Virus record (IMG/VR): IMGVR_UViG_3300043570_001980 | Location: 62,001 to 126,000 of that record | Length of the DNA stretch: 64,000 nt | Direction: 5' to 3' (one strand) | Shown here: piece after piece, positions 1 to 64,000 of the stretch | Position numbering within the stretch: position 1 is the stretch's first letter | How the letters are laid out: every line of letters begins with the position of its first letter | Notes under the pieces: generated by a model | The model's database searches: none | The model's input: the letters and a program-made list of their open reading frames with translations, nothing else | Told to the model about the DNA's origin: nothing | Translations under genes and position numbers: made by a program

Positions 1-1
1 A

Positions 2-391
2 TTTGCTGGCACTGAGTTTGCTATTATTCCTATTGCAGTGGCCAAAGCTCTAGTTGATGCAGGCAAGGTAAAACCCATTGGATTTACAGGCACACGTCGG
101 ATGGCACAATTTCCTGATGTCCCATTGTTAAACACAGTAGCGCCTGGTATCAATGTGTATGCGGCCTGGTCAATACAATTGCCGCCTGGCACAGACAAGG
201 ACATTGTTGCATGGTATCAACAGCAATTCAGCAAGGCTATTCGTTCAGCAGAATACAAAGAGTACACGGATGCCAATGTTATTTTCTATGCTGAAGATGA
301 GTTGACTCCTGTCGGGCTTCGAAAGCAAATGGACGAATTACGTGCGGCATTTATTCCTGTGTTGAGTCGAATTGATTTAAGTAAAGAATGA
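2..391 (+). CDS. Tripartite tricarboxylate transporter substrate-binding protein (Bug/TctC family), C-terminal part; 5' end lies outside the window
   Basis: Frame is open from base 2. GKVKPIGFTGTRRMAQFPDVP and the closing helix match the Bug/TctC C-terminal pattern. Confidence 0.75.
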   Translation, partial: FAGTEFAIIPIAVAKALVDAGKVKPIGFTGTRRMAQFPDVPLLNTVAPGINVYAAWSIQLPPGTDKDIVAWYQQQFSKAIRSAEYKEYTDANVIFYAEDELTPVGLRKQMDELRAAFIPVLSRIDLSKE

Positions 392-1020
392 AATACATAT
401 TCGTAGCCGGTGCTCCAGGCTCAAAATGGAGTAGCGTAGTTAAAAACATCTACTACAGCGCAGACATTGATCGTAGCGACTATAGAGATGAGTGGACTTA
501 TTATCACGACGCTGGCGATACTGGGGTTAAAGAACTAATGCATTTGGGTGCATACTTTGACCCCGGCATGATCTCTCCATTGCCCGAAGATTTAACCGCA
601 TTGAATCGAGAACAACTGGAAAAAATATTTGCAGAACCCTTTCAATTCAAAGAATCCAAAGGTACACGAATTATCAAAAGCCATGTGTTTTCCAATCATA
701 TTGAACATTTGCGAGAATTATTCCCTGAAACGCCTGTTGTAATTGTACATCGTGGCGATGATTCATGTCTGGGCTGGTGGGTCAAGTGTGGGCATTTTGA
801 CATCACTTACCCTGACTATCACGAGTATTTCAAAGACTTAAAACACATGGCTCGGATTATCAAAAGTCAAAATCGAGACATCCTGAAAGCCTGGTGGAAG
901 TACACTGGTAAAATAGTGTCAGACAATGTTCAATTGGCACAAGCACTAAACATTGAACTCCCGCCTGTGGAATATTCTCAAGACTATGCAACATCAGACG
1001 TAAGGGTAAAAGTAATATGA
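388..1020 (+). CDS. Hypothetical protein, P-loop/sulfotransferase-like
   Basis: N-terminal YIFVAGAPGSKWSS loop, later IIKSH and IVHR motifs. ATGA overlap with upstream gene. Confidence 0.45.
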   Translation: MKYIFVAGAPGSKWSSVVKNIYYSADIDRSDYRDEWTYYHDAGDTGVKELMHLGAYFDPGMISPLPEDLTALNREQLEKIFAEPFQFKESKGTRIIKSHVFSNHIEHLRELFPETPVVIVHRGDDSCLGWWVKCGHFDITYPDYHEYFKDLKHMARIIKSQNRDILKAWWKYTGKIVSDNVQLAQALNIELPPVEYSQDYATSDVRVKVI

Positions 1021-1679
1021 TAACAGAAGAATTCAAAAGCAGTTGGGATTACACAAAGAGTTATAGCACATATCATTTTGACAGCGTCAAAATAGATCGA
1101 TTCAAAGATGTAATCACCCATCTAGGACATATCGAACCCACATGGACAGCAGACATAGCAGACATTGTGGCCAACTCTAATCCAGCAACCTGGGAAACTC
1201 GCGGCTACAAAGGTGAAGGTGTTCCTCCTCCGCGTGAAGATTTGTTAGCAGAAGAATACGACATTGAACGTGTGGGTGCAGATCCCAAAATGATCATTAC
1301 TCACATTAACTGGCGTATTCCCGCTTCGTTGCAAGCAATTACCGCGGCATTTGGCCTTGATGATTGCATGGAACGCATACATGTACAACAACCTGGAGAA
1401 GTGTGGAACTTACACATAGACAAACTGCAGAAATGGTGCCCAGAAGATCCGTCAAAGATAGGACGTTATTTTGTACAATTAACAGACTGGCAACCAGGAC
1501 AGTTTTGGGAATATGGGAACTATCACTGGAATCAATGGCAGGCCGGCGATGTATCAACATTCGACTGGGTTAACATACCGCACTCCACAGCCAATGCAGG
1601 TCACCATCCTAGAGTGACATTTCAGTTGACTGGTGTTATCACAGATAAGACTCGCAATTTCTTATCCTCACTACAATGA
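1017..1679 (+). CDS. Cupin / 2OG-Fe(II) oxygenase-like protein
   Basis: HxD (LHID) followed by a distal His (PHSTANAG) in a beta-rich core. Resembles 44694..45233. Confidence 0.55.
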   Translation: MITEEFKSSWDYTKSYSTYHFDSVKIDRFKDVITHLGHIEPTWTADIADIVANSNPATWETRGYKGEGVPPPREDLLAEEYDIERVGADPKMIITHINWRIPASLQAITAAFGLDDCMERIHVQQPGEVWNLHIDKLQKWCPEDPSKIGRYFVQLTDWQPGQFWEYGNYHWNQWQAGDVSTFDWVNIPHSTANAGHHPRVTFQLTGVITDKTRNFLSSLQ

Positions 1680-1885
1680 GCACAGACACATCAACAAGAA
1701 GTTTAGTCAAGACAATTAGTTGGCGTATAACTGGTAGCGGTGCAACTTTTGCAATATCTTATTTGGTGCTAGGTGATTTTTCTGTTGCTGGCACAATTGC
1801 AATAACTCAAGTCACACTGAATACCATATTGTATTACGTACACGAAAGAATTTGGAACAAGATTGCATGGCAAAAACACTTTTAA
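1676..1885 (+). CDS. DUF2061-like small membrane protein
   Basis: RSLVKTISWR...YYVHERIWNKI signature with a hydrophobic middle. Confidence 0.75.
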   Translation: MSTDTSTRSLVKTISWRITGSGATFAISYLVLGDFSVAGTIAITQVTLNTILYYVHERIWNKIAWQKHF

Positions 1886-2496
1886 TATTAACAGGGCCGC
1901 AGGGATCCGGTAATCATTTATGGTCAAAAATCTTTGCACTACATCCCGATGTGTATGCCTGGCATGCCTTGTTACATGAATACTGGATAGGACATGATCA
2001 AGAACCCTTTGCTGAGTACTGGGAAGATCCTGATCGGCTAAAGGAATTCAACTGGGGCAACTGCGAGTACTTTGTGACCAGCGTAAGCACACCATACATG
2101 ATGAACGGTGAGCGCACCGTGCCCAACATTGTGCGTTTTGCTGCCACTGCCATGGGTCTGGGCATTCGTGTAAAGATTGCTATCATTGGTCGTGACCGTA
2201 ACATATTAAACTATCAAGAAACTCGTGTGCGAGGTGAACCCACATATGATATAGCACTAGCAGAATATGAAAAATTAACAACATGGAATCCTGTATTCCT
2301 AAGTTACGAGTTACTTCATCTTTATAGAGAAAATTATTTGCTTCAAATTTCAAAACAATTAGAATTCCCTATAGAGTTTGATCATCCACAATTGAAATAT
2401 GTTCTGCAGGATGATACCAACAGTAAATACTTTCAACCTGTGGAACATCATGCCACAGATGATCTAGCACAACACTCTTCAAGGAAATGGAAATGA
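1867..2496 (+). CDS. P-loop / sulfotransferase-like protein
   Basis: LLILTGPQGSGNHLWSK N-terminal loop. Start moved to ATG 1867. Confidence 0.5.
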   Translation: MAKTLLILTGPQGSGNHLWSKIFALHPDVYAWHALLHEYWIGHDQEPFAEYWEDPDRLKEFNWGNCEYFVTSVSTPYMMNGERTVPNIVRFAATAMGLGIRVKIAIIGRDRNILNYQETRVRGEPTYDIALAEYEKLTTWNPVFLSYELLHLYRENYLLQISKQLEFPIEFDHPQLKYVLQDDTNSKYFQPVEHHATDDLAQHSSRKWK

Positions 2497-2515
2497 ATAT
2501 GCACGGAAAAACTTA

Positions 2516-2845
2516 ATGTTACCATATTTGCGAGAAGACATTGGTAACTTGTACAAAAAAATTATAGTAGTTGGATTATACAATTCTGCATCTTTTTCAA
2601 AAAAAGAAAGAGACTATATTTTTTCTTATGTAAGTAAAAAGAATAATTGCGATCAATGTTATATTGACCATTTACCCTTTGAATTTAACATCAACACATT
2701 TGATAGTAATATAATTAACCTAGTTGATAAATTGATTAGCGATTCGGCATATTATGACAATACCGTAGATCCACAATTGTTACTACAGATAAAATGTATT
2801 ATTGCATTTACTCATTTTGCAAATGCAATGAACAACTTAAGATAA
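2516..2845 (+). CDS. Hypothetical protein with CxxCxxxH (CMD/AhpD-like motif)
   Basis: CDQCYIDH. Very AT-rich ORF. Confidence 0.35.
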   Translation: MLPYLREDIGNLYKKIIVVGLYNSASFSKKERDYIFSYVSKKNNCDQCYIDHLPFEFNINTFDSNIINLVDKLISDSAYYDNTVDPQLLLQIKCIIAFTHFANAMNNLR

Positions 2846-2857
2846 TAGGAAATAAAA

Positions 2858-3652
2858 ATGACACAACGTATTTTAATCATGGGCCTGCCCGGCGCAGGCA
2901 AGACTTATTTGGCTCAACACATTGTTGACCATTTGCAAGCAGATAAAAAACGTGTGGGTTGGTTAAACGCCGACGATGTGCGTAAAAAATACAATGACTG
3001 GGATTTCAGTGATGCTGGACGTATTCGTCAGAGTTTACGTATGCGTGAACTAGCAGATTCTATGACAGATGTAGATTATGTTATCTGTGATTTTGTTGCA
3101 CCATTGGTTGAAATGCGCAACAACTTTAAGGCAGACTGGACAGTTTGGGTTGACACAATCGATAAAGGTCGTTACGAAGATACAAACAAAGCCTTTATTG
3201 CTCCAGAAGTATATGACTTCCGTATTATTGAACAGCATGGCGAGAAATGGGGTGAGTTTGTAGCCGCACACATATTAGATAATAGACGTCGTCCTACATT
3301 TGATTGGCAAAAAGAAACTGTGCAAATGCTAGGCCGTTGGCAACCGTGGCATGCAGGCCATCGTGCGTTGTTCGAACGTGCTATTGCTAAAACTGGGCAA
3401 GTTGTAATTCAGATACGTGATTGTCAAGGTTGGCAAGGATCCAATCCTTTTGCTATAGAACAAGTCAAGTCATTTATTCGACGTGATTTAGATATGTTAT
3501 ATCAGGGTCAATATGAAATACAAATTGTCCCAAACATTGTAAACATTACATATGGTCGCGATGTTGGCTATAAAATTGAACAAGAGTCATTTGATTCATC
3601 AGTAACTGATATCAGCGCAACTAAAATTCGTAAGAGCATGGGACTTGAGTGA
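2858..3652 (+). CDS. Adenylylsulfate-kinase-like domain fused to an HxGH nucleotidyltransferase domain
   Basis: GLPGAGKT P-loop and WLNADDVRK (CysC-like), then C-terminal GRWQPWHAGH. Confidence 0.75.
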   Translation: MTQRILIMGLPGAGKTYLAQHIVDHLQADKKRVGWLNADDVRKKYNDWDFSDAGRIRQSLRMRELADSMTDVDYVICDFVAPLVEMRNNFKADWTVWVDTIDKGRYEDTNKAFIAPEVYDFRIIEQHGEKWGEFVAAHILDNRRRPTFDWQKETVQMLGRWQPWHAGHRALFERAIAKTGQVVIQIRDCQGWQGSNPFAIEQVKSFIRRDLDMLYQGQYEIQIVPNIVNITYGRDVGYKIEQESFDSSVTDISATKIRKSMGLE

Positions 3653-4494
3653 TTCTGCCTGATTTTATTTTACCTAGTAGGATAAATCAACGTTGGGAAT
3701 ACAGCGGCATTGACAGCGTTAACTCTGCGCTAGATAGAGATCATTTTACTAGATACAAATTTACAGTAGATTACAAATACAACAGTCGAGGCTTCAGAGA
3801 TTCTGAATGGCCTGTGGATCTAAAAAAGTCAATTTGGTGTATTGGTGATAGCTTTACTGTGGGCATTGGAAGTCCGTTATCTCACACTTGGCCAAATATA
3901 CTACAGTCACAGTTAAAACAACGAACTATAAATGTAAGCATGGACGGTGGTAGTAATCCATGGATTAAAAGAAAAGCATTAACAGTTATTCAAGAAATTG
4001 TTCCTGAAACGGTAATCATACATTGGAGTTATCTACATCGTAGAGAAAATAGTTATCAAACAGTATTGAATAAAAAGTGGAGAGACTTTTACAACAATGT
4101 TAAAGATTCTTCTTGGCCCGCATGTCCCAACATCAACCACATGGATACCTTACCTAAATTTATATCTGACGAATTAAAAACATGTGATCAATCTTGGACA
4201 AATGTCAGTGATGAGGATCTGAAACTGCATTTTACTAGAAGCACAGATGAGGCAGACATAGCATTGACCATTGATTGTATTAACAAGATTGAAGAAAACA
4301 AAGGCAACTGTAACATAATTCACAGCGTTATTCCTAATTTTTCTGCGCCTGGTTTTAAATCAATGTTTCGCGAGCAATTACCTGATGTACAATTTATTCC
4401 TGAATTTGAAAAATTAGATCTTGCTAGAGACGGCTATCATTATGATATCAAAACTGCCGCTGCCTTTGTGGACAAGATTACAGATTTACTTTAA
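3649..4494 (+). CDS. SGNH/GDSL-like hypothetical protein
   Basis: YKYNSRGFRD, IGDSFTVG, C-terminal DGYHY. Confidence 0.55.
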   Translation: MILPDFILPSRINQRWEYSGIDSVNSALDRDHFTRYKFTVDYKYNSRGFRDSEWPVDLKKSIWCIGDSFTVGIGSPLSHTWPNILQSQLKQRTINVSMDGGSNPWIKRKALTVIQEIVPETVIIHWSYLHRRENSYQTVLNKKWRDFYNNVKDSSWPACPNINHMDTLPKFISDELKTCDQSWTNVSDEDLKLHFTRSTDEADIALTIDCINKIEENKGNCNIIHSVIPNFSAPGFKSMFREQLPDVQFIPEFEKLDLARDGYHYDIKTAAAFVDKITDLL

Positions 4495-5619
4495 CAAAGC
4501 TGTGGCATGCCAGGTTTTGATTTCTTCTTTTATTGTTGATTGAATATCTTCATCAGAGTACTGAATACCCTTGCCTGTGGCTTCTGACCATTTATTGTAA
4601 ACATCAACACACTGAGAAAAATTATTAATTAATAACTTCTTTTCCAGCATTGTCTGCAGTTTTATTGGTACAGGCGTGACCAACACTTTATTTTCTACCA
4701 GTTCGTTGATGGCATTGTGTGCTTTTTGATAACCAGGCCCGTTTTTTATTAAGAAACGTTGATCAATCACGGACAAAGACTTTGGTATCTCTGTTCTTGC
4801 CAGGCTTTGTAGTTGCACATTATCAAAGTTGGATTCTTTTCCGTCATAGGTCAACTGTGGATGGTCAACAGTTGGCAGTTGTGTGCTGATTCCGCTTAGA
4901 TCGCTGATCAAGTAATGACACTTATTCCAGTCAGCAAACTCTAGTTCAAAGATGTCTTTCCAGGACCGTTTATTTGGTTGCTGGCCAAAGATAGACAGCC
5001 CAAGTATGTACTCTTCTAGTCTTGACATATCTTTGTCGTATTTAAAATACGAGTTAACGTCAAAGTGATTGTCTACCCAGGCCAGATACTCAACATACTG
5101 GTCAAGGTATTTTGTTAGTGCCAATGGATCAACGTTGATCTTATTTTTATAAATGTTAGAAAATGCATCAACTTTTTCTTGATGGCTAAACACATTTAAT
5201 TTCTTTGACTCGTTTGATATACACCAGCTCAATCCATGCTCAAACAAATTGTCTCGTTGGGCACTGATGATGTAAAAATTTTGATTTAGATATTCGTAAA
5301 AAGGAACTTGACTAGCAATAGTGTCCTGTCGTTTTTTAATATGATAATGTGCTAGTCTTGTGGTTTTATAATGTTTAACTGAGCCAAGAAGTTCTGTGAT
5401 TTCCCCCAGTGTTTGATAATACCCCCATTTTTGTCGATCTTCAAACTTGCCCAGCACTTCTTGATTAAATGTAGGGCTATAATATTTCATAATGCCGTTG
5501 GTTAATTCATGCAAATTAATCACAGGCTGATCAAATGCGTGTGCATTCATGTAAACTGTGATTAATCTTTGTAGTAGAGTACTGCCAACACGATCGGGCG
5601 TGAGAATCAAAACATTCAT
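4486..5619 (-). CDS. Sulfotransferase-like P-loop protein
   Basis: MNVLILTPDRVGSTLL PSB-loop-like start; start moved to 5619. The only convincing minus-strand gene in the window. Confidence 0.55.
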   Translation of the reverse strand: MNVLILTPDRVGSTLLQRLITVYMNAHAFDQPVINLHELTNGIMKYYSPTFNQEVLGKFEDRQKWGYYQTLGEITELLGSVKHYKTTRLAHYHIKKRQDTIASQVPFYEYLNQNFYIISAQRDNLFEHGLSWCISNESKKLNVFSHQEKVDAFSNIYKNKINVDPLALTKYLDQYVEYLAWVDNHFDVNSYFKYDKDMSRLEEYILGLSIFGQQPNKRSWKDIFELEFADWNKCHYLISDLSGISTQLPTVDHPQLTYDGKESNFDNVQLQSLARTEIPKSLSVIDQRFLIKNGPGYQKAHNAINELVENKVLVTPVPIKLQTMLEKKLLINNFSQCVDVYNKWSEATGKGIQYSDEDIQSTIKEEIKTWHATALLK

Positions 5620-5648
5620 TGTAACATACTTATAAAATTCTGGGATCC

Positions 5649-5655
5649 ATAAATA
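5649..5655 (+). promoter_or_regulatory. T4-like late promoter-like motif ATAAATA
   Basis: Lies 22 nt before the endolysin ATG; the same motif recurs before many late genes. Confidence 0.5.
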
Positions 5656-5676
5656 CTTTTCAAATAGGACAATATT

Positions 5677-6315
5677 ATGAGCTTTGACTTTGAATTTACA
5701 CAGCAACAATTAAATCAAATGGTTCCGGGTAATCCCCATATAGATCACTGGTTCGAAGCAGTGGCAGAAATACTACCCGACTACGACATCAATACTAAAT
5801 CTCGTGTGGCAATGTTTATTGCACAATGCGCACACGAATCAGGCGGGTTTCGAGCCATTAAAGAAAATTTAAATTACAAGGCAGCAAGTTTACGCAAGAT
5901 ATTCCCAAAATATTTTCCCAACGATGAAATAGCCAATCGCTATGCCAGTTTGCCCAACAAGCAAGAAGCCATTGCCAATAGAATATATGCCAGCAGAATG
6001 GGCAATGGCCCAGAAGAATCTGGAGATGGCTATCGCTATTGCGGGCGTGGACTAATTCAGTTGACCGGCAAGTCCAACTATGAAAATTTTGCCATGAGTA
6101 TTGAAACCGCAGTAGAGGATGTTCCTGAATATTTGGCAACCTTTGAAGGTGCAGTACAATCAGCCTGTTGGTTCTGGGAAACCAACAATTTAAATCAGTG
6201 GGCTGACAAAGGTGACGTGCTCACTGCTACCAAACGCATCAACGGTGGAACCATTGGTCTCGACGATCGTATCAAACACTACAATCATGCCCTGCACATA
6301 TTAGGAGAACACTAA
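5677..6315 (+). CDS. Glycoside hydrolase family 19 endolysin
   Basis: FIAQCAHESGGF, YCGRGLIQLTGKSNY and TKRINGGTIGLDDR are GH19 motifs. Confidence 0.92.
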   Translation: MSFDFEFTQQQLNQMVPGNPHIDHWFEAVAEILPDYDINTKSRVAMFIAQCAHESGGFRAIKENLNYKAASLRKIFPKYFPNDEIANRYASLPNKQEAIANRIYASRMGNGPEESGDGYRYCGRGLIQLTGKSNYENFAMSIETAVEDVPEYLATFEGAVQSACWFWETNNLNQWADKGDVLTATKRINGGTIGLDDRIKHYNHALHILGEH

Positions 6316-6316
6316 A

Positions 6317-6796
6317 ATGTGGCAAATTACCTGGATACTTGGATTACTGCCAGAATGGTTTTGGCATGTAATCACTATCGGTGGTGCTGTTGCACTAGTG
6401 GTTGCTATGGCATTGAGTCGTATTCCATTTGTTAGCCAATACAACCTGCTGATTAAACTAGTCGGTATAACAGCTTTGTTACTGGGTGTATGGATGGAAG
6501 GCGGCATTGCCAACGAAGCAAAATGGCAGGCCAAAGTTGCTGACATGGAAGCAAAGTTAGAAGAAGCTAAAAAAGAATCTGTCAAAGTCAACACAGTGGT
6601 AGAAACCAAAGTTGTTACCAAGACTAAAGTTATCAAAGAAAAAGCTGATACTATAATTCAGTATGTTGACAGAGAAAAAGAGATTGTTAAATTTGATACA
6701 ACCTGTCCTATTCCCAAAGAAGCAATTGATGTACACAACGAAGCCGCACGTATGAATCAAGCCATTGAAGAAATGCGTAAAGGAGCCAAGAAATGA
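6317..6796 (+). CDS. Inner-membrane spanin (Rz-like)
   Basis: N-terminal TM helices, then a coiled coil. Directly after the endolysin and overlapping a lipoprotein gene. Confidence 0.65.
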   Translation: MWQITWILGLLPEWFWHVITIGGAVALVVAMALSRIPFVSQYNLLIKLVGITALLLGVWMEGGIANEAKWQAKVADMEAKLEEAKKESVKVNTVVETKVVTKTKVIKEKADTIIQYVDREKEIVKFDTTCPIPKEAIDVHNEAARMNQAIEEMRKGAKK

Positions 6797-7059
6797 AGTA
6801 CACTATTTTAGCATTGATGTTAGCATTAACAGCCTGCTCAACTACTGTACCAGTCAAGCCGGCATTTCCTGTGGCACCACAAATTCTACTAGAGCGTTGC
6901 CCAGACTTGATGCTGATTGATGACGGCAAAAATACCTTGCGTGAAATGTTAAAAGTAGTTATTCAAAACTATGCTACCTATTATCAATGTGCCGAAAAAA
7001 CACACGGATGGCAGGACTGGTACAAGGACCAAAAGAAAATCTACGAGGAAATTAAATGA
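6793..7059 (+). CDS. Outer-membrane lipoprotein spanin (Rz1-like)
   Basis: Lipobox LTAC followed by a Pro-rich segment PVKPAFPVAP...CP. Confidence 0.7.
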   Translation: MKYTILALMLALTACSTTVPVKPAFPVAPQILLERCPDLMLIDDGKNTLREMLKVVIQNYATYYQCAEKTHGWQDWYKDQKKIYEEIK

Positions 7060-7409
7060 AACGCATTTTGCTAGCATTGGCTGTTGTTTCATTAACTGGT
7101 TGTGGTACTATCAAAGAATATTGGCCAAGAGCGCACGATCCTGAAATGTTTGGTGCATTGGTTGACGTAGACATTGCAGTTGAACGTGTTAATTGCAACG
7201 CACCGGACTGGTCCAAAGCCATTGACTTGTCCACTCGGTTGGCACGTTTTAGTGAGTGGCGCGGTGATCCTCAAGCCACAAACCTCAAAGGGCTACAAGC
7301 GCACACAGAGCGCATGAGTCAAGGTGGCAGTCAAGTATTTTGCGATCTTGGCAAGAAAACTGCCGCACAACGTATACAAGCCGCTCGATCGGCCTGGGAA
7401 GGAAGATAA
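7056..7409 (+). CDS. Lipoprotein of unknown function
   Basis: Signal peptide with lipobox LTGC. Confidence 0.6.
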   Translation: MKRILLALAVVSLTGCGTIKEYWPRAHDPEMFGALVDVDIAVERVNCNAPDWSKAIDLSTRLARFSEWRGDPQATNLKGLQAHTERMSQGGSQVFCDLGKKTAAQRIQAARSAWEGR

Positions 7410-7597
7410 TGCATACATTAGAACAAGAAATTCAGGCCATTGTTGAACAATGCCAAATGGGCAACATCTCTGAAGATGAACACAATTATCTTCTTACTGA
7501 GATACGTGACATTCGTGCCGCACAAGAGTGTGCCGGCAACGAAGAATTATTCCGCTATGTTGTTCAAGCCTGCAACATAGCAATGAAATTGATATAA
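7409..7597 (+). CDS. Small hypothetical protein
   Basis: ATG 7409 overlaps the upstream stop; helical and acidic. Confidence 0.5.
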   Translation: MHTLEQEIQAIVEQCQMGNISEDEHNYLLTEIRDIRAAQECAGNEELFRYVVQACNIAMKLI

Positions 7598-7607
7598 AAG
7601 GAAACAA

Positions 7608-8195
7608 ATGAAAAAACTATTAGTTATACTAGCATCACTATTGCTATCAACCCCTGTATTTGCTCAGCCATCCAAAGATGGCATTACAACTTGTACGGGT
7701 GAATACGCACTATGTGCCGCAAGTACTTGCAATCCCACTGGTCGAACAATCACTGGCAACAACGGTGTGGCTTATCCTGAAGTAGAATGCCGGTGTCCCA
7801 TTCTCAACGGCACGTCTATTGCTGATACTTCAGCTGGTAATATGAAGGGTTCATGTGCCGCAACAGATAATAATCATGTTTGGAGTTTGTTTGCACCTAA
7901 AATCTTTTATCCACAAGAGGCTAGTAACTTTAGTCCTCTACCTTGGAAACAAAAAGCTACTATACAAAAATGTGATGCTAGTTTGAATCTTGGCGCACAA
8001 AGTAGCAATTGCTTTAGTTGGAATTGTAAAAAAGGTGCTGATGGTATAGCCGTATGTTCATGTCCTACAGGTCAAGTACCACCAGCAACATCATTCTTAA
8101 CAGAAGCCGGTCAAGGCGACCCGTCAGCTTGTGCTCAGTATCCTGTGAGCTTGCCAATTAAAGCACAAGACCGAGCAGAAGCTAAAGGAAAGTAG
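7608..8195 (+). CDS. Secreted cysteine-rich protein
   Basis: Signal peptide MKKLLVILASLLLSTPVFA, 12 Cys in the mature part, aaggaa SD. Confidence 0.6.
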   Translation: MKKLLVILASLLLSTPVFAQPSKDGITTCTGEYALCAASTCNPTGRTITGNNGVAYPEVECRCPILNGTSIADTSAGNMKGSCAATDNNHVWSLFAPKIFYPQEASNFSPLPWKQKATIQKCDASLNLGAQSSNCFSWNCKKGADGIAVCSCPTGQVPPATSFLTEAGQGDPSACAQYPVSLPIKAQDRAEAKGK

Positions 8196-8205
8196 GAGCT
8201 AGATA

Positions 8206-8778
8206 ATGTCAAAAGAAATCAAAAGCGAAAGCGAAAAGAAAAAAGAAGATTGGATGAATTCCAAATGGCGTCCAATGATGGGTTGGAGTTACATGTTGAC
8301 ATGTATTGCAGATTTTGTCATATTTCCAGTGTTATGGAGTGTATTACAATCTATCAGCAAAGGTCAAGTTAACATTCAGTGGCAACCTATTACCTTGCAA
8401 GGCGCAGGGCTATATCACATTGCCATGGGTGCTGTTCTAGGTATTGCCGCTTATGGTCGTACACAAGAAAAGCTGGGCGGTGCAAACAATGGCGGTATTG
8501 CATTACCACCAAATGTCGGAACAACATATACGCCTCCGCCACCGCCAGGACAGTCCATGCCCGGTGCATTTGGTACACCAACAGCAACAACAGTCACACA
8601 GTCCTGGGGCACGCCCTCCATGAGCGGTGGCTTTGGTACCACAAGTCCTGGGTTTGGAGCAGTACCTCCAATGTCAGGGCCAACCATGGGGTTTGCTGGT
8701 AATTCAGCAACAGGTCAAGTAGTATCAGGGTTTGGCGGCAAAAAAGCACCACCACCACAATTTGACCCAGAAATTTAA
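8206..8778 (+). CDS. Holin-like membrane protein with a Pro/Gly/Thr-rich tail
   Basis: WRPMMGWSY...TM...YHIAMGAVLGIAAYGRTQEK resembles 3TM holin-type proteins. Located in the lysis block. Confidence 0.6.
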   Translation: MSKEIKSESEKKKEDWMNSKWRPMMGWSYMLTCIADFVIFPVLWSVLQSISKGQVNIQWQPITLQGAGLYHIAMGAVLGIAAYGRTQEKLGGANNGGIALPPNVGTTYTPPPPPGQSMPGAFGTPTATTVTQSWGTPSMSGGFGTTSPGFGAVPPMSGPTMGFAGNSATGQVVSGFGGKKAPPPQFDPEI

Positions 8779-8790
8779 AAGGAGTATGTT

Positions 8791-8913
8791 ATGTTAGATA
8801 CATTATTATGGATAGCAGTAGGAGCATTTATTGGATGGAATTTCCCACAGCCGTTTTGGGCAAAGATTATTCAAGAAAAAATTCAAGCTATGTTAGCTAA
8901 GAAAGGAACATAA
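8791..8913 (+). CDS. Small membrane protein (40 aa; not in ORF track)
   Basis: MLDTLLWIAVGAFIGWNFPQPFWAK..., with an aaggag SD upstream. Confidence 0.6.
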   Translation: MLDTLLWIAVGAFIGWNFPQPFWAKIIQEKIQAMLAKKGT

Positions 8914-8915
8914 AA

Positions 8916-9125
8916 ATGAAAAATGTTATATTTGTAGCAGGTCTATGTTTGGTATTATCCGGTCCATCAGTAGCTGGCGGCGAAATTAAAGAAGTTTGTA
9001 CAGACAAAAAAGACAAAGCCGGTAAAGTCATAAATGGCAAGGACGGCAAACCTGTACAAGAATGCAAGAAAATCAAAGTACACAAGAAATTTGAAGGTGA
9101 AAAAGTTCCTGATGGCAAGAAATAA
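8916..9125 (+). CDS. Small secreted basic protein
   Basis: Signal peptide, two Cys, Lys-rich; aaagga SD. Confidence 0.55.
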   Translation: MKNVIFVAGLCLVLSGPSVAGGEIKEVCTDKKDKAGKVINGKDGKPVQECKKIKVHKKFEGEKVPDGKK

Positions 9126-9128
9126 TTA

Positions 9129-9157
9129 TTGACACTCGGTTAACAATCCTGTATAAT
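9129..9157 (+). promoter_or_regulatory. Sigma70 consensus promoter
   Basis: TTGACA(9129)-17 nt-TATAAT(9152), with TG extension. Confidence 0.8.
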
Positions 9158-9176
9158 TAACTGTACAGGATTTTTT

Positions 9177-9968
9177 ATGACAGATCACTATGCCACATTA
9201 GGTGTGCCCAAAACTGCTGCCGCTGATGAAATTAAAAAGGCTTATCGTAAGCTGGCCAGCCAACACCATCCAGACAAAGGTGGCGACACAAAAAAGTTCC
9301 AGGAAGTAGAAGAAGCATACAGAACACTAAGCGATCCAGAAAAGCGAGCACAATACGATACTCCACAGACTAATTTTAATTTTAGATCTGGTGGTCCGGG
9401 CGCCGGCCAGGATCCATTTGATATGGATGCTATTTTTAACATGTTTGGTGCCAGGATGAATGCTCATGCACCAAGACAGTCGTTTCAACGCATGACCTTG
9501 TGGATCAAACTAGATGATGTGGTCACAGGCGGCGCAAGAACTGTGTCAGTAACATCAAATTCAGGTACGTCAACAATTGAAATACACGTACCCGAAGGTA
9601 TTGAGGATGGTGCTAACATACGTTATCCAGGCATAGGACCCGGCAATGCTGATCTTGTTGTGCAGTTCAGAATTCACCCGCATCCAATTTGGTCTAGACA
9701 AGGCAATGATCTTTTTGCCAAGCACGATGCATCTTTTTGGGAATTAATTACAGGAACCGACACAGTGGTACACGACCTAAAAGGCAGAGCAATGACAGTG
9801 ACCATTCCCCCTATGACTAATCCAAATACCACATTGAGATTACGAGGACTGGGTCTGCGCTCAAGCAACAGACCAACTGGGGATATAATGATTAAATTAA
9901 ATGCAGTCATGCCCGACCATATTCCTGATGAAATACTAGATATTCTTAAAAATCAGTCAAATAAATAA
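9177..9968 (+). CDS. dnaJ: DnaJ-class (CbpA-like) co-chaperone lacking the zinc finger
   Basis: J-domain with HPD (HHPDKGG) and a DnaJ C-terminal domain. Confidence 0.9.
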   Translation: MTDHYATLGVPKTAAADEIKKAYRKLASQHHPDKGGDTKKFQEVEEAYRTLSDPEKRAQYDTPQTNFNFRSGGPGAGQDPFDMDAIFNMFGARMNAHAPRQSFQRMTLWIKLDDVVTGGARTVSVTSNSGTSTIEIHVPEGIEDGANIRYPGIGPGNADLVVQFRIHPHPIWSRQGNDLFAKHDASFWELITGTDTVVHDLKGRAMTVTIPPMTNPNTTLRLRGLGLRSSNRPTGDIMIKLNAVMPDHIPDEILDILKNQSNK

Positions 9969-10043
9969 TTTAACCGTACTGCTTGTGTTTTTAACACATT
10001 GAGTTTATAATTAAAAACTATCGAAGTACCCAATAGGAAAACT

Positions 10044-12335
10044 ATGCAAAATAATCCCGAAATTGAACAAATCATTGATGCGGCAGTTAGAATTGCCCGA
10101 GATAAAAAACACGAATATGTGTTAACTGAGCATCTATTGTTGTCGTTACTACAATACAATCCATTCAGAAATGTATTAATTAAGTTTGGTTCTGAAGTAG
10201 ACATGCTGGAAGCAGAATTAACTGCATATTTAGAAAATATGATCAATCTACGCAGTGACAAAGAAGATGTTCAACCTCGAAAAACAAATGCACTAGAACG
10301 TATTTTTAATCGTGCGTTGACACAGGTGTTGTTCACTGGTCGCCGAGTAATCACCACAATTGATCTTTATCTTGCAATCATGAGTGAGAGCAATAGTCAT
10401 GCACACTACTTCTTGCTCAAGTACGGTGTAACAAAAGCAGAGTTTGTGAAATTCTGGGAACAAAATTACAAGCACGGCGATGTTAAAATCACCAATCAAC
10501 AGGCCACAGAAATACTTGAAGAACATTGTACCAACATTACTGACCAGGCCAAAAAAGATCAACTTGAACCAGTGATTGGGCGGGAAAAAGACATTGAAGA
10601 AATGGTCACTGTGTTAGCACGTAGATTTAAAGCCAATGTGCTAATGGTAGGAGATCCCGGAGTGGGCAAAACTGCCATCATTGAAGGATTGGCACAGCGT
10701 ATTGTCAACAACACCGTTCCTAGTTTCCTTAGGGACCATGAAGTGTGGAGTTTGGAAATTGGCAGTTTACTAGCAGGTTCAAAATATCGCGGGGAGTTTG
10801 AAGAAAAACTCAAGCAGGTAATTGATGCTTTAGAAAGCAAAAAGAATTGTGTTTTGTTCATTGATGAAGCTCATACCATGCGTGGTGCAGGCAGTTCAGG
10901 ACAGAGTCAACTGGACTTTGCCAACATGATCAAGCCAGCCATTACCAAAGGTGTACTTAAAGTTGTAGCTAGTACTACCTGGGAAGAGTACTACGAAAGT
11001 TTTGAAAAGGATCGTGCATTAATGCGTAGATTCTATAGACTCAGCATTGACGAGCCAAACAAAGAAACCACAGAAAAAATTCTTATTGGACTGAGTCCGC
11101 GGCTGGAAAAGTTTCACAATGTGATGATTGATACAGATGCTATTATGTCAGCAGTTGAACTAAGTGGTCGTTATATTCATGACAAAAAGAATCCTGACAA
11201 AAGCATTGATTTAATTGATGCTGCCTGTGCCCGTGAAAGAGTCAAAGATGCAGGTACGTTAACAGTTACAAAAGAATTAATTATGCAACAGGTCAGTCGT
11301 GTTGCTGGCGTACCAATGGATCATTTGGCCAATCAACAGAGTACACGTATTATTGATCTTGAAAGTAATATCAAACAACGAGTATATGGTCAAGACCAAG
11401 TAATTGACACAGTACTAGATCGTATCTATGTAAGTTTTGCTGGCATCAATACAACAAGAAAACCCATGTCTAGTTTCTTATTCTTGGGCCCAACTGGCAC
11501 AGGTAAAACTGAATTAGCACGTATGTTAGCCGAATACCTTGATATGAAATTACTCAAGTACGACATGAGTGAGTACCAAGAAAAGCATACTGTATCAAGT
11601 TTGATTGGTGCTCCACCGGGCTATGTTGGGTTCGAAGATGGCAATCTTGGTGGCGGCAAATTAATCAGCGATCTGAGCAAGCACCCATTTTCAATATTAT
11701 TGTTTGACGAAGTAGAAAAAGCACATCCTGATGTAAGCAACATCTTTTTACAATTGCTTGATGAAGGAAAAATTACAGGTAGCAACGGAAAAACAGTTGA
11801 TTGTAAAAATACCATTGTTATCATGACCAGCAATCTTGGCAGCGCCGACAGTGAACGTAATAATATTGGCTTCGGAGACATGGCAAAAACCGGCGAAGAT
11901 GATCGTGCTCTTAAAGAATTTTTTAAACCTGAATTACGCAATCGCTTGGATGCAGTCTGTAAGTTTAGCAAGCTTGATAAGCTAGCAATTAAGAAAATTG
12001 TTATTAAATTCGTTGATGAACTAAAAACCAGTCTAGTTGATAAAAATATTAAACTAAACTTGACAGAGCCAGCAGTTGAACTGTTAGCTGACCGTGGATA
12101 TGATCCGTTGATGGGAGCTCGCCCACTGGGTAGAAAAATTGATGAGCTTATTCGTGTTCCGTTAAGTAGAAAAATTTTATTTGACCGTCTAACTGATTGC
12201 AACATAAATGTTGTTGTAAAGGATGGAGAAATTTACTTTGAAACAGACATAACCGTGCCTGTGCAAGAAACAAATCAACCTACAGTTAACAGTGATGGAT
12301 ACATTGTCCTTGACCAATTCAAACCCAGAATTTGA
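10044..12335 (+). CDS. clpA: ATP-dependent Clp protease ATP-binding subunit ClpA
   Basis: Clp N-domain; two AAA+ modules (GDPGVGKT/FIDEAH and GPTGTGKT/LFDEVEK); GARPL. No ClpB middle domain. Confidence 0.92.
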   Translation: MQNNPEIEQIIDAAVRIARDKKHEYVLTEHLLLSLLQYNPFRNVLIKFGSEVDMLEAELTAYLENMINLRSDKEDVQPRKTNALERIFNRALTQVLFTGRRVITTIDLYLAIMSESNSHAHYFLLKYGVTKAEFVKFWEQNYKHGDVKITNQQATEILEEHCTNITDQAKKDQLEPVIGREKDIEEMVTVLARRFKANVLMVGDPGVGKTAIIEGLAQRIVNNTVPSFLRDHEVWSLEIGSLLAGSKYRGEFEEKLKQVIDALESKKNCVLFIDEAHTMRGAGSSGQSQLDFANMIKPAITKGVLKVVASTTWEEYYESFEKDRALMRRFYRLSIDEPNKETTEKILIGLSPRLEKFHNVMIDTDAIMSAVELSGRYIHDKKNPDKSIDLIDAACARERVKDAGTLTVTKELIMQQVSRVAGVPMDHLANQQSTRIIDLESNIKQRVYGQDQVIDTVLDRIYVSFAGINTTRKPMSSFLFLGPTGTGKTELARMLAEYLDMKLLKYDMSEYQEKHTVSSLIGAPPGYVGFEDGNLGGGKLISDLSKHPFSILLFDEVEKAHPDVSNIFLQLLDEGKITGSNGKTVDCKNTIVIMTSNLGSADSERNNIGFGDMAKTGEDDRALKEFFKPELRNRLDAVCKFSKLDKLAIKKIVIKFVDELKTSLVDKNIKLNLTEPAVELLADRGYDPLMGARPLGRKIDELIRVPLSRKILFDRLTDCNINVVVKDGEIYFETDITVPVQETNQPTVNSDGYIVLDQFKPRI

Positions 12336-13026
12336 AGTAGTTAATTCAAGTCAGCTATACTTTGATCAATTTGAGTATAGGGCTGTGTTTTACCTTCAAG
12401 AGTTGCCTTGTCTACGAAATTTAAAAAATGATCCTGACAAAGATCGTCAGATGATTTCCTGGAATGTGGATCAGCGAAAAAAATTCAAAGATCACCTAAG
12501 ACATGTTAACTGGGGAGGAAGCTGGCACAACCAAAATAGTTCAATACCCATTGGTGATGAAGTAGAACCAAATTTATTGTTGTTTTATGATTTTTATTCT
12601 TCAGAGCCCGACGTTAAAAAACTAGTGATTCAGTCAGGTGGTTACGGGTATCTATACACTAACAATAAAAAATACATACAAGAACTGGCTAGATTACCAT
12701 TTATTAAAAATGTCTACGGGTATCAAATCAATGTAGCGTTTGCAAAAGGAACCATTAGGTTAAAAAATCCAAAGCATTCTTATCGTTTATATTTTAAAGA
12801 TAGAAAAATAACCAAACAACAAAAAAGTTATTTGGTTAATTTCTTAAAGAACCACGAAGGGCAAATAAGACTAGGACCAGCACTTAAACATTGGGTAAAA
12901 AAAGACGAGTACTGTTATTTGTACGGAAACTTTTTTGTAGAATACGATCACCAATCTTTTGTAAGTATGCTTAGTCTTGTGAGTCCAAGCACAGTTAGAA
13001 AGACTGTAACCTTAATAAAAGCATAA
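12295..13026 (+). CDS. Hypothetical protein
   Basis: 243-aa AT-rich ORF filling the gap after clpA. Confidence 0.6.
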   Translation: MDTLSLTNSNPEFEVVNSSQLYFDQFEYRAVFYLQELPCLRNLKNDPDKDRQMISWNVDQRKKFKDHLRHVNWGGSWHNQNSSIPIGDEVEPNLLLFYDFYSSEPDVKKLVIQSGGYGYLYTNNKKYIQELARLPFIKNVYGYQINVAFAKGTIRLKNPKHSYRLYFKDRKITKQQKSYLVNFLKNHEGQIRLGPALKHWVKKDEYCYLYGNFFVEYDHQSFVSMLSLVSPSTVRKTVTLIKA

Positions 13027-13036
13027 ATATATTACC

Positions 13037-13216
13037 ATGGCAAAAATACACGAAGAAATAGTTGTGATCAAACTTTCAAAATTGATCAAAGATGATGCAC
13101 CAAATCAAGGCACAATTGCCACGGTGGAACTGATAGAAAGTTTAGCGGCTGTGGCTGAAGAACTTGGCGGCAACGGTGTTGTTGTAGAAATTGAACAAGT
13201 TGGTCAACAGCAATGA
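13037..13216 (+). CDS. Small hypothetical protein (59 aa; not in ORF track)
   Basis: MAKIHEEIVVIKLSKLIK...; ATAAATA at 13023; stop overlaps the next ATG (ATGA). Confidence 0.6.
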   Translation: MAKIHEEIVVIKLSKLIKDDAPNQGTIATVELIESLAAVAEELGGNGVVVEIEQVGQQQ

Positions 13217-13581
13217 AAACCACAACCCTCCAGCTATTGCCAACTACCTCATATGGCACACCCTCGGGCAACTACGATGGTAGCAGTTTAGACTGGTCTG
13301 GAGAAAAGCAACAAGCGTCTAATTATTATGGTGGCTTTGGTTCCTTGCAAACGTTGGCTTTTTATCTAAATGGGTTTGAGGGTTTAATTAAAATTGAAGC
13401 CACAGTTGACTCAGTACCAGCAACCGACGCTGACTGGTTCAAAGTATACGAATTTGATTCTTTAACTACCACAACCACTAACAATTTTAGTGTCAACGTC
13501 ACTGGAAACTTTACATGGATTAGAGCCAATGTAGAGGGATTTTCCGCTGGAACAATCACCAAGTTGATGTTAAGCTATTAA
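13213..13581 (+). CDS. Hypothetical beta-rich protein, possibly a virion component
   Basis: Thr/Ser/Gly-rich ORF in the late block. Confidence 0.5.
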   Translation: MKTTTLQLLPTTSYGTPSGNYDGSSLDWSGEKQQASNYYGGFGSLQTLAFYLNGFEGLIKIEATVDSVPATDADWFKVYEFDSLTTTTTNNFSVNVTGNFTWIRANVEGFSAGTITKLMLSY

Positions 13582-14009
13582 TGGACAATTCAACATTGAG
13601 CCTGCGAGTTTCTGCTACAGAACCCGAGCTCGACGTGTCAATTCATTTAAATGATGTCAATATTTTTCAAGGAAAACCCAGCGTTGACCCTGTAATTGTT
13701 AATCACAAATTTGTAGACACTGATCAGGCATACACATTGACTATTACAATGTCTGGAAAAACCATTGATCATACCAAGGTAGATGAATTTGGAAATATTA
13801 TAAAAGATGTGCTAGTTACAGTTACTGATTTTAAACTTGAAGACATTGACGTAAGCAAAATAGTATTTCAGCAGGCCACGTATCACCACAACTTTAATGG
13901 GACTCAAGACAACATTGTTGACTCTTTCCATGGTGCAATTGGCTGCAACGGTCAAGTGATTTTTAAATTTCAAGCACCATCGTACCTTTGGCTCTTAGAG
14001 AACATGTAG
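13581..14009 (+). CDS. Hypothetical protein
   Basis: Coupled to the upstream stop codon. Confidence 0.55.
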   Translation: MDNSTLSLRVSATEPELDVSIHLNDVNIFQGKPSVDPVIVNHKFVDTDQAYTLTITMSGKTIDHTKVDEFGNIIKDVLVTVTDFKLEDIDVSKIVFQQATYHHNFNGTQDNIVDSFHGAIGCNGQVIFKFQAPSYLWLLENM

Positions 14010-14023
14010 GCTAAATATAAGGT

Positions 14024-15016
14024 ATGAAAAAACTAGTCATTATGCCCGGTGGTTTCCACCCCTTTCACGCAGGCCATAAAGCTCTGTATGATGCGGCCCA
14101 AGCGGCTTTCCCCAGCGCCGATGTTTACATTGCTGCCACAGCAGACACCTCAACAAGACCTTTTCCTTTTGCAGTCAAGCAAAAGCTGGCAAAATTAGCT
14201 GGCATTCCTGCACACAGATTTATTCAAGTCAAAAATCCTTTCCGTGCCAATGAAATTACACAACATTACGATCCCAGCACTACACAGCTGATTTTTGTAC
14301 GTAGTGAAAAAGATCGTAACGAACAGCCCGTGCCCGGTGGTGTAAAAAAGGATGGTAGTGCTGGCTACTTACAACCATACAAGCGCACAGGCCTACAGCC
14401 AATGACTCAGCATGCTTACATAGCATATTTGCCTGTGGTACAGTTTGGTTCAGGTATGACCAGTGCCACAGAAATTCGTGCCAAATGGCCTGCAATGTCA
14501 CCTGAACAAAAAGCCACATTGGTTAACTCATTATATCCACAGACCCAGGGCAACGAAAAATTAACCAATGTAACAATTAAACTAATTGATGCAGGCATGG
14601 GCAGTGATGTGAAAGAAGCACTACAAGGTCCAGCCTTTGGTGTTGGTGCAGGCGGATTAAATGCAGGAATGCCAATGCCAAATGGTCCAGATAAAGAAGT
14701 TGATGAAGCTACTCTGGTCAATGATCCCGACGAAGGAATTCAAATTCGCCCTACTGGAGGTCTTGGTACCTGGGATGAAGGTAGTCTTAAGCAGAGTTTA
14801 GTACGACAACTGGTTGAGTTAGCAGAAATGCTCAAAGTTGGCAACTATCGCGGAGTGGAACATCTAATGTACAAAGCTGGTGCTATGCAAAGTAAAGTCC
14901 AAGCTCTGGCCCGATTAGAAGATTTTACTGACAAACAAGGAAGACGACCTGTTGCACGTGGGCGAGAAATTGACATTGGCGAAAACAATGACTACGTCAA
15001 TGAAACAAACAAGTAA
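14024..15016 (+). CDS. HxGH cytidylyltransferase-like protein with C-terminal accessory modules
   Basis: IMPGGFHPFHAGH; later DVKE-A and EVDE-A junctions; CTAAATA at 14011. Confidence 0.7.
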   Translation: MKKLVIMPGGFHPFHAGHKALYDAAQAAFPSADVYIAATADTSTRPFPFAVKQKLAKLAGIPAHRFIQVKNPFRANEITQHYDPSTTQLIFVRSEKDRNEQPVPGGVKKDGSAGYLQPYKRTGLQPMTQHAYIAYLPVVQFGSGMTSATEIRAKWPAMSPEQKATLVNSLYPQTQGNEKLTNVTIKLIDAGMGSDVKEALQGPAFGVGAGGLNAGMPMPNGPDKEVDEATLVNDPDEGIQIRPTGGLGTWDEGSLKQSLVRQLVELAEMLKVGNYRGVEHLMYKAGAMQSKVQALARLEDFTDKQGRRPVARGREIDIGENNDYVNETNK

Positions 15017-15217
15017 ACGTCGCGTCTATCCGCCGAAACTACCGGTTAAAGTAGTACAGCACGGATCTCCCAATGTATTAATGACTCCACTAAGAAATTG
15101 CAGTAAGGTAATGCAGTTGGGCATTGGATTAAAAATAGCATCATAAATTTGCCAACAAAAAAATAGCCTGGGTTTTGTACGTAGTTAAATAGAAGTACAT
15201 ATTTTTACGAGGAACAT

Positions 15218-16162
15218 ATGGCTGAACAACAAATCCAAGTCAACGTTGACTACCTGCGCACCACTAGAGTGCATATCTGTATGCCCTGCTACGGTGGCAT
15301 GTTAACTGAAAGCACATTCATGAGTTATATCAAATGGGCCAACACTTGCCGACAACTTGGCATTGAGTGGACCATGGAAACCATGACCAATGAATCATTG
15401 ATCAGCCGTGCTAGAAACACACTGGTTGCTAAATTCCTAAACAATCCAGACTCAACTCACTTGATGTTTATCGACGCTGATATTGGTTGGGAACCTTGGC
15501 ATTTATTAGTACTGCTTAATGCACAAAAAGATGTAGTCGGTGGACTATATCCAATGAAAACTCTACCAATTAAATGGGTAGTTAATGGGTTTGAAAATGC
15601 AGAAGTCAGTGAAGATGGTAATCTTCAAGAAGTTAGCAAAACAGGCACAGGCTTTATGCTAGTAAAGCGTGATGTGTTTGATAAACTCAATGTACATCAA
15701 GCAGTCAAGCCGTTTAAGAACGACATTGGATTGCCTGTAGAATTAGATCCATACATGAAAACATACTACGACACAGCAGTTCGCGAAGGTCGCTACTATT
15801 CAGAAGACTGGACATTCTGTGAAAACTGGCGCGACATTGGTGGTAAAGTCTGGGTCGACAAGCGTGTATTGCTCAAGCATACAGGCACCTATGTGTTTGA
15901 CTTTAACACACAGGACAAATTGTACGAAGACCTAAGTGTTATTGCCAAAGCCAATGCAGACGCTAAAAAACTAGCAGATGCACAGGCAGCTCTGCAACAG
16001 GTGCCTGTAACTCCTCGAGTGATTGCCAGTAATGAATCACCTGTTGCAGAAACAGCCAAACAAGGTAAAGCAGTAGCCAAGCCAGTTAAAGCAGTGGCTA
16101 AACCAGTCAAGGCAATAGAAACGCCTGCTCTAGCTAAAAAGAAAACAAAAGCATCTAAGTAA
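15218..16162 (+). CDS. GT-A-type glycosyltransferase-like protein with a Lys/Ala/Pro-rich tail
   Basis: HICMPCYGG, ESLISRARN, HLMFIDADIGW, GTGFML, SEDWTFC. Confidence 0.75.
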   Translation: MAEQQIQVNVDYLRTTRVHICMPCYGGMLTESTFMSYIKWANTCRQLGIEWTMETMTNESLISRARNTLVAKFLNNPDSTHLMFIDADIGWEPWHLLVLLNAQKDVVGGLYPMKTLPIKWVVNGFENAEVSEDGNLQEVSKTGTGFMLVKRDVFDKLNVHQAVKPFKNDIGLPVELDPYMKTYYDTAVREGRYYSEDWTFCENWRDIGGKVWVDKRVLLKHTGTYVFDFNTQDKLYEDLSVIAKANADAKKLADAQAALQQVPVTPRVIASNESPVAETAKQGKAVAKPVKAVAKPVKAIETPALAKKKTKASK

Positions 16163-16183
16163 TCAAAGCGGTAAATATAGTTT

Positions 16184-18772
16184 ATGAACATTCATGAACT
16201 AGATTCCTATCGTTTAAGCAACGCAATCAAGTTTAACGACAAGTTAAACCCACGCATTTGGGGAGAGGACGAACATCTTCTCCCTGATGTTCGTGACCAC
16301 TTATTGGCAATTGCGGATGACTTTCGCGAATTCCTTGGCCTAACAGACCTTGAACTAAAAGATGTTACAATATCTGGTTCAAACGCCGCCTACACATATA
16401 CACCACACAGCGACATTGATCTACACTTGGTAGTAGATTTACCCAGGGCCGATGCCAGCGACGTTTATCGTGAGCTGTTTGATGCTAAAAAATATCAGTA
16501 CAACGATCAACACAATTTTAAAATTGGCGGTTACGATGTTGAGTTGTATGTACAGAATGCCAATCAACCGCCGGTGAGCCAAGGCGAGTATTCGGTGTTG
16601 AACAATGACTGGCTACAAGTTCCCAAACGTCAACAAGCTGTGGTTGATGACATGAGCACACGTAGCAAGTACGAAGATCTAGGACACAGAATTGAGTCAG
16701 CCATTGCTGATGGTGATAGACAGCGCATGGAGTCGCTGGCTAAAAAGATACGTGAAATGCGCACAACCGGCCTGGCAAAGACTGGAGAATTTGGTCCAGA
16801 AAATCTAGCATTTAAACTGTTGAGAGCCAGTGGCTTGATTGATCGACTGCGTGAAGCCAGACTTGCCGCAAAAGATCATGAACTAAGTTTACAAGAGCGC
16901 AAGAAAAAGAAAGTACGCTACGGATATGGTGGGTACTGGATGCCAGGATTCTCGTTTGGCGACGGCGAGGGCGGCGATGGTGGTGGTGGCGAAAGTGTAC
17001 AAGAAAACACAGAATCCCCAGACATCAATCAAGACATTAGGCAAGTACTACAACCATTCATTGATAGTTGTGTTGAGTATCTTGGAATTGAACAAGCCCC
17101 AAAAATTATATTAAAACGTGACCCAGAATGGACACGTAGAAACGGCACATTTGGTCAATTTGATCCCGAAACACGTTCAGTCACACTGGCAGTGAGTGGC
17201 CGTCATGTGCTAGATATTTTGCGTACTCTAGCACATGAGCTCACACACTCTCGTCAAAACGAACTAGCTGACATGCCCGTGGATGCAGGCGAAACAGGAT
17301 CCCCTTACGAAGACGAAGCCAATGCCAAAGCAGGCCAAATTATGCGACACTGGGTTGATCAGTATCCTGAATTCTTCAAAGATGCGCCACTAGAGGAATC
17401 TTTAAAAGATAAATTGGCTGCCGCTGCCGCTGCCGCTTGCATAGCTGGCACGCCCGGGTGTGCTACCACACAAAGCATGTCCACCGCTGATACATTGAAA
17501 GGTATTCAAACTGTTGGCCGAACTGCACAAACAGTAAAGCAAATGGGTAGCGCAGGCGCAAAAGAAGAATTAATACAACAACTAAAGAATGAACTGCGTA
17601 GACAACGTGGGCAGTTGCCAGAAACAGTCACTGACGAAGATTATGATCCCAACGGAAAACCACCCGGTCCAGAATTCAAACCCACCATGCCAGCAGGCAC
17701 AGTCAAAGTAGATGTCAGCGATGTCTACGATTGGTACAAGCTAGGACAACACATTAGTGATTTAAAAGGGCTGGGTCAGCATGACTTTGGAAGTGGTCCT
17801 CCTAGTACTATTATGGCATTTGGCAGCGAAGAAGAAGAACACAAGTATATCGACGCATTAAAGAAAACAGGATTGACCACAACTGACATTGATCCTGTTG
17901 ACCCCAATCGACCCAAAGGCATGCCTCGCCAGAAGACAGATCCTACATACAATGTCAACGAAGCATTTGATCAACCTTATCCACTACTTCGATGGGAAAA
18001 GGGTGACTTTGGTGATGTAGACGCAATCGCACGATTAGATGACGGAACTTTTCTAAGTATCATGTTCAACAAGGGATTTAGTAAAGATTCAAAAGAGGAA
18101 GCATGGAGTGTTGAGTTTTATAGAAACAACAGCCAAGAAGTCACAGGTGAAGGTGATTCTCAACGAGTATTTGCCACTGTGTTAAGTGCTATACAAACAT
18201 TTATTAAAAAGTACAAGCCTAATAGAATGACCTTTTCGGCCTCAAAAGAAGTTGAACCGGGACAAAACTCACAAAGCAGAGCCAGACTCTACGATAGTTT
18301 GGTTCAGCGTTATGCCAGAGCTTGGGGTTATAGAGCTTTCCGTGCAGATACCGGCAACAAAGTCATCTACGAACTAAGCAGAAGACAACCTGTAGTAGCA
18401 GAAGGTCCATTTGTTCAAAGAATTGTTCATCCTAATAAAATCAACATCTACGTGCGAGCAGGCAAAAAACCCAAACTGGTTGCAACCAATGTGTCTTATA
18501 ATCTATTAGACAAATACATTGACAAAGTGGTAGACAAATATCCACAGTTTAGGCCCACTGATTTTTCTTTTCAATCTGCTGATGAAAAAGTAATAGCAGA
18601 AGCCACCGGATACATTCCTGTCAACGACAAAGAAGCTCGTGATCCACGCTACAGCATGGCCATCACACAAGACATCAAGCCTGGCGAAGTGCAACGTCAA
18701 GCCAAAAAAATGGGCTGGCGCACCACTGCCGCTGGAACACCACCTACATTAAAGACATCAGGAAGAATGTAA
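16184..18772 (+). CDS. Putative head-packaged polyprotein: pol-beta-like nucleotidyltransferase + HEXXH metallopeptidase-like + further modules
   Basis: ISGSNAAY...SDIDLH; TLAHELTH; junctions VQE-N, LEE-S, VNE-A, VAE-G, IAE-A. Confidence 0.7.
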   Translation: MNIHELDSYRLSNAIKFNDKLNPRIWGEDEHLLPDVRDHLLAIADDFREFLGLTDLELKDVTISGSNAAYTYTPHSDIDLHLVVDLPRADASDVYRELFDAKKYQYNDQHNFKIGGYDVELYVQNANQPPVSQGEYSVLNNDWLQVPKRQQAVVDDMSTRSKYEDLGHRIESAIADGDRQRMESLAKKIREMRTTGLAKTGEFGPENLAFKLLRASGLIDRLREARLAAKDHELSLQERKKKKVRYGYGGYWMPGFSFGDGEGGDGGGGESVQENTESPDINQDIRQVLQPFIDSCVEYLGIEQAPKIILKRDPEWTRRNGTFGQFDPETRSVTLAVSGRHVLDILRTLAHELTHSRQNELADMPVDAGETGSPYEDEANAKAGQIMRHWVDQYPEFFKDAPLEESLKDKLAAAAAAACIAGTPGCATTQSMSTADTLKGIQTVGRTAQTVKQMGSAGAKEELIQQLKNELRRQRGQLPETVTDEDYDPNGKPPGPEFKPTMPAGTVKVDVSDVYDWYKLGQHISDLKGLGQHDFGSGPPSTIMAFGSEEEEHKYIDALKKTGLTTTDIDPVDPNRPKGMPRQKTDPTYNVNEAFDQPYPLLRWEKGDFGDVDAIARLDDGTFLSIMFNKGFSKDSKEEAWSVEFYRNNSQEVTGEGDSQRVFATVLSAIQTFIKKYKPNRMTFSASKEVEPGQNSQSRARLYDSLVQRYARAWGYRAFRADTGNKVIYELSRRQPVVAEGPFVQRIVHPNKINIYVRAGKKPKLVATNVSYNLLDKYIDKVVDKYPQFRPTDFSFQSADEKVIAEATGYIPVNDKEARDPRYSMAITQDIKPGEVQRQAKKMGWRTTAAGTPPTLKTSGRM

Positions 18773-20220
18773 TGAGAGCAACAGAGTTTATAGTTGAAAA
18801 CGCAGATCAAGCCGCAGTCAGTGCTTTGCAAAAAAAGCATGGCTGGTCTACGGGCACAACAGTCAATGGAGATCTTTACTTTACTTGGCAAGGGCTTACT
18901 TATGTGTTTTATGGTGAGCGTATGCGTATCAACGTCCCAAACACTGACCGCTCTATATCAGTTGTGTGGGGCAAGAAACCTGATTGGCAAGGCCGAGGCA
19001 ATGATGAAATTAGTTTTGCACAAGCAGTACAACGAAAAATTCTAAAATTTGACTTGTCAATTTGGCAACAATTGGACCGTGGTCAAATCAATGATAATCA
19101 AGCCCTGCAAAAATTCAAGGCCGAAAATGAACGGCAGGCTAGAGAAGCTCTTGCACAGGATACTACGGAAGGTCGAGAAAAGTTTAACCAGGCTGTGATG
19201 AAACCCGGTTTTGAGTTCAGTCAAGAAATCAACGGTGTCACGTATGAAGTAACAAATGATGAGGGCCCGGGTCCTGTGGTCACTGTAACTGACAAGAACA
19301 AAGAAGTAATTGCTCAAGCGGCATTCTGGAAGCACAAAACTCGTCCAGGATTAGAAAGCCTAAACACTTACGTTGAGCCCGAGTGGCAAGGTCAAGGCAT
19401 TGCCGCAAACATGTATGCTGTGATGCGCATGTTGGGTGCTAACATATCACCGTCTACCATTCAAACAGATGACGGCCAGGCCATGTGGGCCAAGTGGAGT
19501 AAACAAGGTGATGCTAAACATCTAAAGAATCTAAATCCCAAAATCAAAGAGCAAACAGTAACAGAAGGCAAGTTGAGTGTGGATGTACCCAACGAAGAAT
19601 GGTTGCAGGACAAGATTGACTATGCCAAGAGCAAAGGGCGTAACAGCTACGGTGTTCCTTACATGGGCAGTACCACTGCTGGGGTTGTTGGAACTCCACC
19701 TAGAGTGCGTGTAATGCGACTAGCTTCGTTGCCTGGTATGCGCAACGAACAAATGAATGTGCGCAAAAATGATCTAAAGTGGTTAATGGATTACATGGAA
19801 CGCACAGGTAAGTTGCCGCCCATGGGCAGTAATCCCAACGAGGAATACCTGCCCTACATCATGGTGGCCTACAATGGTGAAGCCTGGGTCAACGAAGGCA
19901 ATCATCGTATCATGGCTGCCTACAGATTAAACTGGCCCGACATGCCCATTGAAATACGTTACTTTGATGGTGGTGAAAGAATTGAATCAGGGCCAATGGC
20001 TCCGGGAAAGATTGGGCTGGGTACACCAGTGGCAGAATCTCATGAACAATGTCCTGAGTGTGGCGGAGCAATGTTCAGTGAATTAATGATCAACGAAAAA
20101 CAAGATGCCTGTTACTACAAAGTTAAAAGCCGTTACAAAGTATGGCCTAGTGCTTATGCCAGTGGTGCACTGGTGCAATGTCGTAAAAAAGGTGCGGCCA
20201 ATTGGGGGAACAAAAAATGA
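18772..20220 (+). CDS. Putative head-packaged polyprotein: GNAT acetyltransferase + ParB-like domain + Cys module
   Basis: Starts MRATEFIVE; YVEPEWQGQGIA (GNAT motif A); NEGNHRIMAA (ParB-like); junctions VTE-G and VAE-S. Confidence 0.7.
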   Translation: MRATEFIVENADQAAVSALQKKHGWSTGTTVNGDLYFTWQGLTYVFYGERMRINVPNTDRSISVVWGKKPDWQGRGNDEISFAQAVQRKILKFDLSIWQQLDRGQINDNQALQKFKAENERQAREALAQDTTEGREKFNQAVMKPGFEFSQEINGVTYEVTNDEGPGPVVTVTDKNKEVIAQAAFWKHKTRPGLESLNTYVEPEWQGQGIAANMYAVMRMLGANISPSTIQTDDGQAMWAKWSKQGDAKHLKNLNPKIKEQTVTEGKLSVDVPNEEWLQDKIDYAKSKGRNSYGVPYMGSTTAGVVGTPPRVRVMRLASLPGMRNEQMNVRKNDLKWLMDYMERTGKLPPMGSNPNEEYLPYIMVAYNGEAWVNEGNHRIMAAYRLNWPDMPIEIRYFDGGERIESGPMAPGKIGLGTPVAESHEQCPECGGAMFSELMINEKQDACYYKVKSRYKVWPSAYASGALVQCRKKGAANWGNKK

Positions 20221-21731
20221 GATATCGTGAAATATTAGAAGCCTGCTGGAAAGGCTATCACAAAGAAGGCATGAAAACCATGTTTGGCAAACGCTATCCC
20301 AACTGCGTGAAAAATACCAACGAAGAACTAGAAGAAGATCTACGCAAATGGTTCAAAGAGAAGTGGGTGCGTTTTGGTCCAGATGGCAAGATTCGTGGAG
20401 ATTGTGCCAGGGGTGATGATAGTGAAGGCAAGCCAAAATGTTTGCCACAAAGCAAGGCACACGGTCTAGGTAAAAAGGGTCGTGCAAGTGCGGCAAGTCG
20501 TAAGCGCAGACAAGATCCCAATCCAGAGCGTAGTGGTCCAGCAATCAATGTCAACACCAAGAAAAAATCAAACGAAGGTGCAGTTGGAGTTGGTTGGTCT
20601 CACAAGCCCGAAGCAATTGACAAGATTCATTCTTGGCAAAATTCAGAGACAGGTACAGATTCAAGAATGTTTCAGGGTTACAAAATGAAGTTCACTCCCA
20701 ATGGGATGTTTATCTACAAAGGTGGCGATGTGGTACATAAGCAGCCTGGAGATTTTTCAGACCCGACCAATAAAGACATCATGGCGGCTAAGAGAAGAAT
20801 AACAATGTTGATTAATAAAACGCAAGGCGTGGCGGAAGGCTCTGAGCAACAGTACGCCGTTACCATTGACGCAATCAATCACGGTGTGTTGGCACCTGTA
20901 ACAGTTGTTGCCGGCAGTTCAGAAGAAGCAAAACAAAAGGCCATTGCTGGTGTTAAAGCATCAATGATCAAGCGTGGATATGAATTAATGGTGCGTAGTG
21001 TATCAGCCAAGCCCGAACAAGGTGTGGCGGAAAACATGGACCACAGCAAAGATGGTCGCGCTGTGGAAGAACTCAAGGCAGCATTGATAGATCGCAAACA
21101 ACGATTACAGTCTGCCAGTGATGATCAAGTGTACGATAGCATTGACAAGATCATGACACGTATTGCAAAAACTCACAGCATCAGTGGACAGAAACTGCAT
21201 GACCTGTGGGTGGACCGGTACAAACAAGTACCTGATACATGGATCATGAACGAAGATGCCAGTGGTATAGATTTTGACATGCAGTTTGACGATGACACCG
21301 GGTCGTTTGCAACAGTGACCGCTCGAGCACAAGGCCGCACACTAGGTTCGGTCAAGTTCTTTATGGACGGAGATACCTTGGAAGCAGACATGGTAGAAGT
21401 GGATGACCGGTATCGTGGACAAGGCATTGCGGCGGCCATGTATGACTATGCCAAGAGCCAAGGTTATACAATAGAAAAAAGTTCGAATCTAACACCCGAT
21501 GGTGATCACTTCTGGAACAAAAATCGCGGAGAAGAAACTGTTTGGGAACAAGGCATGGCAGAGAACTTTGCCGACGGTAAGAATCCTGGACGCAAAGGCC
21601 TAGCCAAACGTGTGGGTGTGAACTGCAAACAACCTGTTGCCAAACTGCGTAGTATTGCTGCCAATTCATCAGGCGAACGACAACGAATGGCACATTGGTG
21701 TGCCAACATGAAATCAGGAAAGAAAAAATGA
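20217..21731 (+). CDS. Putative head-packaged polyprotein with a GNAT domain and small Cys/basic modules
   Basis: Starts MRYREILE; CWKGY...PNCVK; DLRKWFKEKWV; VEVDDRYRGQGIA; two QGVAE and one QGMAE. Confidence 0.7.
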   Translation: MRYREILEACWKGYHKEGMKTMFGKRYPNCVKNTNEELEEDLRKWFKEKWVRFGPDGKIRGDCARGDDSEGKPKCLPQSKAHGLGKKGRASAASRKRRQDPNPERSGPAINVNTKKKSNEGAVGVGWSHKPEAIDKIHSWQNSETGTDSRMFQGYKMKFTPNGMFIYKGGDVVHKQPGDFSDPTNKDIMAAKRRITMLINKTQGVAEGSEQQYAVTIDAINHGVLAPVTVVAGSSEEAKQKAIAGVKASMIKRGYELMVRSVSAKPEQGVAENMDHSKDGRAVEELKAALIDRKQRLQSASDDQVYDSIDKIMTRIAKTHSISGQKLHDLWVDRYKQVPDTWIMNEDASGIDFDMQFDDDTGSFATVTARAQGRTLGSVKFFMDGDTLEADMVEVDDRYRGQGIAAAMYDYAKSQGYTIEKSSNLTPDGDHFWNKNRGEETVWEQGMAENFADGKNPGRKGLAKRVGVNCKQPVAKLRSIAANSSGERQRMAHWCANMKSGKKK

Positions 21732-22132
21732 GAAATTTTATTAATCTACTGGAAGCTATAGAAAAAGGCTGCCCGCTTGCTACACAAAGCATTGAACTAA
21801 ATTTAAAAAATCGTCAAAAAGCCATAGACGAATACCATTATGGACCTCTCAATCCCAACGAGCCCAACGATGAATATTGGGAAGAATTAGCAGACAAATG
21901 GAACACAAATGACATTAAATCAGTAAAACAAAACCGCTGTGGGAATTGTGCAGCCTTTGACATTTCTGAATCCATGCAAGATTGTATTGCAAAAGGCATT
22001 GGTGAGGAACCAGGGTCAGATCCACACGATACAATAGATGCTGGGCAACTAGGATATTGTAAGTTTTTGAAATTTAAATGTGCCGCCAAACGAACTTGCG
22101 ATGCCTGGGTAGAAGGCGGCCCTGTTACATGA
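21728..22132 (+). CDS. Cys-rich hypothetical protein with an IP-like propeptide
   Basis: MRNFINLLE-A; CGNCAAF, YCKFLKFKC, TCDAW. Confidence 0.6.
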   Translation: MRNFINLLEAIEKGCPLATQSIELNLKNRQKAIDEYHYGPLNPNEPNDEYWEELADKWNTNDIKSVKQNRCGNCAAFDISESMQDCIAKGIGEEPGSDPHDTIDAGQLGYCKFLKFKCAAKRTCDAWVEGGPVT

Positions 22133-22275
22133 AATTTGGTCGTAAAAAATAATGTCAGCATCTTCAAAATCTATTTTATTAGTAGGATGCTTGTTTAGCG
22201 ATTATTGCGGATTTGGAGAGATCATTGGAAATCATAAGTAATCAATAAAGATTGCCTTTGCAAATAGGAAAAAAA

Positions 22276-23769
22276 ATGAGATTTAACGAACTTCAAGAAA
22301 CTACCCTAGGCGGATTTAAAGTAAAACCGTTGCATATTGAGAACACCGGTGTTAGTGAAGAGCTTGAGCATAACTTTGACAAACACATAGTTGCGGTCAC
22401 TGTCAGTGATCCTCACAGTTCAGCTGTGACACAACGTCAAGAACTAAAACAACGCAAGGCCAAGGTACGTGCATTAGATCGTGAATCTGCTGTTAATACT
22501 GCTGTCAATTGGTATCGTAAACAAGGCTACAAAGTACACGATCATCACTACATTGGCACAGATAACGGTATTGCCGAAGGCTCTGTAACTAAAAAGCCGC
22601 AACCCTATAATGACCCCAATTGGTCCAAAAACTTACCTAAAGAAAAATTAGATGCATTGGCTGGACCAAGATATAAAAAAGATAAAAAAGACAAAGGTGT
22701 AGCCGAAGCAATCAAGTTAAATGCGCCACAACGCACAATACCACGTGATGAATTGCAGGGCTATGCTGACCGTATCAAGACTGGCACCAAAACCAAACGT
22801 GACAAGTTTAGCCCTATCATTCACGGCAGCAATATCAAGGCCATTACCAAAGATGATGAGAACACTGAGTGGGACTTGGATGATTTGTCCAAGCAGATTA
22901 CCACACGTCCCCGGGCCATACTTGGCACTAATGCCAAAATGGAAAAGTCTAAAACTGAAGGCGAAATCATTTATGACCTGACATTGCCTGCACTATCAGG
23001 TATTGTTGTGGATGAAGATACTGGCGACTTTGTGGAAATTACCACATGCCCGGGTGCTGGTGCTTGCCAACTATTCTGTTATGCTAGAAAAGGTGGCTAT
23101 GTTATGTTCCCTGCTAGCAGTATGAGTGCGGCGCAGGCACTAAACTTCCTGGTCAATGACCCTGAAGGTTATACTGCCAGAGTCAATCAAGAAATCAAAA
23201 CAATCAAAGCCAAAACAGACAAAGCTGGTGTACAGTTAGTTGTTCGTTGGCACGATGCTGGTGATTTCTTCTCCAAGGAGTATTTGGATCTAGCATATGG
23301 TGTTGCCCAATCCAATCCTGATGTGCAGTTTTATGCCTACACCAAGATGGGCGATGTTGCCACAGGTGCCGCACCTGCTAACTTTACCATGAACTTTTCA
23401 TCAGGCAGCAAGCGTGGTGAAGAAAAGAAAGTGGAATTCTACAAACAACAAAACCCTGGTGCCACAGTCAAGCAAGGTGTTACTGTTCCCAAGGACATGT
23501 TCTTTGATCTAATTGCACGTAAAGGCACTAGCTTGATCAAAGACGCCAAGGGTCGCACACAATTTGCCAGCCCCGAAGCACTTGACACATTTAAGCAACG
23601 TATTGCACAACAGTACAAGGTTGCTCCTGATTCAATTATTACCTACGATCAAATGCTAGCAACTCCAGTGGGCACAGAGCCCAAGTGGAATGTTATTGTA
23701 CAACCGGGTGCTGGTGACCGTGCAGCCAATCGCAAGGATGTAATTGACAGTTACTTGATGTTCCACTGA
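22276..23769 (+). CDS. Putative head-packaged polyprotein with a C-terminal Gp88-like domain
   Basis: MRFNELQE-T; GIAE-G and GVAE-A junctions; TCPGAGAC..FCYA, VRWHDAGDF, FYAYTK. Confidence 0.6.
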   Translation: MRFNELQETTLGGFKVKPLHIENTGVSEELEHNFDKHIVAVTVSDPHSSAVTQRQELKQRKAKVRALDRESAVNTAVNWYRKQGYKVHDHHYIGTDNGIAEGSVTKKPQPYNDPNWSKNLPKEKLDALAGPRYKKDKKDKGVAEAIKLNAPQRTIPRDELQGYADRIKTGTKTKRDKFSPIIHGSNIKAITKDDENTEWDLDDLSKQITTRPRAILGTNAKMEKSKTEGEIIYDLTLPALSGIVVDEDTGDFVEITTCPGAGACQLFCYARKGGYVMFPASSMSAAQALNFLVNDPEGYTARVNQEIKTIKAKTDKAGVQLVVRWHDAGDFFSKEYLDLAYGVAQSNPDVQFYAYTKMGDVATGAAPANFTMNFSSGSKRGEEKKVEFYKQQNPGATVKQGVTVPKDMFFDLIARKGTSLIKDAKGRTQFASPEALDTFKQRIAQQYKVAPDSIITYDQMLATPVGTEPKWNVIVQPGAGDRAANRKDVIDSYLMFH

Positions 23770-23770
23770 T

Positions 23771-23971
23771 ATGCGCTACAACGAAATCAAGCCTGTTAAA
23801 ACCAAGATGAAAACCTATGTTGTAAAGATAAAATTACAGCAAACAGGCTACACCAATATCATCGACACCACAGTGATGGCTCGCACACCAGAAATGGCTC
23901 GTAGACTACTCCGACAACAATACAACAACAAGCATGTGGTTGTTGGACAGCCAAAAGAACTCAAAGTTTAG
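23771..23971 (+). CDS. Small basic hypothetical protein
   Basis: MRYNEI start; coupled to the upstream gene. Confidence 0.55.
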   Translation: MRYNEIKPVKTKMKTYVVKIKLQQTGYTNIIDTTVMARTPEMARRLLRQQYNNKHVVVGQPKELKV

Positions 23972-23998
23972 TTCAGTTAACGCCCAACTAAATACTGG

Positions 23999-24298
23999 GT
24001 GAAAAAACAATTTGTAAAAGCTTTTTTTGATTTACATTGCGACTGGCAAGGATTACCACCTTCCTATCGAATCTACGTCAACGATGAATTATTTGCTGAA
24101 CGTACATTCTATTGGGAAAATGAATACCTAAAAGAAATACTGCAAATAGAAGCACCGGCAGGAATGTACACAGTTAAGTTTGAGCCGCTAAAGCCCAACT
24201 TGGCCACGTTCCAGATGGAAAATTATGGAATTGAACACGGATCGGCTCGCTGGGTTGATCAACAAACCTTGGAGATTATATTCGATGCGACTACGTGA
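23999..24298 (+). CDS. Hypothetical protein
   Basis: GTG start 5 nt after CTAAATA (23988). Confidence 0.5.
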   Translation: MKKQFVKAFFDLHCDWQGLPPSYRIYVNDELFAERTFYWENEYLKEILQIEAPAGMYTVKFEPLKPNLATFQMENYGIEHGSARWVDQQTLEIIFDATT

Positions 24299-24452
24299 AA
24301 TAACTGAAAGTATGGGCGGCACATGCTCAGGCGGTATTGCTACTGTGGCTCAACCAATGGGCGAAGTGATAACTAGGACTAAGAGTACTAAACCGGCTAA
24401 ATATGCTAATAGCGCACAAAAAATGGTGCCTGTAAAACCTAGGAAAAAATAA
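24285..24452 (+). CDS. Small basic protein with an IP-like propeptide
   Basis: MRLREITE-S start at ATG 24285. Confidence 0.55.
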   Translation: MRLREITESMGGTCSGGIATVAQPMGEVITRTKSTKPAKYANSAQKMVPVKPRKK

Positions 24453-24892
24453 TGTTATCGGACGATTTAAAGACCTTGCTGGCCACACAATATGCTTTGA
24501 GTATCAAAGCACAGAATTTTCACTGGAATGTGGAAGGTCCTGACTTTGCTCAATACCACGACTTCTTTGCCAACTTCTATGAAGAGGTTTACAGCGCAGT
24601 TGATCGAATCGCTGAATACATTCGCACCTTGCAAGAATACAGCCCGGGAAGTTTTGAGCGTTTTCAAGAACTGTCTATTATACAAGGACAAACAAAGATC
24701 CCACGTGCTCGATTGATGATTGAAGAATTGCTGTCAGACAACGGCGCCCTAATTGATCTGTTGAATCAGACATTTGTCAGTGCTGAACAAGAAAACAACC
24801 AGGGCATTGCCAACTTCATTGCTGAACGCTTGGACGCACAGGCCAAGCATGGCTGGATGCTGAGAAGTTTCTTAAAAGGCGACCGGGCATGA
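24452..24892 (+). CDS. dps: Dps / DNA-binding ferritin-like protein
   Basis: KAQNFHWNVEGPDF..HDFF...Y...D.IAEYIR, and C-terminal KHGWML. Confidence 0.92.
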   Translation: MLSDDLKTLLATQYALSIKAQNFHWNVEGPDFAQYHDFFANFYEEVYSAVDRIAEYIRTLQEYSPGSFERFQELSIIQGQTKIPRARLMIEELLSDNGALIDLLNQTFVSAEQENNQGIANFIAERLDAQAKHGWMLRSFLKGDRA

Positions 24893-25482
24893 GCGATTTA
24901 AAAGATATTTTAGCAAAGCTAGATAAAATTGCCGAGGGAGACATTACTCCCGTGAATGTTAAATCTGGACTTAATAAACAACAAAGGCGAGTACCTGAAC
25001 TTCCTGCGCTGTTCAAGCCAAGAAGTATCAATGTATTAACCAATAAAACCGATCCTGAGCATCCTACCAAGGGATACTTTGTTGGCTCAGAAAGTGTTGA
25101 ACAAGACGAAGATCAAGAAACCATCGCCGAAGTGGTCACATCCGAAGATGTAGTCAGCACAGTGAAGAAAAAACTAGGCGATTACCTAGCTGACCTTTCA
25201 AAAGAAATCAAGTCAGACTCTGATCTCAAGGACAAGATTCCACAAGAAGTTGATCAAATTGGTTCTTCAGTTAGAACTATTACCACAGACGACGGTCAAG
25301 AAATTAAAATCCACGGCAACGAGGATGATGGTTTCAGAATTACAATTAAAAACAAACCACATAGTGCAAAGTTTGAATCACTCAAACATGCCGAGATGGC
25401 CTGCGAAATGTACTGCTCACGTCGTAGAGCACGTACTATGGAAACTTCACAGGCCACACCTGATTACCTGGATGAAGCATAA
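24889..25482 (+). CDS. Hypothetical acidic protein, putative head-packaged
   Basis: KIAE-G, TIAE-V, ends YLDEA. Confidence 0.55.
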   Translation: MSDLKDILAKLDKIAEGDITPVNVKSGLNKQQRRVPELPALFKPRSINVLTNKTDPEHPTKGYFVGSESVEQDEDQETIAEVVTSEDVVSTVKKKLGDYLADLSKEIKSDSDLKDKIPQEVDQIGSSVRTITTDDGQEIKIHGNEDDGFRITIKNKPHSAKFESLKHAEMACEMYCSRRRARTMETSQATPDYLDEA

Positions 25483-27164
25483 TGAATCTCAATAACTTAT
25501 TCGAAGCTGCCAACCCGGCGCAACAAGCTGCCATTGCTATAGCAAAGAAAAAAGCTGGTGAAAAACCCAAGAACAAAGGCCTGACTGAATTTGCTCCACC
25601 CGGTGGGAACAACGGTGATTCGGGACGCTGGTACACAGATGACGAGCTGGCAGACATCATTGGTGATGATTGGTTTGAAGATTTTGATGTCAGCAACGAT
25701 GGATTTAACATTGATGCATACGGCGAAAAGGCCAAGAAGAATTTAGTGGGCTATGCCAACTCATGGTTTGATGACAAAGGTTACAATGTTAACGTAATGG
25801 GTGTAGAACATAATGATGTTGACCATGATTTAAAATGGTACATTGTTGGTAGTTTCCAGAATGATAATTTTGCAGGTAAAGATGTAGACGAAGGCTTGGG
25901 TTCCAAGTTAGCTGGATTAGGTCTTGCTGGAGCAATGGCTCTTGGCTCAGCAGGCGCCAATGCCAGAGTTACTCCTGATGGCCAAGGCGGTTTCACTGGC
26001 GGGCTAAAGCCAAGTACAACAGTGACAGCACCTGCTGATAATAAACCGGCCGCAGAAGCACCAAAAGGATTTAGCAAAGAATATCTACAAAAGGCAGCAG
26101 ACCCAAATAGATTTGGTAGATACATGATCAGTGTTGAAAAAGCACAAGAATTGCTGAAGAACATGCAAGAAGCTGTAGCGGAAGGTTCACAGCGAGTTGA
26201 TTCACTTGTGACCGACGCACTAAAAATAATGCAGGGTTCAGACGTAAATGATGCTGTACGAGCTCTAAAGACTGTGCTTGGAGATAGAGAATACAACGGC
26301 CGCCGTGGTCATTACAATTTCTATGTTCGACAACTGATGGATATGTATGGCCAGCAAGGTGTAACAGAAGCTGGTTACAGAAACTACGATGACAATCGCA
26401 CAGGTTTTGGTAAGAATTCACAAGCATATCGTGCTGATGGTGGTGCCAACGATGAAGATCACGAAAGCGATCGTCGCCGTGAACAACAAGTGCAGTCCGG
26501 TACATGGTACATTCGTCTCAATGGAAAAATCATCAAAGACAAACAAGGCAATCCTTATTCATTCCGCGGTAAGGCTGCCGCAAACAAAGCCGCACTAACA
26601 ATGCAGGCTAAACTGTTCAATCAGGGCAAAGAGTTTATGTTGACTACCAATCCCAACGATAACCCTCAAGGTGTGGCGGAAGGCTGGAAAGATGTTGTTG
26701 CAGGTAGTGCAATGGCATTAAGTTCACTAGGTGTTGGCGCTCAAACAATGCCAAGCATGAATGGTCAACAAGTAGAATTAGCAAACAAATATTTTCAGGT
26801 CTTAGTGCAACGAGCAAAAGAAGATGGTAGAGAATTAGACACAAGAACATTGAATGTGTTGAAGGCAAAGGCACAAGATGCGGCTGCACAAAAGATGCAA
26901 CAATCTAAGAAATCACAAACTAATTTTCCAAGTCAAGGCAGTGAGCGTAGAGTTTCTAAAGATATAGGTACTTTTGAATCGCAAGGCGTGGCAGAAGGCC
27001 CTGCTGTAGACGCATACATGGCAGGCAAGAGTCCGGCACTGGCTCACTTTGCTGATCAACTAGATAAGAGTACTGAAGTAAATTTTCAGAAAAACAAAGG
27101 TGTAGCGGAAGGTCAACGAAGCGGCTACGGTCGCGGCTACGCTAGTTATAAATCCAGCAAGTAA
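25482..27164 (+). CDS. Putative head-packaged polyprotein with multiple GVAE junctions and internal signal-peptide-like segments
   Basis: MNLNNLFE-A; GLTE-F, VDE-G, AVAE-G, QGVTE-A, two QGVAE-G, KGVAE-G. Confidence 0.7.
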   Translation: MNLNNLFEAANPAQQAAIAIAKKKAGEKPKNKGLTEFAPPGGNNGDSGRWYTDDELADIIGDDWFEDFDVSNDGFNIDAYGEKAKKNLVGYANSWFDDKGYNVNVMGVEHNDVDHDLKWYIVGSFQNDNFAGKDVDEGLGSKLAGLGLAGAMALGSAGANARVTPDGQGGFTGGLKPSTTVTAPADNKPAAEAPKGFSKEYLQKAADPNRFGRYMISVEKAQELLKNMQEAVAEGSQRVDSLVTDALKIMQGSDVNDAVRALKTVLGDREYNGRRGHYNFYVRQLMDMYGQQGVTEAGYRNYDDNRTGFGKNSQAYRADGGANDEDHESDRRREQQVQSGTWYIRLNGKIIKDKQGNPYSFRGKAAANKAALTMQAKLFNQGKEFMLTTNPNDNPQGVAEGWKDVVAGSAMALSSLGVGAQTMPSMNGQQVELANKYFQVLVQRAKEDGRELDTRTLNVLKAKAQDAAAQKMQQSKKSQTNFPSQGSERRVSKDIGTFESQGVAEGPAVDAYMAGKSPALAHFADQLDKSTEVNFQKNKGVAEGQRSGYGRGYASYKSSK

Positions 27165-27168
27165 ATCA

Positions 27169-27249
27169 ATGCAAAACAACGAGTACCCAGTGTATCCTGA
27201 ACAAGAGGGCGAATGGGATCGCCCTCTCAATCCCCACAGCCCAGTATAA
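27169..27249 (+). CDS. Putative 26-aa micropeptide
   Basis: MQNNEYPVYPEQEGEWDRPLNPHSPV, directly after the 25482..27164 stop. Confidence 0.4.
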   Translation: MQNNEYPVYPEQEGEWDRPLNPHSPV

Positions 27250-27274
27250 ATTATCAACTACTTTTTTTAAGAAC

Positions 27275-27360
27275 ACACCTTAGGACCGGTACTTGTTACC
27301 GTGGTGTAGGCGGCTGCTGCCTTGGACGGCCTGATTCGCTACCAGGAATCCAAAAGTGAG
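27275..27360 (+). ncRNA. Candidate structured RNA (multi-hairpin with possible pseudoknot)
   Basis: GC-rich island in an AT-rich intergenic region: ACACC/GGTGT, CGGTA/TACCG, AGGC/GCCT, TGGA/TCCA, CCTG/CAGG. Confidence 0.5.
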
Positions 27361-27372
27361 CATAATTACTAT

Positions 27373-28443
27373 ATGTCAAAATACAAACTAAATTGGATAC
27401 AAAAACCACTAGTACAATTTCCAGCAAAAAATTTTCAAAATCTTGTTTGTCTTAGTCCTTTTGTGGGCATGTGCATTGATACAGATGGTGGAATAACATT
27501 ATGTGGTTGTCAAGATTGGATGCCCTCCAAGGTTGGAAATTTATTAATCAATTCACTAGACGAAATATTGTCCAATGCTGGCAGTACCAATATACGTCAA
27601 AGCATCATCAACGGAACCTACGACTTTTGCAATGAAAACACCTGTGGAGTTTTAAAAAGTGATCTACTTAATGTTAAAGAAAATGTAGGCGATGATATTA
27701 AGCCCTTGCTTCTTGATGCATCTCGTTACATTATGCCCAAAGAGATTTGGGTATCCGGCGATCGCACCTGTAATCTCAGTTGCCCAAGTTGTCGAACGGA
27801 AATTATAAAAAACAATGATGCACAGACCGAACATCTAGAACACCTAGGGCAAACGCTAAAATCAAATCTGTTTTGTACACCCACTGATCGACCAATTGTA
27901 CTACACGTGAGTACCAGTGGGGAACTGTTTGCTAGTCCAATGTTGTTGTCGTTTGTTAACACAATATCAACTGAGGATTTTCCAAACGTACAATTGGCTA
28001 TACAATCAAATGGTTTACTGGTACCAGAACGATGGCATCGACTCGAGAGCATGCAAGAAAAAGTAAAATCAATTACCATTACCACTGATGCCGCAAGGCC
28101 CGCTACATATGAAAAATTGCGTCGTGGTGGACGCTGGGACGACCTACAACATGCATTATTGTGGATCTCTGAAAAGAAAAAACAAAATGGCATGCTGTTT
28201 AAAATTCGAATGATTGTTCAAAAAGATAATTTTGAAGAAATGCTAGAATTTTACAACATGGGACAGGAACTGGGCGTAGATTTAGTCGAATATGGAAGAA
28301 TTGGAAATTGGGGTACATTTTCCAACGATGAATTTAAGTTGATTGATGTATTTAATCCCAAACACAGTCAATATCCACAAGCACAAGAAAACTTAGATCA
28401 AATAAAAAATCTTGACCGAGTAATTTTATTTGGCGGATTATAA
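27373..28443 (+). CDS. Radical SAM protein with an N-terminal SPASM/twitch-like Cys cluster
   Basis: CNLSCPSC (CxxxCxxC) and CLSPF...LCGC. Start moved to ATG 27373. Confidence 0.8.
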   Translation: MSKYKLNWIQKPLVQFPAKNFQNLVCLSPFVGMCIDTDGGITLCGCQDWMPSKVGNLLINSLDEILSNAGSTNIRQSIINGTYDFCNENTCGVLKSDLLNVKENVGDDIKPLLLDASRYIMPKEIWVSGDRTCNLSCPSCRTEIIKNNDAQTEHLEHLGQTLKSNLFCTPTDRPIVLHVSTSGELFASPMLLSFVNTISTEDFPNVQLAIQSNGLLVPERWHRLESMQEKVKSITITTDAARPATYEKLRRGGRWDDLQHALLWISEKKKQNGMLFKIRMIVQKDNFEEMLEFYNMGQELGVDLVEYGRIGNWGTFSNDEFKLIDVFNPKHSQYPQAQENLDQIKNLDRVILFGGL

Positions 28444-28467
28444 TTCTACCAAAACAGCCATATATTG

Positions 28468-28496
28468 TTGACCTAGGCAGGTAAACCTGTTATACT
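28468..28496 (+). promoter_or_regulatory. Sigma70-type promoter
   Basis: TTGACC-17 nt-TATACT upstream of the replication block. Confidence 0.65.
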
Positions 28497-28516
28497 ATGT
28501 TTTTAGGAGAACTCTC

Positions 28517-28777
28517 GTGGACAACAAAACATTTAATGGCGATCAAAAGATTAAACTTATTCAAATTATCAATGAAGGCATGCAAGTCATGCACGAAGTT
28601 GAAACTTTAAATGGCGGCCTAAACGATACCATTAAAGCCATCGCCGAAGAACTTGAAATCAAACCAGCTGTTCTTAAAAAAGCAATCAAGATCGCACACA
28701 AAGCTGAACTAGGAAAAACACGACAGGACCACGAGCTCCTGGAAACTATTCTCGAAACTGCCGGCAAAACTCTTTAA
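28517..28777 (+). CDS. Small DNA-binding protein (T4 DsbA / GapR-like)
   Basis: Helical pattern LNDTIKAIAEELEIKPAVLKKAIKIAHK; aggaga SD. Confidence 0.5.
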   Translation: MDNKTFNGDQKIKLIQIINEGMQVMHEVETLNGGLNDTIKAIAEELEIKPAVLKKAIKIAHKAELGKTRQDHELLETILETAGKTL

Positions 28778-28786
28778 AGGTAAAAT

Positions 28787-29380
28787 ATGGCATTAGTACC
28801 AATGGTGCTGGAACAAACCAGCAAAGGTGAGCGTAGCTATGATATCTATAGCCGCTTGTTACGTGACCGTGTGATTTTACTTGAAGGTGAAGTACATGAT
28901 CAAATGGCAAATCTAATTGTTGCTCAACTACTATTTCTCGAGAGCGAAAACCCAGACAAAGATATCAGTATGTACATCAACAGCCCTGGAGGTAGTGTCA
29001 CTGCTGGTATGGCTATCTATGATACCATGCAGTTTATTAAACCCGATGTTAATACCATTGTAATGGGACAAGCATGTAGCATGGGAAGTTTGTTGGCACA
29101 ATCGGGTGCCAAAGGCAAGCGCATGATCCTGCCTAATGCACGACACATGATACACCAACCTAGTGGTGGCGCTCGTGGCATGCAAAGCGATATCGAAATT
29201 AGCTACAAAGAAATTACCTATTTGAAGAAACGTTTAACTGAAATTTATGTCAAGCACAACTCAACGGGTAAAACTTTTGAACAGCTAACTGAAGATATGG
29301 ATCGTGACAAGTTTATGTCAGCAGAGGAATCAGTTAATTACGGTCTTGCCGACAAAGTGATAACTACACGTGATATTTAA
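28787..29380 (+). CDS. clpP: ATP-dependent Clp protease proteolytic subunit
   Basis: [23 protein letters not shown] (catalytic Ser), MIHQP, DRD. Confidence 0.95.
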
Positions 29381-29396
29381 TGTTAAGTGGAGATAA

Positions 29397-32057
29397 ATGA
29401 GTTACATTGACGCACTATTTGATCGTGAGCACGATCGTATTCACATTGTGGGTCGTAAGAATGGACAAAGGTACTACGAAGAATACCCTGCCAACTACAT
29501 CTTTTATTATGATGACCCTAGAGGCAAGTTTCAAAGCATCTATGGCACATCTGTCAGTAGATTCTCCACACGCAACAACAAAGAGTTTCGTAAGGAACTG
29601 CGAGTACAAAGTCACAAGAACTTGTACGAAGCAGATATCAAACCTGTGTTTAGATGCCTGGAAGAAAACTACAAAGGGCAAGACGGCCCTAAACTTAATG
29701 TAGCGTTCTTTGACATTGAAGTAGACTTTGATCCTGAACGTGGCTTCAGCAGACCCGATGATCCATTCAATCCTATCACTGCTATCAGTGTTTACATGGA
29801 CTGGCTGGACCAGATGGTCACCTTGGTTGTTCCACCTAGGCACATGAGTGCAGAGACTGCAAATGAAATTGCTAGAGAATTCCCTAACTGTTTTGTGTTT
29901 GAAAAAGAAGCAGACTTGTTGGATACCTTTTTAAATCTTATTGAAGACGCAGATGTGCTGAGTGGCTGGAACTCAGAAGGCTACGACATACCATATACAA
30001 TCAACAGAACAACTCGTGTGCTCAGCAAAGATGACACCAGGAGATTCTGCTTGTGGGGGCAACTGCCCAAGAAGCGTATGTTTGAACGTTTTGGCAGTGA
30101 AAATGAGACCTTTGACTTGATTGGCCGTGTGCATCTAGACTACATGCAATTGTATCGCAAATACACATACGAAGAGCGACATTCATACAGTCTAGATGCA
30201 ATTGGTGAGTACGAAGAACTGGGATCAAAGACAGCATTTGAAGGTACCTTGGACCAGTTGTACAATCAAAACTTCAAAACATTCATTGAGTACAACAGAC
30301 AAGATACAAAACTGTTGAGTGACATTGACAAGAAACTGCGTTTCCTAGACCTAGCCAATACCTTGGCACATGAGAATACTGTGTTACTGCCAACCACCAT
30401 GGGTGCTGTGGCAGTGACAGAACAAGCAATTATTAATGAAGCCCACGAACGTGGAATGGTAGTTCCTAACCGTAAAGAAAGACTCACAGATGAAGACACG
30501 CAAGCCGCAGGTGCCTATGTTGCTTATCCCAAAAAAGGAGTCCACGAATACATTGGTAGTATCGACATCAACTCGCTCTACCCGTCAGCAATCCGTGCTC
30601 TTAACATGGGACCCGAAACCATTGTTGGTCAACTCCGACCGATAATGACAGATCATTTGATTCGAGAAAAGACCAGCAAAGGTTCCAGTTTTGCCGGTGC
30701 CTGGGAGGGCTTGTTTGCCACCATGGAATACACAGCAGTGATGGAACAGCAACGTGGCACAGAGATCACCATTGACTGGCAGTCGGGCGAGGAGACTGTG
30801 CATAGTGCCGCCGAAATATGGAAGATGATCTTTGATTCAAATCAACCCTGGATCTTGAGCGCCAATGGCACTATCTTTACCTATGCCACAGAAGGCATCA
30901 TACCAGGCTTGTTAAAACGTTGGTATGCTGAACGTAAAGAAATGCAGGCCAAACTAAAAGAATGCAAAACAAAAGAAGATGAAGAATACTGGGACAAGCG
31001 TCAGTTGGTCAAGAAGATTAACTTGAACAGCTTGTATGGTGCTATTCTTAATCCTGGTTGTAGATTCTTTGACAAACGAATTGGTCAAAGTACCACTTTG
31101 ACTGGGCGTAGCATTGCCCGGCACATGGATGCTCATGTGAACGAGTGCATACATGGCAAGTATGATCACACAGGCGAAAGCATCATTTATGGTGACACAG
31201 ACTCCTGTTACTTTAGTGCATGGAGTGCTGTCAAAGCCGAAGTAGAAGCAGGTCGCATGGAATGGTCAAAAGAAATTGCCATTGCATTGTATGACTCTAT
31301 TGCTGAACAAGTGAATCAAAGTTTCCCAGGATTTATGGAACAGGCATTTCATGTGCCAAGAGAAATGGGATCAATTATCAAGGGCGGTCGAGAAATTGTT
31401 GCCAGCAAAGGATTATTCATTACCAAGAAGCGTTATGCTGTGATGATCATTGACAAGGAAGGCAAGCGACTGGATGTGGCAGGCAAGCCAGGCAAGGTCA
31501 AGGCCATGGGCCTGGATTTGAAGCGCAGTGACACGCCCAAGGTCATTCAAGAATTTCTCAGTGACATTCTTAACGAAGTATTGATAGGTACCAAGCGTGA
31601 GATCATCATTGAAAAAATCCGAGACTTCAAGTACATATTTGCTGATCGTCCAGGTTGGGAAAAAGGTTCGCCCAAGCGTGTGAACAACTTGACCAAGTAT
31701 GCGGCAGAAGAAGCCCGCTTGGGCAAAGCCAACATGCCCGGGCATGTTAGAGCAGCCATCAACTGGAATAACATGCGTAAGATGAACGGGGACAACTATT
31801 CCATGCAAGTGGTTGACGGTATGAAAACCATTGTGTGCAAACTAAAATCAAATCCCCTGGGCTGGACATCAATTGGTTATCCCACAGACGAACTACATTT
31901 GCCACAATGGTTCAAAGACTTGCCGTTCAACGATGGCGAGATGGAGGCCACTGTTGTGGATCAAAAAATTGATAACTTGTTGGGTGTACTAGAATGGGAT
32001 CTTGCTAGTGCAACCAACACAGAAAATACATTTCAAACATTATTTGACTTCTCATGA
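29397..32057 (+). CDS. Family B DNA polymerase (T4 gp43-like)
   Basis: Exonuclease FFDIE and GWNSEGYD; polymerase DINSLYP, KINLNSLYG, YGDTDS, KKRY. Confidence 0.95.
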   Translation: MSYIDALFDREHDRIHIVGRKNGQRYYEEYPANYIFYYDDPRGKFQSIYGTSVSRFSTRNNKEFRKELRVQSHKNLYEADIKPVFRCLEENYKGQDGPKLNVAFFDIEVDFDPERGFSRPDDPFNPITAISVYMDWLDQMVTLVVPPRHMSAETANEIAREFPNCFVFEKEADLLDTFLNLIEDADVLSGWNSEGYDIPYTINRTTRVLSKDDTRRFCLWGQLPKKRMFERFGSENETFDLIGRVHLDYMQLYRKYTYEERHSYSLDAIGEYEELGSKTAFEGTLDQLYNQNFKTFIEYNRQDTKLLSDIDKKLRFLDLANTLAHENTVLLPTTMGAVAVTEQAIINEAHERGMVVPNRKERLTDEDTQAAGAYVAYPKKGVHEYIGSIDINSLYPSAIRALNMGPETIVGQLRPIMTDHLIREKTSKGSSFAGAWEGLFATMEYTAVMEQQRGTEITIDWQSGEETVHSAAEIWKMIFDSNQPWILSANGTIFTYATEGIIPGLLKRWYAERKEMQAKLKECKTKEDEEYWDKRQLVKKINLNSLYGAILNPGCRFFDKRIGQSTTLTGRSIARHMDAHVNECIHGKYDHTGESIIYGDTDSCYFSAWSAVKAEVEAGRMEWSKEIAIALYDSIAEQVNQSFPGFMEQAFHVPREMGSIIKGGREIVASKGLFITKKRYAVMIIDKEGKRLDVAGKPGKVKAMGLDLKRSDTPKVIQEFLSDILNEVLIGTKREIIIEKIRDFKYIFADRPGWEKGSPKRVNNLTKYAAEEARLGKANMPGHVRAAINWNNMRKMNGDNYSMQVVDGMKTIVCKLKSNPLGWTSIGYPTDELHLPQWFKDLPFNDGEMEATVVDQKIDNLLGVLEWDLASATNTENTFQTLFDFS

Positions 32058-32998
32058 AATTAAGTTCTCTTGTGGCATACAAAAATTTGCTAGACGATTT
32101 AACACCAATTGATGTTATTCCGCTCACGCACGAAAAACTTGGACCAGTATTACATACAGTAGCTACCCACGGAATTCAATTTAACGATTTAATTCGAGAA
32201 TTAGAGGACGACTACAAAAATATTAATTCAGCGTTTACTAAATTTGACGACACCATTGAGAAAGTCAAAGAAGAACTTGCATCAATAATTTCCAATCAGG
32301 AATCGGCGTATTTTCAAGAAAGTTATAGACTATATGATCAAGAAATGGTGCATGACTCAGCTGAATACATTTTAGATCGACGGCCTACTCTGGAACACTC
32401 AGCATTTGATTTTATCAAAGGAAGAATTGGGCTGTATGGTGACTGGCATCATGCAGGTATGATTATTCGTCCGGGTCGAGAAGATTGGATACGGCAATTG
32501 GTTGGTTGCGATCCGTTGTATCTTGTTGATGTTACCAATGAGTTGTTAGATCCTGCTGTATTAAAATTTAGTAGACAATATCAACGTCGACTACGATCGT
32601 ATGTGATCCAAGAATCATGTGAACACACTATGCTGGATAACATCCCTGACAATCAATTTGGGTTTTGTCTTGCTTATAACTTTTTTAATTTTAAACCATT
32701 TGAAGTAATCAAATGTTACCTTATTGAAATATACAAAAAACTCAAAAATGGTGGAACATTTGCTATAACATTTAACGATTGCGACCGTGCCGCAGGAGTT
32801 GAATTGACCGAGCGTAGCTTTATGTGCTACACACCCGGCGCAATGGTATTAAATCTTGCACGTTCAATAGGGTATGAAGTGAGACAAACATTTCATGTAG
32901 ATGCGGCCAGCTGTTGGGTAGAATTGCGTAAGCCGGGTACATTGTCCAGTATTAGAGGTGGACAAAGTTTGGCCGAAATCGTTGCAAAATCTAAATAA
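32054..32998 (+). CDS. Class I SAM-dependent methyltransferase-like protein
   Basis: C-terminal LAYNFF...IYKKLKNGGTFAITF Rossmann-MTase pattern. Confidence 0.5.
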   Translation: MKLSSLVAYKNLLDDLTPIDVIPLTHEKLGPVLHTVATHGIQFNDLIRELEDDYKNINSAFTKFDDTIEKVKEELASIISNQESAYFQESYRLYDQEMVHDSAEYILDRRPTLEHSAFDFIKGRIGLYGDWHHAGMIIRPGREDWIRQLVGCDPLYLVDVTNELLDPAVLKFSRQYQRRLRSYVIQESCEHTMLDNIPDNQFGFCLAYNFFNFKPFEVIKCYLIEIYKKLKNGGTFAITFNDCDRAAGVELTERSFMCYTPGAMVLNLARSIGYEVRQTFHVDAASCWVELRKPGTLSSIRGGQSLAEIVAKSK

Positions 32999-33033
32999 CC
33001 CTTGTATAATACTTTTAACACTTTGGAGAAAAT

Positions 33034-33765
33034 ATGAAAGACCACTTACTAGACTTAGTACAACACACATTCGATCTTGGCTGTATCGACCTAATTAAGA
33101 TTACAGGAACAGAAACCGAAACTGTCATCGACGGCATGGCCGAAGATCGTTCAGTTGTAGTCCAGGCTAAATTTTTAAATCCAGTTCCTGACTTTATTGG
33201 CACATTTGGCATGCCTAATCTAAGCAAACTTAAAATTCTATTAAACTTGCAAGAGTATAAAGAAAATGCTGAGATCACTGTCAAGCGACAAGACCGCAAT
33301 GGTGAATCTGTGCCGGTGGGCTTACACTTTAAAAACAAAGTAGGCGACTTTAAAAACGACTATCGTTTTATGACCAGTGAGATAATTGCCGAAAAACTTA
33401 AAACAGTCAAGTTCAAGGGTGTGAACTGGCACATTGAATTCGAACCAACCAATGCAGGAATTCAACGTCTTAAGATGCAAAGTCAGGCCAATGCAGAAGA
33501 GCCATCGTTTCAAGCACGTACCGAAGGTACAGATCTAAAATTATATTTTGGTGATCACTCAACACATGCTGGTGAATTTGTGTTCCACTCAGGTATCAGT
33601 GGACAATTGAAACGTGCATGGTCTTGGCCCAAGTCACAGGTAATCAGTATTCTAGATCTAACTGGTGATAAAACATTTAAAATCAGCGATGACGGTGCCG
33701 CACAGATTACTGTAAACAGTGGCATTGCAGAATACAATTATATTCTTCCAGCACATAGCAAATAA
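33034..33765 (+). CDS. Sliding clamp (gp45-like)
   Basis: 243 aa with repeated beta-alpha pattern, FGMPNLSKL and C-terminal YNYILPA; near the polymerase. Confidence 0.7.
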   Translation: MKDHLLDLVQHTFDLGCIDLIKITGTETETVIDGMAEDRSVVVQAKFLNPVPDFIGTFGMPNLSKLKILLNLQEYKENAEITVKRQDRNGESVPVGLHFKNKVGDFKNDYRFMTSEIIAEKLKTVKFKGVNWHIEFEPTNAGIQRLKMQSQANAEEPSFQARTEGTDLKLYFGDHSTHAGEFVFHSGISGQLKRAWSWPKSQVISILDLTGDKTFKISDDGAAQITVNSGIAEYNYILPAHSK

Positions 33766-33780
33766 AAGATTGTTATTCTG

Positions 33781-35346
33781 ATGGATCTTAAAGAAAATAA
33801 TAGCTCAGTCACGCAGGACAATTTAACAGCACAGCAAAGTGACTATGCTGTGTTTTTGCCTGCTATTAGTAGTTTCTATGCTTCGTATGTGGGCAGGCAA
33901 CGTACTGAACAATATATTGAACCAGCACGTATGCCCACAGCAATCCCTGACATGGAAATGCTTAATTGGCTCAGTCCACAAAAAGGGTTATTTCCATACA
34001 AGTACAGTCTTTACTCAGCGGGTCATGCCAACCTAGATCTGGCCAAGGTAGATCCAAAAGAAGACATGGTTCGAAACAGGGATCCAAACAGTCTCATGAT
34101 TTTGGACTCCGGCGGATTCCAGATAGCCAAGGGTGTATGGCCCGGTCGCTGGGCTGATCCCACAGACAAAGCCGCAGAGAAAAAACGCAGAGCAGTATTA
34201 GAATGGCAATGCGGTCTGGGCACATACGGAATGACCATGGATATTCCAACTTGGACATTCCGTGATCCAAAGGCCGCTGCCGCATGTGGTATTTTTAGCT
34301 ACGACGATGCAGTGAGTGCCACAAAGTACAACAACGAATATTGGATTAAAAATAGACACGGCAATGTCAAGATTCTAAATGTACTGCAAGGTGGTAATCA
34401 TGGAGAGGCCGACCACTGGTACAGTTTGATGAAGGATTACTGCGACCCTTCCAAATACGAACGACCATTTAACGGCTGGGGCATGGGTGGTCAGAACATG
34501 TGTGATGTTCACTTGGTTCTAAAAAGATTAATTACACTAATTCACGATGGTCTATTAGAAGAAGGCCTACATGATTGGATGCACTTTTTAGGTACAAGCA
34601 AACTTGAGTGGGCGTGTTTGCTTACTGATGTTCAACGTGCAGTTAGACGTTATCACAATCCCAAGTTCACCATCAGCTTTGACTGTGCCAGCCCTTTCCT
34701 TGCCACAGCCAATGGACAAATCTACACCAATCTACGTGTGGAAGATAGAGGCAAGTGGTCTTATCAAATGGAACCAACTGCAGATGATAAAAAATATTCT
34801 ATCGACACAAGAAGTTTTAGAGATGCAGTAATACAAGACAAAGTACACAGCTTGTTTGAAGACAGTCCAATTAGTTCAAGAATGGGCATTAAGGATGTTT
34901 GCATTTATAAACCTGGTGATCTTAATAAGATTGGCAAAGAAGGTCGCACATCATGGGATAGTTTTAGCTATGCTTTGATGATGGGGCACAATGTTTGGCA
35001 TCACATTCGAGCAGTACAGGAAGCAAATAGGCAATATGATGCAGGCTTGTTGCCCGGAATGCTTGTCCGAGAAACCTTTGATCGTGTAAAATTTAGGGAC
35101 TTAATAGATAAAATCTTTAGCCTTAAAGACAGACAAAAGAGTCTTGACTTGATTAACCAACATTCGAAGTTTTGGGATCAGATCATAGGCACTAGAGGTT
35201 TTACTGGTAAGAAAACAACCAACGCACATACACAATTTAATAACTTGTTTGAAGTTGAAAGCACCCGGTCATCAGATGAGTTTGATGAATCACTTTTAGA
35301 TCAATTGGAGAATTTAAATGCACAAGGGAAAAATTCGCATGCTTGA
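33781..35346 (+). CDS. dpdA: DNA 7-deazaguanine transglycosylase (TGT-fold, DpdA/DpdA2-like)
   Basis: ILDSGGFQ, MTMD, LNVLQGG, MHFLG, ISFDCASP; folE, queD and queE nearby. Confidence 0.8.
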   Translation: MDLKENNSSVTQDNLTAQQSDYAVFLPAISSFYASYVGRQRTEQYIEPARMPTAIPDMEMLNWLSPQKGLFPYKYSLYSAGHANLDLAKVDPKEDMVRNRDPNSLMILDSGGFQIAKGVWPGRWADPTDKAAEKKRRAVLEWQCGLGTYGMTMDIPTWTFRDPKAAAACGIFSYDDAVSATKYNNEYWIKNRHGNVKILNVLQGGNHGEADHWYSLMKDYCDPSKYERPFNGWGMGGQNMCDVHLVLKRLITLIHDGLLEEGLHDWMHFLGTSKLEWACLLTDVQRAVRRYHNPKFTISFDCASPFLATANGQIYTNLRVEDRGKWSYQMEPTADDKKYSIDTRSFRDAVIQDKVHSLFEDSPISSRMGIKDVCIYKPGDLNKIGKEGRTSWDSFSYALMMGHNVWHHIRAVQEANRQYDAGLLPGMLVRETFDRVKFRDLIDKIFSLKDRQKSLDLINQHSKFWDQIIGTRGFTGKKTTNAHTQFNNLFEVESTRSSDEFDESLLDQLENLNAQGKNSHA

Positions 35347-35524
35347 GGAGTCACACCGTGTGCTCCATGACAAGATTGACACATTAGAAAAGTCGGGTGT
35401 GTACACCGACGAGTTAATGCAAAATCTTAAAAAACAAAAACTAACAGTTTTAGATCAACTGTCAGCACTACGCAAACAACAATACGAATACGAACAAGAG
35501 ATTCCCTGGGATGATGAACGATGA
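35318..35524 (+). CDS. DUF465/YdcH-like coiled-coil protein
   Basis: LEESHRVLHDKI...LKKQKLTVLDQL pattern. Confidence 0.6.
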   Translation: MHKGKIRMLEESHRVLHDKIDTLEKSGVYTDELMQNLKKQKLTVLDQLSALRKQQYEYEQEIPWDDER

Positions 35525-36063
35525 ATCGCGAAGGTCACAATAATATCAAGTTCTTCTTTGGCAAAGAAGTTGAACACACTCCTGCTTATGGAATGAATAC
35601 TCTTTTTGTAGTTGGATTACAATCGCCCAATGACATTAAAGAAATATTAGATGAGCAAAATAGTCACTCAGATTCTACCCAGCGTATAAAACACATTTAC
35701 TTTGGCGCAAATATGAGTTTTCCAATTCATATTGAAACCAATGATGCTGTTTTTTGGAATCCTTGGGAAAAATTAATTCAATACTTTTTAGACCTAGGTT
35801 ATTGGTGTACTCTTGACATTGACCAAAAAAATGTCGAAGGACTGTTGGAAAGCGGATTAGTTGAACATCACTTGTTCATTCCAATGATCAGTGTTAAACT
35901 ACCTTACATCCAACAACTAGGATACAATGCCACAATTAAACTAGATGATAAAGACTTTGCCGCTACCAATCCTGGCGTCTGGTGTCATAGTCTGCATGAG
36001 TTAACAAGGCGCGAAACATTCACTGACTGGACTCAGTATAAAAATGATTCAACGTTTAAATAA
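35521..36063 (+). CDS. Hypothetical protein next to dpdA
   Basis: GKEVEHTPAYG, HIYFGAN, GVWCH; coupled by ATGA. Confidence 0.6.
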   Translation: MNREGHNNIKFFFGKEVEHTPAYGMNTLFVVGLQSPNDIKEILDEQNSHSDSTQRIKHIYFGANMSFPIHIETNDAVFWNPWEKLIQYFLDLGYWCTLDIDQKNVEGLLESGLVEHHLFIPMISVKLPYIQQLGYNATIKLDDKDFAATNPGVWCHSLHELTRRETFTDWTQYKNDSTFK

Positions 36064-36073
36064 GGAAATAAAA

Positions 36074-36265
36074 ATGGCAAAACTAACTAAACTTGCAAAA
36101 GTAAATGAAAACATCAGTCTTAATCGTTATGACAACGGCTTCATGGTAGAAGTTGGTGGTCGCGATAAGAAAGAAGAATGGAAGACCGCCAAGGTTATGT
36201 GCAATACAGAAGAAGAACTTATTGCAGTGGTCAAAGAGTGGATTTCAATGGACTTAGATAATTAA
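36074..36265 (+). CDS. Small hypothetical protein
   Basis: taagga SD and ATG 36074. Confidence 0.6.
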   Translation: MAKLTKLAKVNENISLNRYDNGFMVEVGGRDKKEEWKTAKVMCNTEEELIAVVKEWISMDLDN

Positions 36266-36275
36266 GGAGAAAAAT

Positions 36276-36971
36276 ATGTTTGGTGCAAATTATACTGATA
36301 ATGGTATTGTAAATTACCGCTCAGCAGAAGAAATCAATTCAGCAATGGGTCGTGTGTATGGACACATGAGTCTTGCTGTAATAGTATCAATGTTTGTGAG
36401 TTACTTTGTAGGATCTAGTCCAGAGTTGCTGGCATTCTTTTTTACAGGTTGGTTGAAATGGATTGTGATCTTTTCACCACTTGCGGCAATCTTTGGTGTT
36501 GCTATGGTACTAGGTAACAATCCTACTAAGAGTGTGGCACAGTTATGCTTGCATGGCTTTGCGGCCCTGATGGGCCTGAGTTTTGCAATGATCTTTGCTG
36601 TGTTCACTATGGGATCAATTGTGTCAGCATTTATGGGTGCTGCCATTCTGTTTGGGGTGATGAGTGGCTATGGCTACTTCACCAAACAAAGTCTAGATAG
36701 CATGGGCAAGTTTATGTTTGTTGGACTGATTGCTATTGTTATTGCCAGTATTGTGAATATCTTTATTGGATCAACTGTGATGCAGATGGTGATCTCCGCA
36801 CTAGCAATTATTATCTTCCTTGGATTGACTGCCTATGACACGCAAAAGATTCGTGAAGAACTCAGTACCGAAACCAGCGACGTGGCCGAAGTTCGTGGTG
36901 CGCTGACCTTGTACATGGACTTTATCAACTTGTTCTTGAACCTGTTGCAGTTGTTTGGTGATAGGAAATAA
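36276..36971 (+). CDS. Bax inhibitor-1 / YccA family membrane protein
   Basis: About 7 TM helices; AYDTQKI and ALTLYMDFINLFL. Confidence 0.9.
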   Translation: MFGANYTDNGIVNYRSAEEINSAMGRVYGHMSLAVIVSMFVSYFVGSSPELLAFFFTGWLKWIVIFSPLAAIFGVAMVLGNNPTKSVAQLCLHGFAALMGLSFAMIFAVFTMGSIVSAFMGAAILFGVMSGYGYFTKQSLDSMGKFMFVGLIAIVIASIVNIFIGSTVMQMVISALAIIIFLGLTAYDTQKIREELSTETSDVAEVRGALTLYMDFINLFLNLLQLFGDRK

Positions 36972-36973
36972 TT

Positions 36974-37165
36974 GTGACTGACCTAGCAACGGCGTTAGAG
37001 TCGCATGACTGGAGTTTAGATGGTTATGCAACAAGACCGCAACTGGATCAGTTGATGAAGTCTCATGCTGATGTTGCAGAAGCAAACACACTATGGGAAC
37101 AACATTGTCCCTGGAGCAAAACCAATGGTGGCTACATTGTCTGGGCCGCTTGCATTACTAAGTAA
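36974..37165 (+). CDS. Small hypothetical protein
   Basis: Fills the gap; GTG start. Confidence 0.4.
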   Translation: MTDLATALESHDWSLDGYATRPQLDQLMKSHADVAEANTLWEQHCPWSKTNGGYIVWAACITK

Positions 37166-37177
37166 AGGAGCCAAATC

Positions 37178-37588
37178 ATGGCAACATGGACGCTAAAAAC
37201 GCTACACAAAAAGTCTGCTGTTGAACGACAGTTCTGGTACAAAGACGGCAAAGTAATCATTCGTGAAGAAGGTTATCGTTGGGGCGAGTTCTATTGCGAA
37301 AGCGATGAACAACCTGTTATTGAGCCTGAAGATGGAGAATACAATCTAAGCGAAAGTGATTATGATTGGGAACTGTCAAGTCTTGACGATGGATGTTGGG
37401 CTGATTGGACTTTTCCTGAGGACATGACGGAAGAAGAACAAGCAGAGATTGAAACAGCATGGGATGAAGATTACTTTGATGGCATGGAAGAACTAGGTTG
37501 GTCAAACAATGACACAGATTACATCTTACAAGGACCGCTAGAGTTGACTGATGAAGAAGGCAATGTTGTATATTCAGGAGAAGAATGA
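37178..37588 (+). CDS. Acidic hypothetical protein (paralog of 37764..38243)
   Basis: KTLHKKSAV...EGYRWG...WDEDYFDG...GW. Confidence 0.6.
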   Translation: MATWTLKTLHKKSAVERQFWYKDGKVIIREEGYRWGEFYCESDEQPVIEPEDGEYNLSESDYDWELSSLDDGCWADWTFPEDMTEEEQAEIETAWDEDYFDGMEELGWSNNDTDYILQGPLELTDEEGNVVYSGEE

Positions 37589-37767
37589 TGATGGGTAAAT
37601 TTTTAGAATGGTGTAATCGCAACAGTAAATCAATTAGCCTTACAATTGGCGGGTTGAATCTACTGTCTGGGCTAAGTGCATTGGTCACAGGTAACTATGC
37701 ACTTGCCATAGTGGGATTTACAATTGGTGGCGCTCTTATGTTTGACGCTTATCGGGGATTCAAATGA
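37585..37767 (+). CDS. Small membrane protein
   Basis: Two hydrophobic segments; overlapping start and stop with neighbours. Confidence 0.55.
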   Translation: MMMGKFLEWCNRNSKSISLTIGGLNLLSGLSALVTGNYALAIVGFTIGGALMFDAYRGFK

Positions 37768-38243
37768 GTGTATATCTTATCAAACCCTTGGAAAAGAAAA
37801 GTGTTCAGTGGGTGGTAGAAATGTTTCGCCAAAACGACAATGATACTGTCAGTTGGTTTACCATGCGTGAAACATATCGATGGGGACAAGGATTTATTGA
37901 AGAGGATCTAGATTGCAATCTTCCCTGGAAAGAAGACGACATTGCTTATGCTCGAACCGATTGTGGTTGGGGCTGTGAGTTTGACGACAGTATAGGAATC
38001 GAATGGGAATTTAGTGATGATATCACTGAAACAGAGCAACAAGAAATCAAAGAATCCTACTACGAAGGTGGCGCCGCCTGGTTATTTGATGGCGAACACG
38101 AATGGGGTGTCGAGGATGATCAGGTTGTGATATATGCACCTTTTGAGATTAGTCTGTGTGAAGATGATGGTACAGTGATTGAAGAAAATATTAAATTAAA
38201 ACCTCGCCCCGCTGCCAGCAATAACTGGCCATTTCCAAACTAA
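37764..38243 (+). CDS. Acidic hypothetical protein (paralog of 37178..37588)
   Basis: KPLEKKSV...ETYRWG...YYEGG...EW. Confidence 0.6.
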   Translation: MSVYLIKPLEKKSVQWVVEMFRQNDNDTVSWFTMRETYRWGQGFIEEDLDCNLPWKEDDIAYARTDCGWGCEFDDSIGIEWEFSDDITETEQQEIKESYYEGGAAWLFDGEHEWGVEDDQVVIYAPFEISLCEDDGTVIEENIKLKPRPAASNNWPFPN

Positions 38244-38245
38244 AA

Positions 38246-38425
38246 ATGAATCAGATATATCATATCCAATCTCTCAACGGAGATTTAATTGAGTATTTTT
38301 TTGATCCTGATTTGGTAGATAGTTGGTTCCCAGAGAATCTTGATAAAATTAATAATTTAGGCCCAGTTCTAGTTGACATTGTTGATAAAAAGCAATATAA
38401 TAGCATGAACAAGGACAATACATGA
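38246..38425 (+). CDS. Small hypothetical protein (59 aa; not in ORF track)
   Basis: MNQIYHIQSLNG...; stop overlaps the ATG at 38422. Confidence 0.4.
   Translation: MNQIYHIQSLNGDLIEYFFDPDLVDSWFPENLDKINNLGPVLVDIVDKKQYNSMNKDNT
38373..38401 (+). promoter_or_regulatory. Sigma70 consensus promoter
   Basis: TTGACA-17 nt-TATAAT. Confidence 0.8.
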
Positions 38426-38718
38426 AATGGTTTTGGAGATATCTTTTTAACAAAATAGATAGAGTTGGCTCTGATTGCGAGGCTGTGCCTGCTCGTAATA
38501 TTAGCAAACACAGTCGACTAATGAATAGTACTGATGATTACCCAGACGGCGGCCTAAATATACAAGTTAAATCTGCTATTGGCGGTAAAATTGTAATCTT
38601 TAGGAACTACGATCAAAGAACAGATAGAACAAACCACACAACTTATATTATCAACAGCGATGAGAATTTTTCTGAATCACTAGGTAAAATTATAACTACT
38701 GAAAGTCTTAAATTATGA
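38422..38718 (+). CDS. Hypothetical protein
   Basis: aagga SD; coupled to the next gene. Confidence 0.6.
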   Translation: MKWFWRYLFNKIDRVGSDCEAVPARNISKHSRLMNSTDDYPDGGLNIQVKSAIGGKIVIFRNYDQRTDRTNHTTYIINSDENFSESLGKIITTESLKL

Positions 38719-39164
38719 ATCAAGAGCAACGAGAAAAAATTGATAGAATTAAACAATATGCAGAACGAAAAATCTGGGTCACGTTCCGCAAAGAAGGCAT
38801 CCACAAGTATCCGGCAGCCTTGGAAGACCCGCAACTAGCAACAGGAGATGAATATGATGTTTCGTTTTTGGGCTATCCTCATCGTCATATTTTTCATTTC
38901 AGGGTTTGGATTGACGTATTCCACAATGACCGAGATGTGGAGTTTATACAATTCAAGCGTTGGCTCGAAAAATTGTATTCTAGCAACCAAGGTGTACTGT
39001 CGTTAGACTACAAGAGTTGCGAAATGATCTCAGACGATCTGTACTTGCAGATTGCCGAAAGGTATCCTGACCGTGCGGTCTGGATTGAAGTGGCCGAAGA
39101 TGGTGAGAACGGCGCTTTGATCAAGTATGAAATTTCTCGCTCAAGTTTGTCAATCAAAATTTAA
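38715..39164 (+). CDS. QueD-paralog T-fold protein (DpdL-like, putative CDG decarboxylase)
   Basis: LGYPHRHIF matches LxxxHRHxF; also SCEMI and EVAEDGENGA, QueD-like C-terminus. Confidence 0.65.
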   Translation: MNQEQREKIDRIKQYAERKIWVTFRKEGIHKYPAALEDPQLATGDEYDVSFLGYPHRHIFHFRVWIDVFHNDRDVEFIQFKRWLEKLYSSNQGVLSLDYKSCEMISDDLYLQIAERYPDRAVWIEVAEDGENGALIKYEISRSSLSIKI

Positions 39165-39175
39165 TAGGAAATAGT

Positions 39176-39382
39176 ATGGCCAAGCCTACATTTAAAACCA
39201 ACCCTCGTCTTAATCAAATTTTTGAAGAGCTAGAAAAATTTCTAGATTTTTGTATTAGATTTGGCTATCGTTACAACGAAACCGATTTGTATAACTGGAA
39301 GAGTTATGCATGGCAACAATACAGCAAACATGCCCAAGGCAAAAACGCCAAGGACATGTGGACTGCTGACACAAGACCTTAA
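39176..39382 (+). CDS. Small hypothetical protein
   Basis: agga SD; 68 aa. Confidence 0.55.
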   Translation: MAKPTFKTNPRLNQIFEELEKFLDFCIRFGYRYNETDLYNWKSYAWQQYSKHAQGKNAKDMWTADTRP

Positions 39383-39390
39383 GGGTTAAT

Positions 39391-40587
39391 ATGAGAAAAC
39401 TATTCTACATGGGCTTGGAAAGTTACGAAGCCCGTTACACACTACAACTCACTGAATGGAATCGACGTGTATTTGAACGTCGAGGCATTGATGTAGTGTA
39501 TGTTCCTGGATCCACTATAGACAATACTAAAAGTATTAGTGTAGGACAGGTTTTAGACGCACACGGGCGCAGTTACTTTGGCATGAGTCAGATGATGAAT
39601 CTTGTACAGCTGATGCGTAATGGTGAATGCTCAGGAAAAGATGTTGTGTACTTTGAAGACATGTTCCAGCCAGGCATTGAAAGCTTGCCTTATATCATGA
39701 ATCAGATTCCAACAGAACAAAGACCTCGTGTGTATGTTCGTTGTCTGGCACAGGCTATTGATCCCGACGACTTTGTACATGTATGGGGCATGAGCAAGTG
39801 GATGAGTTTGTATGAACAAATGGTCAATGAATTTGTTACAGGTGTACTGGCTACCAACGAAGAAATGGTAGCCCACATGCGTATTGCCAATTGGACTGCA
39901 CCTATCTACAATATTAGCGGTTTAGCATTTGGCAAAGAAGAAGTGTTAGAACGCATAGGTGGCACAGCAAATATCAAACCATTTGCCGATCGTAAAATGC
40001 GGGTAGGGTTTGCCGCAAGATTTGACCAAGAAAAGCAACCAGGTTTCTTTATGGACCTGGCTGAACGTGTTCAAGAAGAACAGCCTCAGATTAGCTTTGC
40101 TATCTTCTCTGGAGGTCCGTTGCGGTCAAACAATAATAATTATGTAAAACGTGCTCGCAAATTACAAGCTAGTGGATTACTTGAGATTCATGAAAACTTA
40201 ACTAAAAATGAGTATTACTCTCTTCTTAATGACACTCGTGTTCTTTTCAATTGTGCTCTTCAAGACTGGGTGTCAAACACAGTTTCAGAAGCTGACACAC
40301 TTGGCGCTAATGTGCTTTACCCTGCTTATCGTAGTTTTCCAGAAACATTTGCTAACGACCTAGACCGTCTGTACATTCCCTGGAGTGAGGATGATGTAGT
40401 TAGAAAACTTAATAATCTATTAGAAAAATCTCATCATAACATTGGTCTCATCAGTGACTGGAACAACGGAACTATTGATAGAATCTGCGATATCATGCAA
40501 GGCAAAGGAGAGCAATGGAATCGTGCAGGCAATCGATATCGAGACCATGTGGCTGGCGCAAAATATAAAGTTAGGAAAGTTGAATGA
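39391..40587 (+). CDS. GT-B glycosyltransferase
   Basis: GFAARFDQEKQP and EADTLGANVLYP, the C-terminal GT-B nucleotide-sugar motif. Confidence 0.75.
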   Translation: MRKLFYMGLESYEARYTLQLTEWNRRVFERRGIDVVYVPGSTIDNTKSISVGQVLDAHGRSYFGMSQMMNLVQLMRNGECSGKDVVYFEDMFQPGIESLPYIMNQIPTEQRPRVYVRCLAQAIDPDDFVHVWGMSKWMSLYEQMVNEFVTGVLATNEEMVAHMRIANWTAPIYNISGLAFGKEEVLERIGGTANIKPFADRKMRVGFAARFDQEKQPGFFMDLAERVQEEQPQISFAIFSGGPLRSNNNNYVKRARKLQASGLLEIHENLTKNEYYSLLNDTRVLFNCALQDWVSNTVSEADTLGANVLYPAYRSFPETFANDLDRLYIPWSEDDVVRKLNNLLEKSHHNIGLISDWNNGTIDRICDIMQGKGEQWNRAGNRYRDHVAGAKYKVRKVE

Positions 40588-41561
40588 ATGTTGACTCTTA
40601 TAAATTAGTAGTAGTTACTGGTGCTGCCGGGTATATCGGTGGACAAACAATGATTTCGTTAAAGCGGTTAGGGTACATAGTTCTTGGAGTTGATCAGAAT
40701 ACGTTGCCCAAACATTTAATGTTGGTACCAAATCAATTCCATCGAGGGGATTTTGCATCTGAGGAAATCATCAATGTCATCGAGGCCGCCAGGCCAGCCG
40801 CGGTCATTCATTGTGCAGGAACTAGTCTAGTTGGACCCAGTGTTAAGAATCCAAAAGAATACTGGAATAATAACATTGCAAAGAACATACAATTTCTGGA
40901 TAGAATTTGTAGTATTCCAGCAGAATATCGTCCCAAAATTATCTTTAGTAGTAGTGCTAGTGTTTATGGTAATCCAATTATGACTCCTTGTCACGAAGTT
41001 GATCCTTGCGAACCAATTAGTCCATATGGAGAAACAAAACGGGCTATGGAATGGATTTTAGAAGGATATAAAGTAGCTTATGGATTAGAATATGTTGCAT
41101 TCCGATATTTCAATGCCTGCGGTGCAGATAGTAAAATACAGCACGGGCAAGCACCCAATGCAACACACATTATTGCTCGTGTGTTAGAGAGTTTACGGGA
41201 TGGTCAAGAATTCACTCTCAATGGTAACAATTATCCCACTGCTGACAAAACCTGCATTAGAGATTACATTCATGTTGAGGACATTGCACATGCACACATA
41301 TTGGCAATTGATGCAGAACTTCCTAGTGGGACTTATAATCTTGGAACCAGTACAGGATCAAGTAATCAGGACATTATCAATTCAGCAGAAAAAATTACAG
41401 GATTAAAACTACAGGTAAAAATAGGTCCACAAAGAGATGGTGATCCGGAGATCCTGACTGCCAGCGCAGATAAATTTAGTTCTTTAACCAATTGGAAACA
41501 GCAGTTTTCACTAGATGATATAATTAAACATGCCTGGCTTTGGTATAATAGAAAACAGTAA
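40584..41561 (+). CDS. galE: UDP-glucose 4-epimerase-like NAD-dependent epimerase
   Basis: TGAAGYIGG, FSSSASVYG, YGETK, FRYFNACGA, IRDYIHV. Confidence 0.9.
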   Translation: MNVDSYKLVVVTGAAGYIGGQTMISLKRLGYIVLGVDQNTLPKHLMLVPNQFHRGDFASEEIINVIEAARPAAVIHCAGTSLVGPSVKNPKEYWNNNIAKNIQFLDRICSIPAEYRPKIIFSSSASVYGNPIMTPCHEVDPCEPISPYGETKRAMEWILEGYKVAYGLEYVAFRYFNACGADSKIQHGQAPNATHIIARVLESLRDGQEFTLNGNNYPTADKTCIRDYIHVEDIAHAHILAIDAELPSGTYNLGTSTGSSNQDIINSAEKITGLKLQVKIGPQRDGDPEILTASADKFSSLTNWKQQFSLDDIIKHAWLWYNRKQ

Positions 41562-42228
41562 ACTTTGGGTATTTGGACAAAGTATGTCCTTGCCTTACAA
41601 TATTGGGTCACCCGAACATGGATGGCCCAATCTTCTTAGTAAAAAGCTAAATATAGAGTACGAAAATTATGCTCAAGCAGGAGCAGATAATTTTTTCATT
41701 TATCATACGTTTTTAGAAAATCTTAACAGAATTACAGACAACGATTTGGTAATAATTGGATGGAGTCACCCATCACGAAAATCCTTTATCATTGACAATG
41801 ATAACCCAGTACACACAGAAGCTATTAAAAAAAGTTTAGTGTATACCACCAAAACAAAACAGTTATTTCGCAGTAATAACAATTTTCTTAACACACAAAA
41901 AAAGTGGTCAACATTGACTCCTACGTCAACTGGGATCAATTTTTATGATAATTGGTTTGACAATTATTATTCGTTATACGAACAAACCTGCAATTTTCTA
42001 AGTTACACCGATAGTGTAAAATTGCGGTGTCCTGGGACTTATGTTCCGTTTTATTTTAGCAAAGAAAGCACACAAGATTTAAAACTTGTTGGTGCTGGAT
42101 ATATGTTGGATTTCATTGTTGACAACAATGTTGCGATAAGTAAAAATGATTGTCACCTTAATGATTATGGTCACCAAATGTGGTCAGAGCATATTTACAA
42201 TTATATAAAAAAATCAAAAAATGCATAA
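41530..42228 (+). CDS. SGNH-like hypothetical protein
   Basis: VFGQS, GWSHPSR, DCHLNDYGH. Start uncertain. Confidence 0.5.
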   Translation: MPGFGIIENSKLWVFGQSMSLPYNIGSPEHGWPNLLSKKLNIEYENYAQAGADNFFIYHTFLENLNRITDNDLVIIGWSHPSRKSFIIDNDNPVHTEAIKKSLVYTTKTKQLFRSNNNFLNTQKKWSTLTPTSTGINFYDNWFDNYYSLYEQTCNFLSYTDSVKLRCPGTYVPFYFSKESTQDLKLVGAGYMLDFIVDNNVAISKNDCHLNDYGHQMWSEHIYNYIKKSKNA

Positions 42229-44101
42229 TGTTTACTTACTACAGCCCGCACATGGAAATGTGTTTGGCGGAACCGAAGGGTATTGGTTGCCGTATTCTGT
42301 AGGATGCCTTTGGAGTTTTGCTGTACAAAACCCGGTGATTAAAGATAACTTTGCACTTAAAGAGTTGGTCTTTAAAAGAATGTCAATTGACGAAACAATT
42401 AAAAACTTTGATAATCCATCCGTGGCAGCATTTAGTTGTTATGTCTGGAATTACGAATATTGTAAAAAACTAGCCGAGGCTATTAAAGAAAAATGGCCCA
42501 AGTGTCTTATTGTATTTGGTGGACCACAAGTTACTAAATTACCCTATGAAAAATCTTTCTTTAAGAAACATCCATATGTTGATACAATTGTCAATGGTGA
42601 AGGTGAGCCGGCATTTTTAGATATACTATTATCATTATATCATAATAAACCAATTAAAAAAGTTAGTACGTTTGCTAGAATGGCCAACTTAGAGTACCCA
42701 AGCCCATACACATCGGGTGTGTTTGATAAAATAGTCAAGGATAATCCTGAGTATTACTGGCAAGGAGTATTAGAAACCAACCGTGGATGCCCGTATTCAT
42801 GTACTTTTTGTGATTGGGGTAGCTTAACATACAGCAAGGTTCTTAAATTTGCAGAAGATCGGGTACTAGACGAGCTTACTTGGATGGCTAACAATCGTGT
42901 TGCATATTTGTTTATTGCTGATGCAAATTTTGGCATGCTCTATGAAAGAGATAAAAAGTTTGCACAACACATCCATCAATTACAAAACACAAAGGGATTT
43001 CCGCATGTTGTTATTGCCCAATGGGCTAAAAATGCAAAACAAAAAATTATAGAAATTGCAAAAATATTTTTTAGTAATGATAAAAATAGAGGATTTACTG
43101 TCAGTGTGCAAAGCATGAACGACCAAGTTCTCGATGCTATCAAAAGAAAGAATATGGAAATCAGCGATCTTAAAGAAATGCTAGAAGAATGTTTTAAAAA
43201 TGGTATTCCAGCATACACTGAAATGATCCTCGGACTACCCTATGAGACCTATGAAACTTGGAAACAAAATCATGGGCTGATACTCGAGGCCGGGCAACAC
43301 AACAGCCTGGATGTTTGGCTTGCACAATTATTAGAAAACTCAGAACTCAACAGCTATGAGCAACGGACTCTGCACCAGATTGAAAGTATTGCTGTTCCAA
43401 AGTTTGTAACTGGTGCATTAGTTAATGAGGGTGATGATATTATGGAAAAAGAAGTAGTAGTCAAAGCCACAAAGTACATGCCCCTTGAGGATTTTGTTAA
43501 GAGTTATTTGTTTAGTTATATTATAATGACTTATCACTATAGTGGCATCACGCATATTCTAAGTAGGTTCCTAAGAAAACATAAAAATATCAGTTACTAC
43601 GATTTCTATTCTCAAATTGAAAATAAAATTGTTAACGGTCCTAGTACTAGTTTACTGACTCAAGAATACTATAGAATGAAGAATTTTATTGTTTCTTTTT
43701 TAGAAAGTGGCGAAAGTATTATTCCAAACAGGGATGGGCATAGTGCGCTTTGGACCAGTATCCACATATTGTTTGATAATGTTGATTTGACGCTTGAAGA
43801 AATTTATCAAATTATTAACAACGAATTTTGCGAGTTGGATCCTGAAATTTATAAAGAAGTAATGTTGTTGCAATCTGATTATCTACATCATTATGAAGGT
43901 AGTTACCCGTATACTGTTGACTATCAATACAACATTTACGATTATGTGTTCAACAACTCTGACGAATTAAACGTTCCAAACACACTTGAAATTTCGTATC
44001 CATTTAAGCATAAAAACAAACAGGACTTCTTTGAACAATTATATTTTGGTCGACGAGCATCAGTATCAAAAAACAGAATTAACAAAATTGACAATGTTTG
44101 A
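42221..44101 (+). CDS. Cobalamin-binding radical SAM protein
   Basis: B12 domain (FSCYVWN, VFGGP, GEGE) plus RGCPYSCTFC. Confidence 0.88.
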   Translation: MHNVYLLQPAHGNVFGGTEGYWLPYSVGCLWSFAVQNPVIKDNFALKELVFKRMSIDETIKNFDNPSVAAFSCYVWNYEYCKKLAEAIKEKWPKCLIVFGGPQVTKLPYEKSFFKKHPYVDTIVNGEGEPAFLDILLSLYHNKPIKKVSTFARMANLEYPSPYTSGVFDKIVKDNPEYYWQGVLETNRGCPYSCTFCDWGSLTYSKVLKFAEDRVLDELTWMANNRVAYLFIADANFGMLYERDKKFAQHIHQLQNTKGFPHVVIAQWAKNAKQKIIEIAKIFFSNDKNRGFTVSVQSMNDQVLDAIKRKNMEISDLKEMLEECFKNGIPAYTEMILGLPYETYETWKQNHGLILEAGQHNSLDVWLAQLLENSELNSYEQRTLHQIESIAVPKFVTGALVNEGDDIMEKEVVVKATKYMPLEDFVKSYLFSYIIMTYHYSGITHILSRFLRKHKNISYYDFYSQIENKIVNGPSTSLLTQEYYRMKNFIVSFLESGESIIPNRDGHSALWTSIHILFDNVDLTLEEIYQIINNEFCELDPEIYKEVMLLQSDYLHHYEGSYPYTVDYQYNIYDYVFNNSDELNVPNTLEISYPFKHKNKQDFFEQLYFGRRASVSKNRINKIDNV

Positions 44102-44690
44102 CAAAATATTAAAATTTGAACAAGCTCTAGCAGAGTTTACCGGTGCGCCATATGCAATCATGACTGATTGTTGTACGCATGCTATTGAACTGTGTTTGCG
44201 ATACGATCAAGTCAAGGAGTGCAAGTTTACTCCTTATACCTATTTGAGTATTCCAATGACCATGCACAAGTTAGGTATCAAATACGAGTACCTTGATCAT
44301 GCCTGGCAACGCTGGGTCGGCGAATACCCTTTTGTAGGCACACGCATTTGGGATTCAGCACGTAGACTCGAACAAGATATGTATCGTCCGGACACATTGA
44401 CCTGCCTGAGCTTTGGGCATGGCAAACCACTTCACATTGGTCGTGGTGGTGCTATCTTGCTGGATGATGTCGAAGCCTACAATATCATGCTGGCTCAACG
44501 CTACGACGGCAGAGACTTAGCTATCAAGCCATGGGAATCACAGCAGGTGTTCAAGGTGGGTTATCATTACAAGCCCACCATAGAAGAAGCAGAAATTGGT
44601 TTGGACCTGCTCAACGTAATCAAGGTTAATAGGCCGCAACCCGTGTATGTTGATTATCCAGACTGTAGACAAATAACCATTGAGGATTAA
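44094..44690 (+). CDS. Short DegT/DnrJ-like PLP-dependent protein
   Basis: DCCTHAIELCL, WDSA, LSFGHGKPL..GRGG. Start moved to ATG 44094; only 198 aa. Confidence 0.7.
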   Translation: MFDKILKFEQALAEFTGAPYAIMTDCCTHAIELCLRYDQVKECKFTPYTYLSIPMTMHKLGIKYEYLDHAWQRWVGEYPFVGTRIWDSARRLEQDMYRPDTLTCLSFGHGKPLHIGRGGAILLDDVEAYNIMLAQRYDGRDLAIKPWESQQVFKVGYHYKPTIEEAEIGLDLLNVIKVNRPQPVYVDYPDCRQITIED

Positions 44691-44693
44691 AAA

Positions 44694-45233
44694 ATGTTTG
44701 TACAAAAAATTAAACTAGACTATAATTTTGGTATTTTTCTAAATGCCGACTATACCACACACGAAGATACCTGTATCAAACATCAGGTGACCGAAATGGC
44801 TGACATCTATGCATCCTATGGTGGATTGCCAAAAAGTTACTGTTATGAAAATACTAAAATTAATCAACTTTGGTGGACTCCGGATCAGATAGACTTTATA
44901 GAAATTGGTCAACAGTTAGGTATGGAAATTGTCACTATGTCAAGTATTAGACAACAACCTGGCTGTATAACCACCTTGCACAAAGATACATTCTACCAAA
45001 TTAAAAAACGATTTCCTGAACGTACTGAACTAAAAGTCAGAGCCAATGTCTATTTGGAAGATTACAAATTTGGGCAAATGATTCAATACATTTCCCCGGA
45101 CAATACTTTTGAAACCAGTGTTGGTTGGAAACAGGGCGAGGGCTGGATGTGGGATAGTGATATCCAACATCTAAGCTGTAATGCAGGCATGGAAGACAAA
45201 TATACTCTCCAAATTTCAGGCTTTAGGATTTGA
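44694..45233 (+). CDS. Cupin / 2OG-Fe(II) oxygenase-like protein
   Basis: LHKD (HxD) and a distal HLSCNAG. Confidence 0.55.
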   Translation: MFVQKIKLDYNFGIFLNADYTTHEDTCIKHQVTEMADIYASYGGLPKSYCYENTKINQLWWTPDQIDFIEIGQQLGMEIVTMSSIRQQPGCITTLHKDTFYQIKKRFPERTELKVRANVYLEDYKFGQMIQYISPDNTFETSVGWKQGEGWMWDSDIQHLSCNAGMEDKYTLQISGFRI

Positions 45234-45267
45234 CTTTTTTAAATAAATCTGTTAAACTTAATAAATA
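45230..45267 (+). promoter_or_regulatory. Tandem sigma70-type and late-type promoters for folE
   Basis: TTGACT-17 nt-TAAACT, then ATAAATA at 45261. Confidence 0.55.
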
Positions 45268-45329
45268 TTCTTGCTACACAAAGGTAGCAAATATCAAAAT
45301 TTAAAATCCGCGTAAGGAAGGATATCAAT

Positions 45330-46013
45330 ATGTCATACAACAAAACAAAATGCGACCCTGAATTGGGTCTACTAGTACACAAACACTTGGTCAAGTGTGG
45401 TGTAGAAACTCCTACATTTCAACATGCAGTTGATCGTAAAGATAAAATTGAGTTAATCGAAAAAGACTTTAAACATATCATGGAAGTGTTGGGTTTAGAC
45501 CTTAGTGATGATAGTCTAATGGATACACCAAAGCGTGTGGCCAAGATGTATGTTAATGAAATCTTCTGGGGTCTTGACTATGAAGCGTTTCCAAAATGTA
45601 CTACAGTTGACAACAAGATGAAATACGATGAAATGGTTATTGAACGTAATGTCAACGTACAAAGCAATTGCGAACATCACTTTGTTGTGATTGATGGTGT
45701 AGCAACTGTGGGTTACATTCCCAAACAAAAAGTCTTGGGCTTATCTAAGATCAATCGTGTTGTTGAATACTTTAGCAAACGTCCACAAATTCAAGAGCGT
45801 CTGACAGAACAGGTATATCATGCTCTACAATACATTCTTGACACTGATGATATTGCGGTGGTAGTCGATGCTCAACACTATTGTGTAAAGAGTCGCGGCG
45901 TAGAGGACACAGGATCGTCAACAGTTACTAGCAAACTTGGCGGAGTATTCAAGAGTGATCCATCAGTTCGTAACGAGTTTATGAATATTGTTAATGCGTG
46001 TAAAAGAAATTAA
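45330..46013 (+). CDS. folE: GTP cyclohydrolase I
   Basis: DTPKRVAKMY, SNCEHH, GLSK, RPQIQERLT, HYCVKSRG. Confidence 0.95.
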   Translation: MSYNKTKCDPELGLLVHKHLVKCGVETPTFQHAVDRKDKIELIEKDFKHIMEVLGLDLSDDSLMDTPKRVAKMYVNEIFWGLDYEAFPKCTTVDNKMKYDEMVIERNVNVQSNCEHHFVVIDGVATVGYIPKQKVLGLSKINRVVEYFSKRPQIQERLTEQVYHALQYILDTDDIAVVVDAQHYCVKSRGVEDTGSSTVTSKLGGVFKSDPSVRNEFMNIVNACKRN

Positions 46014-46016
46014 TAT

Positions 46017-46709
46017 ATGAATAACGTAAACGAATACAATGTATCCAAATTTAAAGAAGAGTTTCTGAATACAGATTTATACCGGACTCTCGAAAAAGAC
46101 TTTGACCATTTAGTCTGGACCAAACACTGGCCGTATCAAAAACATGCAAGTACTCCTAGACAAATGTGGGGAGATCGGCTACGAGAGACTTATTTTTCTC
46201 TAACACCTTTTTATTATCTAAAACCATTGTTGGAAAAATCTCCGGACACAATATATGATATAGGATGTGGCTGGAATATTTTTAAAAAATATATACCTAA
46301 TATTGTTGGTGTAGATTTCAATGATGACTATCGAGACATTGATGATCAATTTGATGATGAATATGTTAAAAATCATCAACAATATTTTGAATCAGTATTT
46401 TCAATTTGTGCCTTGCATTTTTGTTCATTAACTAAATTTGAGAATCAAATACAACAATTTGTTTCAATGATCAAACCTGGCGGGCGAGGATATCTGGCAT
46501 TAAATTTTCAAAGATTCACTGACTTTACAAGTGAAACTGATTTAATTAAACTTTTTAACACAGCAAAGCCCAACGGTGCAATGTACAATCAGTTTATCCG
46601 TGATGCGTTATCAAATATAGATTGTAATTATTTGATTGTGGACGTTGACATTAGCACTCACAATGAACAAATGGACGGAAATATTCGTATTGTGGTAGAA
46701 GCCAAGTAG
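46017..46709 (+). CDS. Class I SAM-dependent methyltransferase-like protein
   Basis: IYDIGCG motif I; KPGGRGYL. Confidence 0.7.
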   Translation: MNNVNEYNVSKFKEEFLNTDLYRTLEKDFDHLVWTKHWPYQKHASTPRQMWGDRLRETYFSLTPFYYLKPLLEKSPDTIYDIGCGWNIFKKYIPNIVGVDFNDDYRDIDDQFDDEYVKNHQQYFESVFSICALHFCSLTKFENQIQQFVSMIKPGGRGYLALNFQRFTDFTSETDLIKLFNTAKPNGAMYNQFIRDALSNIDCNYLIVDVDISTHNEQMDGNIRIVVEAK

Positions 46710-46718
46710 TCAAGCTTC

Positions 46719-46756
46719 AGCGGTCTTTAGAGCATCATCCCGCTATACAAATTCTG
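46719..46756 (+). ncRNA. Candidate preQ1-I-like H-type pseudoknot aptamer upstream of queD
   Basis: P1 AGCGG/CCGCT; C immediately before the P1 3' strand; A-rich tail ATACAAA; P2 TAGAG/TTCTG. Confidence 0.4.
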
Positions 46757-46790
46757 CTGTCTATGCTATAATTTAACATAGGAGAAAAGC

Positions 46791-47324
46791 ATGTCAGACA
46801 ATTTTAACGCAGTAGTCGAGCAAAAGTATCGTCCGGTGACCTACAAGTTTACCAGTACCAAAGAGTACATTGATGCATTTCCGTGTGCCTACCGACAGTG
46901 GAGAGCCGACAGTCATTGTAACTTGAATCATGGTTACTCGTTTAGTATGAAGTTTTACTTTGGTACCAACCACCTTGACGTCCGCAACTGGGCCGCTGAC
47001 TATGGTGGTCTCAAAGAACTTAAAAAGATTTTAGAAGATCAATTTGATCACACAACCTTGGTCAGTGCCGATGATCCGGAACTAGAATTCTACAAAGAAA
47101 TGGAACGTCGTAAACTGGCCAAGCTCACAATCTTGCCCCGAGTTGGATGTGAATCACTTGCAGACATGCTGTACAAGTATGTGAACGGTGTTTACATTCC
47201 TGACTTTTGGGGAGAGTACGAAGCAAGTCGTTTATGGTGCTACCGAGTGGAAGTGCGTGAAACACAAGCAAACATGGCTTTTAGAGAAGGCCATAGAGAA
47301 TGGAACGAGGATTTATTTGAATGA
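46791..47324 (+). CDS. queD: 6-carboxytetrahydropterin synthase-like (QueD) protein
   Basis: HCNLNHGY (CxxxHG), DYGGLKELK, FDHTTL, EVRET; strong aggaga SD. Confidence 0.8.
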   Translation: MSDNFNAVVEQKYRPVTYKFTSTKEYIDAFPCAYRQWRADSHCNLNHGYSFSMKFYFGTNHLDVRNWAADYGGLKELKKILEDQFDHTTLVSADDPELEFYKEMERRKLAKLTILPRVGCESLADMLYKYVNGVYIPDFWGEYEASRLWCYRVEVRETQANMAFREGHREWNEDLFE

Positions 47325-48163
47325 AATTAATTGAAATACCAGCTTTAATTTTAGAGCCAAAATATGATGTGGCTGTATTATTACCCACACGAGGACGCAC
47401 AACTGCATTGCTCGATAGTCTAAACAGCCTGATTGACCACGCCGATGATGTAAAATCAATACAAATTTTACTGGGCATGGATGATGATGACACAGAGTCT
47501 ATTGAGTGGGCGGCAAAAAATATTTTTAAAGATTTTGACAGTCGAGGTATTTCAACGTCAATATTGGAATTTAAACCGGTTGGCTACACTCGCTTGAATG
47601 AATATGTAACAGCACTGGCTAAAAAAAGCAATGCACGTTGGTTAATGTTCTGGAACGACGATGCACTCATGCAAACACAGGGCTGGGACAGTCGAATAAA
47701 AGAGCACACCGGTAAGTTTCGTGTGTTGAGAATGCCCACACACAATGAACACCCTTATGCTGTATTTCCAATTGTGCCAAGAGATTGGTTAATGTTATTT
47801 GATTATCTAAGCGCACATCAACTTTCCGACGCATGGATTAGTCAGATTGCCTATATATTGAATATCATGGAAACTATTTCCGTTGATGTACTACACGATC
47901 GACACGACCTAACCGGTAATAATAACGACGAAACTTTTCAGAATAGAATTATGTACGAGGGTCGGCCTGAAGATCCTAGAGACTTTAATCACTTTGACCA
48001 TCGACGTCAACGCTTTTTAGATGCTAGTCGAATTGCTTGGTTTATGCATGCTCGAGGTGAAGATGTTAGTTGGTTTATGAATGTACTGGCAAACAAACAA
48101 GACCCGTGGGTTAGAATGCTTGATGAGTTTGACCCAAATAAACAAATGGCAAAATTTAATTAA
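47321..48163 (+). CDS. GT2-family glycosyltransferase
   Basis: VLLPTRGR, LGMDDDD, FWNDD. Confidence 0.75.
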   Translation: MKLIEIPALILEPKYDVAVLLPTRGRTTALLDSLNSLIDHADDVKSIQILLGMDDDDTESIEWAAKNIFKDFDSRGISTSILEFKPVGYTRLNEYVTALAKKSNARWLMFWNDDALMQTQGWDSRIKEHTGKFRVLRMPTHNEHPYAVFPIVPRDWLMLFDYLSAHQLSDAWISQIAYILNIMETISVDVLHDRHDLTGNNNDETFQNRIMYEGRPEDPRDFNHFDHRRQRFLDASRIAWFMHARGEDVSWFMNVLANKQDPWVRMLDEFDPNKQMAKFN

Positions 48164-48165
48164 TT

Positions 48166-48936
48166 ATGGACTTACAAAAAAGAATTCTTGACTACTGGAA
48201 CACACAACCATGTAATGTTGGGCACAGTAGTGCTACCATTGGCTCTGAACAGTACTTTGACGAAGTAACAAGCAAACGATATCGTGCTGAACCACACATC
48301 CTTGATTTTGCTGGATTTCACAGTTGGCGAGGTAAACGTGTATTAGAAATTGGATGTGGTATTGGCACGGATGCTGAACAGTTTGCTCGTCACGGTGCCG
48401 AATACGTGGGCATTGATTTGTCAGATGCCAGTTTAGATTTGTGCAAGCAAAGATTCAATGTCTATGACCTCGAAGGTGAGTTTTACAATATTGACATCAC
48501 TGACCGCAAAGTGTTAGACTTAGGACAATTTGATTTGGTCTACAGCTACGGAGTCCTGCATCATTACCCAGGCATGCAAGATCATATTAAAACTGTTGCC
48601 AGTTTGTTAACACCCGACGGCGAGTTTAGATTTATGGTCTATGCCAAAAACTCCTGGAAGTATGCTATGATTCGAAAAGGTCTAGATCAATTTGAAGCTC
48701 AGGCAAATTGTCCTTATGCAGAAGCATATACTTCAGAAGAAATACACGAGTTGCTAAAAGAAGATTTCGATGTGTTACGCTTACGACAAAGTCATTGCTT
48801 TATGTATAATGTAGAAAAATACAAGCAGGGTATTTTTGAACTTGAGCCGTGGTTTGAAGCAATGCCCGAATTAATGAGAGAAGCAGTTAAAGAATATTTA
48901 GGCTGGCATCTTTTGGTAAAAGCAAAGAAGTTATGA
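48166..48936 (+). CDS. Class I SAM-dependent methyltransferase
   Basis: VLEIGCGIG, GIDLS, FDLVYSYGVLHH, LTPDG. Confidence 0.88.
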   Translation: MDLQKRILDYWNTQPCNVGHSSATIGSEQYFDEVTSKRYRAEPHILDFAGFHSWRGKRVLEIGCGIGTDAEQFARHGAEYVGIDLSDASLDLCKQRFNVYDLEGEFYNIDITDRKVLDLGQFDLVYSYGVLHHYPGMQDHIKTVASLLTPDGEFRFMVYAKNSWKYAMIRKGLDQFEAQANCPYAEAYTSEEIHELLKEDFDVLRLRQSHCFMYNVEKYKQGIFELEPWFEAMPELMREAVKEYLGWHLLVKAKKL

Positions 48937-49211
48937 ACTCAAAAATAAACGAAGTGATGGATATCCTCCAGGAAGAGTGTGCTGAGGTTATACAAATTGT
49001 AAGCAAGATACGTAGATTTGGCATAGATGAAATTCATCTGAAACGTGGAATGTCCAATAGAGAAATGTTGTGCGAAGAAGTAGGCGATGTACTGTGCATG
49101 GTTGAATTGCTTAGAGAACTTAAAATTATTGATGATGCTAGTATACAAGCCGCTGTTCAAAATAAAAGAAAAAAGTTACAGCAGTGGTCAACCATATATG
49201 AAAGCCAGTGA
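48933..49211 (+). CDS. MazG-like nucleotide pyrophosphohydrolase
   Basis: EECAE...EEVGDV. Confidence 0.75.
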   Translation: MNSKINEVMDILQEECAEVIQIVSKIRRFGIDEIHLKRGMSNREMLCEEVGDVLCMVELLRELKIIDDASIQAAVQNKRKKLQQWSTIYESQ

Positions 49212-50046
49212 CATCAAATGGCTTCATGTTGAAGCTAGTTCAAAATGCAATGCTTGGTGTCCGGCTTGTCCCAGAAACAACAATGGATATGGATTGAAGC
49301 CAGGACTGGTTGAACAAGATCTTGAAACTGATCGGTTAGCTGATATTCTAAATCAACTGCCAATGTTGGACGGCATACAATTTTGCGGAAACTACGGTGA
49401 TCCAGTGATAGCTCACAATTTTATTGAATTGATTAAACTTGCTAAACGTCACACTCAAAAAATACAAATACATACCAACGGTAGCTTAAGAACTACTGCA
49501 TGGTGGAAAGATTTAGCAAATTTATTAACTGACATCAATCATGACGTTTGGTTTGGTATAGATGGGCTAAAAGGTGTACACGAAATATATCGGCAAGGCA
49601 CAGACTATAACAAAGTAATTGAAAATGCCAAGGCATTTATATCAGCTGGTGGAACAGCAACATGGCAATTTATACCATATGCACACAACGAACATCAGGT
49701 TAAAGATTGTATACGCACTAGCCAAAAACTAGGATTTAAACATTTTAAATTGGTTAAATTATATCGCAATCGTCAATTGGCCAAAAATTATAGAACTGGA
49801 GAGGAATTTGATCTTTTACCACCGGTGGAATTTCAACATCTGATACGTATGCCAAAAATATCAACTGTGGTTGATCCAAAAAATTGTATACATTTATTGC
49901 CGCCTTCGATGTATCTAGCCGCATCAGGAAAACTGAGTACATGTTGTTTTTTTGCTCCAGTAGAAAAATTTGACAGCATTGACGAATTACTGTATAATAA
50001 ACTAGATCTAACACACAATCAGTGTTTGATATCATGTGGAACATAA
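49198..50046 (+). CDS. Radical SAM protein
   Basis: KCNAWCPAC, GNYGDP, HTNG. Start moved to ATG 49198. Confidence 0.8.
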   Translation: MKASDIKWLHVEASSKCNAWCPACPRNNNGYGLKPGLVEQDLETDRLADILNQLPMLDGIQFCGNYGDPVIAHNFIELIKLAKRHTQKIQIHTNGSLRTTAWWKDLANLLTDINHDVWFGIDGLKGVHEIYRQGTDYNKVIENAKAFISAGGTATWQFIPYAHNEHQVKDCIRTSQKLGFKHFKLVKLYRNRQLAKNYRTGEEFDLLPPVEFQHLIRMPKISTVVDPKNCIHLLPPSMYLAASGKLSTCCFFAPVEKFDSIDELLYNKLDLTHNQCLISCGT

Positions 50047-50047
50047 T

Positions 50048-50929
50048 ATGAAAATAAAAGTAAGCGAACTGTTTTACTCCGCACAAGGTGAAGGACGCTT
50101 TGTTGGTGTACCCAGTGTTTTTTTACGCACATTTGGCTGTAACTTTAAATGTGCAGGATTTGGTATGCCCCCAGGGGAAGTGAGTCATGAAGCCACTGAC
50201 ATTGCGGCAACTCACAAATTGATCCAGCCTTTTAAAAAGTTTGAAGACTTGCCATTGGTCAATACCGGCTGTGACAGTTATGCCAGCTGGCATCCGGACT
50301 TTAAAGACCTAAGTCCAACTATTGATAACAATAAGCTGGTAGATCAAATGTTGGCATTGACACCCAATCACAAATGGGTACAAGACAATGGTAATGATGT
50401 ACATTTGGTTATCACAGGTGGTGAGCCGTTGTTGGGATGGCAACGTGCATATGAAGAATTAATTAGTAACCCAAACATGGGAGATTTGCGTAACATTACA
50501 TTTGAAACCAATGGTACTCAAAAATTGCAACCCAGTTTTAAAGATTTCATGCACGAATGGCAACGAGCTCCATTGGGCGGCAAGAAAGATCGCGAAATTA
50601 CATTTTCAGTCAGTGCCAAGCTCAGTGCCAGCGGTGAGAGTTGGGAGGAAGCAATCTGTCCTGACATTGTTGCCAGCTATCAAGCACTAGGCACAGTATA
50701 TCTCAAATTTGTTGTTGAAACCAACGAACATTTTGCAGAAGTAGAACGTGCAGTTAAAGAATTTAGAGCAGGTGGATTTACCGGTGTTGTTTACGTTATG
50801 CCACAGGGTGGTGTGGTTACTCCTTATGCGCAGAATCGTGTTCGTGTGGCAGACTGGGCATGCAGTCGTGGTTATTACTACAGTCCAAGACTACACGTTG
50901 ACCTATGGGGCAACGGATGGGGGAAATAA
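50048..50929 (+). CDS. queE: 7-carboxy-7-deazaguanine synthase
   Basis: SELFYSAQGEG...FLRTFGCNFKC...CDS, ITGGEP, FETNG, SPRLHVDLWG. Confidence 0.92.
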   Translation: MKIKVSELFYSAQGEGRFVGVPSVFLRTFGCNFKCAGFGMPPGEVSHEATDIAATHKLIQPFKKFEDLPLVNTGCDSYASWHPDFKDLSPTIDNNKLVDQMLALTPNHKWVQDNGNDVHLVITGGEPLLGWQRAYEELISNPNMGDLRNITFETNGTQKLQPSFKDFMHEWQRAPLGGKKDREITFSVSAKLSASGESWEEAICPDIVASYQALGTVYLKFVVETNEHFAEVERAVKEFRAGGFTGVVYVMPQGGVVTPYAQNRVRVADWACSRGYYYSPRLHVDLWGNGWGK

Positions 50930-50930
50930 A

Positions 50931-51194
50931 ATGAATTTTGTTTTAAATTACATTAAGTCTCATGTGCCACAAATGGAAATGATTGGGGTTATCATGCGTA
51001 TCATTAGTTTTAGTTTGGTGTCATGGTTAGGCCCGGCTAGTCCGTTTATGTTTGTATGGGTATTCAATACTTTAGATGCTATTCTATTAACATATTGTGC
51101 TAGACTAAAGAGAGATCCAGCATACACGCTGTTAAATGCTTTCTGGATCCTAGTTGGGATCATTGGGATTGCTAGAGCAGGAGGGTGGGCATAA
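50931..51194 (+). CDS. Small membrane protein
   Basis: Three hydrophobic segments; ATG 50931. Confidence 0.55.
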   Translation: MNFVLNYIKSHVPQMEMIGVIMRIISFSLVSWLGPASPFMFVWVFNTLDAILLTYCARLKRDPAYTLLNAFWILVGIIGIARAGGWA

Positions 51195-51569
51195 ATGAAA
51201 CTGTTTGACAAGTTCTTTAAGAAAAAAACAAAACAACCCGAGCAACCAAAAGAAGCAAAGGCTCCTAAGAAAACAGAAAAAGAGTTAGCTACTGAACGTG
51301 GAGAGCCTTATGTGGCAATACTAGGTTTAGAAATTGATGCCAATAATATGCATCAAGGTGCATTTGACCTTGACTGGAATGAAAAATTTGTAGCCAATCT
51401 GCTACGTGCAGGATATGCGGGAAAAACAGATGCTGACATAGTCGACCAATGGTTCCAAAATGTCTGCAGACATGTGGTGATGGAAACATGGGAACAAGAG
51501 CAGGCAATGAATCCCAATACATACACCAGAGAACGAGACCTAGGCGGCGGAAGAAAAGAAATTTCATGA
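51195..51569 (+). CDS. Hypothetical protein
   Basis: Coupled ORF of 124 aa. Confidence 0.6.
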   Translation: MKLFDKFFKKKTKQPEQPKEAKAPKKTEKELATERGEPYVAILGLEIDANNMHQGAFDLDWNEKFVANLLRAGYAGKTDADIVDQWFQNVCRHVVMETWEQEQAMNPNTYTRERDLGGGRKEIS

Positions 51570-52051
51570 TTTTCAATCACATTAAACAACTCAAAGCAGA
51601 CGGTAAAAAAATTGGCATCACGTTCTCGACCTTTGACATGCTACACGCAGGGCATATTGCCATGCTCAGTGAAGCAAAGAATCACTGCGATTACTTGATA
51701 TGCGGACTACAAACAGACCCTACCATTGATCGTCCTGATACTAAAAATCATCCTGTGCAAAGTATTGTTGAGAGACAAATACAGTTGGCAGCCTGCCGCT
51801 ATGTAGACGAAGTTGTGGTGTACCAAACCGAGCAAGATCTAATTGACCTGTTGTTGATCCTGCCACTGGATGTGCGTATCTTGGGTGTAGAATATGCTGA
51901 GAAAGAGTTCTCAGGACAAGGCGAATGCTATGACAGAGGCATTGAAATTGTGTTTAACAAACGTGATCATAGTTTCAGTAGTTCGAGTTTAAGGAAGCGG
52001 GTAGTTCACGCAGAAACATTTAAGGTATTAAAAGATGGAAATCCAACCTAA
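51566..52051 (+). CDS. Cytidylyltransferase (TagD/RfaE-like)
   Basis: TFSTFDMLHAGH, GLQTDP, YVDEV; ATG 51566. Confidence 0.88.
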   Translation: MIFNHIKQLKADGKKIGITFSTFDMLHAGHIAMLSEAKNHCDYLICGLQTDPTIDRPDTKNHPVQSIVERQIQLAACRYVDEVVVYQTEQDLIDLLLILPLDVRILGVEYAEKEFSGQGECYDRGIEIVFNKRDHSFSSSSLRKRVVHAETFKVLKDGNPT

Positions 52052-52202
52052 AGACACAAGCAAGGGACATTTTTATGTTAGCCTTGTCAAAAGTGTGTTA
52101 CGCATTACAGCAGGTGGTGCGTTAATTTCCGGCTTTATAGTACATGCTGGTGTATTGTTAATTGTAGCCGAAGTGCTTGGCATTGTTGAGGAACTGGTGT
52201 GA
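52035..52202 (+). CDS. Small membrane protein (55 aa; not in ORF track)
   Basis: MEIQPKDTSKGHFYVSLVKS...GIVEELV; overlaps both neighbours. Confidence 0.55.
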   Translation: MEIQPKDTSKGHFYVSLVKSVLRITAGGALISGFIVHAGVLLIVAEVLGIVEELV

Positions 52203-52903
52203 TTTTATATGTAAACGGCGATAGTCACACAGCTGGTGCAGAAATTGTCACACCATATGCATTTGCAGAGGATGACCAACGCTATGTCTACATGGGTCGT
52301 AGACCACATCCTGAAAATATTATTGCCACGTGGGGCAAAACATTAGCTGATGCAATCAAAGCGGGTTTTTGGTACGATGCTGAGTCTGCTAGTTCAAATG
52401 CACGTATTATTAGAACCACAGAAAAATACCTAACAGAGCATGCCAGTAATCTGTACGAAACATTGATGATTATTCAATGGAGTACCTGGGAACGAGAAGA
52501 ATGGTTACACAACGGTGTTTATTATCAAGTGAACGCCAGTGGAATTGACGACGTTCCACAAGAGCTACAAGAAAAATACAGAAATTATATTATTGGAATC
52601 GATTGGCAATTAAAAACCGAACAAGCACACAACGATATATGGCAACTGCATTGCCGACTCAATGATCTAAATGTCAAGCATGTGTTTTTTAATGGTAACT
52701 CAGATTTTTCTAAAATTACTGATCAACGCAGTTGGGGAGTAAGTTACATGGATCCTTACAAACCAAAATCTACATTTTCGGATACACTTACACAACGTGG
52801 GTTTGATACAGTAGCACCCAGTTCTTATCATTTTGGTAAACCTGCCCATAGCTTTTGGAGCAATCATATGCTACAATATGTTATCAGTAACCATTTGATT
52901 TGA
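52199..52903 (+). CDS. SGNH-like hypothetical protein
   Basis: YVNGDSHTAG, SSNARI, IIQWSTWER, HF...AH. Confidence 0.55.
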   Translation: MILYVNGDSHTAGAEIVTPYAFAEDDQRYVYMGRRPHPENIIATWGKTLADAIKAGFWYDAESASSNARIIRTTEKYLTEHASNLYETLMIIQWSTWEREEWLHNGVYYQVNASGIDDVPQELQEKYRNYIIGIDWQLKTEQAHNDIWQLHCRLNDLNVKHVFFNGNSDFSKITDQRSWGVSYMDPYKPKSTFSDTLTQRGFDTVAPSSYHFGKPAHSFWSNHMLQYVISNHLI

Positions 52904-52909
52904 GGCAAA

Positions 52910-53917
52910 ATGCAATATCTTTTAATCGATACTTCTAACATGTTTTTTCGTGCTAGACATGTGGCCTACAGGGCAGAAGATGCTTGGGAAAAAATTGGAT
53001 ACGCATTACACATTACACTGGCTTCAATTAACAAAGTAGCACGACAATTTAATGCAGACCATGTGGTATTTGCACTCGAAGGTCGTAGCTGGCGTAAGGA
53101 TTTTTACAAGCCCTACAAAGCAAACCGTGCAGAATCACGTGCGGCCATGTCAGAAAAAGAGCAAGAAGAAGACAAATTGTTCTGGGAAACTTATGATAAT
53201 CTGACTAAATATTTGCTAGAGCAAACAAACTGTTCAGTAATCCGACACCCTAATGCAGAAGCAGATGATGTAATTGCACGTTGGACTGCTCTGCACCCAC
53301 AAGACAATCATATTATCATTTCAAGCGACACAGATTTTGTGCAGTTACTGGCGGACAATGTGCAACAGTACAATGGCATAACTGATGAACTTCTTACAAT
53401 TAATGGTATCTTTGATGCCAAGGGTAAACCTGTAATTGATAAGAAAACAAAAGAACCTAAAACTATTCCAAATCCAAAGTGGCTTCTATTTGAAAAATGC
53501 ATGCGTGGTGACACATCCGATAATGTTTTTAGTGCCTTCCCGGGTGTACGCCTTAAAGGAACTAAAAACAAAATTGGCTTGCAAGAAGCATTTGACGACA
53601 TGAATAAAAAAGGATATGCTTGGAACAATCTCATGCTTCAGCGTTGGACCGACCACAACGGTCTAGAACATCGTGTGTTAGATGACTACGAACGCAATCG
53701 ACATTTAATTGATCTTGGTGAACAACCAGAAGAAATTAAACAACAAGTCGATCAAGCAATATGTGAACAGATTAGTCATCGAGACATTGGACAAGTTGGT
53801 GTCAGATTTATGAAGTTTTGTGGCAAGTACGAGCTTAGTCGTATCAGCGAAAATCCCGAACAGTTTGCTCGCTGGCTAAACGCAACATATCAAGGAGTAT
53901 TAAATGATCATAGCTAA
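52910..53917 (+). CDS. rnh: 5'-3' exonuclease / T4 RNase H-like
   Basis: LLIDTSN, SWRK, EADD, SSDTD, GDTSDN. Confidence 0.88.
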   Translation: MQYLLIDTSNMFFRARHVAYRAEDAWEKIGYALHITLASINKVARQFNADHVVFALEGRSWRKDFYKPYKANRAESRAAMSEKEQEEDKLFWETYDNLTKYLLEQTNCSVIRHPNAEADDVIARWTALHPQDNHIIISSDTDFVQLLADNVQQYNGITDELLTINGIFDAKGKPVIDKKTKEPKTIPNPKWLLFEKCMRGDTSDNVFSAFPGVRLKGTKNKIGLQEAFDDMNKKGYAWNNLMLQRWTDHNGLEHRVLDDYERNRHLIDLGEQPEEIKQQVDQAICEQISHRDIGQVGVRFMKFCGKYELSRISENPEQFARWLNATYQGVLNDHS

Positions 53918-54353
53918 AGCAGTTATTCCAAATCAATATTGGATCTTGAAAGAAAACGATCGTAAGATTGGTAACATTGAATCTGGACCTGACGGATTTT
54001 CTGTTAAAATAAAAGATCTAACCACGTGTTTTAAAACACTGAGTATGGTGCAACAACGTATTGGCATTGACTTTGAACCTATTAAACAAAGATCTGTACC
54101 TGAACCTAACCAAGTACACGGATATCCAACCACAGACCATCCATATAATCCAATTTTTGATGTTAAACGTCAACTGCCTATTTGGACGCAGGAAGAAAAA
54201 TCCAAGTCGTGGTTTGCCGCAGGATGGTATCGATTAAAGACCGGACGAGTCTGGAATGTTGTACAATGTCCAAAACTTATTACACTTCAGCGTTATCCAT
54301 ACACTGGACCATTTTATACCGAGGAAGAAGCCTGTGACAAATCCGTTTCGTGA
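53904..54353 (+). CDS. Hypothetical protein
   Basis: Coupled ORF. Confidence 0.6.
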   Translation: MIIAKAVIPNQYWILKENDRKIGNIESGPDGFSVKIKDLTTCFKTLSMVQQRIGIDFEPIKQRSVPEPNQVHGYPTTDHPYNPIFDVKRQLPIWTQEEKSKSWFAAGWYRLKTGRVWNVVQCPKLITLQRYPYTGPFYTEEEACDKSVS

Positions 54354-54705
54354 TCAAGAAAAATTTATGAGAGCCTGCGACCAAACAGTGGGTGAATTCA
54401 ATGGTACACAATATGATATGTATTGTGCGTTAATCGAAGAAGAGTTTAAAGAACTTCAACAAGCATTAGCCGATAACAATGATGTGGAGTGCTTGGATGC
54501 ACTGATCGACATCTTGGTTGTGACTATCGGTGCCATACAGTCAGCTGGGTTTGACGGTGAAGGTGCGTGGAAAGAAGTCATGAGTACAAACTTTGCCAAA
54601 ATCGACAAGTTAACTGGCAAGGTGCGTAAACGTGAAGATGGTAAGGTATTAAAGCCAGTGGGGTGGACCCCTCCTAATCTAGCACCTTATCTAAAAAGAA
54701 CATAA
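54334..54705 (+). CDS. MazG/HisE-like all-alpha NTP pyrophosphohydrolase
   Basis: EEEFKE, DALIDI, TNFAK, REDGKVLKP; GTG 54334. Confidence 0.8.
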   Translation: MTNPFRDQEKFMRACDQTVGEFNGTQYDMYCALIEEEFKELQQALADNNDVECLDALIDILVVTIGAIQSAGFDGEGAWKEVMSTNFAKIDKLTGKVRKREDGKVLKPVGWTPPNLAPYLKRT

Positions 54706-54911
54706 TGTTACACATTAACAAATTCATCGATCGAGTCAAAGCGGCAGAAAGCAGAAGTCAACGTGACTTGATCATGACCATCAACGAAGCCAGGGACTTG
54801 CACGGGGATATTACAAAATTACTTTTAAGTCTTCAAGTACTACGTGAACAGTCTACTGCAACCCCTGTGGAACCCGTAACCAGCATTGAGGTTGTCGGCG
54901 GCTCATTCTAA
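54705..54911 (+). CDS. Small hypothetical protein
   Basis: Coupled ORF. Confidence 0.55.
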   Translation: MLHINKFIDRVKAAESRSQRDLIMTINEARDLHGDITKLLLSLQVLREQSTATPVEPVTSIEVVGGSF

Positions 54912-54963
54912 AACTACCTAAAACTACCTACATAACGGGATAAATAAAAGTAGGAGTTTAACA

Positions 54964-55266
54964 ATGAGCAGACCAAAACCTAAAGTTCTAGTAGAACTAA
55001 CCAACAAAGTCAATTACAAGACCGAACAGGTACTTGCGGCTGAAGGGATATGGGCTGTGTTTTTTGACGGGCTACCTATCAACCTCAAAACATCAAATAT
55101 GCTAATTCAATATCCTGGCCCCAAGTACAAGAAGGTTAGTTTTTCCAACAGCGGCCATGCAATTAATCTAGCAAAAAAACTTAACACACAATTCAAGACT
55201 GACAAATTCTCAGTGGTGTTATTAAAGCAAGGTCCCCAGATTTTTCCAGATGGTAAACAAAAATGA
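54964..55266 (+). CDS. Hypothetical protein
   Basis: ATAAATA at 54940 and aggag SD. Confidence 0.6.
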   Translation: MSRPKPKVLVELTNKVNYKTEQVLAAEGIWAVFFDGLPINLKTSNMLIQYPGPKYKKVSFSNSGHAINLAKKLNTQFKTDKFSVVLLKQGPQIFPDGKQK

Positions 55267-55606
55267 ACTAACACAAACGTTAGTTGAATTATTACCCAAT
55301 TCATTATCTGTAACCACAGAAAAAGCACTCAAGACTTGGTACTGTAATATTCGATCCAATGGTGGGTTACGACTTACTGATTACGGCTACAAAGCTTTTC
55401 AATTCTTAGAGATTGAAAGTTGGAATGTGCCGATTGAGTTTAAAAATCTCAATAAGAAAGGTCTATTGGCACTAGACCGTAAACTGACCTTTCCTTATTA
55501 TATTGATTCAAAAAATAAACAGCTAGTTATGTTTTCTAGTAAGGAAGCAATGTTGGCAACTTTATACGGGGATTTACAAAAGTTTCTCGACAGTTATTCC
55601 GGGTAA
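55250..55606 (+). CDS. Hypothetical protein
   Basis: Coupled ORF. Confidence 0.55.
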   Translation: MVNKNELTQTLVELLPNSLSVTTEKALKTWYCNIRSNGGLRLTDYGYKAFQFLEIESWNVPIEFKNLNKKGLLALDRKLTFPYYIDSKNKQLVMFSSKEAMLATLYGDLQKFLDSYSG

Positions 55607-55687
55607 CTATAATCCACTATAATATTATCAGATATTATTGATAATATTATCGGATTATCAAGGTAATACTTGAGTATTATCTTATTT

Positions 55688-55727
55688 TGTTGTTTTTTTA
55701 CCACAATTTTGTGGCTTTTTTACCACA
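55688..55727. promoter_or_regulatory. Tandem palindromic operator-like sites TGT(T/G)G-N8-CCACA
   Basis: Two copies, at 55688-55705 and 55710-55727, 22 bp apart and just upstream of a -35 box. Confidence 0.55.
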
Positions 55728-55738
55728 GTTGTGTTTGG

Positions 55739-55767
55739 TTGACTGGAAATGCCCATTTTGCTATAAT
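55739..55767 (+). promoter_or_regulatory. Sigma70-type promoter, probably giving a leaderless mRNA
   Basis: TTGACT-17 nt-TATAAT, with ATG 7 nt after the -10 box. Confidence 0.75.
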
Positions 55768-55773
55768 ATATAC

Positions 55774-56115
55774 ATGAACACAAAAACAGTAACCCGTAAA
55801 AAGCGTACAGACCGCACTCACATCATTTATATGATCGAAAGCGGTACAGACTTCTACATTGGTGTCACAGCCAAGACCATGAGCACCGTTAAAAAGAGTG
55901 TGTTGGTTCGTTGCAACAAACACATTTATCGTATGCGTTCTGAAGACAAGTCATGGATGCTGTACGAGACCATGCGTGAGCGTGGTACTGACTCATTCAC
56001 TGTTCGTGTGATGGCTGTGGTGCGTGGCAAAACAGAAGCTCACAATTTTGAGCGTGACATGATCCGTAGCATGAAGCCCAACTTAAATACTGATGTTCGT
56101 GGAGTTAACTTTTAA
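55774..56115 (+). CDS. GIY-YIG-like endonuclease
   Basis: HIIY...FYIG...R...H...E. Start moved to ATG 55774. Confidence 0.65.
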   Translation: MNTKTVTRKKRTDRTHIIYMIESGTDFYIGVTAKTMSTVKKSVLVRCNKHIYRMRSEDKSWMLYETMRERGTDSFTVRVMAVVRGKTEAHNFERDMIRSMKPNLNTDVRGVNF

Positions 56116-56124
56116 TGGTGCAGT

Positions 56125-56277
56125 ATGAAAATCAAACAATCCAAACCTAGAAACTTTGTTGCCAAAGATTTGCGCACACCAAAATATCGCATGCGCAAAG
56201 AAGAATTAAAAACGGCATACCAACGACATGAAAAACATCAAACACGTTGTTGTCTTGTTGACTTTAAAATTGCATAA
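56125..56277 (+). CDS. ArfA-like alternative ribosome-rescue factor (50 aa; not in ORF track)
   Basis: NFVAKDLRTPKYRMRKEELKTAYQRHEKH aligns by eye with E. coli ArfA [32 protein letters not shown]. Confidence 0.55.
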   Translation: MKIKQSKPRNFVAKDLRTPKYRMRKEELKTAYQRHEKHQTRCCLVDFKIA

Positions 56278-56286
56278 GTGTATAAT
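56258..56286 (+). promoter_or_regulatory. Sigma70-type promoter
   Basis: TTGACT-17 nt-TATAAT, with TG extension. Confidence 0.75.
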
Positions 56287-56311
56287 CAGTATCTAACCAG
56301 GAGTATATCAT

Positions 56312-56857
56312 ATGATCACAATGAAAGAATGGATGGAACTAGTTGACTATAAAATCACCGAAGGTGGTGATTTTGGCTGGGACTGTTACGGATCAAATAG
56401 TTACCAGCTAAGTAGCTGGAACGGTGTTCACGACCAGGGTGGGTGGAGTTTCAATATTGTATTCAGTACCAAGAGTCAAAAGGTCTACGAAGTAGCAGTC
56501 TGCGACTACACCAACAATCGTGCATATCGCATGATCAATCCCGACTATGTTAAAAAGTACAACAAAGAAGCCAAGACTCGCGGCGAAATGCTGAACCAAG
56601 CCTGGGACGATGTTGACTATGTGGATCTAGAAGTGGACGACGACTTTATCCAAAAATGTCTTGCTATCAAAGCCGGAGAAGTGTATGATACCCGTGTGAG
56701 TGTGCCTATTGATCTGTCAGATGATGGCATGTTTACACTGATGAAAATGGCACACGAACGCGACATTACATTTAATCAAATGGTCGAACAAGTCCTACGA
56801 GAACAATTGGGTCTGCTGGGTATGGATTCAGTTGTTGACAACAAAAACAAATTCTAA
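56312..56857 (+). CDS. Hypothetical protein with a C-terminal ribbon-helix-helix-like segment
   Basis: aggag SD; C-terminal LMKMAHERDITFNQMVEQVL. Confidence 0.6.
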   Translation: MITMKEWMELVDYKITEGGDFGWDCYGSNSYQLSSWNGVHDQGGWSFNIVFSTKSQKVYEVAVCDYTNNRAYRMINPDYVKKYNKEAKTRGEMLNQAWDDVDYVDLEVDDDFIQKCLAIKAGEVYDTRVSVPIDLSDDGMFTLMKMAHERDITFNQMVEQVLREQLGLLGMDSVVDNKNKF

Positions 56858-56863
56858 TATAAT
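56835..56863 (+). promoter_or_regulatory. Sigma70 consensus promoter for the tRNA cluster
   Basis: TTGACA-17 nt-TATAAT, 11 nt before the first tRNA. Confidence 0.85.
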
Positions 56864-56873
56864 TACGTTTATA

Positions 56874-56951
56874 GGGCCGTTAGCTCATGTTGGTTAGAGC
56901 AGTGGACTCATAATCCATTGGTGCTGTGTTCGACTCACAGACGGCCCACCA
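56874..56951 (+). tRNA. tRNA with CAT anticodon, most like tRNA-Ile2 (lysidine)
   Basis: Cloverleaf GGGCCGT/ACGGCCC, loop CTCATAA, TTCGA, encoded CCA. Resembles ileX rather than Met tRNAs. Confidence 0.85.
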
Positions 56952-56958
56952 GACAATT

Positions 56959-57045
56959 GCGACTGTGGTGAAATAGGTAGACACAAGAGACTTAAAATCT
57001 CTCGCTCGCAAGGGCATGCCGGTTCGATTCCGGCCAGTCGCACCA
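56959..57045 (+). tRNA. tRNA-Leu(TAA)
   Basis: GCGACTG/CAGTCGC acceptor, AGAGA-CTTAAAA-TCTCT, long variable arm, CCA. Confidence 0.93.
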
Positions 57046-57050
57046 ACAAC

Positions 57051-57125
57051 CTGGCCTTAGTTCAATGGACAGAACAGTAGCCTTCTAAGCTATCAATACA
57101 GGTTCGATTCCTGTAGGCCGGACCA
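57051..57125 (+). tRNA. tRNA-Arg(TCT)
   Basis: CTGGCCT/AGGCCGG, GTAGC-CTTCTAA-GCTAT, TTCGA, CCA. Confidence 0.92.
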
Positions 57126-57140
57126 TAACAAGGATTTACA

Positions 57141-57386
57141 ATGACTAATTCGCAGAAATCAAAAGTAGAGTTTGCACCTGGTGCATTTGATGATTTTGAT
57201 GGAACACAAGAAGAACTTGATGCTTTGCAGAAAGAGCTTGTTGAAATGTTTTCTAATCTAACACCAGAAGAATTAGCAGAACAAAGTCGAGCTGTGGACT
57301 TTGAAGAACTCATGGAAGAAGATCCTGCGCTGGCAGAAAAACTGTTTAACAGTTTTAACGACGAGCCCACAAGAAAACTGCAATGA
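57141..57386 (+). CDS. Acidic hypothetical protein
   Basis: aagga SD. Confidence 0.6.
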   Translation: MTNSQKSKVEFAPGAFDDFDGTQEELDALQKELVEMFSNLTPEELAEQSRAVDFEELMEEDPALAEKLFNSFNDEPTRKLQ

Positions 57387-57934
57387 CCAAGATAAACAGC
57401 AGTCCTGAGCGTAATACCTTCCAAGTAGAAGGTGCTATCAAGCGGGCAGAAGAAGCAGGCCAAGAGCCTGACCAAGACTATATTGACATGTGGGAACAGA
57501 TCAAGATTGACGATGCTAACAAGATCCACGATCCTGAGTGGCAAAAAGACAATATGGAGTACGATCTACGCAGTACTTTATGGATCTGTGACAAAGTAAA
57601 AGCCAGCGACAATTATGCACAGAACTTGTATGCGGCCATGTGTAACATGCAGTTTCAAAAATTAGAAACTTGGCCTATCTTAAAGAATCAGCGGTGGAGT
57701 TGTAGTTGGCGTCATAGTGGTGGTATCATTGCAGACATGCAAGAAAAAGGCGACTACATTGATTGGTACTGTAGCGGCATTGGTAACAAAGAAAACGGTT
57801 TTGGATTAGATGGGTACGAACCCACATTGGATTCTGATGGCAGAGACTACGTTGCCGAAGGTGTAGTCACAGAAGAGATCCGAGAAGATCTACGTAAACT
57901 TGGATGGACGCCAATTGAATGGGAAGATGATTAA
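57383..57934 (+). CDS. Hypothetical protein
   Basis: NMEYDL, YAQNLYAAMCN, WSCSWR, YIDWYCSG. Confidence 0.65.
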   Translation: MTKINSSPERNTFQVEGAIKRAEEAGQEPDQDYIDMWEQIKIDDANKIHDPEWQKDNMEYDLRSTLWICDKVKASDNYAQNLYAAMCNMQFQKLETWPILKNQRWSCSWRHSGGIIADMQEKGDYIDWYCSGIGNKENGFGLDGYEPTLDSDGRDYVAEGVVTEEIREDLRKLGWTPIEWEDD

Positions 57935-58145
57935 CAGTTTATCAGGGTGGTATGTGGCCAGTATTACGCCTCCTGTAAACGGTCGCGTTTCTAAACATGT
58001 ATATGTGGGGTGGACACCTTGCATAGATTGGTGCAAAGAGCAATTTGGAAATAATGCAATAGATGGTTGGAGATTCATCGGAGAAGGTGTATTTGAATTT
58101 AGAGATGAAAAAATGTTAACATTGTTCTTACTGAGGTGGGCATGA
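57927..58145 (+). CDS. Small hypothetical protein
   Basis: ATG 57927; ends FEFRDEKMLTLFLLRWA. Confidence 0.5.
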   Translation: MINSLSGWYVASITPPVNGRVSKHVYVGWTPCIDWCKEQFGNNAIDGWRFIGEGVFEFRDEKMLTLFLLRWA

Positions 58146-58360
58146 TCGAAGTAACTCTCGAAGGACACAACCCAACTCGTGTTATGGAAATAGTACAAGA
58201 GTTGAGAGACAGCGGTCTTCAACAAGGCTCCGACTTTGACTTTCAATATCATCCTCCCAAGTTTGATGCAATAAATGGTCACGAAATGAAACCTAAATAT
58301 ACAATTTTTTTCTTTTACAACAATGCAACTGCCAGTTGGTTTGCATTAAAACACAAGTGA
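58142..58360 (+). CDS. Small hypothetical protein
   Basis: ATGA overlap; gagg SD. Confidence 0.55.
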   Translation: MIEVTLEGHNPTRVMEIVQELRDSGLQQGSDFDFQYHPPKFDAINGHEMKPKYTIFFFYNNATASWFALKHK

Positions 58361-58367
58361 GGTAATT

Positions 58368-58724
58368 ATGGATTGGTCTAAACAAGAAATGGTACGACTG
58401 CTTAAAAGTGCTCCTGGCACACAGTACCAAGAAGCAGATGACACGCAGAAAATGGTCATTAGAGATTGGGTGCGTAGTTTGCTACAAGCAGGTTCTGTCA
58501 GCCTTGAGTTTGTCAAGGCTGATGGTACAATTCGACAAATGAAATGTACTCTTAATCACGACTTGATCAAATGGGAAACTGTTACAGAATCGGCACTCCC
58601 CAAGAAAGAACGCAAAGAACCCACAGAGGATGTTGTGCGGGTGTATGACTTGGAAAAACAAGAATGGCGTAGTTTTAGATTTGACCGACTGCATAAAATT
58701 ACAACCGAGTTATCTTTTACCTAA
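58368..58724 (+). CDS. DUF2693/WYL_2-like SH3-fold protein
   Basis: FVKADGTIRQMKCTL and VYDLEKQEWRSFRFD. Confidence 0.7.
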   Translation: MDWSKQEMVRLLKSAPGTQYQEADDTQKMVIRDWVRSLLQAGSVSLEFVKADGTIRQMKCTLNHDLIKWETVTESALPKKERKEPTEDVVRVYDLEKQEWRSFRFDRLHKITTELSFT

Positions 58725-58728
58725 TTGG

Positions 58729-58772
58729 TTGCAAATATTTTTTGTATAGTATAAAATAACGAATTATAAATA
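58729..58772 (+). promoter_or_regulatory. Sigma70-type plus perfect T4 late-type promoter for groES
   Basis: TTGCAA-17 nt-TAAAAT, and TATAAATA at 58765. Confidence 0.65.
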
Positions 58773-58776
58773 TTGA

Positions 58777-58834
58777 TTCGTGATGCCATTCATGGGTCAT
58801 GAATAAAATCTTGCTTAATTTAAAGGAGAAAAAT

Positions 58835-58837
<3 letters not shown>
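58777..58837 (+). promoter_or_regulatory. ROSE-like RNA thermometer in the groES 5' UTR
   Basis: Two hairpins; TCTTGCTT pairs with AAAGGAGA (SD) with a bulged G, the ROSE U(U/C)GCU signature. Confidence 0.65.
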
Positions 58838-60753
<1,916 letters not shown>

Positions 60754-60756
60754 TCT

Positions 60757-60784
60757 AAAAGCCCGGACATTGTCCGGGCTTTTT
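60757..60784. terminator. Rho-independent (bidirectional) terminator after groEL
   Basis: AAAAGCCCGGAC-ATT-GTCCGGGCTTTT. Confidence 0.88.
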
Positions 60785-60794
60785 AACAAGAGTT

Positions 60795-60880
60795 ATTGAT
60801 TTTTTCTATTGTCGTTATTAAAACAATTTCAAGAAAAATCCATAAATCTGCTTGATTATATAGATATATAATATTATAAT
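60795..60880 (+). promoter_or_regulatory. OxyR-like site plus sigma70 promoter of ahpC
   Basis: ATTG-N7-CTAT-N7-ATTA at 60795; TTGATT-17 nt-TATAAT at 60852-60880. Confidence 0.5.
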
Positions 60881-60928
60881 AAACACTCAGTACAAACACT
60901 GAGTAACATTTTAACAAAGGAAAATAAC

Positions 60929-61489
60929 ATGAAAACAGTTGGCGATAAATTAACCCCATTTGCAGTAACAGGTGTCAAGCCAGGACAACCAGAAGATGCC
61001 TTCTATACAATTACAGAAAAATCATTTGAAGGCAAGTGGAAAGTAATTGTTTACTATCCAAAGGACTTTACATTTGTATGCCCTACAGAAATTGTAGCAT
61101 ATGACAAATTAGCAGGTGACTTTGCCGAGCGTGATGCAGTTTTACTCACAGGCTCGACAGACAACGAGTTCTGTAAGGTAGCATGGCAAAAGTCACACGA
61201 TGACTTGCGCAAGATTATACATCACCAGTTTGCTGATACTGCTCGTCACCAACCTGGCGAAGAACGTGGCGGTGTAAGTCTTATTGAGCAGTTGGGCGTG
61301 TTCTATGCTCCAGCAGGTGCCGCACTTCGTGCCACATTCATCGTTGACCCAGACAACGTTATCCAGCACGTTACTGTGAACAACTTGAATGTTGGTCGTA
61401 GCCCAGAAGAAACTCTGCGTGTGTTGGATGCGTTACAGACTGGCGAACTATGTGCCTGTAACCGTACCGTTGGCGGCGAGACACTATAA
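60929..61489 (+). CDS. ahpC: Peroxiredoxin AhpC
   Basis: YYPKDFTFVCPTE, GELCACN. Confidence 0.95.
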   Translation: MKTVGDKLTPFAVTGVKPGQPEDAFYTITEKSFEGKWKVIVYYPKDFTFVCPTEIVAYDKLAGDFAERDAVLLTGSTDNEFCKVAWQKSHDDLRKIIHHQFADTARHQPGEERGGVSLIEQLGVFYAPAGAALRATFIVDPDNVIQHVTVNNLNVGRSPEETLRVLDALQTGELCACNRTVGGETL

Positions 61490-61995
61490 TGGCATTTATT
61501 GACGCAATTAAAACTGCGTTGCCAGACTACGCCAAGGACACCAAGTTAAACCTTGATGCTGTTCTTGTGCGTAGCACATTGGATGCTGATGTGGCCATGG
61601 GTTGTGCTGTGGCCGCACTCGCCGCAACTGGTAACGGAAAGGTATTAGCTGTTATGTTAGCGGATCAACCAGTACATGCTGAATCAGCAATGACCGCCGC
61701 TTCAATTATGGCACAGAACAATGTATGGTATCCCTACGTTGAGATGGCTGACGATCCTGCTCTTAAAGGATTGCCAGCACAGTTACGCATGAATGCCATT
61801 GCCAGTCACGGTGGAACTACCAAGTCAAACTTTGAGGCATTTAGTTTAGCCGCAAGTATTGTGGGCAAGTGCCACTTCTGTGTGAAAGCGCACTACGAAA
61901 CACTCAAGCAAGAAGGATACACAGTAGAGCAATTACGTGATATTGGCCGTATTGCCAGTGTTATGAATTCGGTGGCCAAAGTTCTGAACAGCTAA
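61489..61995 (+). CDS. ahpD: Alkyl hydroperoxide reductase AhpD
   Basis: LPDYAKDTKLNL, MAQNNVWY, SIVGKCHFCVKAH. Confidence 0.93.
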   Translation: MAFIDAIKTALPDYAKDTKLNLDAVLVRSTLDADVAMGCAVAALAATGNGKVLAVMLADQPVHAESAMTAASIMAQNNVWYPYVEMADDPALKGLPAQLRMNAIASHGGTTKSNFEAFSLAASIVGKCHFCVKAHYETLKQEGYTVEQLRDIGRIASVMNSVAKVLNS

Positions 61996-63083
61996 TGCAC
62001 AAAAAACATCAAGTCATCAGATGTGAAGCATATATCTTTCAAGGAGATACTTTTTCCGTTGAACAGGCTGAAAATTTTCTTAAAGAGTACGACACAGACT
62101 GTGATACTATTTTAGCTAGTGTGTGGGAAGTACCTTATTATAAAATGTCTACTAACTGGAGACAAGGGTATAAAAACCTAGTACAAACAGCAAAAAGAAA
62201 ATTAAAAGGAAGAATTTTTGTTATACTTGATTCCTGGTATCAACCATATTACCAAGACTTGTTAGATCCAGCTGTTGATGATGTTTTGTTAATTGATTAT
62301 TTCTTGGTTAGAATCTATAACGAAGTTGTAGTTAAAAAACTATGCGATTTTAAAAAAATACCCGATGTAAAAAATCCATTTTTATTCTTAACTGGCAAAC
62401 CATCTAAACTCAACAGAACTCGATTGTTATATAAGTTACAACAGAAGAATTTGTTAGAAAACAGCATATGGTCGTTTTATCCAATTAAAGATAAAATTAA
62501 TCAAGAACATTCAACTGTGCCTGAAATAACAGTTGACGAATACATTGATTTTACAAACAAATATCAACGTCAACCAGATAGTGTTAAATTTAAACCGTCT
62601 GGCCACTCTTATTTTTTTCTTCCGGTACCTTACGACGTTAAACTTTATGATAGTACAGGTTTTTCAATTGTACCCGAAACTATATTTAATAATACAAATT
62701 CGTTTGATACTGTTTTTTTCACAGAAAAAACCTGGATTCCAATATTAAATAATCATGCTTTTATAATTGCTGGAATTCCTGGTGTACTCAAACAACTATC
62801 AACTATGGGGTTCAAAACCTTTGAAGAATATTTGCCAGTTAAATATGACAACATACTTAACCACGAACAACGATTAAATGCAATTGTTGAAAACGTGGAA
62901 TTTTTAGTTAATAACATCGATGCCCTAGAGAATGATTTAATTAACGATATCAAACACAATCATCAAAATTTAATAAAATTAGCTTGCAATAATGTTGATA
63001 ATATTCTCAATCTTGCCAAACAGCATCAATGGCAAATTAAACAGTTTGACGACCTAGTTAACACCGCTGATAAAATTCTATAA
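61995..63083 (+). CDS. Hypothetical protein, glycosyltransferase-like
   Basis: FLFLTGK...R, IVPET, FTEKTW, LSTMGFKTF pattern; AT-rich. Confidence 0.55.
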   Translation: MHKKHQVIRCEAYIFQGDTFSVEQAENFLKEYDTDCDTILASVWEVPYYKMSTNWRQGYKNLVQTAKRKLKGRIFVILDSWYQPYYQDLLDPAVDDVLLIDYFLVRIYNEVVVKKLCDFKKIPDVKNPFLFLTGKPSKLNRTRLLYKLQQKNLLENSIWSFYPIKDKINQEHSTVPEITVDEYIDFTNKYQRQPDSVKFKPSGHSYFFLPVPYDVKLYDSTGFSIVPETIFNNTNSFDTVFFTEKTWIPILNNHAFIIAGIPGVLKQLSTMGFKTFEEYLPVKYDNILNHEQRLNAIVENVEFLVNNIDALENDLINDIKHNHQNLIKLACNNVDNILNLAKQHQWQIKQFDDLVNTADKIL

Positions 63084-63114
63084 CAATTACAGATTATGGA
63101 TATATAATAGTACT

Positions 63115-63219
63115 ATGAACTATCAATCATTGTCCATGTACACCAAGTGTGACGCACGAGATTTCGTGAGTTACAACTATGAGCACATGTGCAATGCGGG
63201 TCTTGGGAAATCTAGATAA
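63115..63219 (+). CDS. Putative leader peptide (34 aa; not in ORF track)
   Basis: MNYQSLSMYTKCDARDFVSYNYEHMCNAGLGKSR; ATG 7 nt after TATAAT (63103). Confidence 0.45.
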   Translation: MNYQSLSMYTKCDARDFVSYNYEHMCNAGLGKSR

Positions 63220-63238
63220 CTAGAAAGTACTGCTAATA

Positions 63239-63269
63239 AAGACCCGCCAACTAGGCGGGTTTTCTTTTT
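63239..63269 (+). terminator. Rho-independent terminator with an overlapping antiterminator option
   Basis: AAGACCCGCC-AACTA-GGCGGGTTTT-CTTTTT; the 5' arm also pairs with GCGGGTCTT at 63196. Confidence 0.8.
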
Positions 63270-63367
63270 GTAGGTAGACCAGAATTGACAGATCTAGTAC
63301 AATAGAAACATGAAGGAAGCAATTCCGGGCAACAACAGAGTGTTGTAAAAATACAACAAACAAGTAG

Positions 63368-63434
63368 TTGACAAAAATTGCAAAGTATCATATAATTGAT
63401 GCATACGTTGAGAAATCAACAATGTTCTTTAACA
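63368..63434 (+). promoter_or_regulatory. Sigma70 consensus promoter followed by a boxB-like hairpin and rrn-type boxA
   Basis: TTGACA-17 nt-TATAAT; GTTGA-GAAA-TCAAC; TGTTCTTTAACA at 63423. Confidence 0.75.
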
Positions 63435-63487
63435 ATGTTAGAGTTTTTGTATAGTAGCCCGCAAGGGTTGCTATATTAAAATGTATT

Positions 63488-63668
63488 AAAGGTTACCTAC
63501 ACCGTTAGGGATCTACAGCGAGGACAGTGGGGCCGCCCACGCTCAAACTAGGTCTATGAAACCGGGCAGAAATGTCCAGAAAAGCGGCGGAGCATGTAGG
63601 CAGTAATGACCGTGCAGGCCTATACAAGACGGTTGTATAGGTAGACATAGATGCACAATGGTTCCTTT
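63488..63668 (+). ncRNA. Candidate multi-helix structured RNA upstream of tRNAs
   Basis: CCTACA/TGTAGG, GTGGG/CCCAC, GGGCA-GAAA-TGTCC, GTGCA/TGCAC, CCTATACAA/TTGTATAGG, AAAGG/CCTTT. Confidence 0.55.
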
Positions 63669-63693
63669 AGTATTTTTTAATATAGTAAATTTT

Positions 63694-63783
63694 GGAGCGG
63701 TGGCCGAACGGTAAGGCAGCGGATTGCTAATCCGTACAACGTGTTAAAGCGTTGACTGGGTTCGACTCCCAGTCGCTCCGCCA
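63694..63783 (+). tRNA. tRNA-Ser(GCT)
   Basis: GGAGCGG/TCGCTCC, loop TTGCTAA, long variable arm, GCCA end. Confidence 0.93.
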
Positions 63784-63789
63784 AGTTTT

Positions 63790-63854
63790 GAGAGTCACAT
63801 CGCCTGGATACTTCCTTTGGTAACAAAGCACTAGGTCCTGCAACCGTGGCTCTC
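63790..63854 (+). ncRNA. Candidate small structured RNA between tRNA genes
   Basis: GAGAGTCAC/GTGGCTCTC, CCTGG/CTAGG, CTTTG-GTAA-CAAAG. Confidence 0.45.
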
Positions 63855-63862
63855 CCTTATTT

Positions 63863-63937
63863 GCTCGATTCGTCTATCGGTTAGGACATGCGGTTTTCAT
63901 CCGCATAAGAGCGGTTCGACTCCGCTATCGAGTACCA
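63863..63937 (+). tRNA. tRNA-Glu(TTC)
   Basis: GCTCGAT/ATCGAGT, TGCGG-TTTTCAT-CCGCA, TTCGA, CCA. Confidence 0.93.
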
Positions 63938-63942
63938 GACAT

Positions 63943-64000
63943 GGAGATGTGGCCGAGTGGCTGAAGGCGGCAGACTGTAAATCTGTTCTGTAAAAAGCGC
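63943..64000 (+). tRNA. tRNA-Tyr(GTA), truncated by the window end
   Basis: GGAGATGTGGCCGAGTGG D-arm; GCAGA-CTGTAAA-TCTGT. Confidence 0.85.

What the first reader, a model, noticed from the sequence alone, without database searches (positions are those of the whole stretch)
63103..63269. Leader-peptide attenuator-like switch upstream of the ncRNA/tRNA array
Seen: TATAAT, a leaderless 34-codon ORF (4 Tyr, 4 Ser, 3 Met, 3 Asn, 2 Cys), then a strong terminator. GCGGGTCTT (63196-63204, codons 28-30) is perfectly complementary to the terminator 5' arm AAGACCCGC (63239-63247), making the folds mutually exclusive. Known: this is the geometry of ribosome-mediated attenuation (thr, ilv, trp). Inference: a ribosome finishing the leader favours termination, while stalling from general tRNA loss favours read-through into tRNA genes, i.e. 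a translation-stress sensor. Caveats: no tandem control codons, no clear -35, and a separate strong promoter at 63368.
Basis: partly seen in the sequence, partly recalled or inferred. Interest (0 to 1): 0.75.

Follow-up and report, generated by a model that had tools for sequence, protein, structure and literature searches.

The report
Translation-gated terminator before phage tRNAs
At the head of a giant lake phage's tRNA gene array sits a tiny, conserved gene (promoter, 34-codon reading frame that starts at the first base of its mRNA, terminator) whose last codons can pair with the terminator, so transcription probably stops there only when a ribosome has read the tiny gene to its end.

Summary
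The unit (TATAAT, then ATG 6 nt later, a 34-codon ORF and a strong terminator) belongs to a family of about 50 distinct variants in freshwater jumbo phages. Wherever enough sequence is held (29 of 29), it lies 345-773 nt upstream of a co-directional tRNA array.

- **The ORF is translated.** It has 0 stops in 1021 codons, against 54 and 99 in the other frames. Indels are in frame, pN/pS is 0.4-0.6, and a peptide motif is shared.
- **The terminator is real.** Its stem shows compensatory changes.
- **The antiterminator pairing is conserved in the window's subfamily.** It gains 8-15 kcal/mol (0-1 of 100 shuffles do as well). The gain collapses when a ribosome is placed on the stop codon. The nucleotides are kept even where the reading frame has shifted.
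- **Three points count against a classical attenuator.** Half of the family lacks a significant antiterminator. No control codons exist. One or two consensus promoters lie between the terminator and the tRNAs.

Formal covariation for the antiterminator is weak, and I found no RNA evidence. Best reading: a leaderless micro-gene whose terminator is gated by translation, that is, an attenuator variant. The tRNA-loss sensor idea is untested.

The parts
63080..63108 (+). Promoter P1: weak -35 ATAACA (63080-63085), 17-nt spacer, -10 TATAAT (63103-63108)
   Evidence: scores it 10/12. Homologous promoters in relatives are TTGACT-17/18-TATAAT, 11/12. Sequence similarity to L007 starts 16 nt upstream of the -10.
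63115..63219 (+). Leaderless 34-codon ORF (MNYQSLSMYTKCDARDFVSYNYEHMCNAGLGKSR) with a TAA stop at 63217-63219
   Evidence: The ATG is 6 nt after the -10 and has no SD. The frame is open in all 33 first-found variants: 0 stops in 1021 codons, against 54 and 99 in 988 in the other frames. Indels are in frame and pN/pS is 0.4-0.6.
63149..63174 (+). Mid-ORF hairpin (GUGAC-G-CACGA / UCGUG-A-GUUAC)
   Evidence: Present in the MFE folds of the window and of L007. The three substitutions in L007 keep the pairing. Analogous mid-ORF hairpins occur in the other groups.
63196..63204 (+). Antiterminator 5' strand GCGGGUCUU (codons 28-30)
   Evidence: Perfect complement of 63239-63247. Gain is 8.4 kcal/mol, 0/100 shuffles. 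The homologous strand GG(U)CUUUG... is kept in all class I relatives.
63211..63224 (+). Stop hairpin UCUAG-AUAA-CUAGA with the UAA stop codon in its loop, nested inside the antiterminator helix
   Evidence: A hairpin that encloses or abuts the stop codon is seen in every group of the family.
63239..63269 (+). Intrinsic terminator T1: stem 63239-63248 / 63254-63263, loop AACUA, U-run. Its 5' arm 63239-63247 doubles as the antiterminator 3' strand.
   Evidence: Across 16 relatives 98.8% of cells are paired, with two compensatory pairs (CCCGCC/GGCGGG, CCCUGC/GCAGGG, CCCUCC/GGAGGG); 0/500 shuffles reach this.
63275..63303 (+). Promoter P2 (TAGACC-17-TACAAT) directly behind T1, followed 6 nt later by ATG 63310
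   Evidence: scores it 9/12. A homologous promoter sits at the same place in all family members.
63368..63396 (+). Promoter P3, TTGACA-17-TATAAT (12/12)
63403..63693 (+). Structured non-coding RNA between P3 and the first tRNA (context; the first downstream product)
   Evidence: Fold z = -4.1. No Rfam family matches. Helices are kept through different sequence in L007. Metatranscriptome contigs cover it.
63694..63937 (+). Start of the tRNA array: tRNA-Ser(GCU) 63694-63783 and tRNA-Glu(UUC) 63863-63937. The array continues beyond the window with Tyr, Asp, Met, Asn, Thr, Arg, Ala, Lys, Met, Gln, Ile.

Best explanation
This is a self-contained early transcription unit that marks the head of the phage's main tRNA array. 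A sigma-70-type promoter starts transcription at or next to the A of an AUG. The resulting leaderless mRNA is translated into a peptide of about 30 residues (34 here), and an intrinsic terminator ends the transcript about 155 nt later.

In the subfamily that includes the window, the last sense codons of the ORF (GCGGGUCUU here; GG(U)CUUUG(UUGA) in relatives) are complementary to the 5' arm and flank of the terminator. If no ribosome has reached the end of the ORF when RNA polymerase makes the terminator, this helix forms first. It encloses a small hairpin that holds the stop codon. It leaves the terminator with little or no net driving force, so polymerase reads on through P2/P3 into the non-coding RNA and the tRNA genes. 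If a ribosome has reached the stop codon, it covers or has just melted that strand, the terminator forms and the transcript ends.

The unit is thus a translation-gated terminator: an attenuator without control codons. It adds P1-driven transcription to the tRNA array when translation of the leader lags.

Shown: the promoter-ATG geometry, translation of the ORF (comparative evidence), the terminator, conservation and energetics of the alternative pairing, and the linkage to tRNA arrays.

Inferred: the transcription start at the AUG, the effect of the ribosome on termination, and any physiological signal.
For: **A family exists.** Four collection scans (the terminator with and without its loop, P1 plus ATG, and the helix itself) recovered about 50 distinct variants.

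**Position.** A co-directional tRNA array follows at +345 to +773 in 29 of 29 first-found variants with enough downstream DNA. The upstream neighbours differ: there is a 2.2-kb insertion in L007 and L008, where the gene just upstream is on the other strand.

**Translation.**
- 0 stops in 1021 codons, against 54 and 99 in 988 in the other frames.
- In-frame indels and pN/pS of 0.40-0.64 in 7 groups.
- ATG fixed 5-6 nt after TATAAT; no SD, although the phage's other genes have one.

**Terminator.** It covaries.

**Antiterminator.**
- It gains 7.7-15.1 kcal/mol in all 16 first-found class I members, with 0-1 of 100 shuffles as good.
- With a ribosome footprint on the stop codon the gain falls to 0.1-2 (3.8 in L087; 4.6-5.7 in the window group). 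It is unchanged with a ribosome at codon 15.
- The net drive for the terminator is only -7.7 to +1.4 kcal/mol in class I, against -6.9 to -14.2 in class II.

**Nucleotide-level constraint on the 5' strand.**
- The Leu codon of the G-L motif is CTT in 16 of 17 cases. CTT is used at 2 of 85 other Leu positions and makes up 15.8% of Leu codons in long genes of the window.
- L080 (-1 nt) and L139 (+1 nt) keep GGTCTTTG in a different reading frame.
- The window group keeps a 9-bp helix in a shifted register.
- Isolated compensatory changes occur (UGA/UCA to UAA/UUA; UGU-A to UGC-G).

**No other obstacle.** No further terminator lies between T1 and the tRNAs in the window.
Against: - **Class II lacks the antiterminator.** Seventeen of the 33 first-found variants (groups A and B) have the same promoter, ORF, stop hairpin, terminator and position but no significant antiterminator: gain 0.6-5.4 kcal/mol, within the shuffle range. 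The unit's basic role therefore does not need the switch.
- **Formal covariation is weak.** The scores are 12/500 on 16 sequences and 92/500 on 33. The core 8-9 pairs never vary, and part of that set was found with the helix itself as the search pattern.
- **One internal pair is not kept.** The Gly third position (U, G or A) is a mismatch in 5 of 16.
- **Promoters lie downstream.** P2 follows the terminator in every member and the window has a 12/12 promoter P3, so the tRNAs do not depend on read-through.
- **The peptide is conserved.** The motif is Y-E-x-x-C-x-x-G-L in the window and AYE[RSH]DCxxGLC in relatives. This fits a functional product as well as a leader.
- **Attenuator features are missing.** There are no tandem control codons and no anti-antiterminator.
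- **No transcript evidence.** Metatranscriptome contigs do not cover the unit.
- **Window-specific weaknesses.** In the window group a ribosome at the stop codon masks only 3 of the 9 nt of the strand, and the window's own -35 is poor.
Confidence: 0.5

Rival explanations
1. An autonomous micro-protein gene and nothing more. The roughly 30-residue peptide (conserved acidic/Tyr block, Cys and G-L motif) is the functional product of an early promoter. T1 is simply its terminator and insulates P2/P3. The complementarity between the ORF end and T1 has no regulatory effect on downstream genes. It would be a by-product of the conserved G-L-C codons resembling the terminator's own 3' arm (GGGUCUUU against GGGUUUUU), or it would only tune the 3' end of the gene's own mRNA.
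For: - Peptide motif, in-frame indels and pN/pS below 1.
- Class II members keep everything except a significant antiterminator.
- Promoters lie behind T1 in all members.
- The Gly wobble position varies freely, as a synonymous site would.
- Covariation for the helix is not significant.
Against: - Synonymous-site invariance of the Leu codon: CTT 16/17, against 2/85 elsewhere.
- Two members keep the nucleotides while the reading frame, and hence the G-L-C peptide motif, is lost (L080, L139).
- The helix is kept in another register in the window group.
- The two folds are near energetic balance only in class I.
- pN/pS of 0.4-0.6 is weak constraint for a functional 30-mer.
- No family match in Pfam or PHROGs, and no usable match in the ESM Atlas.
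Confidence: 0.33
2. A specific tRNA-supply feedback. The conserved Tyr/Glu/Asp codons just upstream of the antiterminator strand act as control codons. When charged tRNA-Glu, -Tyr or -Asp run low (starvation, or host anticodon nucleases), the ribosome stalls there and the antiterminator forms. P1 transcription then runs into an array that begins with exactly these tRNAs.
For: - The arrays begin Glu-Tyr-Asp or Glu-Asp in nearly all members; the window has Ser-Glu-Tyr-Asp.
- The conserved block is Y-E-x-D in class I, LDYD or DY..AY in class II, and Y-N-Y-E in the window.
- It lies 4-8 codons before the helix strand. In the energetic model a ribosome held upstream (codon 15) leaves the helix intact.
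Against: - The match was noticed post hoc. About 7 residue types are conserved and 3 coincide, roughly 3% by chance.
- Overall E+D+Y content (16-21%) is not enriched, and there are no tandem repeats of a codon.
- Class II has the same residues but no switch.
- Downstream promoters make the feedback partial at best.
Confidence: 0.1
3. A non-coding small RNA of about 155 nt. Its open frame would be incidental and its variable 5' part would pair with a target.
For: - Strong fold (z = -4.0).
- Conserved hairpins, including synonymous compensatory changes inside the ORF in group B (L079 against L089).
- A conserved terminator and U-tail, as in Hfq-type sRNAs.
Against: - 0 stops in 1021 codons in one frame only, and indels that keep the frame.
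- The ATG is fixed at the predicted start even where 1 nt is inserted.
- Amino-acid motifs persist across saturated nucleotide divergence.
- The 5' part, which would be the seed, is the least conserved part.
Confidence: 0.04
4. Just the terminator of the upstream 362-codon gene, with a chance ORF and a chance -10 in the intergenic spacer.
For: In the window the unit follows the 362-codon gene (stop at 63083) and P1 has a poor -35.
Against: - In L007 and L008 a 2.2-kb insertion with minus-strand genes separates the two, and similarity begins 16 nt before the -10.
- Relatives have various upstream neighbours but the same unit, with TTGACT-17-TATAAT.
Confidence: 0.02

Closest known systems
Ribosome-mediated transcription attenuators of amino-acid operons (trpL, thrL, hisL, pheL, ilvL, leuL)
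   Same: A short translated ORF precedes an intrinsic terminator. An upstream strand inside or next to the ORF can pair with the terminator's 5' arm, so the two folds exclude each other. The position of the ribosome would decide which forms.
   Different: - No run of control codons.
- No 1:2 anti-antiterminator, so the default without translation is read-through rather than termination.
- The mRNA is leaderless.
- The downstream genes are RNAs (ncRNA and tRNAs) and have promoters of their own.
- The peptide is conserved.
- No Rfam leader model matches.

The features of the known systems are from my own knowledge of the trp and his paradigms; PMC1183508 gives the general scheme.
Coupling-sensing attenuators without control codons (pyrBI leader, pyrE behind rph) in enterobacteria
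   Same: The output depends on how closely a ribosome follows RNA polymerase, not on a particular amino acid. The distance from stop codon to terminator is constrained (here 18-22 nt in 28 of 33 variants).
   Different: In pyrBI and pyrE a closely following ribosome physically prevents the terminator hairpin, so tight coupling gives read-through. Here the ORF ends before the hairpin and the ribosome would remove an antiterminator, so tight coupling gives termination, which is the opposite sign. This comparison is from my own knowledge and was not tested.
Leaderless short ORFs acting as attenuators in mycobacteria (polycysteine sORFs), and leaderless phage mRNAs such as lambda cI from PRM
   Same: The start codon is at the 5' end of the transcript, there is no Shine-Dalgarno motif, and the -10 element lies 6-7 nt upstream of the ATG.
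   Different: The mycobacterial elements carry runs of Cys codons and act on downstream protein genes. Lambda cI is a full-length protein gene. The transcription start was not mapped here. This comparison is from my own knowledge.
Small ORFs with their own promoters and terminators inside phage tRNA regions (for example the T5 tRNA region)
   Same: Promoter, short ORF and terminator modules are interspersed with tRNA genes. A second such module lies inside this array (L002 about 1888-2115).
   Different: No sequence similarity was found (one search returned only tRNA matches). I know of no described alternative pairing or leaderless start for those modules. This comparison is recalled from memory and was not verified with the paper tools.

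Membership tests
Leader-peptide (ribosome-mediated) transcription attenuator | Short translated ORF in the transcript upstream of the terminator | tested here: met
   34 codons. The frame is kept in all variants, with in-frame indels and pN/pS of 0.4-0.6. Translation is inferred from comparison, not observed.
Leader-peptide (ribosome-mediated) transcription attenuator | Intrinsic terminator between the leader ORF and the downstream genes | tested here: met
   10-bp stem plus U-run. Compensatory changes across relatives; 0/500 shuffles.
Leader-peptide (ribosome-mediated) transcription attenuator | Antiterminator helix mutually exclusive with the terminator | tested here: met
   Met for the window and all class I relatives: gain 7.7-15 kcal/mol, 0-1/100 shuffles, near balance with the terminator. 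Not met in class II relatives. Covariation is inconclusive.
Leader-peptide (ribosome-mediated) transcription attenuator | Tandem regulatory codons cognate to the controlled pathway | tested here: not met
   No codon runs in any of about 50 peptides. There is only a conserved Y/E/D-containing block.
Leader-peptide (ribosome-mediated) transcription attenuator | Anti-antiterminator (1:2) or pause hairpin that sequesters the antiterminator strand when the leader is not translated | tested here: not met
   In the pre-terminator MFE of every class I member the strand pairs with the terminator arm. The mid-ORF hairpin does not overlap it.
Leader-peptide (ribosome-mediated) transcription attenuator | Downstream genes depend on read-through (no promoter in between) | tested here: not met
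   The P2 homolog follows the terminator in all members, and P3 is 12/12 in the window.
Leader-peptide (ribosome-mediated) transcription attenuator | Ribosome position changes termination efficiency | not testable with these tools
   Only modelled: masking a footprint at the stop codon removes the antiterminator gain, while masking at codon 15 does not.
Rfam leader / cis-regulatory families | Match to a curated covariance model | tested here: not met
   Nothing reached the gathering score. The only leader hit is Leu_leader on the minus strand, E = 0.82.
Leaderless mRNA | Transcription starts at (or within 1-2 nt of) the start codon; no Shine-Dalgarno | tested here: inconclusive
   The -10 to ATG spacing is 5-6 nt in all variants, and the ATG is kept even where 1 nt is inserted. 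There is no SD, although other genes of the phage have one. The 5' end was not mapped, and there was no RNA coverage.
Autonomous phage micro-protein gene | Own promoter, ORF under purifying selection, own terminator, conserved peptide motif | tested here: met
   No known protein family matches.

The most novel reading that the evidence does not exclude
A phage-encoded sensor of translation supply. The sensor is a leaderless leader peptide whose conserved Tyr-Glu-x-Asp block reports the availability of the very tRNAs (Glu, Tyr, Asp) that head the array. When these are depleted, by starvation or by host anticodon nucleases, the near-consensus promoter P1 is switched from making a 155-nt dead-end mRNA to transcribing the ncRNA/tRNA array. 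That would be attenuation applied to tRNA genes themselves.
Probability: 0.1. Interest if true: 0.88.

Novelty: new variant of a known kind. Interest (0 to 1): 0.6.

Why it matters
Phage tRNA arrays are usually treated as constitutive cargo that compensates for codon usage or for host tRNA cleavage, and I know of no described regulation for them.

Here a conserved unit sits at the head of the array in a whole clade of 340-kb lake phages, and this exact variant occurs in at least 19 lake metagenome runs. The unit has the geometry of an attenuator, but with three unusual traits: a leaderless start, no control codons, and RNA genes as the downstream target.

If the gate works, it would be a simple read-out of whether ribosomes are keeping up, placed in front of the genes that supply translation. 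It would also give a compact natural part, about 170 bp, for translation-dependent termination.

If the gate does not work, the family is still a new, widespread leaderless micro-protein linked to tRNA arrays.

Within one family there are natural 'switch' and 'no-switch' versions (class I and class II). That makes the question directly testable by swapping 10-nt segments.

Tried and rejected
- **Rfam**, gathering and E-value modes: no family for the unit or for the neighbouring ncRNAs.
- **GenBank phages by DNA:** only tRNA matches.
- **Cultured relatives by DNA polymerase:** distant. The closest are Sinorhizobium phage Phosso at 51%, Agrobacterium phage Atu_ph07 at 46% and Rak2-like phages at about 43%. 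No cultured model was found, and I did not search those genomes for the unit.
- **Pfam, PHROGs and the ESM Atlas for the peptides:** nothing usable.
- **Metatranscriptomes:**
  - Four runs were laid on L002. Contigs cover the ncRNAs and tRNAs of relatives but not the ORF unit (L002 223-444).
  - A second run search with the unit alone found 19 DNA runs with all words, and a single RNA run with 17% of the words.
  - So there is no evidence for or against the transcript, its ends or read-through.
- **Covariation for the antiterminator:** not significant. The core is invariant and part of the set was collected with the helix as bait. RNAalifold on 28 full units returns only the terminator.
- **Codon enrichment:** Tyr/Asn/His/Asp or Glu/Tyr/Asp shares are 16-29% and not clearly above proteome levels (own count).
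- **'Chance ORF' and 'only the upstream gene's terminator':** rejected by the comparative data.
- **Literature:** two searches found no description of such an element before phage tRNA arrays. That is absence in the held library only.

Full report
**1. Where the window lies**

The window is bases 62692-126691 of a 128.8-kb IMG/VR virus record rated 35% complete. Near-identical and 87-94% identical relatives are records of 342 to 345 kb. The window encodes a T4-type family B DNA polymerase, a Lon-like protease, GroEL and AhpC/AhpD-like proteins. By polymerase the nearest cultured phages are distant: Sinorhizobium phage Phosso 51%, Agrobacterium phage Atu_ph07 46%, Rak2-like phages about 43%. 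The exact sequence of the finding occurs in at least 19 lake-water metagenome runs. The finding sits between a 362-codon gene (stop at 63083) and a tRNA array that starts at 63694 and runs to the end of the record, with 13 tRNAs in the 3.3 kb fetched.

**2. The observation**

- TATAAT at 63103-63108, then the ATG at 63115 after a 6-nt spacer.
- 34 codons and a TAA stop (63217-63219).
- GCGGGTCTT at 63196-63204, which is codons 28-30.
- Its perfect complement at 63239-63247, which is the 5' arm of a 10-bp terminator stem followed by a U-run.
- A 12/12 consensus promoter at 63368-63396.

The 9-mer occurs three times in the window on both strands, against 0.15 expected. The small ORF has no Shine-Dalgarno motif, whereas most genes of the window have AGGA/GGAG 6-10 nt before the start. 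The transcript 63115-63272 folds with z = -4.0.

**3. It is a family**

In L007 and L008, where the upstream protein is 94% identical, similarity stops at the stop codon of the 362-codon gene. It resumes 2.2 kb further on, 16 nt before the TATAAT. The inserted DNA carries minus-strand genes. The unit therefore does not belong to the upstream gene and must bring its own promoter.

Scans with the terminator (with and without its loop), with the conserved P1-ATG string and with the helix pattern recovered about 50 distinct variants from viral and metagenome contigs. All of them share:
- TTGACT, 17 or 18 nt, (CA)TATATAAT, 5-6 nt, ATG.
- An ORF of 25-36 codons.
- A stop codon 18-22 nt before the terminator stem in 28 of the 33 first-found variants, and 34 nt in three.
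- A GC-rich terminator.
- Directly behind it a second promoter, P2.

In all 29 first-found variants with enough downstream DNA, a co-directional tRNA array begins 345-773 nt after the ATG, nearly always with tRNA-Glu followed by Tyr and/or Asp. Each complete genome searched holds one copy.

**4. The ORF is translated**

Across the first 33 variants the ATG frame has no stop in 1021 codons. The other two frames have 54 and 99 stops in 988 codons. Length differences within groups are in whole codons, for example +1 codon in L040, +3 and +1 in L062 and L071, and +1 in L078 and L084. In seven groups pN/pS is 0.40-0.64. Where 1 nt is inserted after the -10, the ATG is still kept.

The peptides share motifs across saturated nucleotide divergence...AYE[RSH]DCxxGLC(xCS) in most class I members...YNYEHMCNAGLGKSR in the window group, and ...EALDYDLSGPSDI and ...REALAYxNSGSSGT in groups A and B. 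No protein family matches. This is comparative evidence; the peptide was not observed.

**5. The terminator is real**

Across 16 relatives 98.8% of cells are paired. Two stem positions change on both sides (CCCGCC/GGCGGG, CCCUGC/GCAGGG, CCCUCC/GGAGGG). No shuffle of 500 reaches the observed values.

**6. The alternative pairing**

I folded each transcript up to the terminator loop, that is, before the 3' arm exists. I then measured how much ensemble free energy is lost when the 5' arm is forbidden to pair.

- **Class I.** In the window group and in every member with the G-L-C ending (16 first-found variants), the gain is 7.7-15.1 kcal/mol, and 0 or 1 of 100 dinucleotide shuffles do as well.
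- **Class II.** In groups A and B (17 variants) the gain is 0.6-5.4 kcal/mol and lies within the shuffle range.

The class I helix has 9-13 bp. It encloses a small hairpin that holds the stop codon. That hairpin is present in class II as well, where it stands alone next to the terminator.

Masking a ribosome footprint with the stop codon in the A site reduces the gain to 0.1-2 kcal/mol, with 3.8 in L087 and 4.6-5.7 in the window group, whose ORF runs four codons further. Masking a ribosome at codon 15 leaves the gain unchanged. At the moment of decision the terminator is favoured over the alternative by only -7.7 to +1.4 kcal/mol in class I, against -6.9 to -14.2 in class II. It holds for a whole subfamily.

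**7. Is the helix selected, or a by-product of the G-L-C codons?**

Formal covariation is weak. The core pairs never vary. The covariation score is reached by 12 of 500 shuffles on 16 sequences and by 92 of 500 on 33, and 17 of those 33 were collected with the helix as bait. RNAalifold keeps only the terminator. One internal pair is a mismatch in 5 of 16: it is the third position of the Gly codon (U, G or A), which behaves as a synonymous site.

Four observations point to a constraint on the nucleotides rather than on the peptide:
- **(a) Codon choice.** The Leu codon of the motif is CTT in 16 of 17 cases. CTT is used at 2 of 85 other Leu positions of these ORFs and makes up 15.8% of Leu codons in long genes of the window.
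- **(b) Frame shifts.** L080 (1 nt shorter) and L139 (1 nt longer) read GGTCTTTG in another frame. They lose G-L-C but keep the nucleotides and the helix.
- **(c) Register shift.** The window group has lost the UUUG part and instead pairs GCG with CGC, which keeps 9 bp.
- **(d) Compensatory changes.** Stop codon UGA with partner UCA becomes UAA with UUA (L032 and L141 against L129 and L153). UGU-A becomes UGC-G (L073 against L091). C-G becomes G-U where the arm is CCCU.

I rate the helix as probably selected, but not proven.

**8. What argues against a classical attenuator**

- There are no runs of a codon.
- No upstream segment sequesters the antiterminator strand, so the default without translation is read-through.
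- Class II shows that the unit exists and keeps its place without a switch.
- P2 follows the terminator everywhere, and the window adds a perfect promoter P3 104 nt behind the terminator. In many relatives P1 (11/12) is closer to consensus than P2 (9-10/12), so read-through could still add substantially. In the window itself P1 has a poor -35.
- For transcripts that enter from the 362-codon gene the ATG is internal and has no SD. On the model these transcripts would not be translated here and would pass T1. This is an inference only.

**9. Transcript evidence**

Contigs of three lake or river metatranscriptomes and one run of unknown kind were laid on L002. They cover the ncRNA behind P3 (L002 674-808, depth 46 in X1), a second ncRNA behind tRNA-Tyr and many tRNAs, mostly at 90-95% identity and so from relatives. 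Nothing covers L002 223-444, the ORF unit. Contigs show presence only, so this is inconclusive. A search with the unit alone found one RNA run holding 3 of 18 sampled words.

**10. Conclusion**

The element is best described as a leaderless micro-gene at the head of the tRNA array. In this subfamily its terminator is built to depend on a ribosome reaching the end of the ORF. It works like an attenuator of the coupling-sensing kind but fails several membership criteria of the leader-peptide attenuators.

The rival that it is only a micro-protein gene remains serious (about one in three). The specific tRNA-loss sensor is an attractive but untested extension. The one lead for it is that the conserved Tyr-Glu-x-Asp block lies 4-8 codons before the helix strand while the arrays begin with tRNA-Glu, -Tyr and -Asp. 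That match was noticed post hoc.

I found no description of such an element in two literature searches.

Noticed in passing
window 63403-63693 (= L002 595-885): A structured non-coding RNA of about 290 nt lies between the consensus promoter P3 and tRNA-Ser. Its fold z is -4.1 and no Rfam family matches. In L007 an 18-nt insertion and several stretches of different sequence keep the helices. A 135-nt metatranscriptome contig (run X1, depth 46) covers L002 674-808.
   Followed up: partly
L002 1222-1443 (beyond the window end, behind tRNA-Tyr): A second GC-rich non-coding stretch inside the array has the highest word depth of the non-tRNA parts in the RNA runs. The only Rfam hint is tmRNA_permuted at 20 bits, E = 0.25, which is not significant.
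   Followed up: no
window 63333-63360; L002 about 1840-1870 and 2041-2070: A three-part motif ACAACA-GAG-TGTTGT-AAAAA-TACAACA is repeated. The middle part can pair with either flank, giving two mutually exclusive hairpins. Two copies lie just upstream of promoters, and one directly follows tRNA-Met. A similar CAACA/TGTTG/CAACA motif precedes P3 in L044-type relatives. It could be an operator or an RNA processing or switch element.
   Followed up: no
window 63298-63348: P2 repeats the P1 layout: TACAAT, a 6-nt spacer, ATG, then a 12-codon ORF (MKEAIPGNNRVL) whose stop codon lies inside the three-part motif. It may be a second leaderless mini-ORF. The region is nearly identical in L007, so conservation could not be judged.
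   Followed up: no
L002 about 1888-2115: A second promoter, small ORF and terminator module lies inside the tRNA array: TTGACT-17-TACAAT, an ORF of about 44 codons ending in the three-part motif, then a GC-rich terminator.
   Followed up: no
window 59134-61995: GroEL (539 aa), an AhpC-type peroxiredoxin (186 aa) and an AhpD-like protein (168 aa) are encoded in a row in a phage genome. They are probably auxiliary host-like genes.
   Followed up: no
L062 (tRNA array of a class II relative): ARAGORN calls a tRNA with anticodon CTA (an amber-reading tRNA) in the array. Among the 33 first-found small ORFs, whose stop codons are listed, the stop is always TAA or TGA and never TAG. All work here used table 11.
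   Followed up: no
L007/L008 7090-9270, against window 63084: A 2.2-kb insertion with three or four minus-strand genes lies exactly between the 362-codon gene and the unit. The junction is 16 nt upstream of the -10, which explains the window's poor -35.
   Followed up: partly
family-wide, about 12-16 nt before the terminator (window 63227-63233): A conserved GTACTAC/GTACTGC motif forms the 3' strand of the hairpin that holds the stop codon. In group B it covaries with the ORF's last codons (AGU..ACU, AGU..AUU, AAU..AUU). The function of a hairpin over the stop codon is unexplained, as is the near-constant 18-22 nt distance from stop to terminator.
   Followed up: partly

What the first reader, a model, noticed from the sequence alone, without database searches (positions are those of the whole stretch)
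63368..63475. rRNA-operon-style antitermination leader (promoter-boxB-boxA) on a phage tRNA operon
Seen: TTGACA-17-TATAAT, GTTGA-GAAA-TCAAC hairpin, TGTTCTTTAACA, then an 11-bp GCAA-capped hairpin (63450-63475). Known: rrn leaders have boxB then boxA (E. coli TGCTCTTTAACA), which recruit NusB/NusE/NusA/NusG/SuhB for Rho-resistant transcription and RNA folding. Inference: the phage hijacks the host rrn antitermination complex for its untranslated RNA array.
Basis: partly seen in the sequence, partly recalled or inferred. Interest (0 to 1): 0.65.

Follow-up and report, generated by a model that had tools for sequence, protein, structure and literature searches.

The report
rRNA-style boxA leader on phage tRNAs
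A giant lake-water phage starts its transfer-RNA gene array with a near-perfect copy of the signal that bacteria put in front of their ribosomal RNA genes to make RNA polymerase fast and termination-proof. The same cassette heads tRNA arrays in over a hundred other uncultured phage contigs, so it is very probably a real, previously undescribed way for lytic phages to borrow the host's rRNA transcription machinery.

Summary
There is a 12/12 sigma-70 promoter (63368-63396), a GAAA-capped 5-bp hairpin (63407-63420), TGTTCTTTAACAA (63423-63435) and an 11-bp GCAA hairpin (63450-63475). The boxA word matches the published functional consensus GYTCTTTAANA exactly. It occurs once in the 128.8-kb record and once in a 342-kb sibling genome.

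Relatives keep it, with a change only at the consensus's free position. A collection scan found the promoter-boxA module in 61 viral stretches, against 3 for a reversed-boxA control. Of 58 promoter-hairpin-boxA matches, 57 precede tRNA genes, against 1 of 45 other matches. The hairpin stem covaries.

TGTTCTTTAACAA and TGTTCTTTAAAAA are real leader and spacer boxA words flanking 16S genes in Pseudomonadota. The near-complete phage genomes encode no NusB, NusG, S10 or recognisable RNA polymerase.

I therefore support the reading that host Nus factors are recruited to the phage's noncoding RNA operon. There are three caveats:
- Binding and read-through are untested.
- The "boxB" hairpin also heads leaders without boxA, so it is a separable module.
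- The operon shows no strong Rho-loading tract. An RNA-chaperone role, closing long leader-trailer-like helices around unknown structured RNAs, may matter as much as antitermination.

I rate it a new variant of a known kind.

The parts
63239..63263 (+). Intrinsic terminator that closes the upstream protein-coding unit, so the leader promoter starts a new transcription unit
   Evidence: 10-bp stem with 6 GC pairs followed by a T-run
63341..63358 (+). Inverted repeat TGTTGTA-AAAA-TACAACA, 10 nt upstream of the -35 hexamer. It could be an upstream promoter element or a regulator site
   Evidence: Folds at -5.8 kcal/mol, z -3.2. It recurs after tRNA-Met before the next promoter. An 'ACAACA' word lies 7-10 nt upstream of the -35 in many family promoters
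63368..63396 (+). Consensus sigma-70 promoter TTGACA-17-TATAAT. The predicted transcription start is near A63403
   Evidence: 12 of 12 match. It is one of 26 such promoters, all on the + strand, against 0.93 expected from shuffles. The start site is inferred from spacing and has not been mapped
63407..63420 (+). boxB-like hairpin GUUGA-GAAA-UCAAC, starting about 4 nt from the predicted 5' end
   Evidence: -4.7 kcal/mol. Across 51 distinct leaders the stem is 98% paired, with 33 cells changed on both sides against 10.5 in shuffles, 0 of 500 shuffles reaching that. The word UGAGAAA is shared with the rrn boxB of Pantoea and E. coli
63423..63435 (+). boxA, TGTTCTTTAACAA
   Evidence: Perfect match to GYTCTTTAANA and 12 of 13 to E. 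coli rrnG TGCTCTTTAACAA. Unique in the genome. Conserved in relatives. The same word flanks 16S genes in Pseudomonadota
63427..63443 (+). Possible weak hairpin pairing the boxA 3' half CUUUAAC with GUUAGAG. The TAGAG word after boxA is shared with other phage leaders and with some bacterial rrn leaders
   Evidence: Present in the minimum-energy fold of 63403-63449. The relative G001 changes C63433 to A together with G63437 to T, which keeps the pair. TTTGTAGAGT in phage leaders resembles TTCATAGAGT in bacterial ones
63450..63475 (+). GCAA-capped 11-bp hairpin that branches from the 5' strand of a long-range helix
   Evidence: -17.1 kcal/mol, z -5.5. In G001 two wobble pairs become Watson-Crick pairs. 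Analogous hairpins flanked by ATATAG...CTATAT occur in other lineages
63470..63492 (+). 5' strand of a long-range helix of about 23 bp, comparable to an rRNA leader-trailer helix
   Evidence: Folds. Duplex energy -32.5 kcal/mol against -19.3 +/- 4.5 for shuffles. Equivalent flanking duplexes occur in 7 lineages
63486..63679 (+). Conserved structured RNA of unknown family, enclosed by the long-range helix
   Evidence: Whole-leader fold z -4.4. Homologues in L007, L013, L164, L121 and L174. 7 pairs show compensatory change. No Rfam match at E up to 10
63655..63677 (+). 3' strand of the long-range helix
63694..63783 (+). tRNA-Ser (GCT), the first tRNA of the array
   Evidence: ARAGORN and Rfam
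63863..63937 (+). tRNA-Glu (TTC)
63943..64000 (+). tRNA-Tyr (GTA), cut by the window end. The array continues beyond the window

Best explanation
This is a phage copy of the bacterial rrn leader, placed at the head of a noncoding RNA operon.

Proposed sequence of events. Host sigma-70 RNA polymerase starts near 63403. The nascent RNA forms a short GAAA hairpin and then exposes boxA (63423-63435). Host NusB-NusE(S10) bind boxA. Together with NusA, NusG and SuhB they convert the polymerase into an rrn-type antitermination complex: fast, processive and resistant to Rho.

Because boxA stays tethered at the RNA exit, the complex would also hold the adjacent 5' strand of a long-range helix in place until its 3' partner is made. 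That would help close leader-trailer-like stems around embedded structured RNAs. RNase processing would then release those RNAs and the tRNAs.

Shown: the sequence elements, their conservation and covariation, their tight association with phage tRNA arrays, their identity with genuine rrn boxA words, and the absence of phage-encoded Nus factors.

Inferred: Nus binding, antitermination, the chaperone effect, and the identity of the host (probably a freshwater proteobacterium).
For: - Anatomy as described.
- boxA is a perfect match to GYTCTTTAANA, the consensus derived from functional E. coli boxA sites (PMC5725501).
- The order and spacing resemble the E. coli rrnG P2 leader fetched here.
- boxA occurs once in the record and once in the 342-kb sibling.
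- The relatives G001 and G002 keep the promoter, hairpin and boxA, changing only the free N position. G003 carries three such leaders in its tRNA region.
- The promoter+boxA pattern gave 61 viral stretches against 3 for reversed boxA. 26 of the 61 have downstream tRNA arrays, and none has a 16S 5' motif within 3 kb.
- 57 of 58 promoter+hairpin+boxA matches precede a tRNA, against 1 of 45 other matches, p 7e-27.
- The hairpin stem covaries.
- TGTTCTTTAACAA and TGTTCTTTAAAAA lie on either side of 16S genes in Pseudomonadota genomes.
- Different phage lineages resemble different rrn leaders beyond boxA. G003 has AATTTGTCAGAC where E. coli has AATTTATCAGAC. L014 has TCTGGGCACTCG where E. coli boxC reads TCTGTGTGGGCACTCG. 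The TAGAGT word is shared with unnamed proteobacteria.
- No NusB, NusG, S10 or RNA polymerase Pfam hits in three near-complete genomes. The record has 26 consensus host-type promoters.
- The short 3-tRNA cluster at 56874 has a 12/12 promoter but no leader or boxA.
- Long-range helices enclose structured RNAs right after boxA. This matches the boxA-anchored model of leader-trailer helix formation (PMC10250234).
Against: - There is no experimental datum. The transcription start, Nus binding and read-through are all inferred.
- The operon has no 78-nt window with C/G of 1.5 or more and low G, so a strong Rho-loading site is not evident.
- The boxA 3' half can pair with GUUAGAG in a weak hairpin that might mask it.
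- The hairpin is a weak fold by itself (z -1.6) and also heads leaders that lack boxA. Only 14 of 63 hairpin leaders in an unbiased scan carry boxA.
- No recognisable boxC (UCUGUGUGGG) is present in this phage.
- An intrinsic terminator and a small-ORF cassette interrupt the array after the fifth tRNA. The leader may therefore serve only about 1.3 kb.
- The viral contigs are related to one another, so the counts are not independent events.
- The host is unknown, so a direct comparison with the host's own rrn leader was not possible.
Confidence: 0.7

Rival explanations
1. The system is lambda-like rather than rrn-like. A phage-encoded RNA-binding protein, analogous to N, recognises the conserved UGAGAAAUCA hairpin and works with boxA and the Nus factors. 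Antitermination would then be phage-controlled, and the hairpin would be the key element.
For: - The loop and closing pairs UGA-GAAA-UCR are invariant while the outer stem covaries.
- A GNRA-type loop is what lambda N reads (established knowledge).
- The hairpin occurs at many other early leaders of these phages without boxA, as a phage-specific signal would.
Against: - The order is hairpin then boxA, the reverse of lambda nut sites.
- Several lineages have boxA 6-19 nt after the -10 hexamer with no hairpin at all.
- boxA alone suffices for rrn complex formation (PMC10250234).
- The same UGAGAAA word is in bacterial rrn boxB, where no N protein exists.
- No candidate protein was identified, though none was searched for systematically.
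Confidence: 0.1
2. The cassette is a captured rrn-type strong promoter. The selected features are the promoter and a 5' stabilising hairpin, which give high output and RNA stability. boxA came along by descent and is functionally neutral or nearly so.
For: - The hairpin begins about 4 nt from the predicted 5' end, as 5' stabiliser hairpins do.
- The hairpin is used independently of boxA.
- No rut-like tract is present.
- boxA mutations in E. coli rrn reduce function only 2-3 fold (PMC10250234).
Against: - boxA is invariant at every consensus position across leaders whose spacers, stems, flanks and downstream genes have all diverged.
- It occurs in multiple copies per array.
- It also occurs without the hairpin.
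- It was 20-fold enriched over a reversed control.
Confidence: 0.08
3. boxA acts negatively or as a sensor. As at suhB and hisG, Nus factor binding would promote Rho termination or otherwise throttle the operon, coupling phage tRNA synthesis to the host's free Nus pool. Alternatively, abundant leader RNA titrates NusB/NusE away from host rrn operons and contributes to host shut-off.
For: - boxA-dependent repression is documented (PMC5725501; PMC12360218).
- A separate phage family has boxA 8-10 nt before a ribosome-binding site, like suhB.
- The leader is made from a 12/12 promoter.
Against: - The suhB mechanism works through translation, and this operon has none directly downstream.
- The context of a noncoding, structured, tRNA-containing transcript is that of rrn operons, where boxA is positive.
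- A decoy role needs a stable free leader, whereas the metatranscriptome contigs laid here did not cover the leader (weak evidence).
Confidence: 0.07

Closest known systems
Bacterial rrn operon leader (boxB-boxA-boxC) and the rrn transcription antitermination complex (NusA, NusB, NusE, NusG, SuhB, S4)
   Same: - A strong sigma-70 promoter, then a hairpin, then boxA within about 20-30 nt of the start.
- The boxA word is identical to leader and spacer boxA of some Pseudomonadota, and 12 of 13 to E. coli.
- The operon is untranslated and contains tRNAs.
- boxA is followed closely by the 5' strand of a long helix that encloses a structured RNA (PMC10250234).
   Different: - It sits on a lytic jumbo phage genome.
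- No rRNA is present. The enclosed RNAs are small (about 160-370 nt) and of unknown family.
- There is no recognisable boxC word in this phage.
- The hairpin loop is sequence-conserved and is also used without boxA.
- Function is untested.
Lambdoid phage nut sites (boxA-boxB plus N protein)
   Same: A phage uses an RNA boxA to engage the host's NusB-NusE, and a neighbouring small hairpin has a GNRA-like purine loop.
   Different: - The element order is reversed.
- boxA here is the full rrn-type word, not the weaker lambda CGCTCTTA.
- No N homologue is known here.
- It controls noncoding RNA genes rather than the delayed-early mRNAs of a temperate phage.
boxA in mRNA leaders (suhB and others; Baniulyte et al. 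2017, PMC5725501)
   Same: It shares the consensus GYTCTTTAANA, lies outside rRNA operons, and shows that Nus factors have non-ribosomal targets.
   Different: Those sites lie next to a start codon and repress through translation and Rho. That survey explicitly did not consider noncoding RNAs or phages.
Phage T4 tRNA operon with stable RNAs C and D (from general knowledge, not tested here)
   Same: A phage tRNA cluster is co-transcribed with small stable RNAs of unknown function and processed by host RNases.
   Different: To my knowledge no boxA leader is described for T4.

Membership tests
rrn-type boxA (NusB-NusE binding site) | Sequence fits the functional consensus GYTCTTTAANA | tested here: met
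   GTTCTTTAACA at 63424-63434. The consensus comes from PMC5725501. It is 12 of 13 to E. coli rrnG TGCTCTTTAACAA.
rrn-type boxA (NusB-NusE binding site) | Lies on the sense strand in the transcribed 5' leader, shortly after a promoter | tested here: met
   It starts 26 nt after the -10 hexamer of a 12/12 promoter. In E. coli rrnG P2 it starts 38 nt after the -10. The transcription start is predicted, not mapped.
rrn-type boxA (NusB-NusE binding site) | Conserved in relatives while the flanks diverge | tested here: met
   All consensus positions are invariant in 51 distinct leaders, and only Y and N vary. Those leaders were collected with a pattern that fixed most of boxA. Independent support comes from the close relatives and from the 20-fold enrichment over a reversed control.
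rrn-type boxA (NusB-NusE binding site) | The same word is used in rrn leaders and 16S-23S spacers of plausible hosts | tested here: met
   Both TGTTCTTTAACAA and TGTTCTTTAAAAA flank Rfam-confirmed 16S genes in unnamed Pseudomonadota genomes. The actual host is unknown.
rrn-type boxA (NusB-NusE binding site) | Binds NusB-NusE and recruits SuhB, NusA and NusG | not testable with these tools
   This needs a gel-shift assay, ChIP or in vitro transcription.
rrn-type boxA (NusB-NusE binding site) | Confers read-through of Rho-dependent terminators | not testable with these tools
   Only a composition scan was possible, and it found no strong rut-like tract in the operon.
rrn leader architecture (boxB-boxA-boxC) | A hairpin (boxB) lies upstream of boxA | tested here: met
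   The 5-bp GAAA hairpin at 63407-63420 covaries. However, the same hairpin occurs without boxA in 49 of 63 leaders, and boxA occurs without a hairpin.
rrn leader architecture (boxB-boxA-boxC) | boxC (UCUGUGUGGG) lies 18-19 nt after boxA, inside the 5' strand of a leader-trailer helix | tested here: inconclusive
   No boxC word is present. A long-range helix 5' strand does begin 3-40 nt after boxA. A boxC-like word is present in another phage lineage, L014.
Lambda-type nut site | boxA lies upstream of boxB | tested here: not met
   Here the hairpin precedes boxA.
Lambda-type nut site | A phage N-family protein binds the boxB loop | not tested
   No systematic search for arginine-rich small proteins was made.
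Intrinsic terminator or attenuator | A GC-rich hairpin is followed directly by a U-run | tested here: not met
   Neither leader hairpin is called by the terminator scan. The GCAA hairpin is followed by AUUAAAAUG.

The most novel reading that the evidence does not exclude
Phage tRNA arrays of a large, mostly freshwater clade are built as miniature rrn operons. A boxA-tethered host antitermination complex would act chiefly as a co-transcriptional RNA chaperone, closing leader-trailer helices around a new family (or families) of phage-encoded structured RNAs. The sequence-conserved UGAGAAAUCA hairpin would be a separate signal, read by an as yet unknown phage or host factor at many early promoters. 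If the T5-like pre-early leaders work the same way, N-independent capture of the Nus machinery would be a general strategy of virulent phages.
Probability: 0.3. Interest if true: 0.8.

Novelty: new variant of a known kind. Interest (0 to 1): 0.64.

Why it matters
- boxA and the Nus factors are textbook for rRNA operons and for lambda's N system. Apart from suhB-type autoregulation, little else is known to use them.
- A conserved rrn-type boxA at the head of phage tRNA and small-RNA operons would add a third natural use. It would show that virulent, including jumbo, phages borrow the host's rRNA transcription machinery without any N protein.
- It would offer an answer to how long untranslated phage RNA arrays escape Rho and fold correctly.
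- It gives compact natural substrates (boxA plus a 160-nt stem-enclosed RNA) for testing the proposed RNA-chaperone function of the antitermination complex.
- It provides a search handle for finding new phage noncoding RNAs.
- I found no paper linking boxA with phage tRNA arrays in the held library.

Tried and rejected
- Cultured relatives. Megablast and blastn of the region against cultured phages matched only the tRNAs. Two other leader-bearing contigs gave no cultured relatives either.
- Rfam. Three runs, down to E 10, found nothing in the leader or in the inter-tRNA RNAs.
- Hairpin+boxA in 185,579 bacterial genomes. The scan gave about the chance number of hits, except for Pantoea and Erwinia rrn leaders. 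It therefore did not identify the host.
- Covariance model R1. It is too short to score at whole-genome scale.
- Host naming. The phylum-wide pattern search returns no taxon names, so the bacteria whose rrn leaders most resemble the phage leader could not be named.
- Five cultured tRNA-rich phages (Munch, fENko-Kae01, Xoo-sp13, TrudiGerster, PG07). boxA words occur at chance level and none lies at their tRNA arrays. The only structured hits are the T5-like pre-early leaders.
- Metatranscriptome contigs. They touch the RNA-gene part but cannot show starts, ends or co-transcription.
- rut-like composition. A scan for C-rich, G-poor tracts found nothing.
- Rejected readings. Bacterial rrn fragments misfiled as viral were ruled out: no 16S motif lies downstream, and the contigs of 342-364 kb carry phage genes and terminal repeats. 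The GCAA hairpin is not a terminator.

Full report
WHAT IS THERE

The window is bases 62692-126691 of a 128.8-kb IMG/VR virus record. Sibling contigs with identical or 94%-identical neighbouring genes are 342-345 kb long and 95-99% complete. The element therefore belongs to a jumbo phage. Public runs that hold the sequence are lake-water metagenomes. The genome has 41% GC. It encodes a family-B DNA polymerase, ClpB-like and GroEL-like chaperones and a radical-SAM protein. It has no close cultured relative.

- TTGACA-17-TATAAT at 63368-63396, scoring 12 of 12.
- GTTGA-GAAA-TCAAC at 63407-63420.
- TGTTCTTTAACA(A) at 63423-63435.
- An 11-bp GCAA-capped hairpin at 63450-63475, at -17.1 kcal/mol and z -5.5.

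An intrinsic terminator at 63239-63263 closes the preceding unit. tRNA-Ser starts at 63694, followed by Glu and Tyr. In the sibling contig the array runs to 22 tRNAs over 4.9 kb, and this is its only 12/12 promoter.

IS IT MORE THAN CHANCE?

The record has 26 TTGAC-16..18-TAnAAT sites on the + strand and none on the - strand, against 0.93 expected from shuffles. Host-type sigma-70 promoters are clearly in use. Three near-complete genomes of the group have no Pfam-recognisable RNA polymerase.

The boxA 12-mer is unique in the record and in the 342-kb sibling.

The first hairpin is thermodynamically weak (-4.7 kcal/mol, z -1.6). It needs comparative support, which it has (see below).

COMPARISON WITH THE REAL THING

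I fetched an E. coli rrnG leader. It reads TTGACT-17-TATTAT, then GCCGCTGAGAAAAAGCGAAGCGGC, then CAC-TGCTCTTTAACAATTTATCAGACAATCTGTGTGGGCACTCG, followed by 16S. The phage element has the same order (promoter, hairpin, boxA) and similar spacing. Its boxA differs at one position.

Baniulyte et al. derived the consensus GYTCTTTAANA from functional E. coli sites and mutants (PMC5725501). The phage word fits it exactly.

A pattern search of 401 Pseudomonadota genomes found TGTTCTTTAACAA and TGTTCTTTAAAAA in multiple copies spaced about 2.1 kb apart. In four fetched examples, Rfam shows the copies lie on either side of 16S or 23S genes. The phage variant is therefore a genuine rrn boxA of some proteobacteria. 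One genome uses both the C and the A variant in the same operon.

CONSERVATION

The two relatives at 94% protein identity, G001 and G002, have moved the array 2.5 kb away from the neighbouring gene. They keep the promoter, hairpin and boxA. boxA changes only at the consensus's free position, C to A. A matching G to T change four bases on preserves a small hairpin. In the GCAA hairpin, two wobble pairs become Watson-Crick pairs.

A more distant 364-kb phage with terminal repeats, G003, has three promoter-hairpin-boxA leaders within its tRNA region. One of them continues AATTTGTCAGAC, almost the E. coli AATTTATCAGAC.

SURVEY OF VIRAL CONTIGS

The pattern TTGAC-18-TAnAAT-5..35-TGYTCTTTAACA hit 61 viral stretches. 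The same pattern with boxA reversed hit 3. Of the 61, 26 have a same-strand tRNA gene, usually an array, downstream. None has a 16S 5' motif within 3 kb.

Its hits split cleanly. Of 58 matches with a stem of at least 5 bp and an upstream promoter, 57 have a tRNA within 800 nt. Of 45 other matches, 1 does (Fisher p 7e-27).

In 51 distinct leaders the outer stem pairs vary as AU/GC/GU and UA/CG/GC. There are 33 cells changed on both sides, against 10.5 in shuffles, with 0 of 500 shuffles reaching that.

Several arrays carry two or three such leaders. Some leaders have boxA only 6-7 nt after the -10 hexamer, with no hairpin. These contigs are related to one another, so the counts are not independent events. 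However, tRNA order, spacing and flanks have diverged widely.

THE HAIRPIN IS A SEPARATE MODULE

An unbiased scan for promoter plus UGAGAAAUCR, with no boxA required, found 63 leaders with a good stem. Only 14 of them carry boxA. The others fall into different conserved leader families, some before tRNAs and some before genes.

The loop and closing pairs are sequence-conserved. They resemble the rrn boxB of Pantoea (TTGAGAAATCG) and E. coli (CTGAGAAAAAG). The name "boxB" fits by position and resemblance, but the hairpin's role is open. It could be a 5' stabiliser, a factor binding site or a folding aid. In rrn operons boxA alone suffices (PMC10250234).

WHAT FOLLOWS boxA

The 217 nt before tRNA-Ser are not spacer. 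Bases 63470-63492 pair with 63655-63677, giving about 23 bp with one mismatch. The duplex energy is -32.5 kcal/mol against -19.3 +/- 4.5 for shuffles, and the whole fold has z -4.4. The GCAA hairpin branches from the 5' strand of this helix.

The enclosed RNA of about 160 nt has homologues in at least five other lineages. The conserved blocks are GGUUACC..CCGUUAGG, AUGAAAC, AGAAGCGRCGG and GUAAUGA. Seven pairs show compensatory change. There is no Rfam match.

Equivalent flanking helices occur in seven lineages. A second tract of 446 nt between tRNA-Tyr and tRNA-Asp, beyond the window end, folds at z -5.45 with a 25-bp enclosing helix.

This is the architecture of rRNA precursors. There, boxC lies in the 5' strand of a leader-trailer helix. 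According to the structural model discussed by Warner et al., boxA-NusB tethering holds that strand at the RNA exit until the trailer appears (PMC10250234).

MECHANISM AND ITS LIMITS

The phage genomes encode no NusB, NusG or S10. Any boxA function must therefore use host factors.

The best-supported reading is recruitment of the host rrn-type antitermination complex to a noncoding phage operon. The expected gains are processivity, speed and co-transcriptional folding.

Points against:
- There are no experimental data.
- No C-rich, G-poor tract that would mark a strong Rho entry site was found.
- A weak alternative pairing of boxA with GUUAGAG is possible.
- No boxC word is present.
- A small-ORF cassette with an intrinsic terminator follows the fifth tRNA, so the unit served may be only about 1.3 kb.

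Within the same phage, the short three-tRNA cluster at 56874 has an equally perfect promoter but no leader. That fits the idea that the leader is needed for the long, complex unit.

Freshwater metatranscriptome contigs match the RNA-gene part and not the adjacent coding part. They cannot show starts or co-transcription.

NOVELTY

Full-text searches found no paper connecting boxA with phage tRNA arrays. The 2017 survey excluded noncoding RNAs.

The element is an rrn-type boxA in a new setting, so I rate it a new variant of a known kind.

In passing, I found that T5-like phages of E. coli and Vibrio carry a promoter-hairpin-GCTCTTTAA(A/C)AATTTGGATA leader in front of the pre-early A2/A1/dmp operon. 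This hints that N-independent use of boxA by virulent phages is wider than tRNA arrays, and it offers a cultured system for testing.

Noticed in passing
window 63486-63679 (flanking helix 63470-63492 with 63655-63677): A conserved structured RNA of unknown family sits between the leader and the first tRNA, enclosed by a long-range helix of about 23 bp. Homologues occur in at least five other phage lineages, with compensatory pair changes. There is no Rfam match even at E 10.
   Followed up: partly
L002 1721-2166 (just beyond the window end, between tRNA-Tyr and tRNA-Asp): A second unassigned 446-nt tract folds far better than shuffles (z -5.45), with a 25-bp enclosing helix and inner stem-enclosed domains. 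It has no Rfam family.
   Followed up: partly
L247 about 1000-1130 (Escherichia phage TrudiGerster MZ501108, ~106.5 kb) and L236/L248 (Vibrio phage vB_VpS_PG07 MH645904, ~106.3 kb): T5-like phages of two host genera share a promoter-hairpin-GCTCTTTAA(A/C)AATTTGGATA leader upstream of the pre-early A2/A1/dNMP-phosphatase operon. This is a possible boxA on protein-coding pre-early genes. No paper linking boxA with T5 pre-early genes turned up in the held library.
   Followed up: partly
L026 598-950 and about 25 similar contigs (e.g. L011, L016, L018, L020, L034): A different phage family has a consensus promoter, a hairpin (GTCAGCT-AGAAAAG-TTGAC) and boxA 8-10 nt before a ribosome-binding site. 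The small gene that follows (MNT.NRVWI..., phrog_12905) is of unknown function. The layout resembles suhB-type boxA regulation.
   Followed up: partly
L253, L261, L268, L271, L281 and others: The same promoter plus GUUGAGAAAUCAAC hairpin is followed, without boxA, by a conserved ~60-nt motif (CUGCGGU..GGUAGGUUCAGGA..GCGGCGAUAGGAAC) and then tRNAs or genes. This is another unassigned leader RNA family.
   Followed up: no
window 63341-63358; L002 2349-2366: The inverted repeat TGTTGTA-N4-TACAACA lies upstream of two promoters in the array, centred about 11 bp further upstream (relative to the predicted start) at the second promoter than at the first. An ACAACA word sits 7-10 nt upstream of the -35 in many related promoters. 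It could be a regulator site or an UP-like element.
   Followed up: partly
window 63297-63309 and L002 2409-2421: The 13-mer GTACAATAGAAAC occurs twice, each time just before a tiny ORF (12 aa and 43 aa) inside the RNA-gene region. The second ORF is followed by an intrinsic terminator at L002 2584-2617 that interrupts the tRNA array.
   Followed up: no
window 56835-57125: A separate three-tRNA cluster (Met, Leu, Arg) starts about 11 nt after a 12/12 promoter, with no leader, hairpin or boxA.
   Followed up: yes
L014 4937-5040 (also L041, L050): Another phage lineage has boxA TGCTCTTTAACA followed 23 nt later by TCTGGGCACTCGG, close to the enterobacterial boxC region TCTGTGTGGGCACTCG, ahead of tRNAs 600-700 nt downstream.
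   Followed up: no
L077 (G003:C1 ~232.2-232.3 kb, minus strand): The sequence right after the first G003 leader looks tRNA-like (GTCTTATCGTCTAGGGGCTTAGGAC ... GGTTCGAATCCATC) but carries a long insert, and ARAGORN does not call it. It may be an interrupted or unusual tRNA.
   Followed up: no

What the first reader, a model, noticed from the sequence alone, without database searches (positions are those of the whole stretch)
63488..63668. ~180-nt multi-helix RNA heading the tRNA array
Seen: closing AAAGG/CCTTT; domain 1 closed by CCTACA(63496)/TGTAGG(63595) with GTGGG-GCCG-CCCAC and GGGCA-GAAA-TGTCC hairpins, and a possible loop pseudoknot GCCG with CGGC(63585); domain 2 GTGCA/TGCAC with a perfect 9-bp CCTATACAA/TTGTATAGG. 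No ORF. Known: large phage ncRNAs such as GOLLD and ROOL sit among tRNA genes. Inference: an unknown ncRNA class, possibly a tRNA-processing or decoy RNA.
Basis: partly seen in the sequence, partly recalled or inferred. Interest (0 to 1): 0.65.

Follow-up and report, generated by a model that had tools for sequence, protein, structure and literature searches.

The report
New structured RNA of jumbo phages
The stretch is a real gene for a roughly 185-base folded RNA of a family not yet described, found in about a hundred freshwater giant-phage sequences; its shape is strongly conserved but its job is still unknown.

Summary
Folding energy alone is not significant (z = -1.0), but comparative evidence is decisive. 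A covariance model found 97 distinct homologues, 35 in viral contigs and 70 in metagenome contigs. About 94% of cells are paired, against about 40% when partners are slid. Both-sided changes occur in 34-37 of 50 pairs. No Rfam 15 family matches. No homologue was found in isolated phages, and an exact-pattern scan of 185,579 prokaryote species genomes gave only chance hits.

In this window the RNA follows a perfect sigma-70 promoter and a leader with a hairpin and an rrn-type boxA. A closing duplex of about 24 bp encloses it, and tRNA-Ser starts 25 nt after the core. Most relatives are stand-alone genes with their own promoter, so the tRNA array is not essential.

Best reading: a stable, trans-acting phage RNA cut out by RNase III and RNase P, working through an almost invariant core. 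The target is unknown.

The parts
63368..63396 (+). Sigma-70 promoter TTGACA-17 nt-TATAAT (12 of 12), start of the tRNA-array transcript
   Evidence: Equivalent consensus promoters precede the RNA in relatives; 43 of 64 metagenome copies have one within 130 nt.
63408..63421 (+). 5'-proximal hairpin GTTGA-GAAA-TCAAC (boxB-like position)
   Evidence: Relatives have CTAGTTA-GAAA-TTAACTAG or GTTAAGCAATTAAC at the same place, so the hairpin is kept with a different sequence.
63423..63435 (+). boxA-like element TGTTCTTTAACAA, 12 of 13 identical to E. coli rrnH boxA
   Evidence: PMC2724277 Table 1 gives rrn boxA as ugcucuuua. YGTTCTTTAA is kept in the promoter-bearing array-type leaders even where the rest differs. 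It is the only match in the 64-kb window, with 0.84 expected by chance.
63454..63471 (+). Hairpin GTAGCCC-GCAA-GGGTTGC upstream of the core
   Evidence: G-U to A-U and U-G to U-A changes in L007. Present in array-type relatives only.
63468..63492 (+).
   Evidence: It pairs with 63664-63688. Relatives have equally long helices of quite different sequence.
63496..63506 (+). 5' strands of P2 (CCTACA) and P2b (CCGTT), part of the nearly invariant core
   Evidence: Both-sided changes occur only in L134 copy 1 (CCUAGA/UCUAGG, CCACU/GGUGG) and L069 (CCCACA/UGUGGG).
63509..63555 (+). Variable arm P3-P3a-P3b with loop L3b GCCG (63532-63535)
   Evidence: every pair of P3a and P3b, and 6 of 7 pairs of P3, change on both sides.
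63556..63563 (+). Conserved junction ATGAAACC (family consensus CAUGAARYNRG)
   Evidence: Alignments.
63564..63577 (+). P4 hairpin GGGCA-GAAA-TGTCC with a mostly GNRA-type tetraloop; expanded by insertions in some relatives
   Evidence: Common loops are GAAA, GUAA, GAGA, GCAA, GUGA and GCGA. L007 carries an 18-nt insertion that still forms a hairpin.
63578..63611 (+). Conserved 3' half of the core: junction AGAAAAGC, P2b 3' strand GGCGG, bulge AGCA, P2 3' strand TGTAGG, junction CAGTAATGACC
   Evidence: GCGGCGGA and GTRATGA are kept in almost all members. Two U-G wobbles are near-invariant (UG in 35 and 30 of 35 sequences), which identifies the + strand as the RNA.
63612..63656 (+). Domain 2: P5 (GTGCA/TGCAC), P5a (9 bp), loop L5a GACGG (63628-63632), junction TAGACATAGA
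   Evidence: A second architecture of this domain occurs in 14 of 97 distinct members.
63664..63688 (+). 3' strand of the closing helix; candidate RNase III site
63694..63783 (+). tRNA-Ser(GCU), first tRNA of the array; its RNase P site would set the downstream limit of the RNA's precursor
   Evidence: 56 bits. In relatives the first tRNA is Asp, Ser, Glu or Leu, 13-25 nt after the model match.

Best explanation
The region is a gene for a stable, compactly folded non-coding RNA of a new family restricted, as far as searched, to uncultivated freshwater jumbo phages.

How it is made here. Host sigma-70 RNA polymerase starts at the consensus promoter (63368-96). It transcribes a short leader carrying a hairpin and an rrn-type boxA. 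That leader probably recruits the host Nus antitermination factors so that the long untranslated tRNA array is read through. Next comes the RNA, then more than 20 tRNAs.

How it is released. The 5' and 3' flanks form a closing duplex of about 24 bp, built like the leader-trailer helix around 16S rRNA. Host RNase III would cut this duplex, and RNase P cuts at the tRNA-Ser 5' end. The product would be about 185-200 nt.

Its shape. It is a three-way junction. Domain 1 holds P2/P2b, a variable P3 arm and a GNRA hairpin P4. Domain 2 holds P5/P5a. A short contact between loop L3b and loop L5a ties the two domains together.

How it acts. The nearly invariant P2/P2b strands and junctions are the working surface. 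The RNA most likely acts in trans by binding a conserved partner, a host or phage protein or RNA, rather than by regulating the genes next to it.

Shown: the family, the secondary structure, the strand, the contexts and the absence of known homologues. Inferred: the processing enzymes, trans action, Nus recruitment and the partner.
For: Structure. There are 35 distinct viral and 70 distinct metagenome homologues, with 94.6% and 93.8% of cells paired against 36-46% when partners are slid. Both-sided changes occur in 34 and 37 of 50 pairs, and 0 of 500 shuffles reach any measure. The window, L007 and L010 alone already show compensatory changes.

Strand. Two U-G pairs in P2b are near-invariant.

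Independent gene. Most copies have their own TTGACA-17-TATAAT promoter about 10 nt before the closing helix. Another promoter follows at once. 41 of 64 copies have no tRNA within 400 nt.

Closing duplex. It has at least 17 pairs and dG of -17 kcal/mol or lower in 27 of 33 viral members, with unrelated sequences: TATTAAAATGTA... here and CAGTTAGAAAAGAG... elsewhere.

Leader. boxA is 12/13 identical to E. coli rrnH (PMC2724277) and is kept in the promoter-bearing array-type leaders.

Loop contact. CG:CG is present in nearly all members and is compensated in three lineages: GGCA/GAUGC, GAUG/GACAG and CGCAG/UUGCG.

Expression. Two freshwater metatranscriptome studies hold 65-104-nt contigs on 63602-63666 carrying relatives' variants. 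A third study holds 63519-63560.

One copy per genome in three large records. No conserved ORF.
Against: No transcript ends, abundance or processing sites were measured. Only assembled contigs of RNA libraries could be laid. These may contain DNA, and they match relatives rather than this phage.

RNase III cleavage is inferred only from helix length. The phage genomes encode no RNase III of their own, so a host enzyme must be assumed, and the host is unknown.

The boxA match alone is no rarer than chance in 64 kb (expected 0.84).

No partner was identified. There is no complementarity to E. coli rRNAs above shuffles and no conserved RNA-related neighbour gene.

The loop contact rests on two pairs and three lineages. 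A third pair is not supported.
Confidence: 0.55

Rival explanations
1. It is a cis-acting leader of the tRNA array. The folded RNA would help processing of the precursor or make RNA polymerase termination-resistant (put-like), and it would have no life of its own after cleavage.
For: In this window and about 20 relatives it lies 13-25 nt upstream of a tRNA, behind the array promoter and a boxA-like leader.
Against: Most family members have no tRNA within 400 nt, have their own promoter and are followed at once by another promoter. Some copies lie inside arrays with 5-8 tRNAs upstream. The boxA element, not the RNA, is what tracks the promoter-bearing array leaders: it is absent from most stand-alone copies.
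Confidence: 0.13
2. It is a self-assembling RNA. The L3b and L5a loops pair between molecules rather than within one, giving rings or cages as in phi29 pRNA or the ROOL and GOLLD assemblies (own knowledge).
For: There are two hairpin loops with complementary dinucleotides that co-vary in three lineages. A long 5'/3' helix and a three-way junction recall pRNA. The genomic company of phage tRNAs recalls ROOL and GOLLD.
Against: Only two base pairs are supported. Whether the contact is within or between molecules cannot be told from sequence. No Rfam match to pRNA, ROOL or GOLLD.
Confidence: 0.1
3. It is a ribozyme, either self-cleaving or acting on tRNA precursors.
For: It has an invariant core with variable peripheral helices, a tertiary loop contact and a GNRA loop. 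These are typical of catalytic or ligand-binding RNAs. It is close to tRNAs in a subfamily.
Against: There is no match to any ribozyme family, including RNase P types, at E up to 10. There is no covariation-supported P4-like pseudoknot. Stand-alone copies have no obvious substrate nearby.
Confidence: 0.08
4. It is a riboswitch or other ligand or protein sensor controlling the gene downstream.
For: It has an aptamer-like conserved junction core. Several stand-alone copies are 17-85 nt upstream of a same-strand ORF.
Against: The downstream elements are heterogeneous: tRNAs of four kinds and unrelated small ORFs. Neighbour genes that recur among loci lie at varying distances or upstream of the RNA. 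A fresh promoter often lies between the RNA and the next gene, and in L033, L018 and L056 it overlaps the RNA's 3' end. No terminator or SD-sequestering platform was seen.
Confidence: 0.06
5. It is a chance set of inverted repeats or a conserved DNA-level site with no RNA function.
For: The single-sequence folding energy is not significant (z = -1.0). The minus strand folds almost as well.
Against: Covariation is massive and helix-specific in two independent sequence sets. Near-invariant G-U wobbles are strand-specific. Indels add or remove whole base pairs or whole hairpins.
Confidence: 0.02

Closest known systems
Phage T4 stable RNAs rnaC and rnaD (species 1 and 2)
   Same: They are small stable RNAs of unknown function encoded in a phage tRNA cluster on the tRNA strand, directly adjoining a tRNA, so presumably made from the same precursor.
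   Different: No sequence or structure similarity: the best model score over the T4 tRNA region is under 7 bits. The T4 RNAs are 139 and 119 nt and lie at the 3' end of the cluster. This family has a long closing duplex and is more often a stand-alone gene.
rrn operon architecture (boxB-boxA-boxC leader plus the leader-trailer RNase III helix around 16S rRNA; PMC10250234, PMC2724277)
   Same: The order is the same: strong promoter, hairpin, boxA (12/13 identical), then a structured RNA enclosed by a long duplex of its flanks, then tRNAs.
   Different: The enclosed RNA is about 185 nt and unrelated to rRNA (no Rfam rRNA hit). Nus binding and RNase III cutting are inferred, not shown. Most stand-alone family members lack the boxA leader.
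GOLLD and ROOL large phage-associated ncRNAs
   Different: They are 3-4 times larger. Their Rfam models do not match here, so there is no homology.
phi29 pRNA
   Same: Similar size, a 5'/3' helix, a three-way junction and two loops with co-varying complementarity.
   Different: No Rfam match. pRNA belongs to small phi29-like podoviruses with a dedicated packaging motor (own knowledge). The loop pairing here is only 2 bp and may be within one molecule.
Candidate structured RNAs catalogued from IMG/VR (PMC10690425)
   Same: That survey drew on the same data source and reports 8,495 unnamed candidate motifs. One of them (DNAVirus_1850) has 27 instances and occasionally overlaps a tRNA-Asp call.
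   Different: The catalogue's tables were not available. Whether this family is among them is unknown. No function, leader, closing helix or loop contact is described there.

Membership tests
Any Rfam 15 family (including RNase P types, tmRNA, 6S, SRP, YrlA, pRNA, GOLLD, ROOL, riboswitches, self-cleaving ribozymes) | Covariance-model score at or near the family's gathering threshold | tested here: not met
   Nothing overlaps the core 63488-63668 at E up to 10. Nothing overlaps the RNA in ten other family members.
T4 rnaC / rnaD | Sequence and structure homology | tested here: not met
   Model R1 with filters off on the T4 tRNA region gives a best score of 6.7 bits, and 3.7 bits over rnaD.
T4 rnaC / rnaD | Location in a phage tRNA cluster, same strand, adjoining a tRNA | tested here: met
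   This is true for this window and a subfamily only.
Retron msr/msd RNA | Terminal inverted repeats (a1/a2) enclosing stem-loops | tested here: met
   Closing helix of about 24 bp.
Retron msr/msd RNA | Reverse transcriptase encoded next to it | tested here: not met
   No RVT_1 match anywhere in G000-G003, two of which are 95-99% complete. The neighbours are tRNAs or small ORFs.
Bacterial Y RNA (YrlA-like) | Ro/TROVE protein partner encoded, and a tRNA-like module | tested here: not met
   No TROVE domain in G000-G003. No YrlA model hit on the RNA.
rrn-type antitermination leader (applies to 63408-63435, not to the core RNA) | boxA consensus downstream of the promoter, preceded by a hairpin | tested here: met
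   TGTTCTTTAACAA against E. coli rrnH TGCTCTTTAACAA (PMC2724277). The hairpin lies at 63408-21. Both are conserved in the promoter-bearing array-type leaders. A lone match is expected by chance 0.84 times per window, so the weight comes from position and conservation.
rrn-type antitermination leader | Binding of NusB/NusE and read-through of terminators | not testable with these tools
   Needs biochemistry or reporter assays.
RNase III processing stem | Near-perfect duplex of about two helical turns formed by the 5' and 3' flanks | tested here: met
   27 of 33 viral members, and 24-29 pairs in the window's subgroup.
RNase III processing stem | Staggered cleavage in the duplex | not testable with these tools
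   No raw reads with ends were available (one search gave contigs only).
Riboswitch | Constant position in the 5' UTR of a coherent gene set, with an expression platform | tested here: not met
   Downstream elements are heterogeneous, and a new promoter often intervenes.

The most novel reading that the evidence does not exclude
The RNA is a new kind of small phage effector RNA whose invariant core binds a universally conserved host machine (tRNA, ribosome, RNA polymerase or an RNA-targeting defence protein). It may also self-assemble through its L3b-L5a loops into a ring, as a miniature counterpart of pRNA, ROOL or GOLLD. That would give a tractable 185-nt model for why large phages carry orphan structured RNAs beside their tRNAs.
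Probability: 0.15. Interest if true: 0.85.

Novelty: new variant of a known kind. Interest (0 to 1): 0.62.

Why it matters
Large phages often carry orphan structured RNAs in or near their tRNA islands: T4 rnaC and rnaD for fifty years, and more recently GOLLD and ROOL. None has an assigned function.

This family is small enough for chemical probing, crystallography or cryo-EM. It is widespread: more than 120 metagenome contigs, with the scan stopped at its limit. It has a sharply defined invariant core that should make partner hunting straightforward.

The locus also suggests that a phage has copied the rrn operon design (boxA leader plus a flank-to-flank processing helix) to express a long untranslated tRNA array. 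This is a testable idea about how such arrays escape Rho-dependent termination.

Tried and rejected
1. Rfam at gathering and at E up to 10 on the window, the contig end and 19 relatives' loci: only tRNAs, and one tmRNA in a relative.
2. blastn (distant mode) of 63300-64000 against 50,697 isolated-phage records: only tRNA hits. Vibrio phage 2.275.O, whose GroEL is 60% identical, has no copy by model R1.
3. An exact-pattern scan of 185,579 species genomes gave four hits. All are chance matches inside protein-coding DNA of GC-rich MAGs, and none matches the model.
4. The partner stays invariant while the loop becomes GACG, GGCA or GAUG.
5. A third base pair in the loop contact is not supported.
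6. An all-against-all column search for further pseudoknots gave only G/U noise outside the nested helices.
7. Retron, Y RNA and phage RNase III ideas: no RT, TROVE or RNase III genes.
8. A short ORF (AUG at 63557 to UAA at 63605) is broken by indels in relatives. There is no conserved frame on either strand.
9. Complementarity of the conserved strands to E. coli 16S, 23S and 5S rRNA is no better than shuffles.
10. Conserved neighbour proteins (GP88, an AAA ATPase, GIY-YIG, DUF6552 and unknowns) say nothing about RNA function.
11. The supplementary tables of PMC10690425 are not held.
12. Metatranscriptome contigs give presence only. They show no ends or strand.

Full report
WHERE THE WINDOW LIES. 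The window is bases 62692-126691 of a 128,804-base IMG/VR virus record judged 35% complete. Near-identical and 86-87% identical relatives are 342-kb and 345-kb contigs. This is therefore a jumbo phage of about 340 kb. Just upstream of the finding lie a GroEL chaperonin (59134-60753), an AhpC-like peroxiredoxin, a CMD/AhpD-like protein and a 362-aa protein without any family. Sequencing runs that hold parts of the stretch are mostly freshwater, lake and river metagenomes or metatranscriptomes.

THE OBSERVATION. The tRNA array is real. tRNA-Ser(GCU) starts at 63694 and tRNA-Glu at 63863. Thirteen tRNAs follow to the contig end, and there are 22 in the array of the complete relative (25 in the locus L004).

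The thermodynamic fold of the single sequence is not better than chance: -53.3 kcal/mol against a mean of -48.9 for shuffles, z = -1.0. The opposite strand folds nearly as well. The case therefore rests on comparison with relatives.

HOMOLOGUES AND COVARIATION.
- Two relatives at about 87% identity already show compensatory changes. CAA/UUG becomes CGA/UCG in the 9-bp hairpin. GAUCUA/UAGGUC becomes GACUGUA/UACAGUC, with a whole extra pair. GAG/CUC becomes GCG/CGC. An 18-nt insertion lengthens the GAAA hairpin into a longer hairpin.
- I built covariance model R1 from these three sequences.
- I fetched more loci with patterns made of conserved junctions. In viral contigs R1 matched 39 loci, 35 of them distinct. 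There 94.6% of cells are standard pairs, against 38-44% when the 3' partners are slid. Both-sided changes occur in 34 of 50 pairs, and no shuffle in 500 reaches any measure.
The 78 loci searched gave 75 matches, 70 of them distinct. The same figures hold there: 93.8% paired, 37 of 50 pairs, slid controls 39-42%.
- The union is 97 distinct sequences.
- Two tandem U-G wobbles in P2b are near-invariant. The RNA is therefore read from the + strand, the strand of the tRNAs.
- No reading frame is conserved.

ANATOMY IN WINDOW COORDINATES.
- Closing helix: 63468-92 with 63664-88.
- P2: 63496-501 with 63595-600.
- P2b: 63502-06 with 63586-90.
- Variable arm: P3 63509-15 with 63549-55; P3a 63520-22 with 63542-44; P3b 63527-31 with 63536-40; loop L3b GCCG at 63532-35.
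- Junction AUGAAACC: 63556-63.
- P4: 63564-77, a hairpin with a mostly GNRA-type loop.
- Junction AGAAAAGC: 63578-85.
- Junction CAGUAAUGACC: 63601-11.
- P5: 63612-16 with 63652-56.
- P5a: 63619-27 with 63633-41, with loop L5a GACGG at 63628-32.
- Junction UAGACAUAGA: 63642-51.

The peripheral helices vary freely. P2, P2b and the junctions are almost invariant. Only a divergent second copy (L134 copy 1: CCUAGA/UCUAGG and CCACU/GGUGG) and one lineage (L069: CCCACA/UGUGGG) show that P2 and P2b are helices at all. Domain 2 has a second architecture in 14 of the 97 sequences, but keeps the hairpin with the GACGG loop.

TERTIARY CONTACT.
It fails because L3b is GACG in about half of the family, GGCA in one lineage and GAUG in another. 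The proposed partner GCGGCGG never changes.
- Instead, the central CG of L3b can pair with the CG of L5a.
- When L3b is GGCA, L5a is GAUGC (L056, L060, L069, L070, L116).
- When L3b is GAUG, L5a is GACAG (L059).
- In L132 both loops are replaced together, by a large loop with two CGCAG copies and a loop UUGCG.
- These are three independent compensations. A third flanking pair is not supported.
- I treat this contact as likely. Sequence cannot say whether it forms within one molecule or between molecules.

THE LONG CLOSING HELIX. RNAalifold and duplex folding extend AAAGG/CCUUU to about 24 pairs here. In 27 of 33 viral members the flanks form at least 17 pairs with dG of -17 kcal/mol or lower. 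The sequences are unrelated between subgroups. The window's subgroup has AU-rich TATTAAAATGTA... In the stand-alone subgroup CAGTTAGAAAAGAG pairs with TTCTTTTCTAACTG. A near-perfect duplex of two helical turns made by the 5' and 3' flanks is the design of RNase III processing stems, such as the leader-trailer helix around 16S rRNA (PMC10250234). No RNase III gene is present in these phage genomes. A host enzyme is therefore assumed, and cleavage itself is inferred.

THE LEADER IN THIS WINDOW.
- A 12-of-12 sigma-70 promoter lies at 63368-96.
- It is followed by the hairpin GUUGA-GAAA-UCAAC (63408-21).
- Next comes UGUUCUUUAACAA (63423-35). E. coli rrnH has UGCUCUUUAACAA at the same kind of place, read directly from the genome. 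PMC2724277 lists rrn boxA as ugcucuuua.
- The ten-base core occurs once in the window, where 0.84 matches are expected by chance, so alone it proves nothing.
- However, YGUUCUUUAA recurs after a hairpin in the promoter-bearing array-type leaders, including those whose other leader sequence differs, such as L044. L054 carries a one-base variant.
- I infer that the phage uses the host Nus antitermination system to carry RNA polymerase through several kilobases of untranslated tRNA genes. This belongs to the array, not to the RNA: most stand-alone copies lack boxA.

CONTEXT ACROSS THE FAMILY.
- In this window and about 20 viral relatives, the RNA ends 13-25 nt before a tRNA (Asp, Ser, Glu or Leu).
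- Some copies have 5-8 tRNAs upstream as well.
- In the metagenome set, 41 of 64 copies with enough flank have no tRNA within 400 nt, and 43 of 64 have a consensus promoter within 130 nt upstream.
- In stand-alone loci the promoter ends about 10 nt before the closing helix, and a new promoter follows immediately.
- In L033, L018 and L056 the P5 3' strand reads TTGACA and serves as the -35 box of the next gene.
- The neighbouring genes are small ORFs, a GP88-family protein, an AAA ATPase and a GIY-YIG protein. None is RNA-related.
- There is one copy per genome in three large records. One short contig carries two diverged copies 650 nt apart.
- The RNA is thus a self-standing gene that, in one subfamily, has been placed at the head of the tRNA array.

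EXPRESSION. Only assembled contigs of older RNA libraries could be laid.
- Two freshwater metatranscriptome studies hold contigs of 65-104 nt on 63602-63666. They carry the G63632T and T63634C variants seen in relatives.
- A third study holds 63519-63560.
- Nothing lies on 63100-63500, but that part is poorly conserved among relatives, so it is a weak control.
- This fits transcription of the family in nature. It does not show a discrete transcript.

WHAT IT IS NOT.
- No Rfam 15 family matches.
- It is not T4 rnaC or rnaD.
- It is not a retron, because there is no reverse transcriptase.
- It is not a Y RNA, because there is no TROVE protein and no YrlA hit.
- No isolated phage has it by blastn.
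- An exact-pattern scan found no copy in 185,579 prokaryote species genomes; the four hits were chance matches in coding DNA.
- Its conserved strands are not unusually complementary to E. coli rRNAs.
- It may be among the 8,495 unnamed candidates of an IMG/VR survey (PMC10690425), but that could not be checked.

MECHANISM AND CONFIDENCE.
- I am about 95% confident that this is a real, conserved, structured RNA gene.
- I give about 55% to the fuller reading: a stable RNA released by RNase III and RNase P that acts in trans through its invariant core on a conserved partner.
- The arguments for trans action are the independent promoters, the heterogeneous neighbours, and a core held constant while the rest of the molecule and the phages diverge.
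- Rivals: a cis leader of the array (0.13), a self-assembling RNA (0.10), a ribozyme (0.08), a riboswitch (0.06) and chance (0.02).

NOVELTY AND INTEREST. The kind is known: orphan structured RNAs of large phages, often beside tRNAs. This family is new to Rfam and to the isolated-phage record. It has its own features: the closing duplex, the invariant core, the loop contact, and an rrn-like operon design in one subfamily. The function is unknown, which limits the score. The family's size, abundance and clean anatomy make it a good experimental entry point.

Noticed in passing
window 63784-63862: The 79-nt spacer between tRNA-Ser and tRNA-Glu is a second conserved structured RNA. A 9-bp closing stem (GAGAGTCAC/GTGGCTCTC) covaries. 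The internal strands are invariant (ATCGCCTGGATACTTC ... CACTAGGTCCTGCAACC). A variable hairpin has loops GTAA, TTCG, GCAA or GUAA. There are 20 distinct variants in the fetched loci, always one tRNA after the large RNA. ARAGORN and Rfam do not call it. An RNA-library contig covers 63786-63856.
   Followed up: partly
L024 3150-3572 (minus strand), relative IMGVR_UViG_3300031857_000002: A phage-encoded two-piece (permuted) tmRNA scores 104 bits against RF04321. It lies about 1.4 kb upstream of that phage's copy of the RNA. This may hint at a host with a permuted tmRNA.
   Followed up: no
L002 1193-1416 (just beyond the window end, in the 446-nt gap after tRNA-Tyr); also L024 1059-1282 and L025 2095-2336: There are recurrent weak hits (20-23 bits) to positions 36-95 of the permuted-tmRNA model, inside a large gap of the tRNA array. 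Other large gaps in the array (658 and 115 nt) are also unexplained.
   Followed up: no
L033, L018, L056 (3' end of their RNA copies): In these relatives the P5 helix is GUCAA/UUGAC. The 3' strand TTGACA lies 17 nt before a TATAAT box, so it doubles as the -35 box of the next gene's promoter. The RNA gene and the promoter overlap.
   Followed up: partly
L134 1-182 and 835-1028 (metagenome contig Ga0136642_1050280): Two diverged copies of the RNA lie 650 nt apart, one with each domain-2 architecture. Copy 1 is the only member with compensated changes in both P2 and P2b.
   Followed up: partly
window 59134-61995: A phage-encoded GroEL is 69% identical to Salmonella GroL and 60% identical to that of Vibrio jumbo phage 2.275.O. 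It is followed by an AhpC-like peroxiredoxin and a CMD/AhpD-like protein, an oxidative-stress pair unusual in a phage.
   Followed up: no
window 63080-63263: A promoter-like site (63080-63108), a possible 34-codon ORF (63116-63220) and a strong intrinsic terminator (63239-63263) form a tiny separate unit between the 362-aa gene and the array promoter.
   Followed up: no
L007 7087-9480: In the 87%-identical relative, about 2.2 kb is inserted between the 362-aa gene and the array promoter. The promoter, leader and RNA are kept intact.
   Followed up: no
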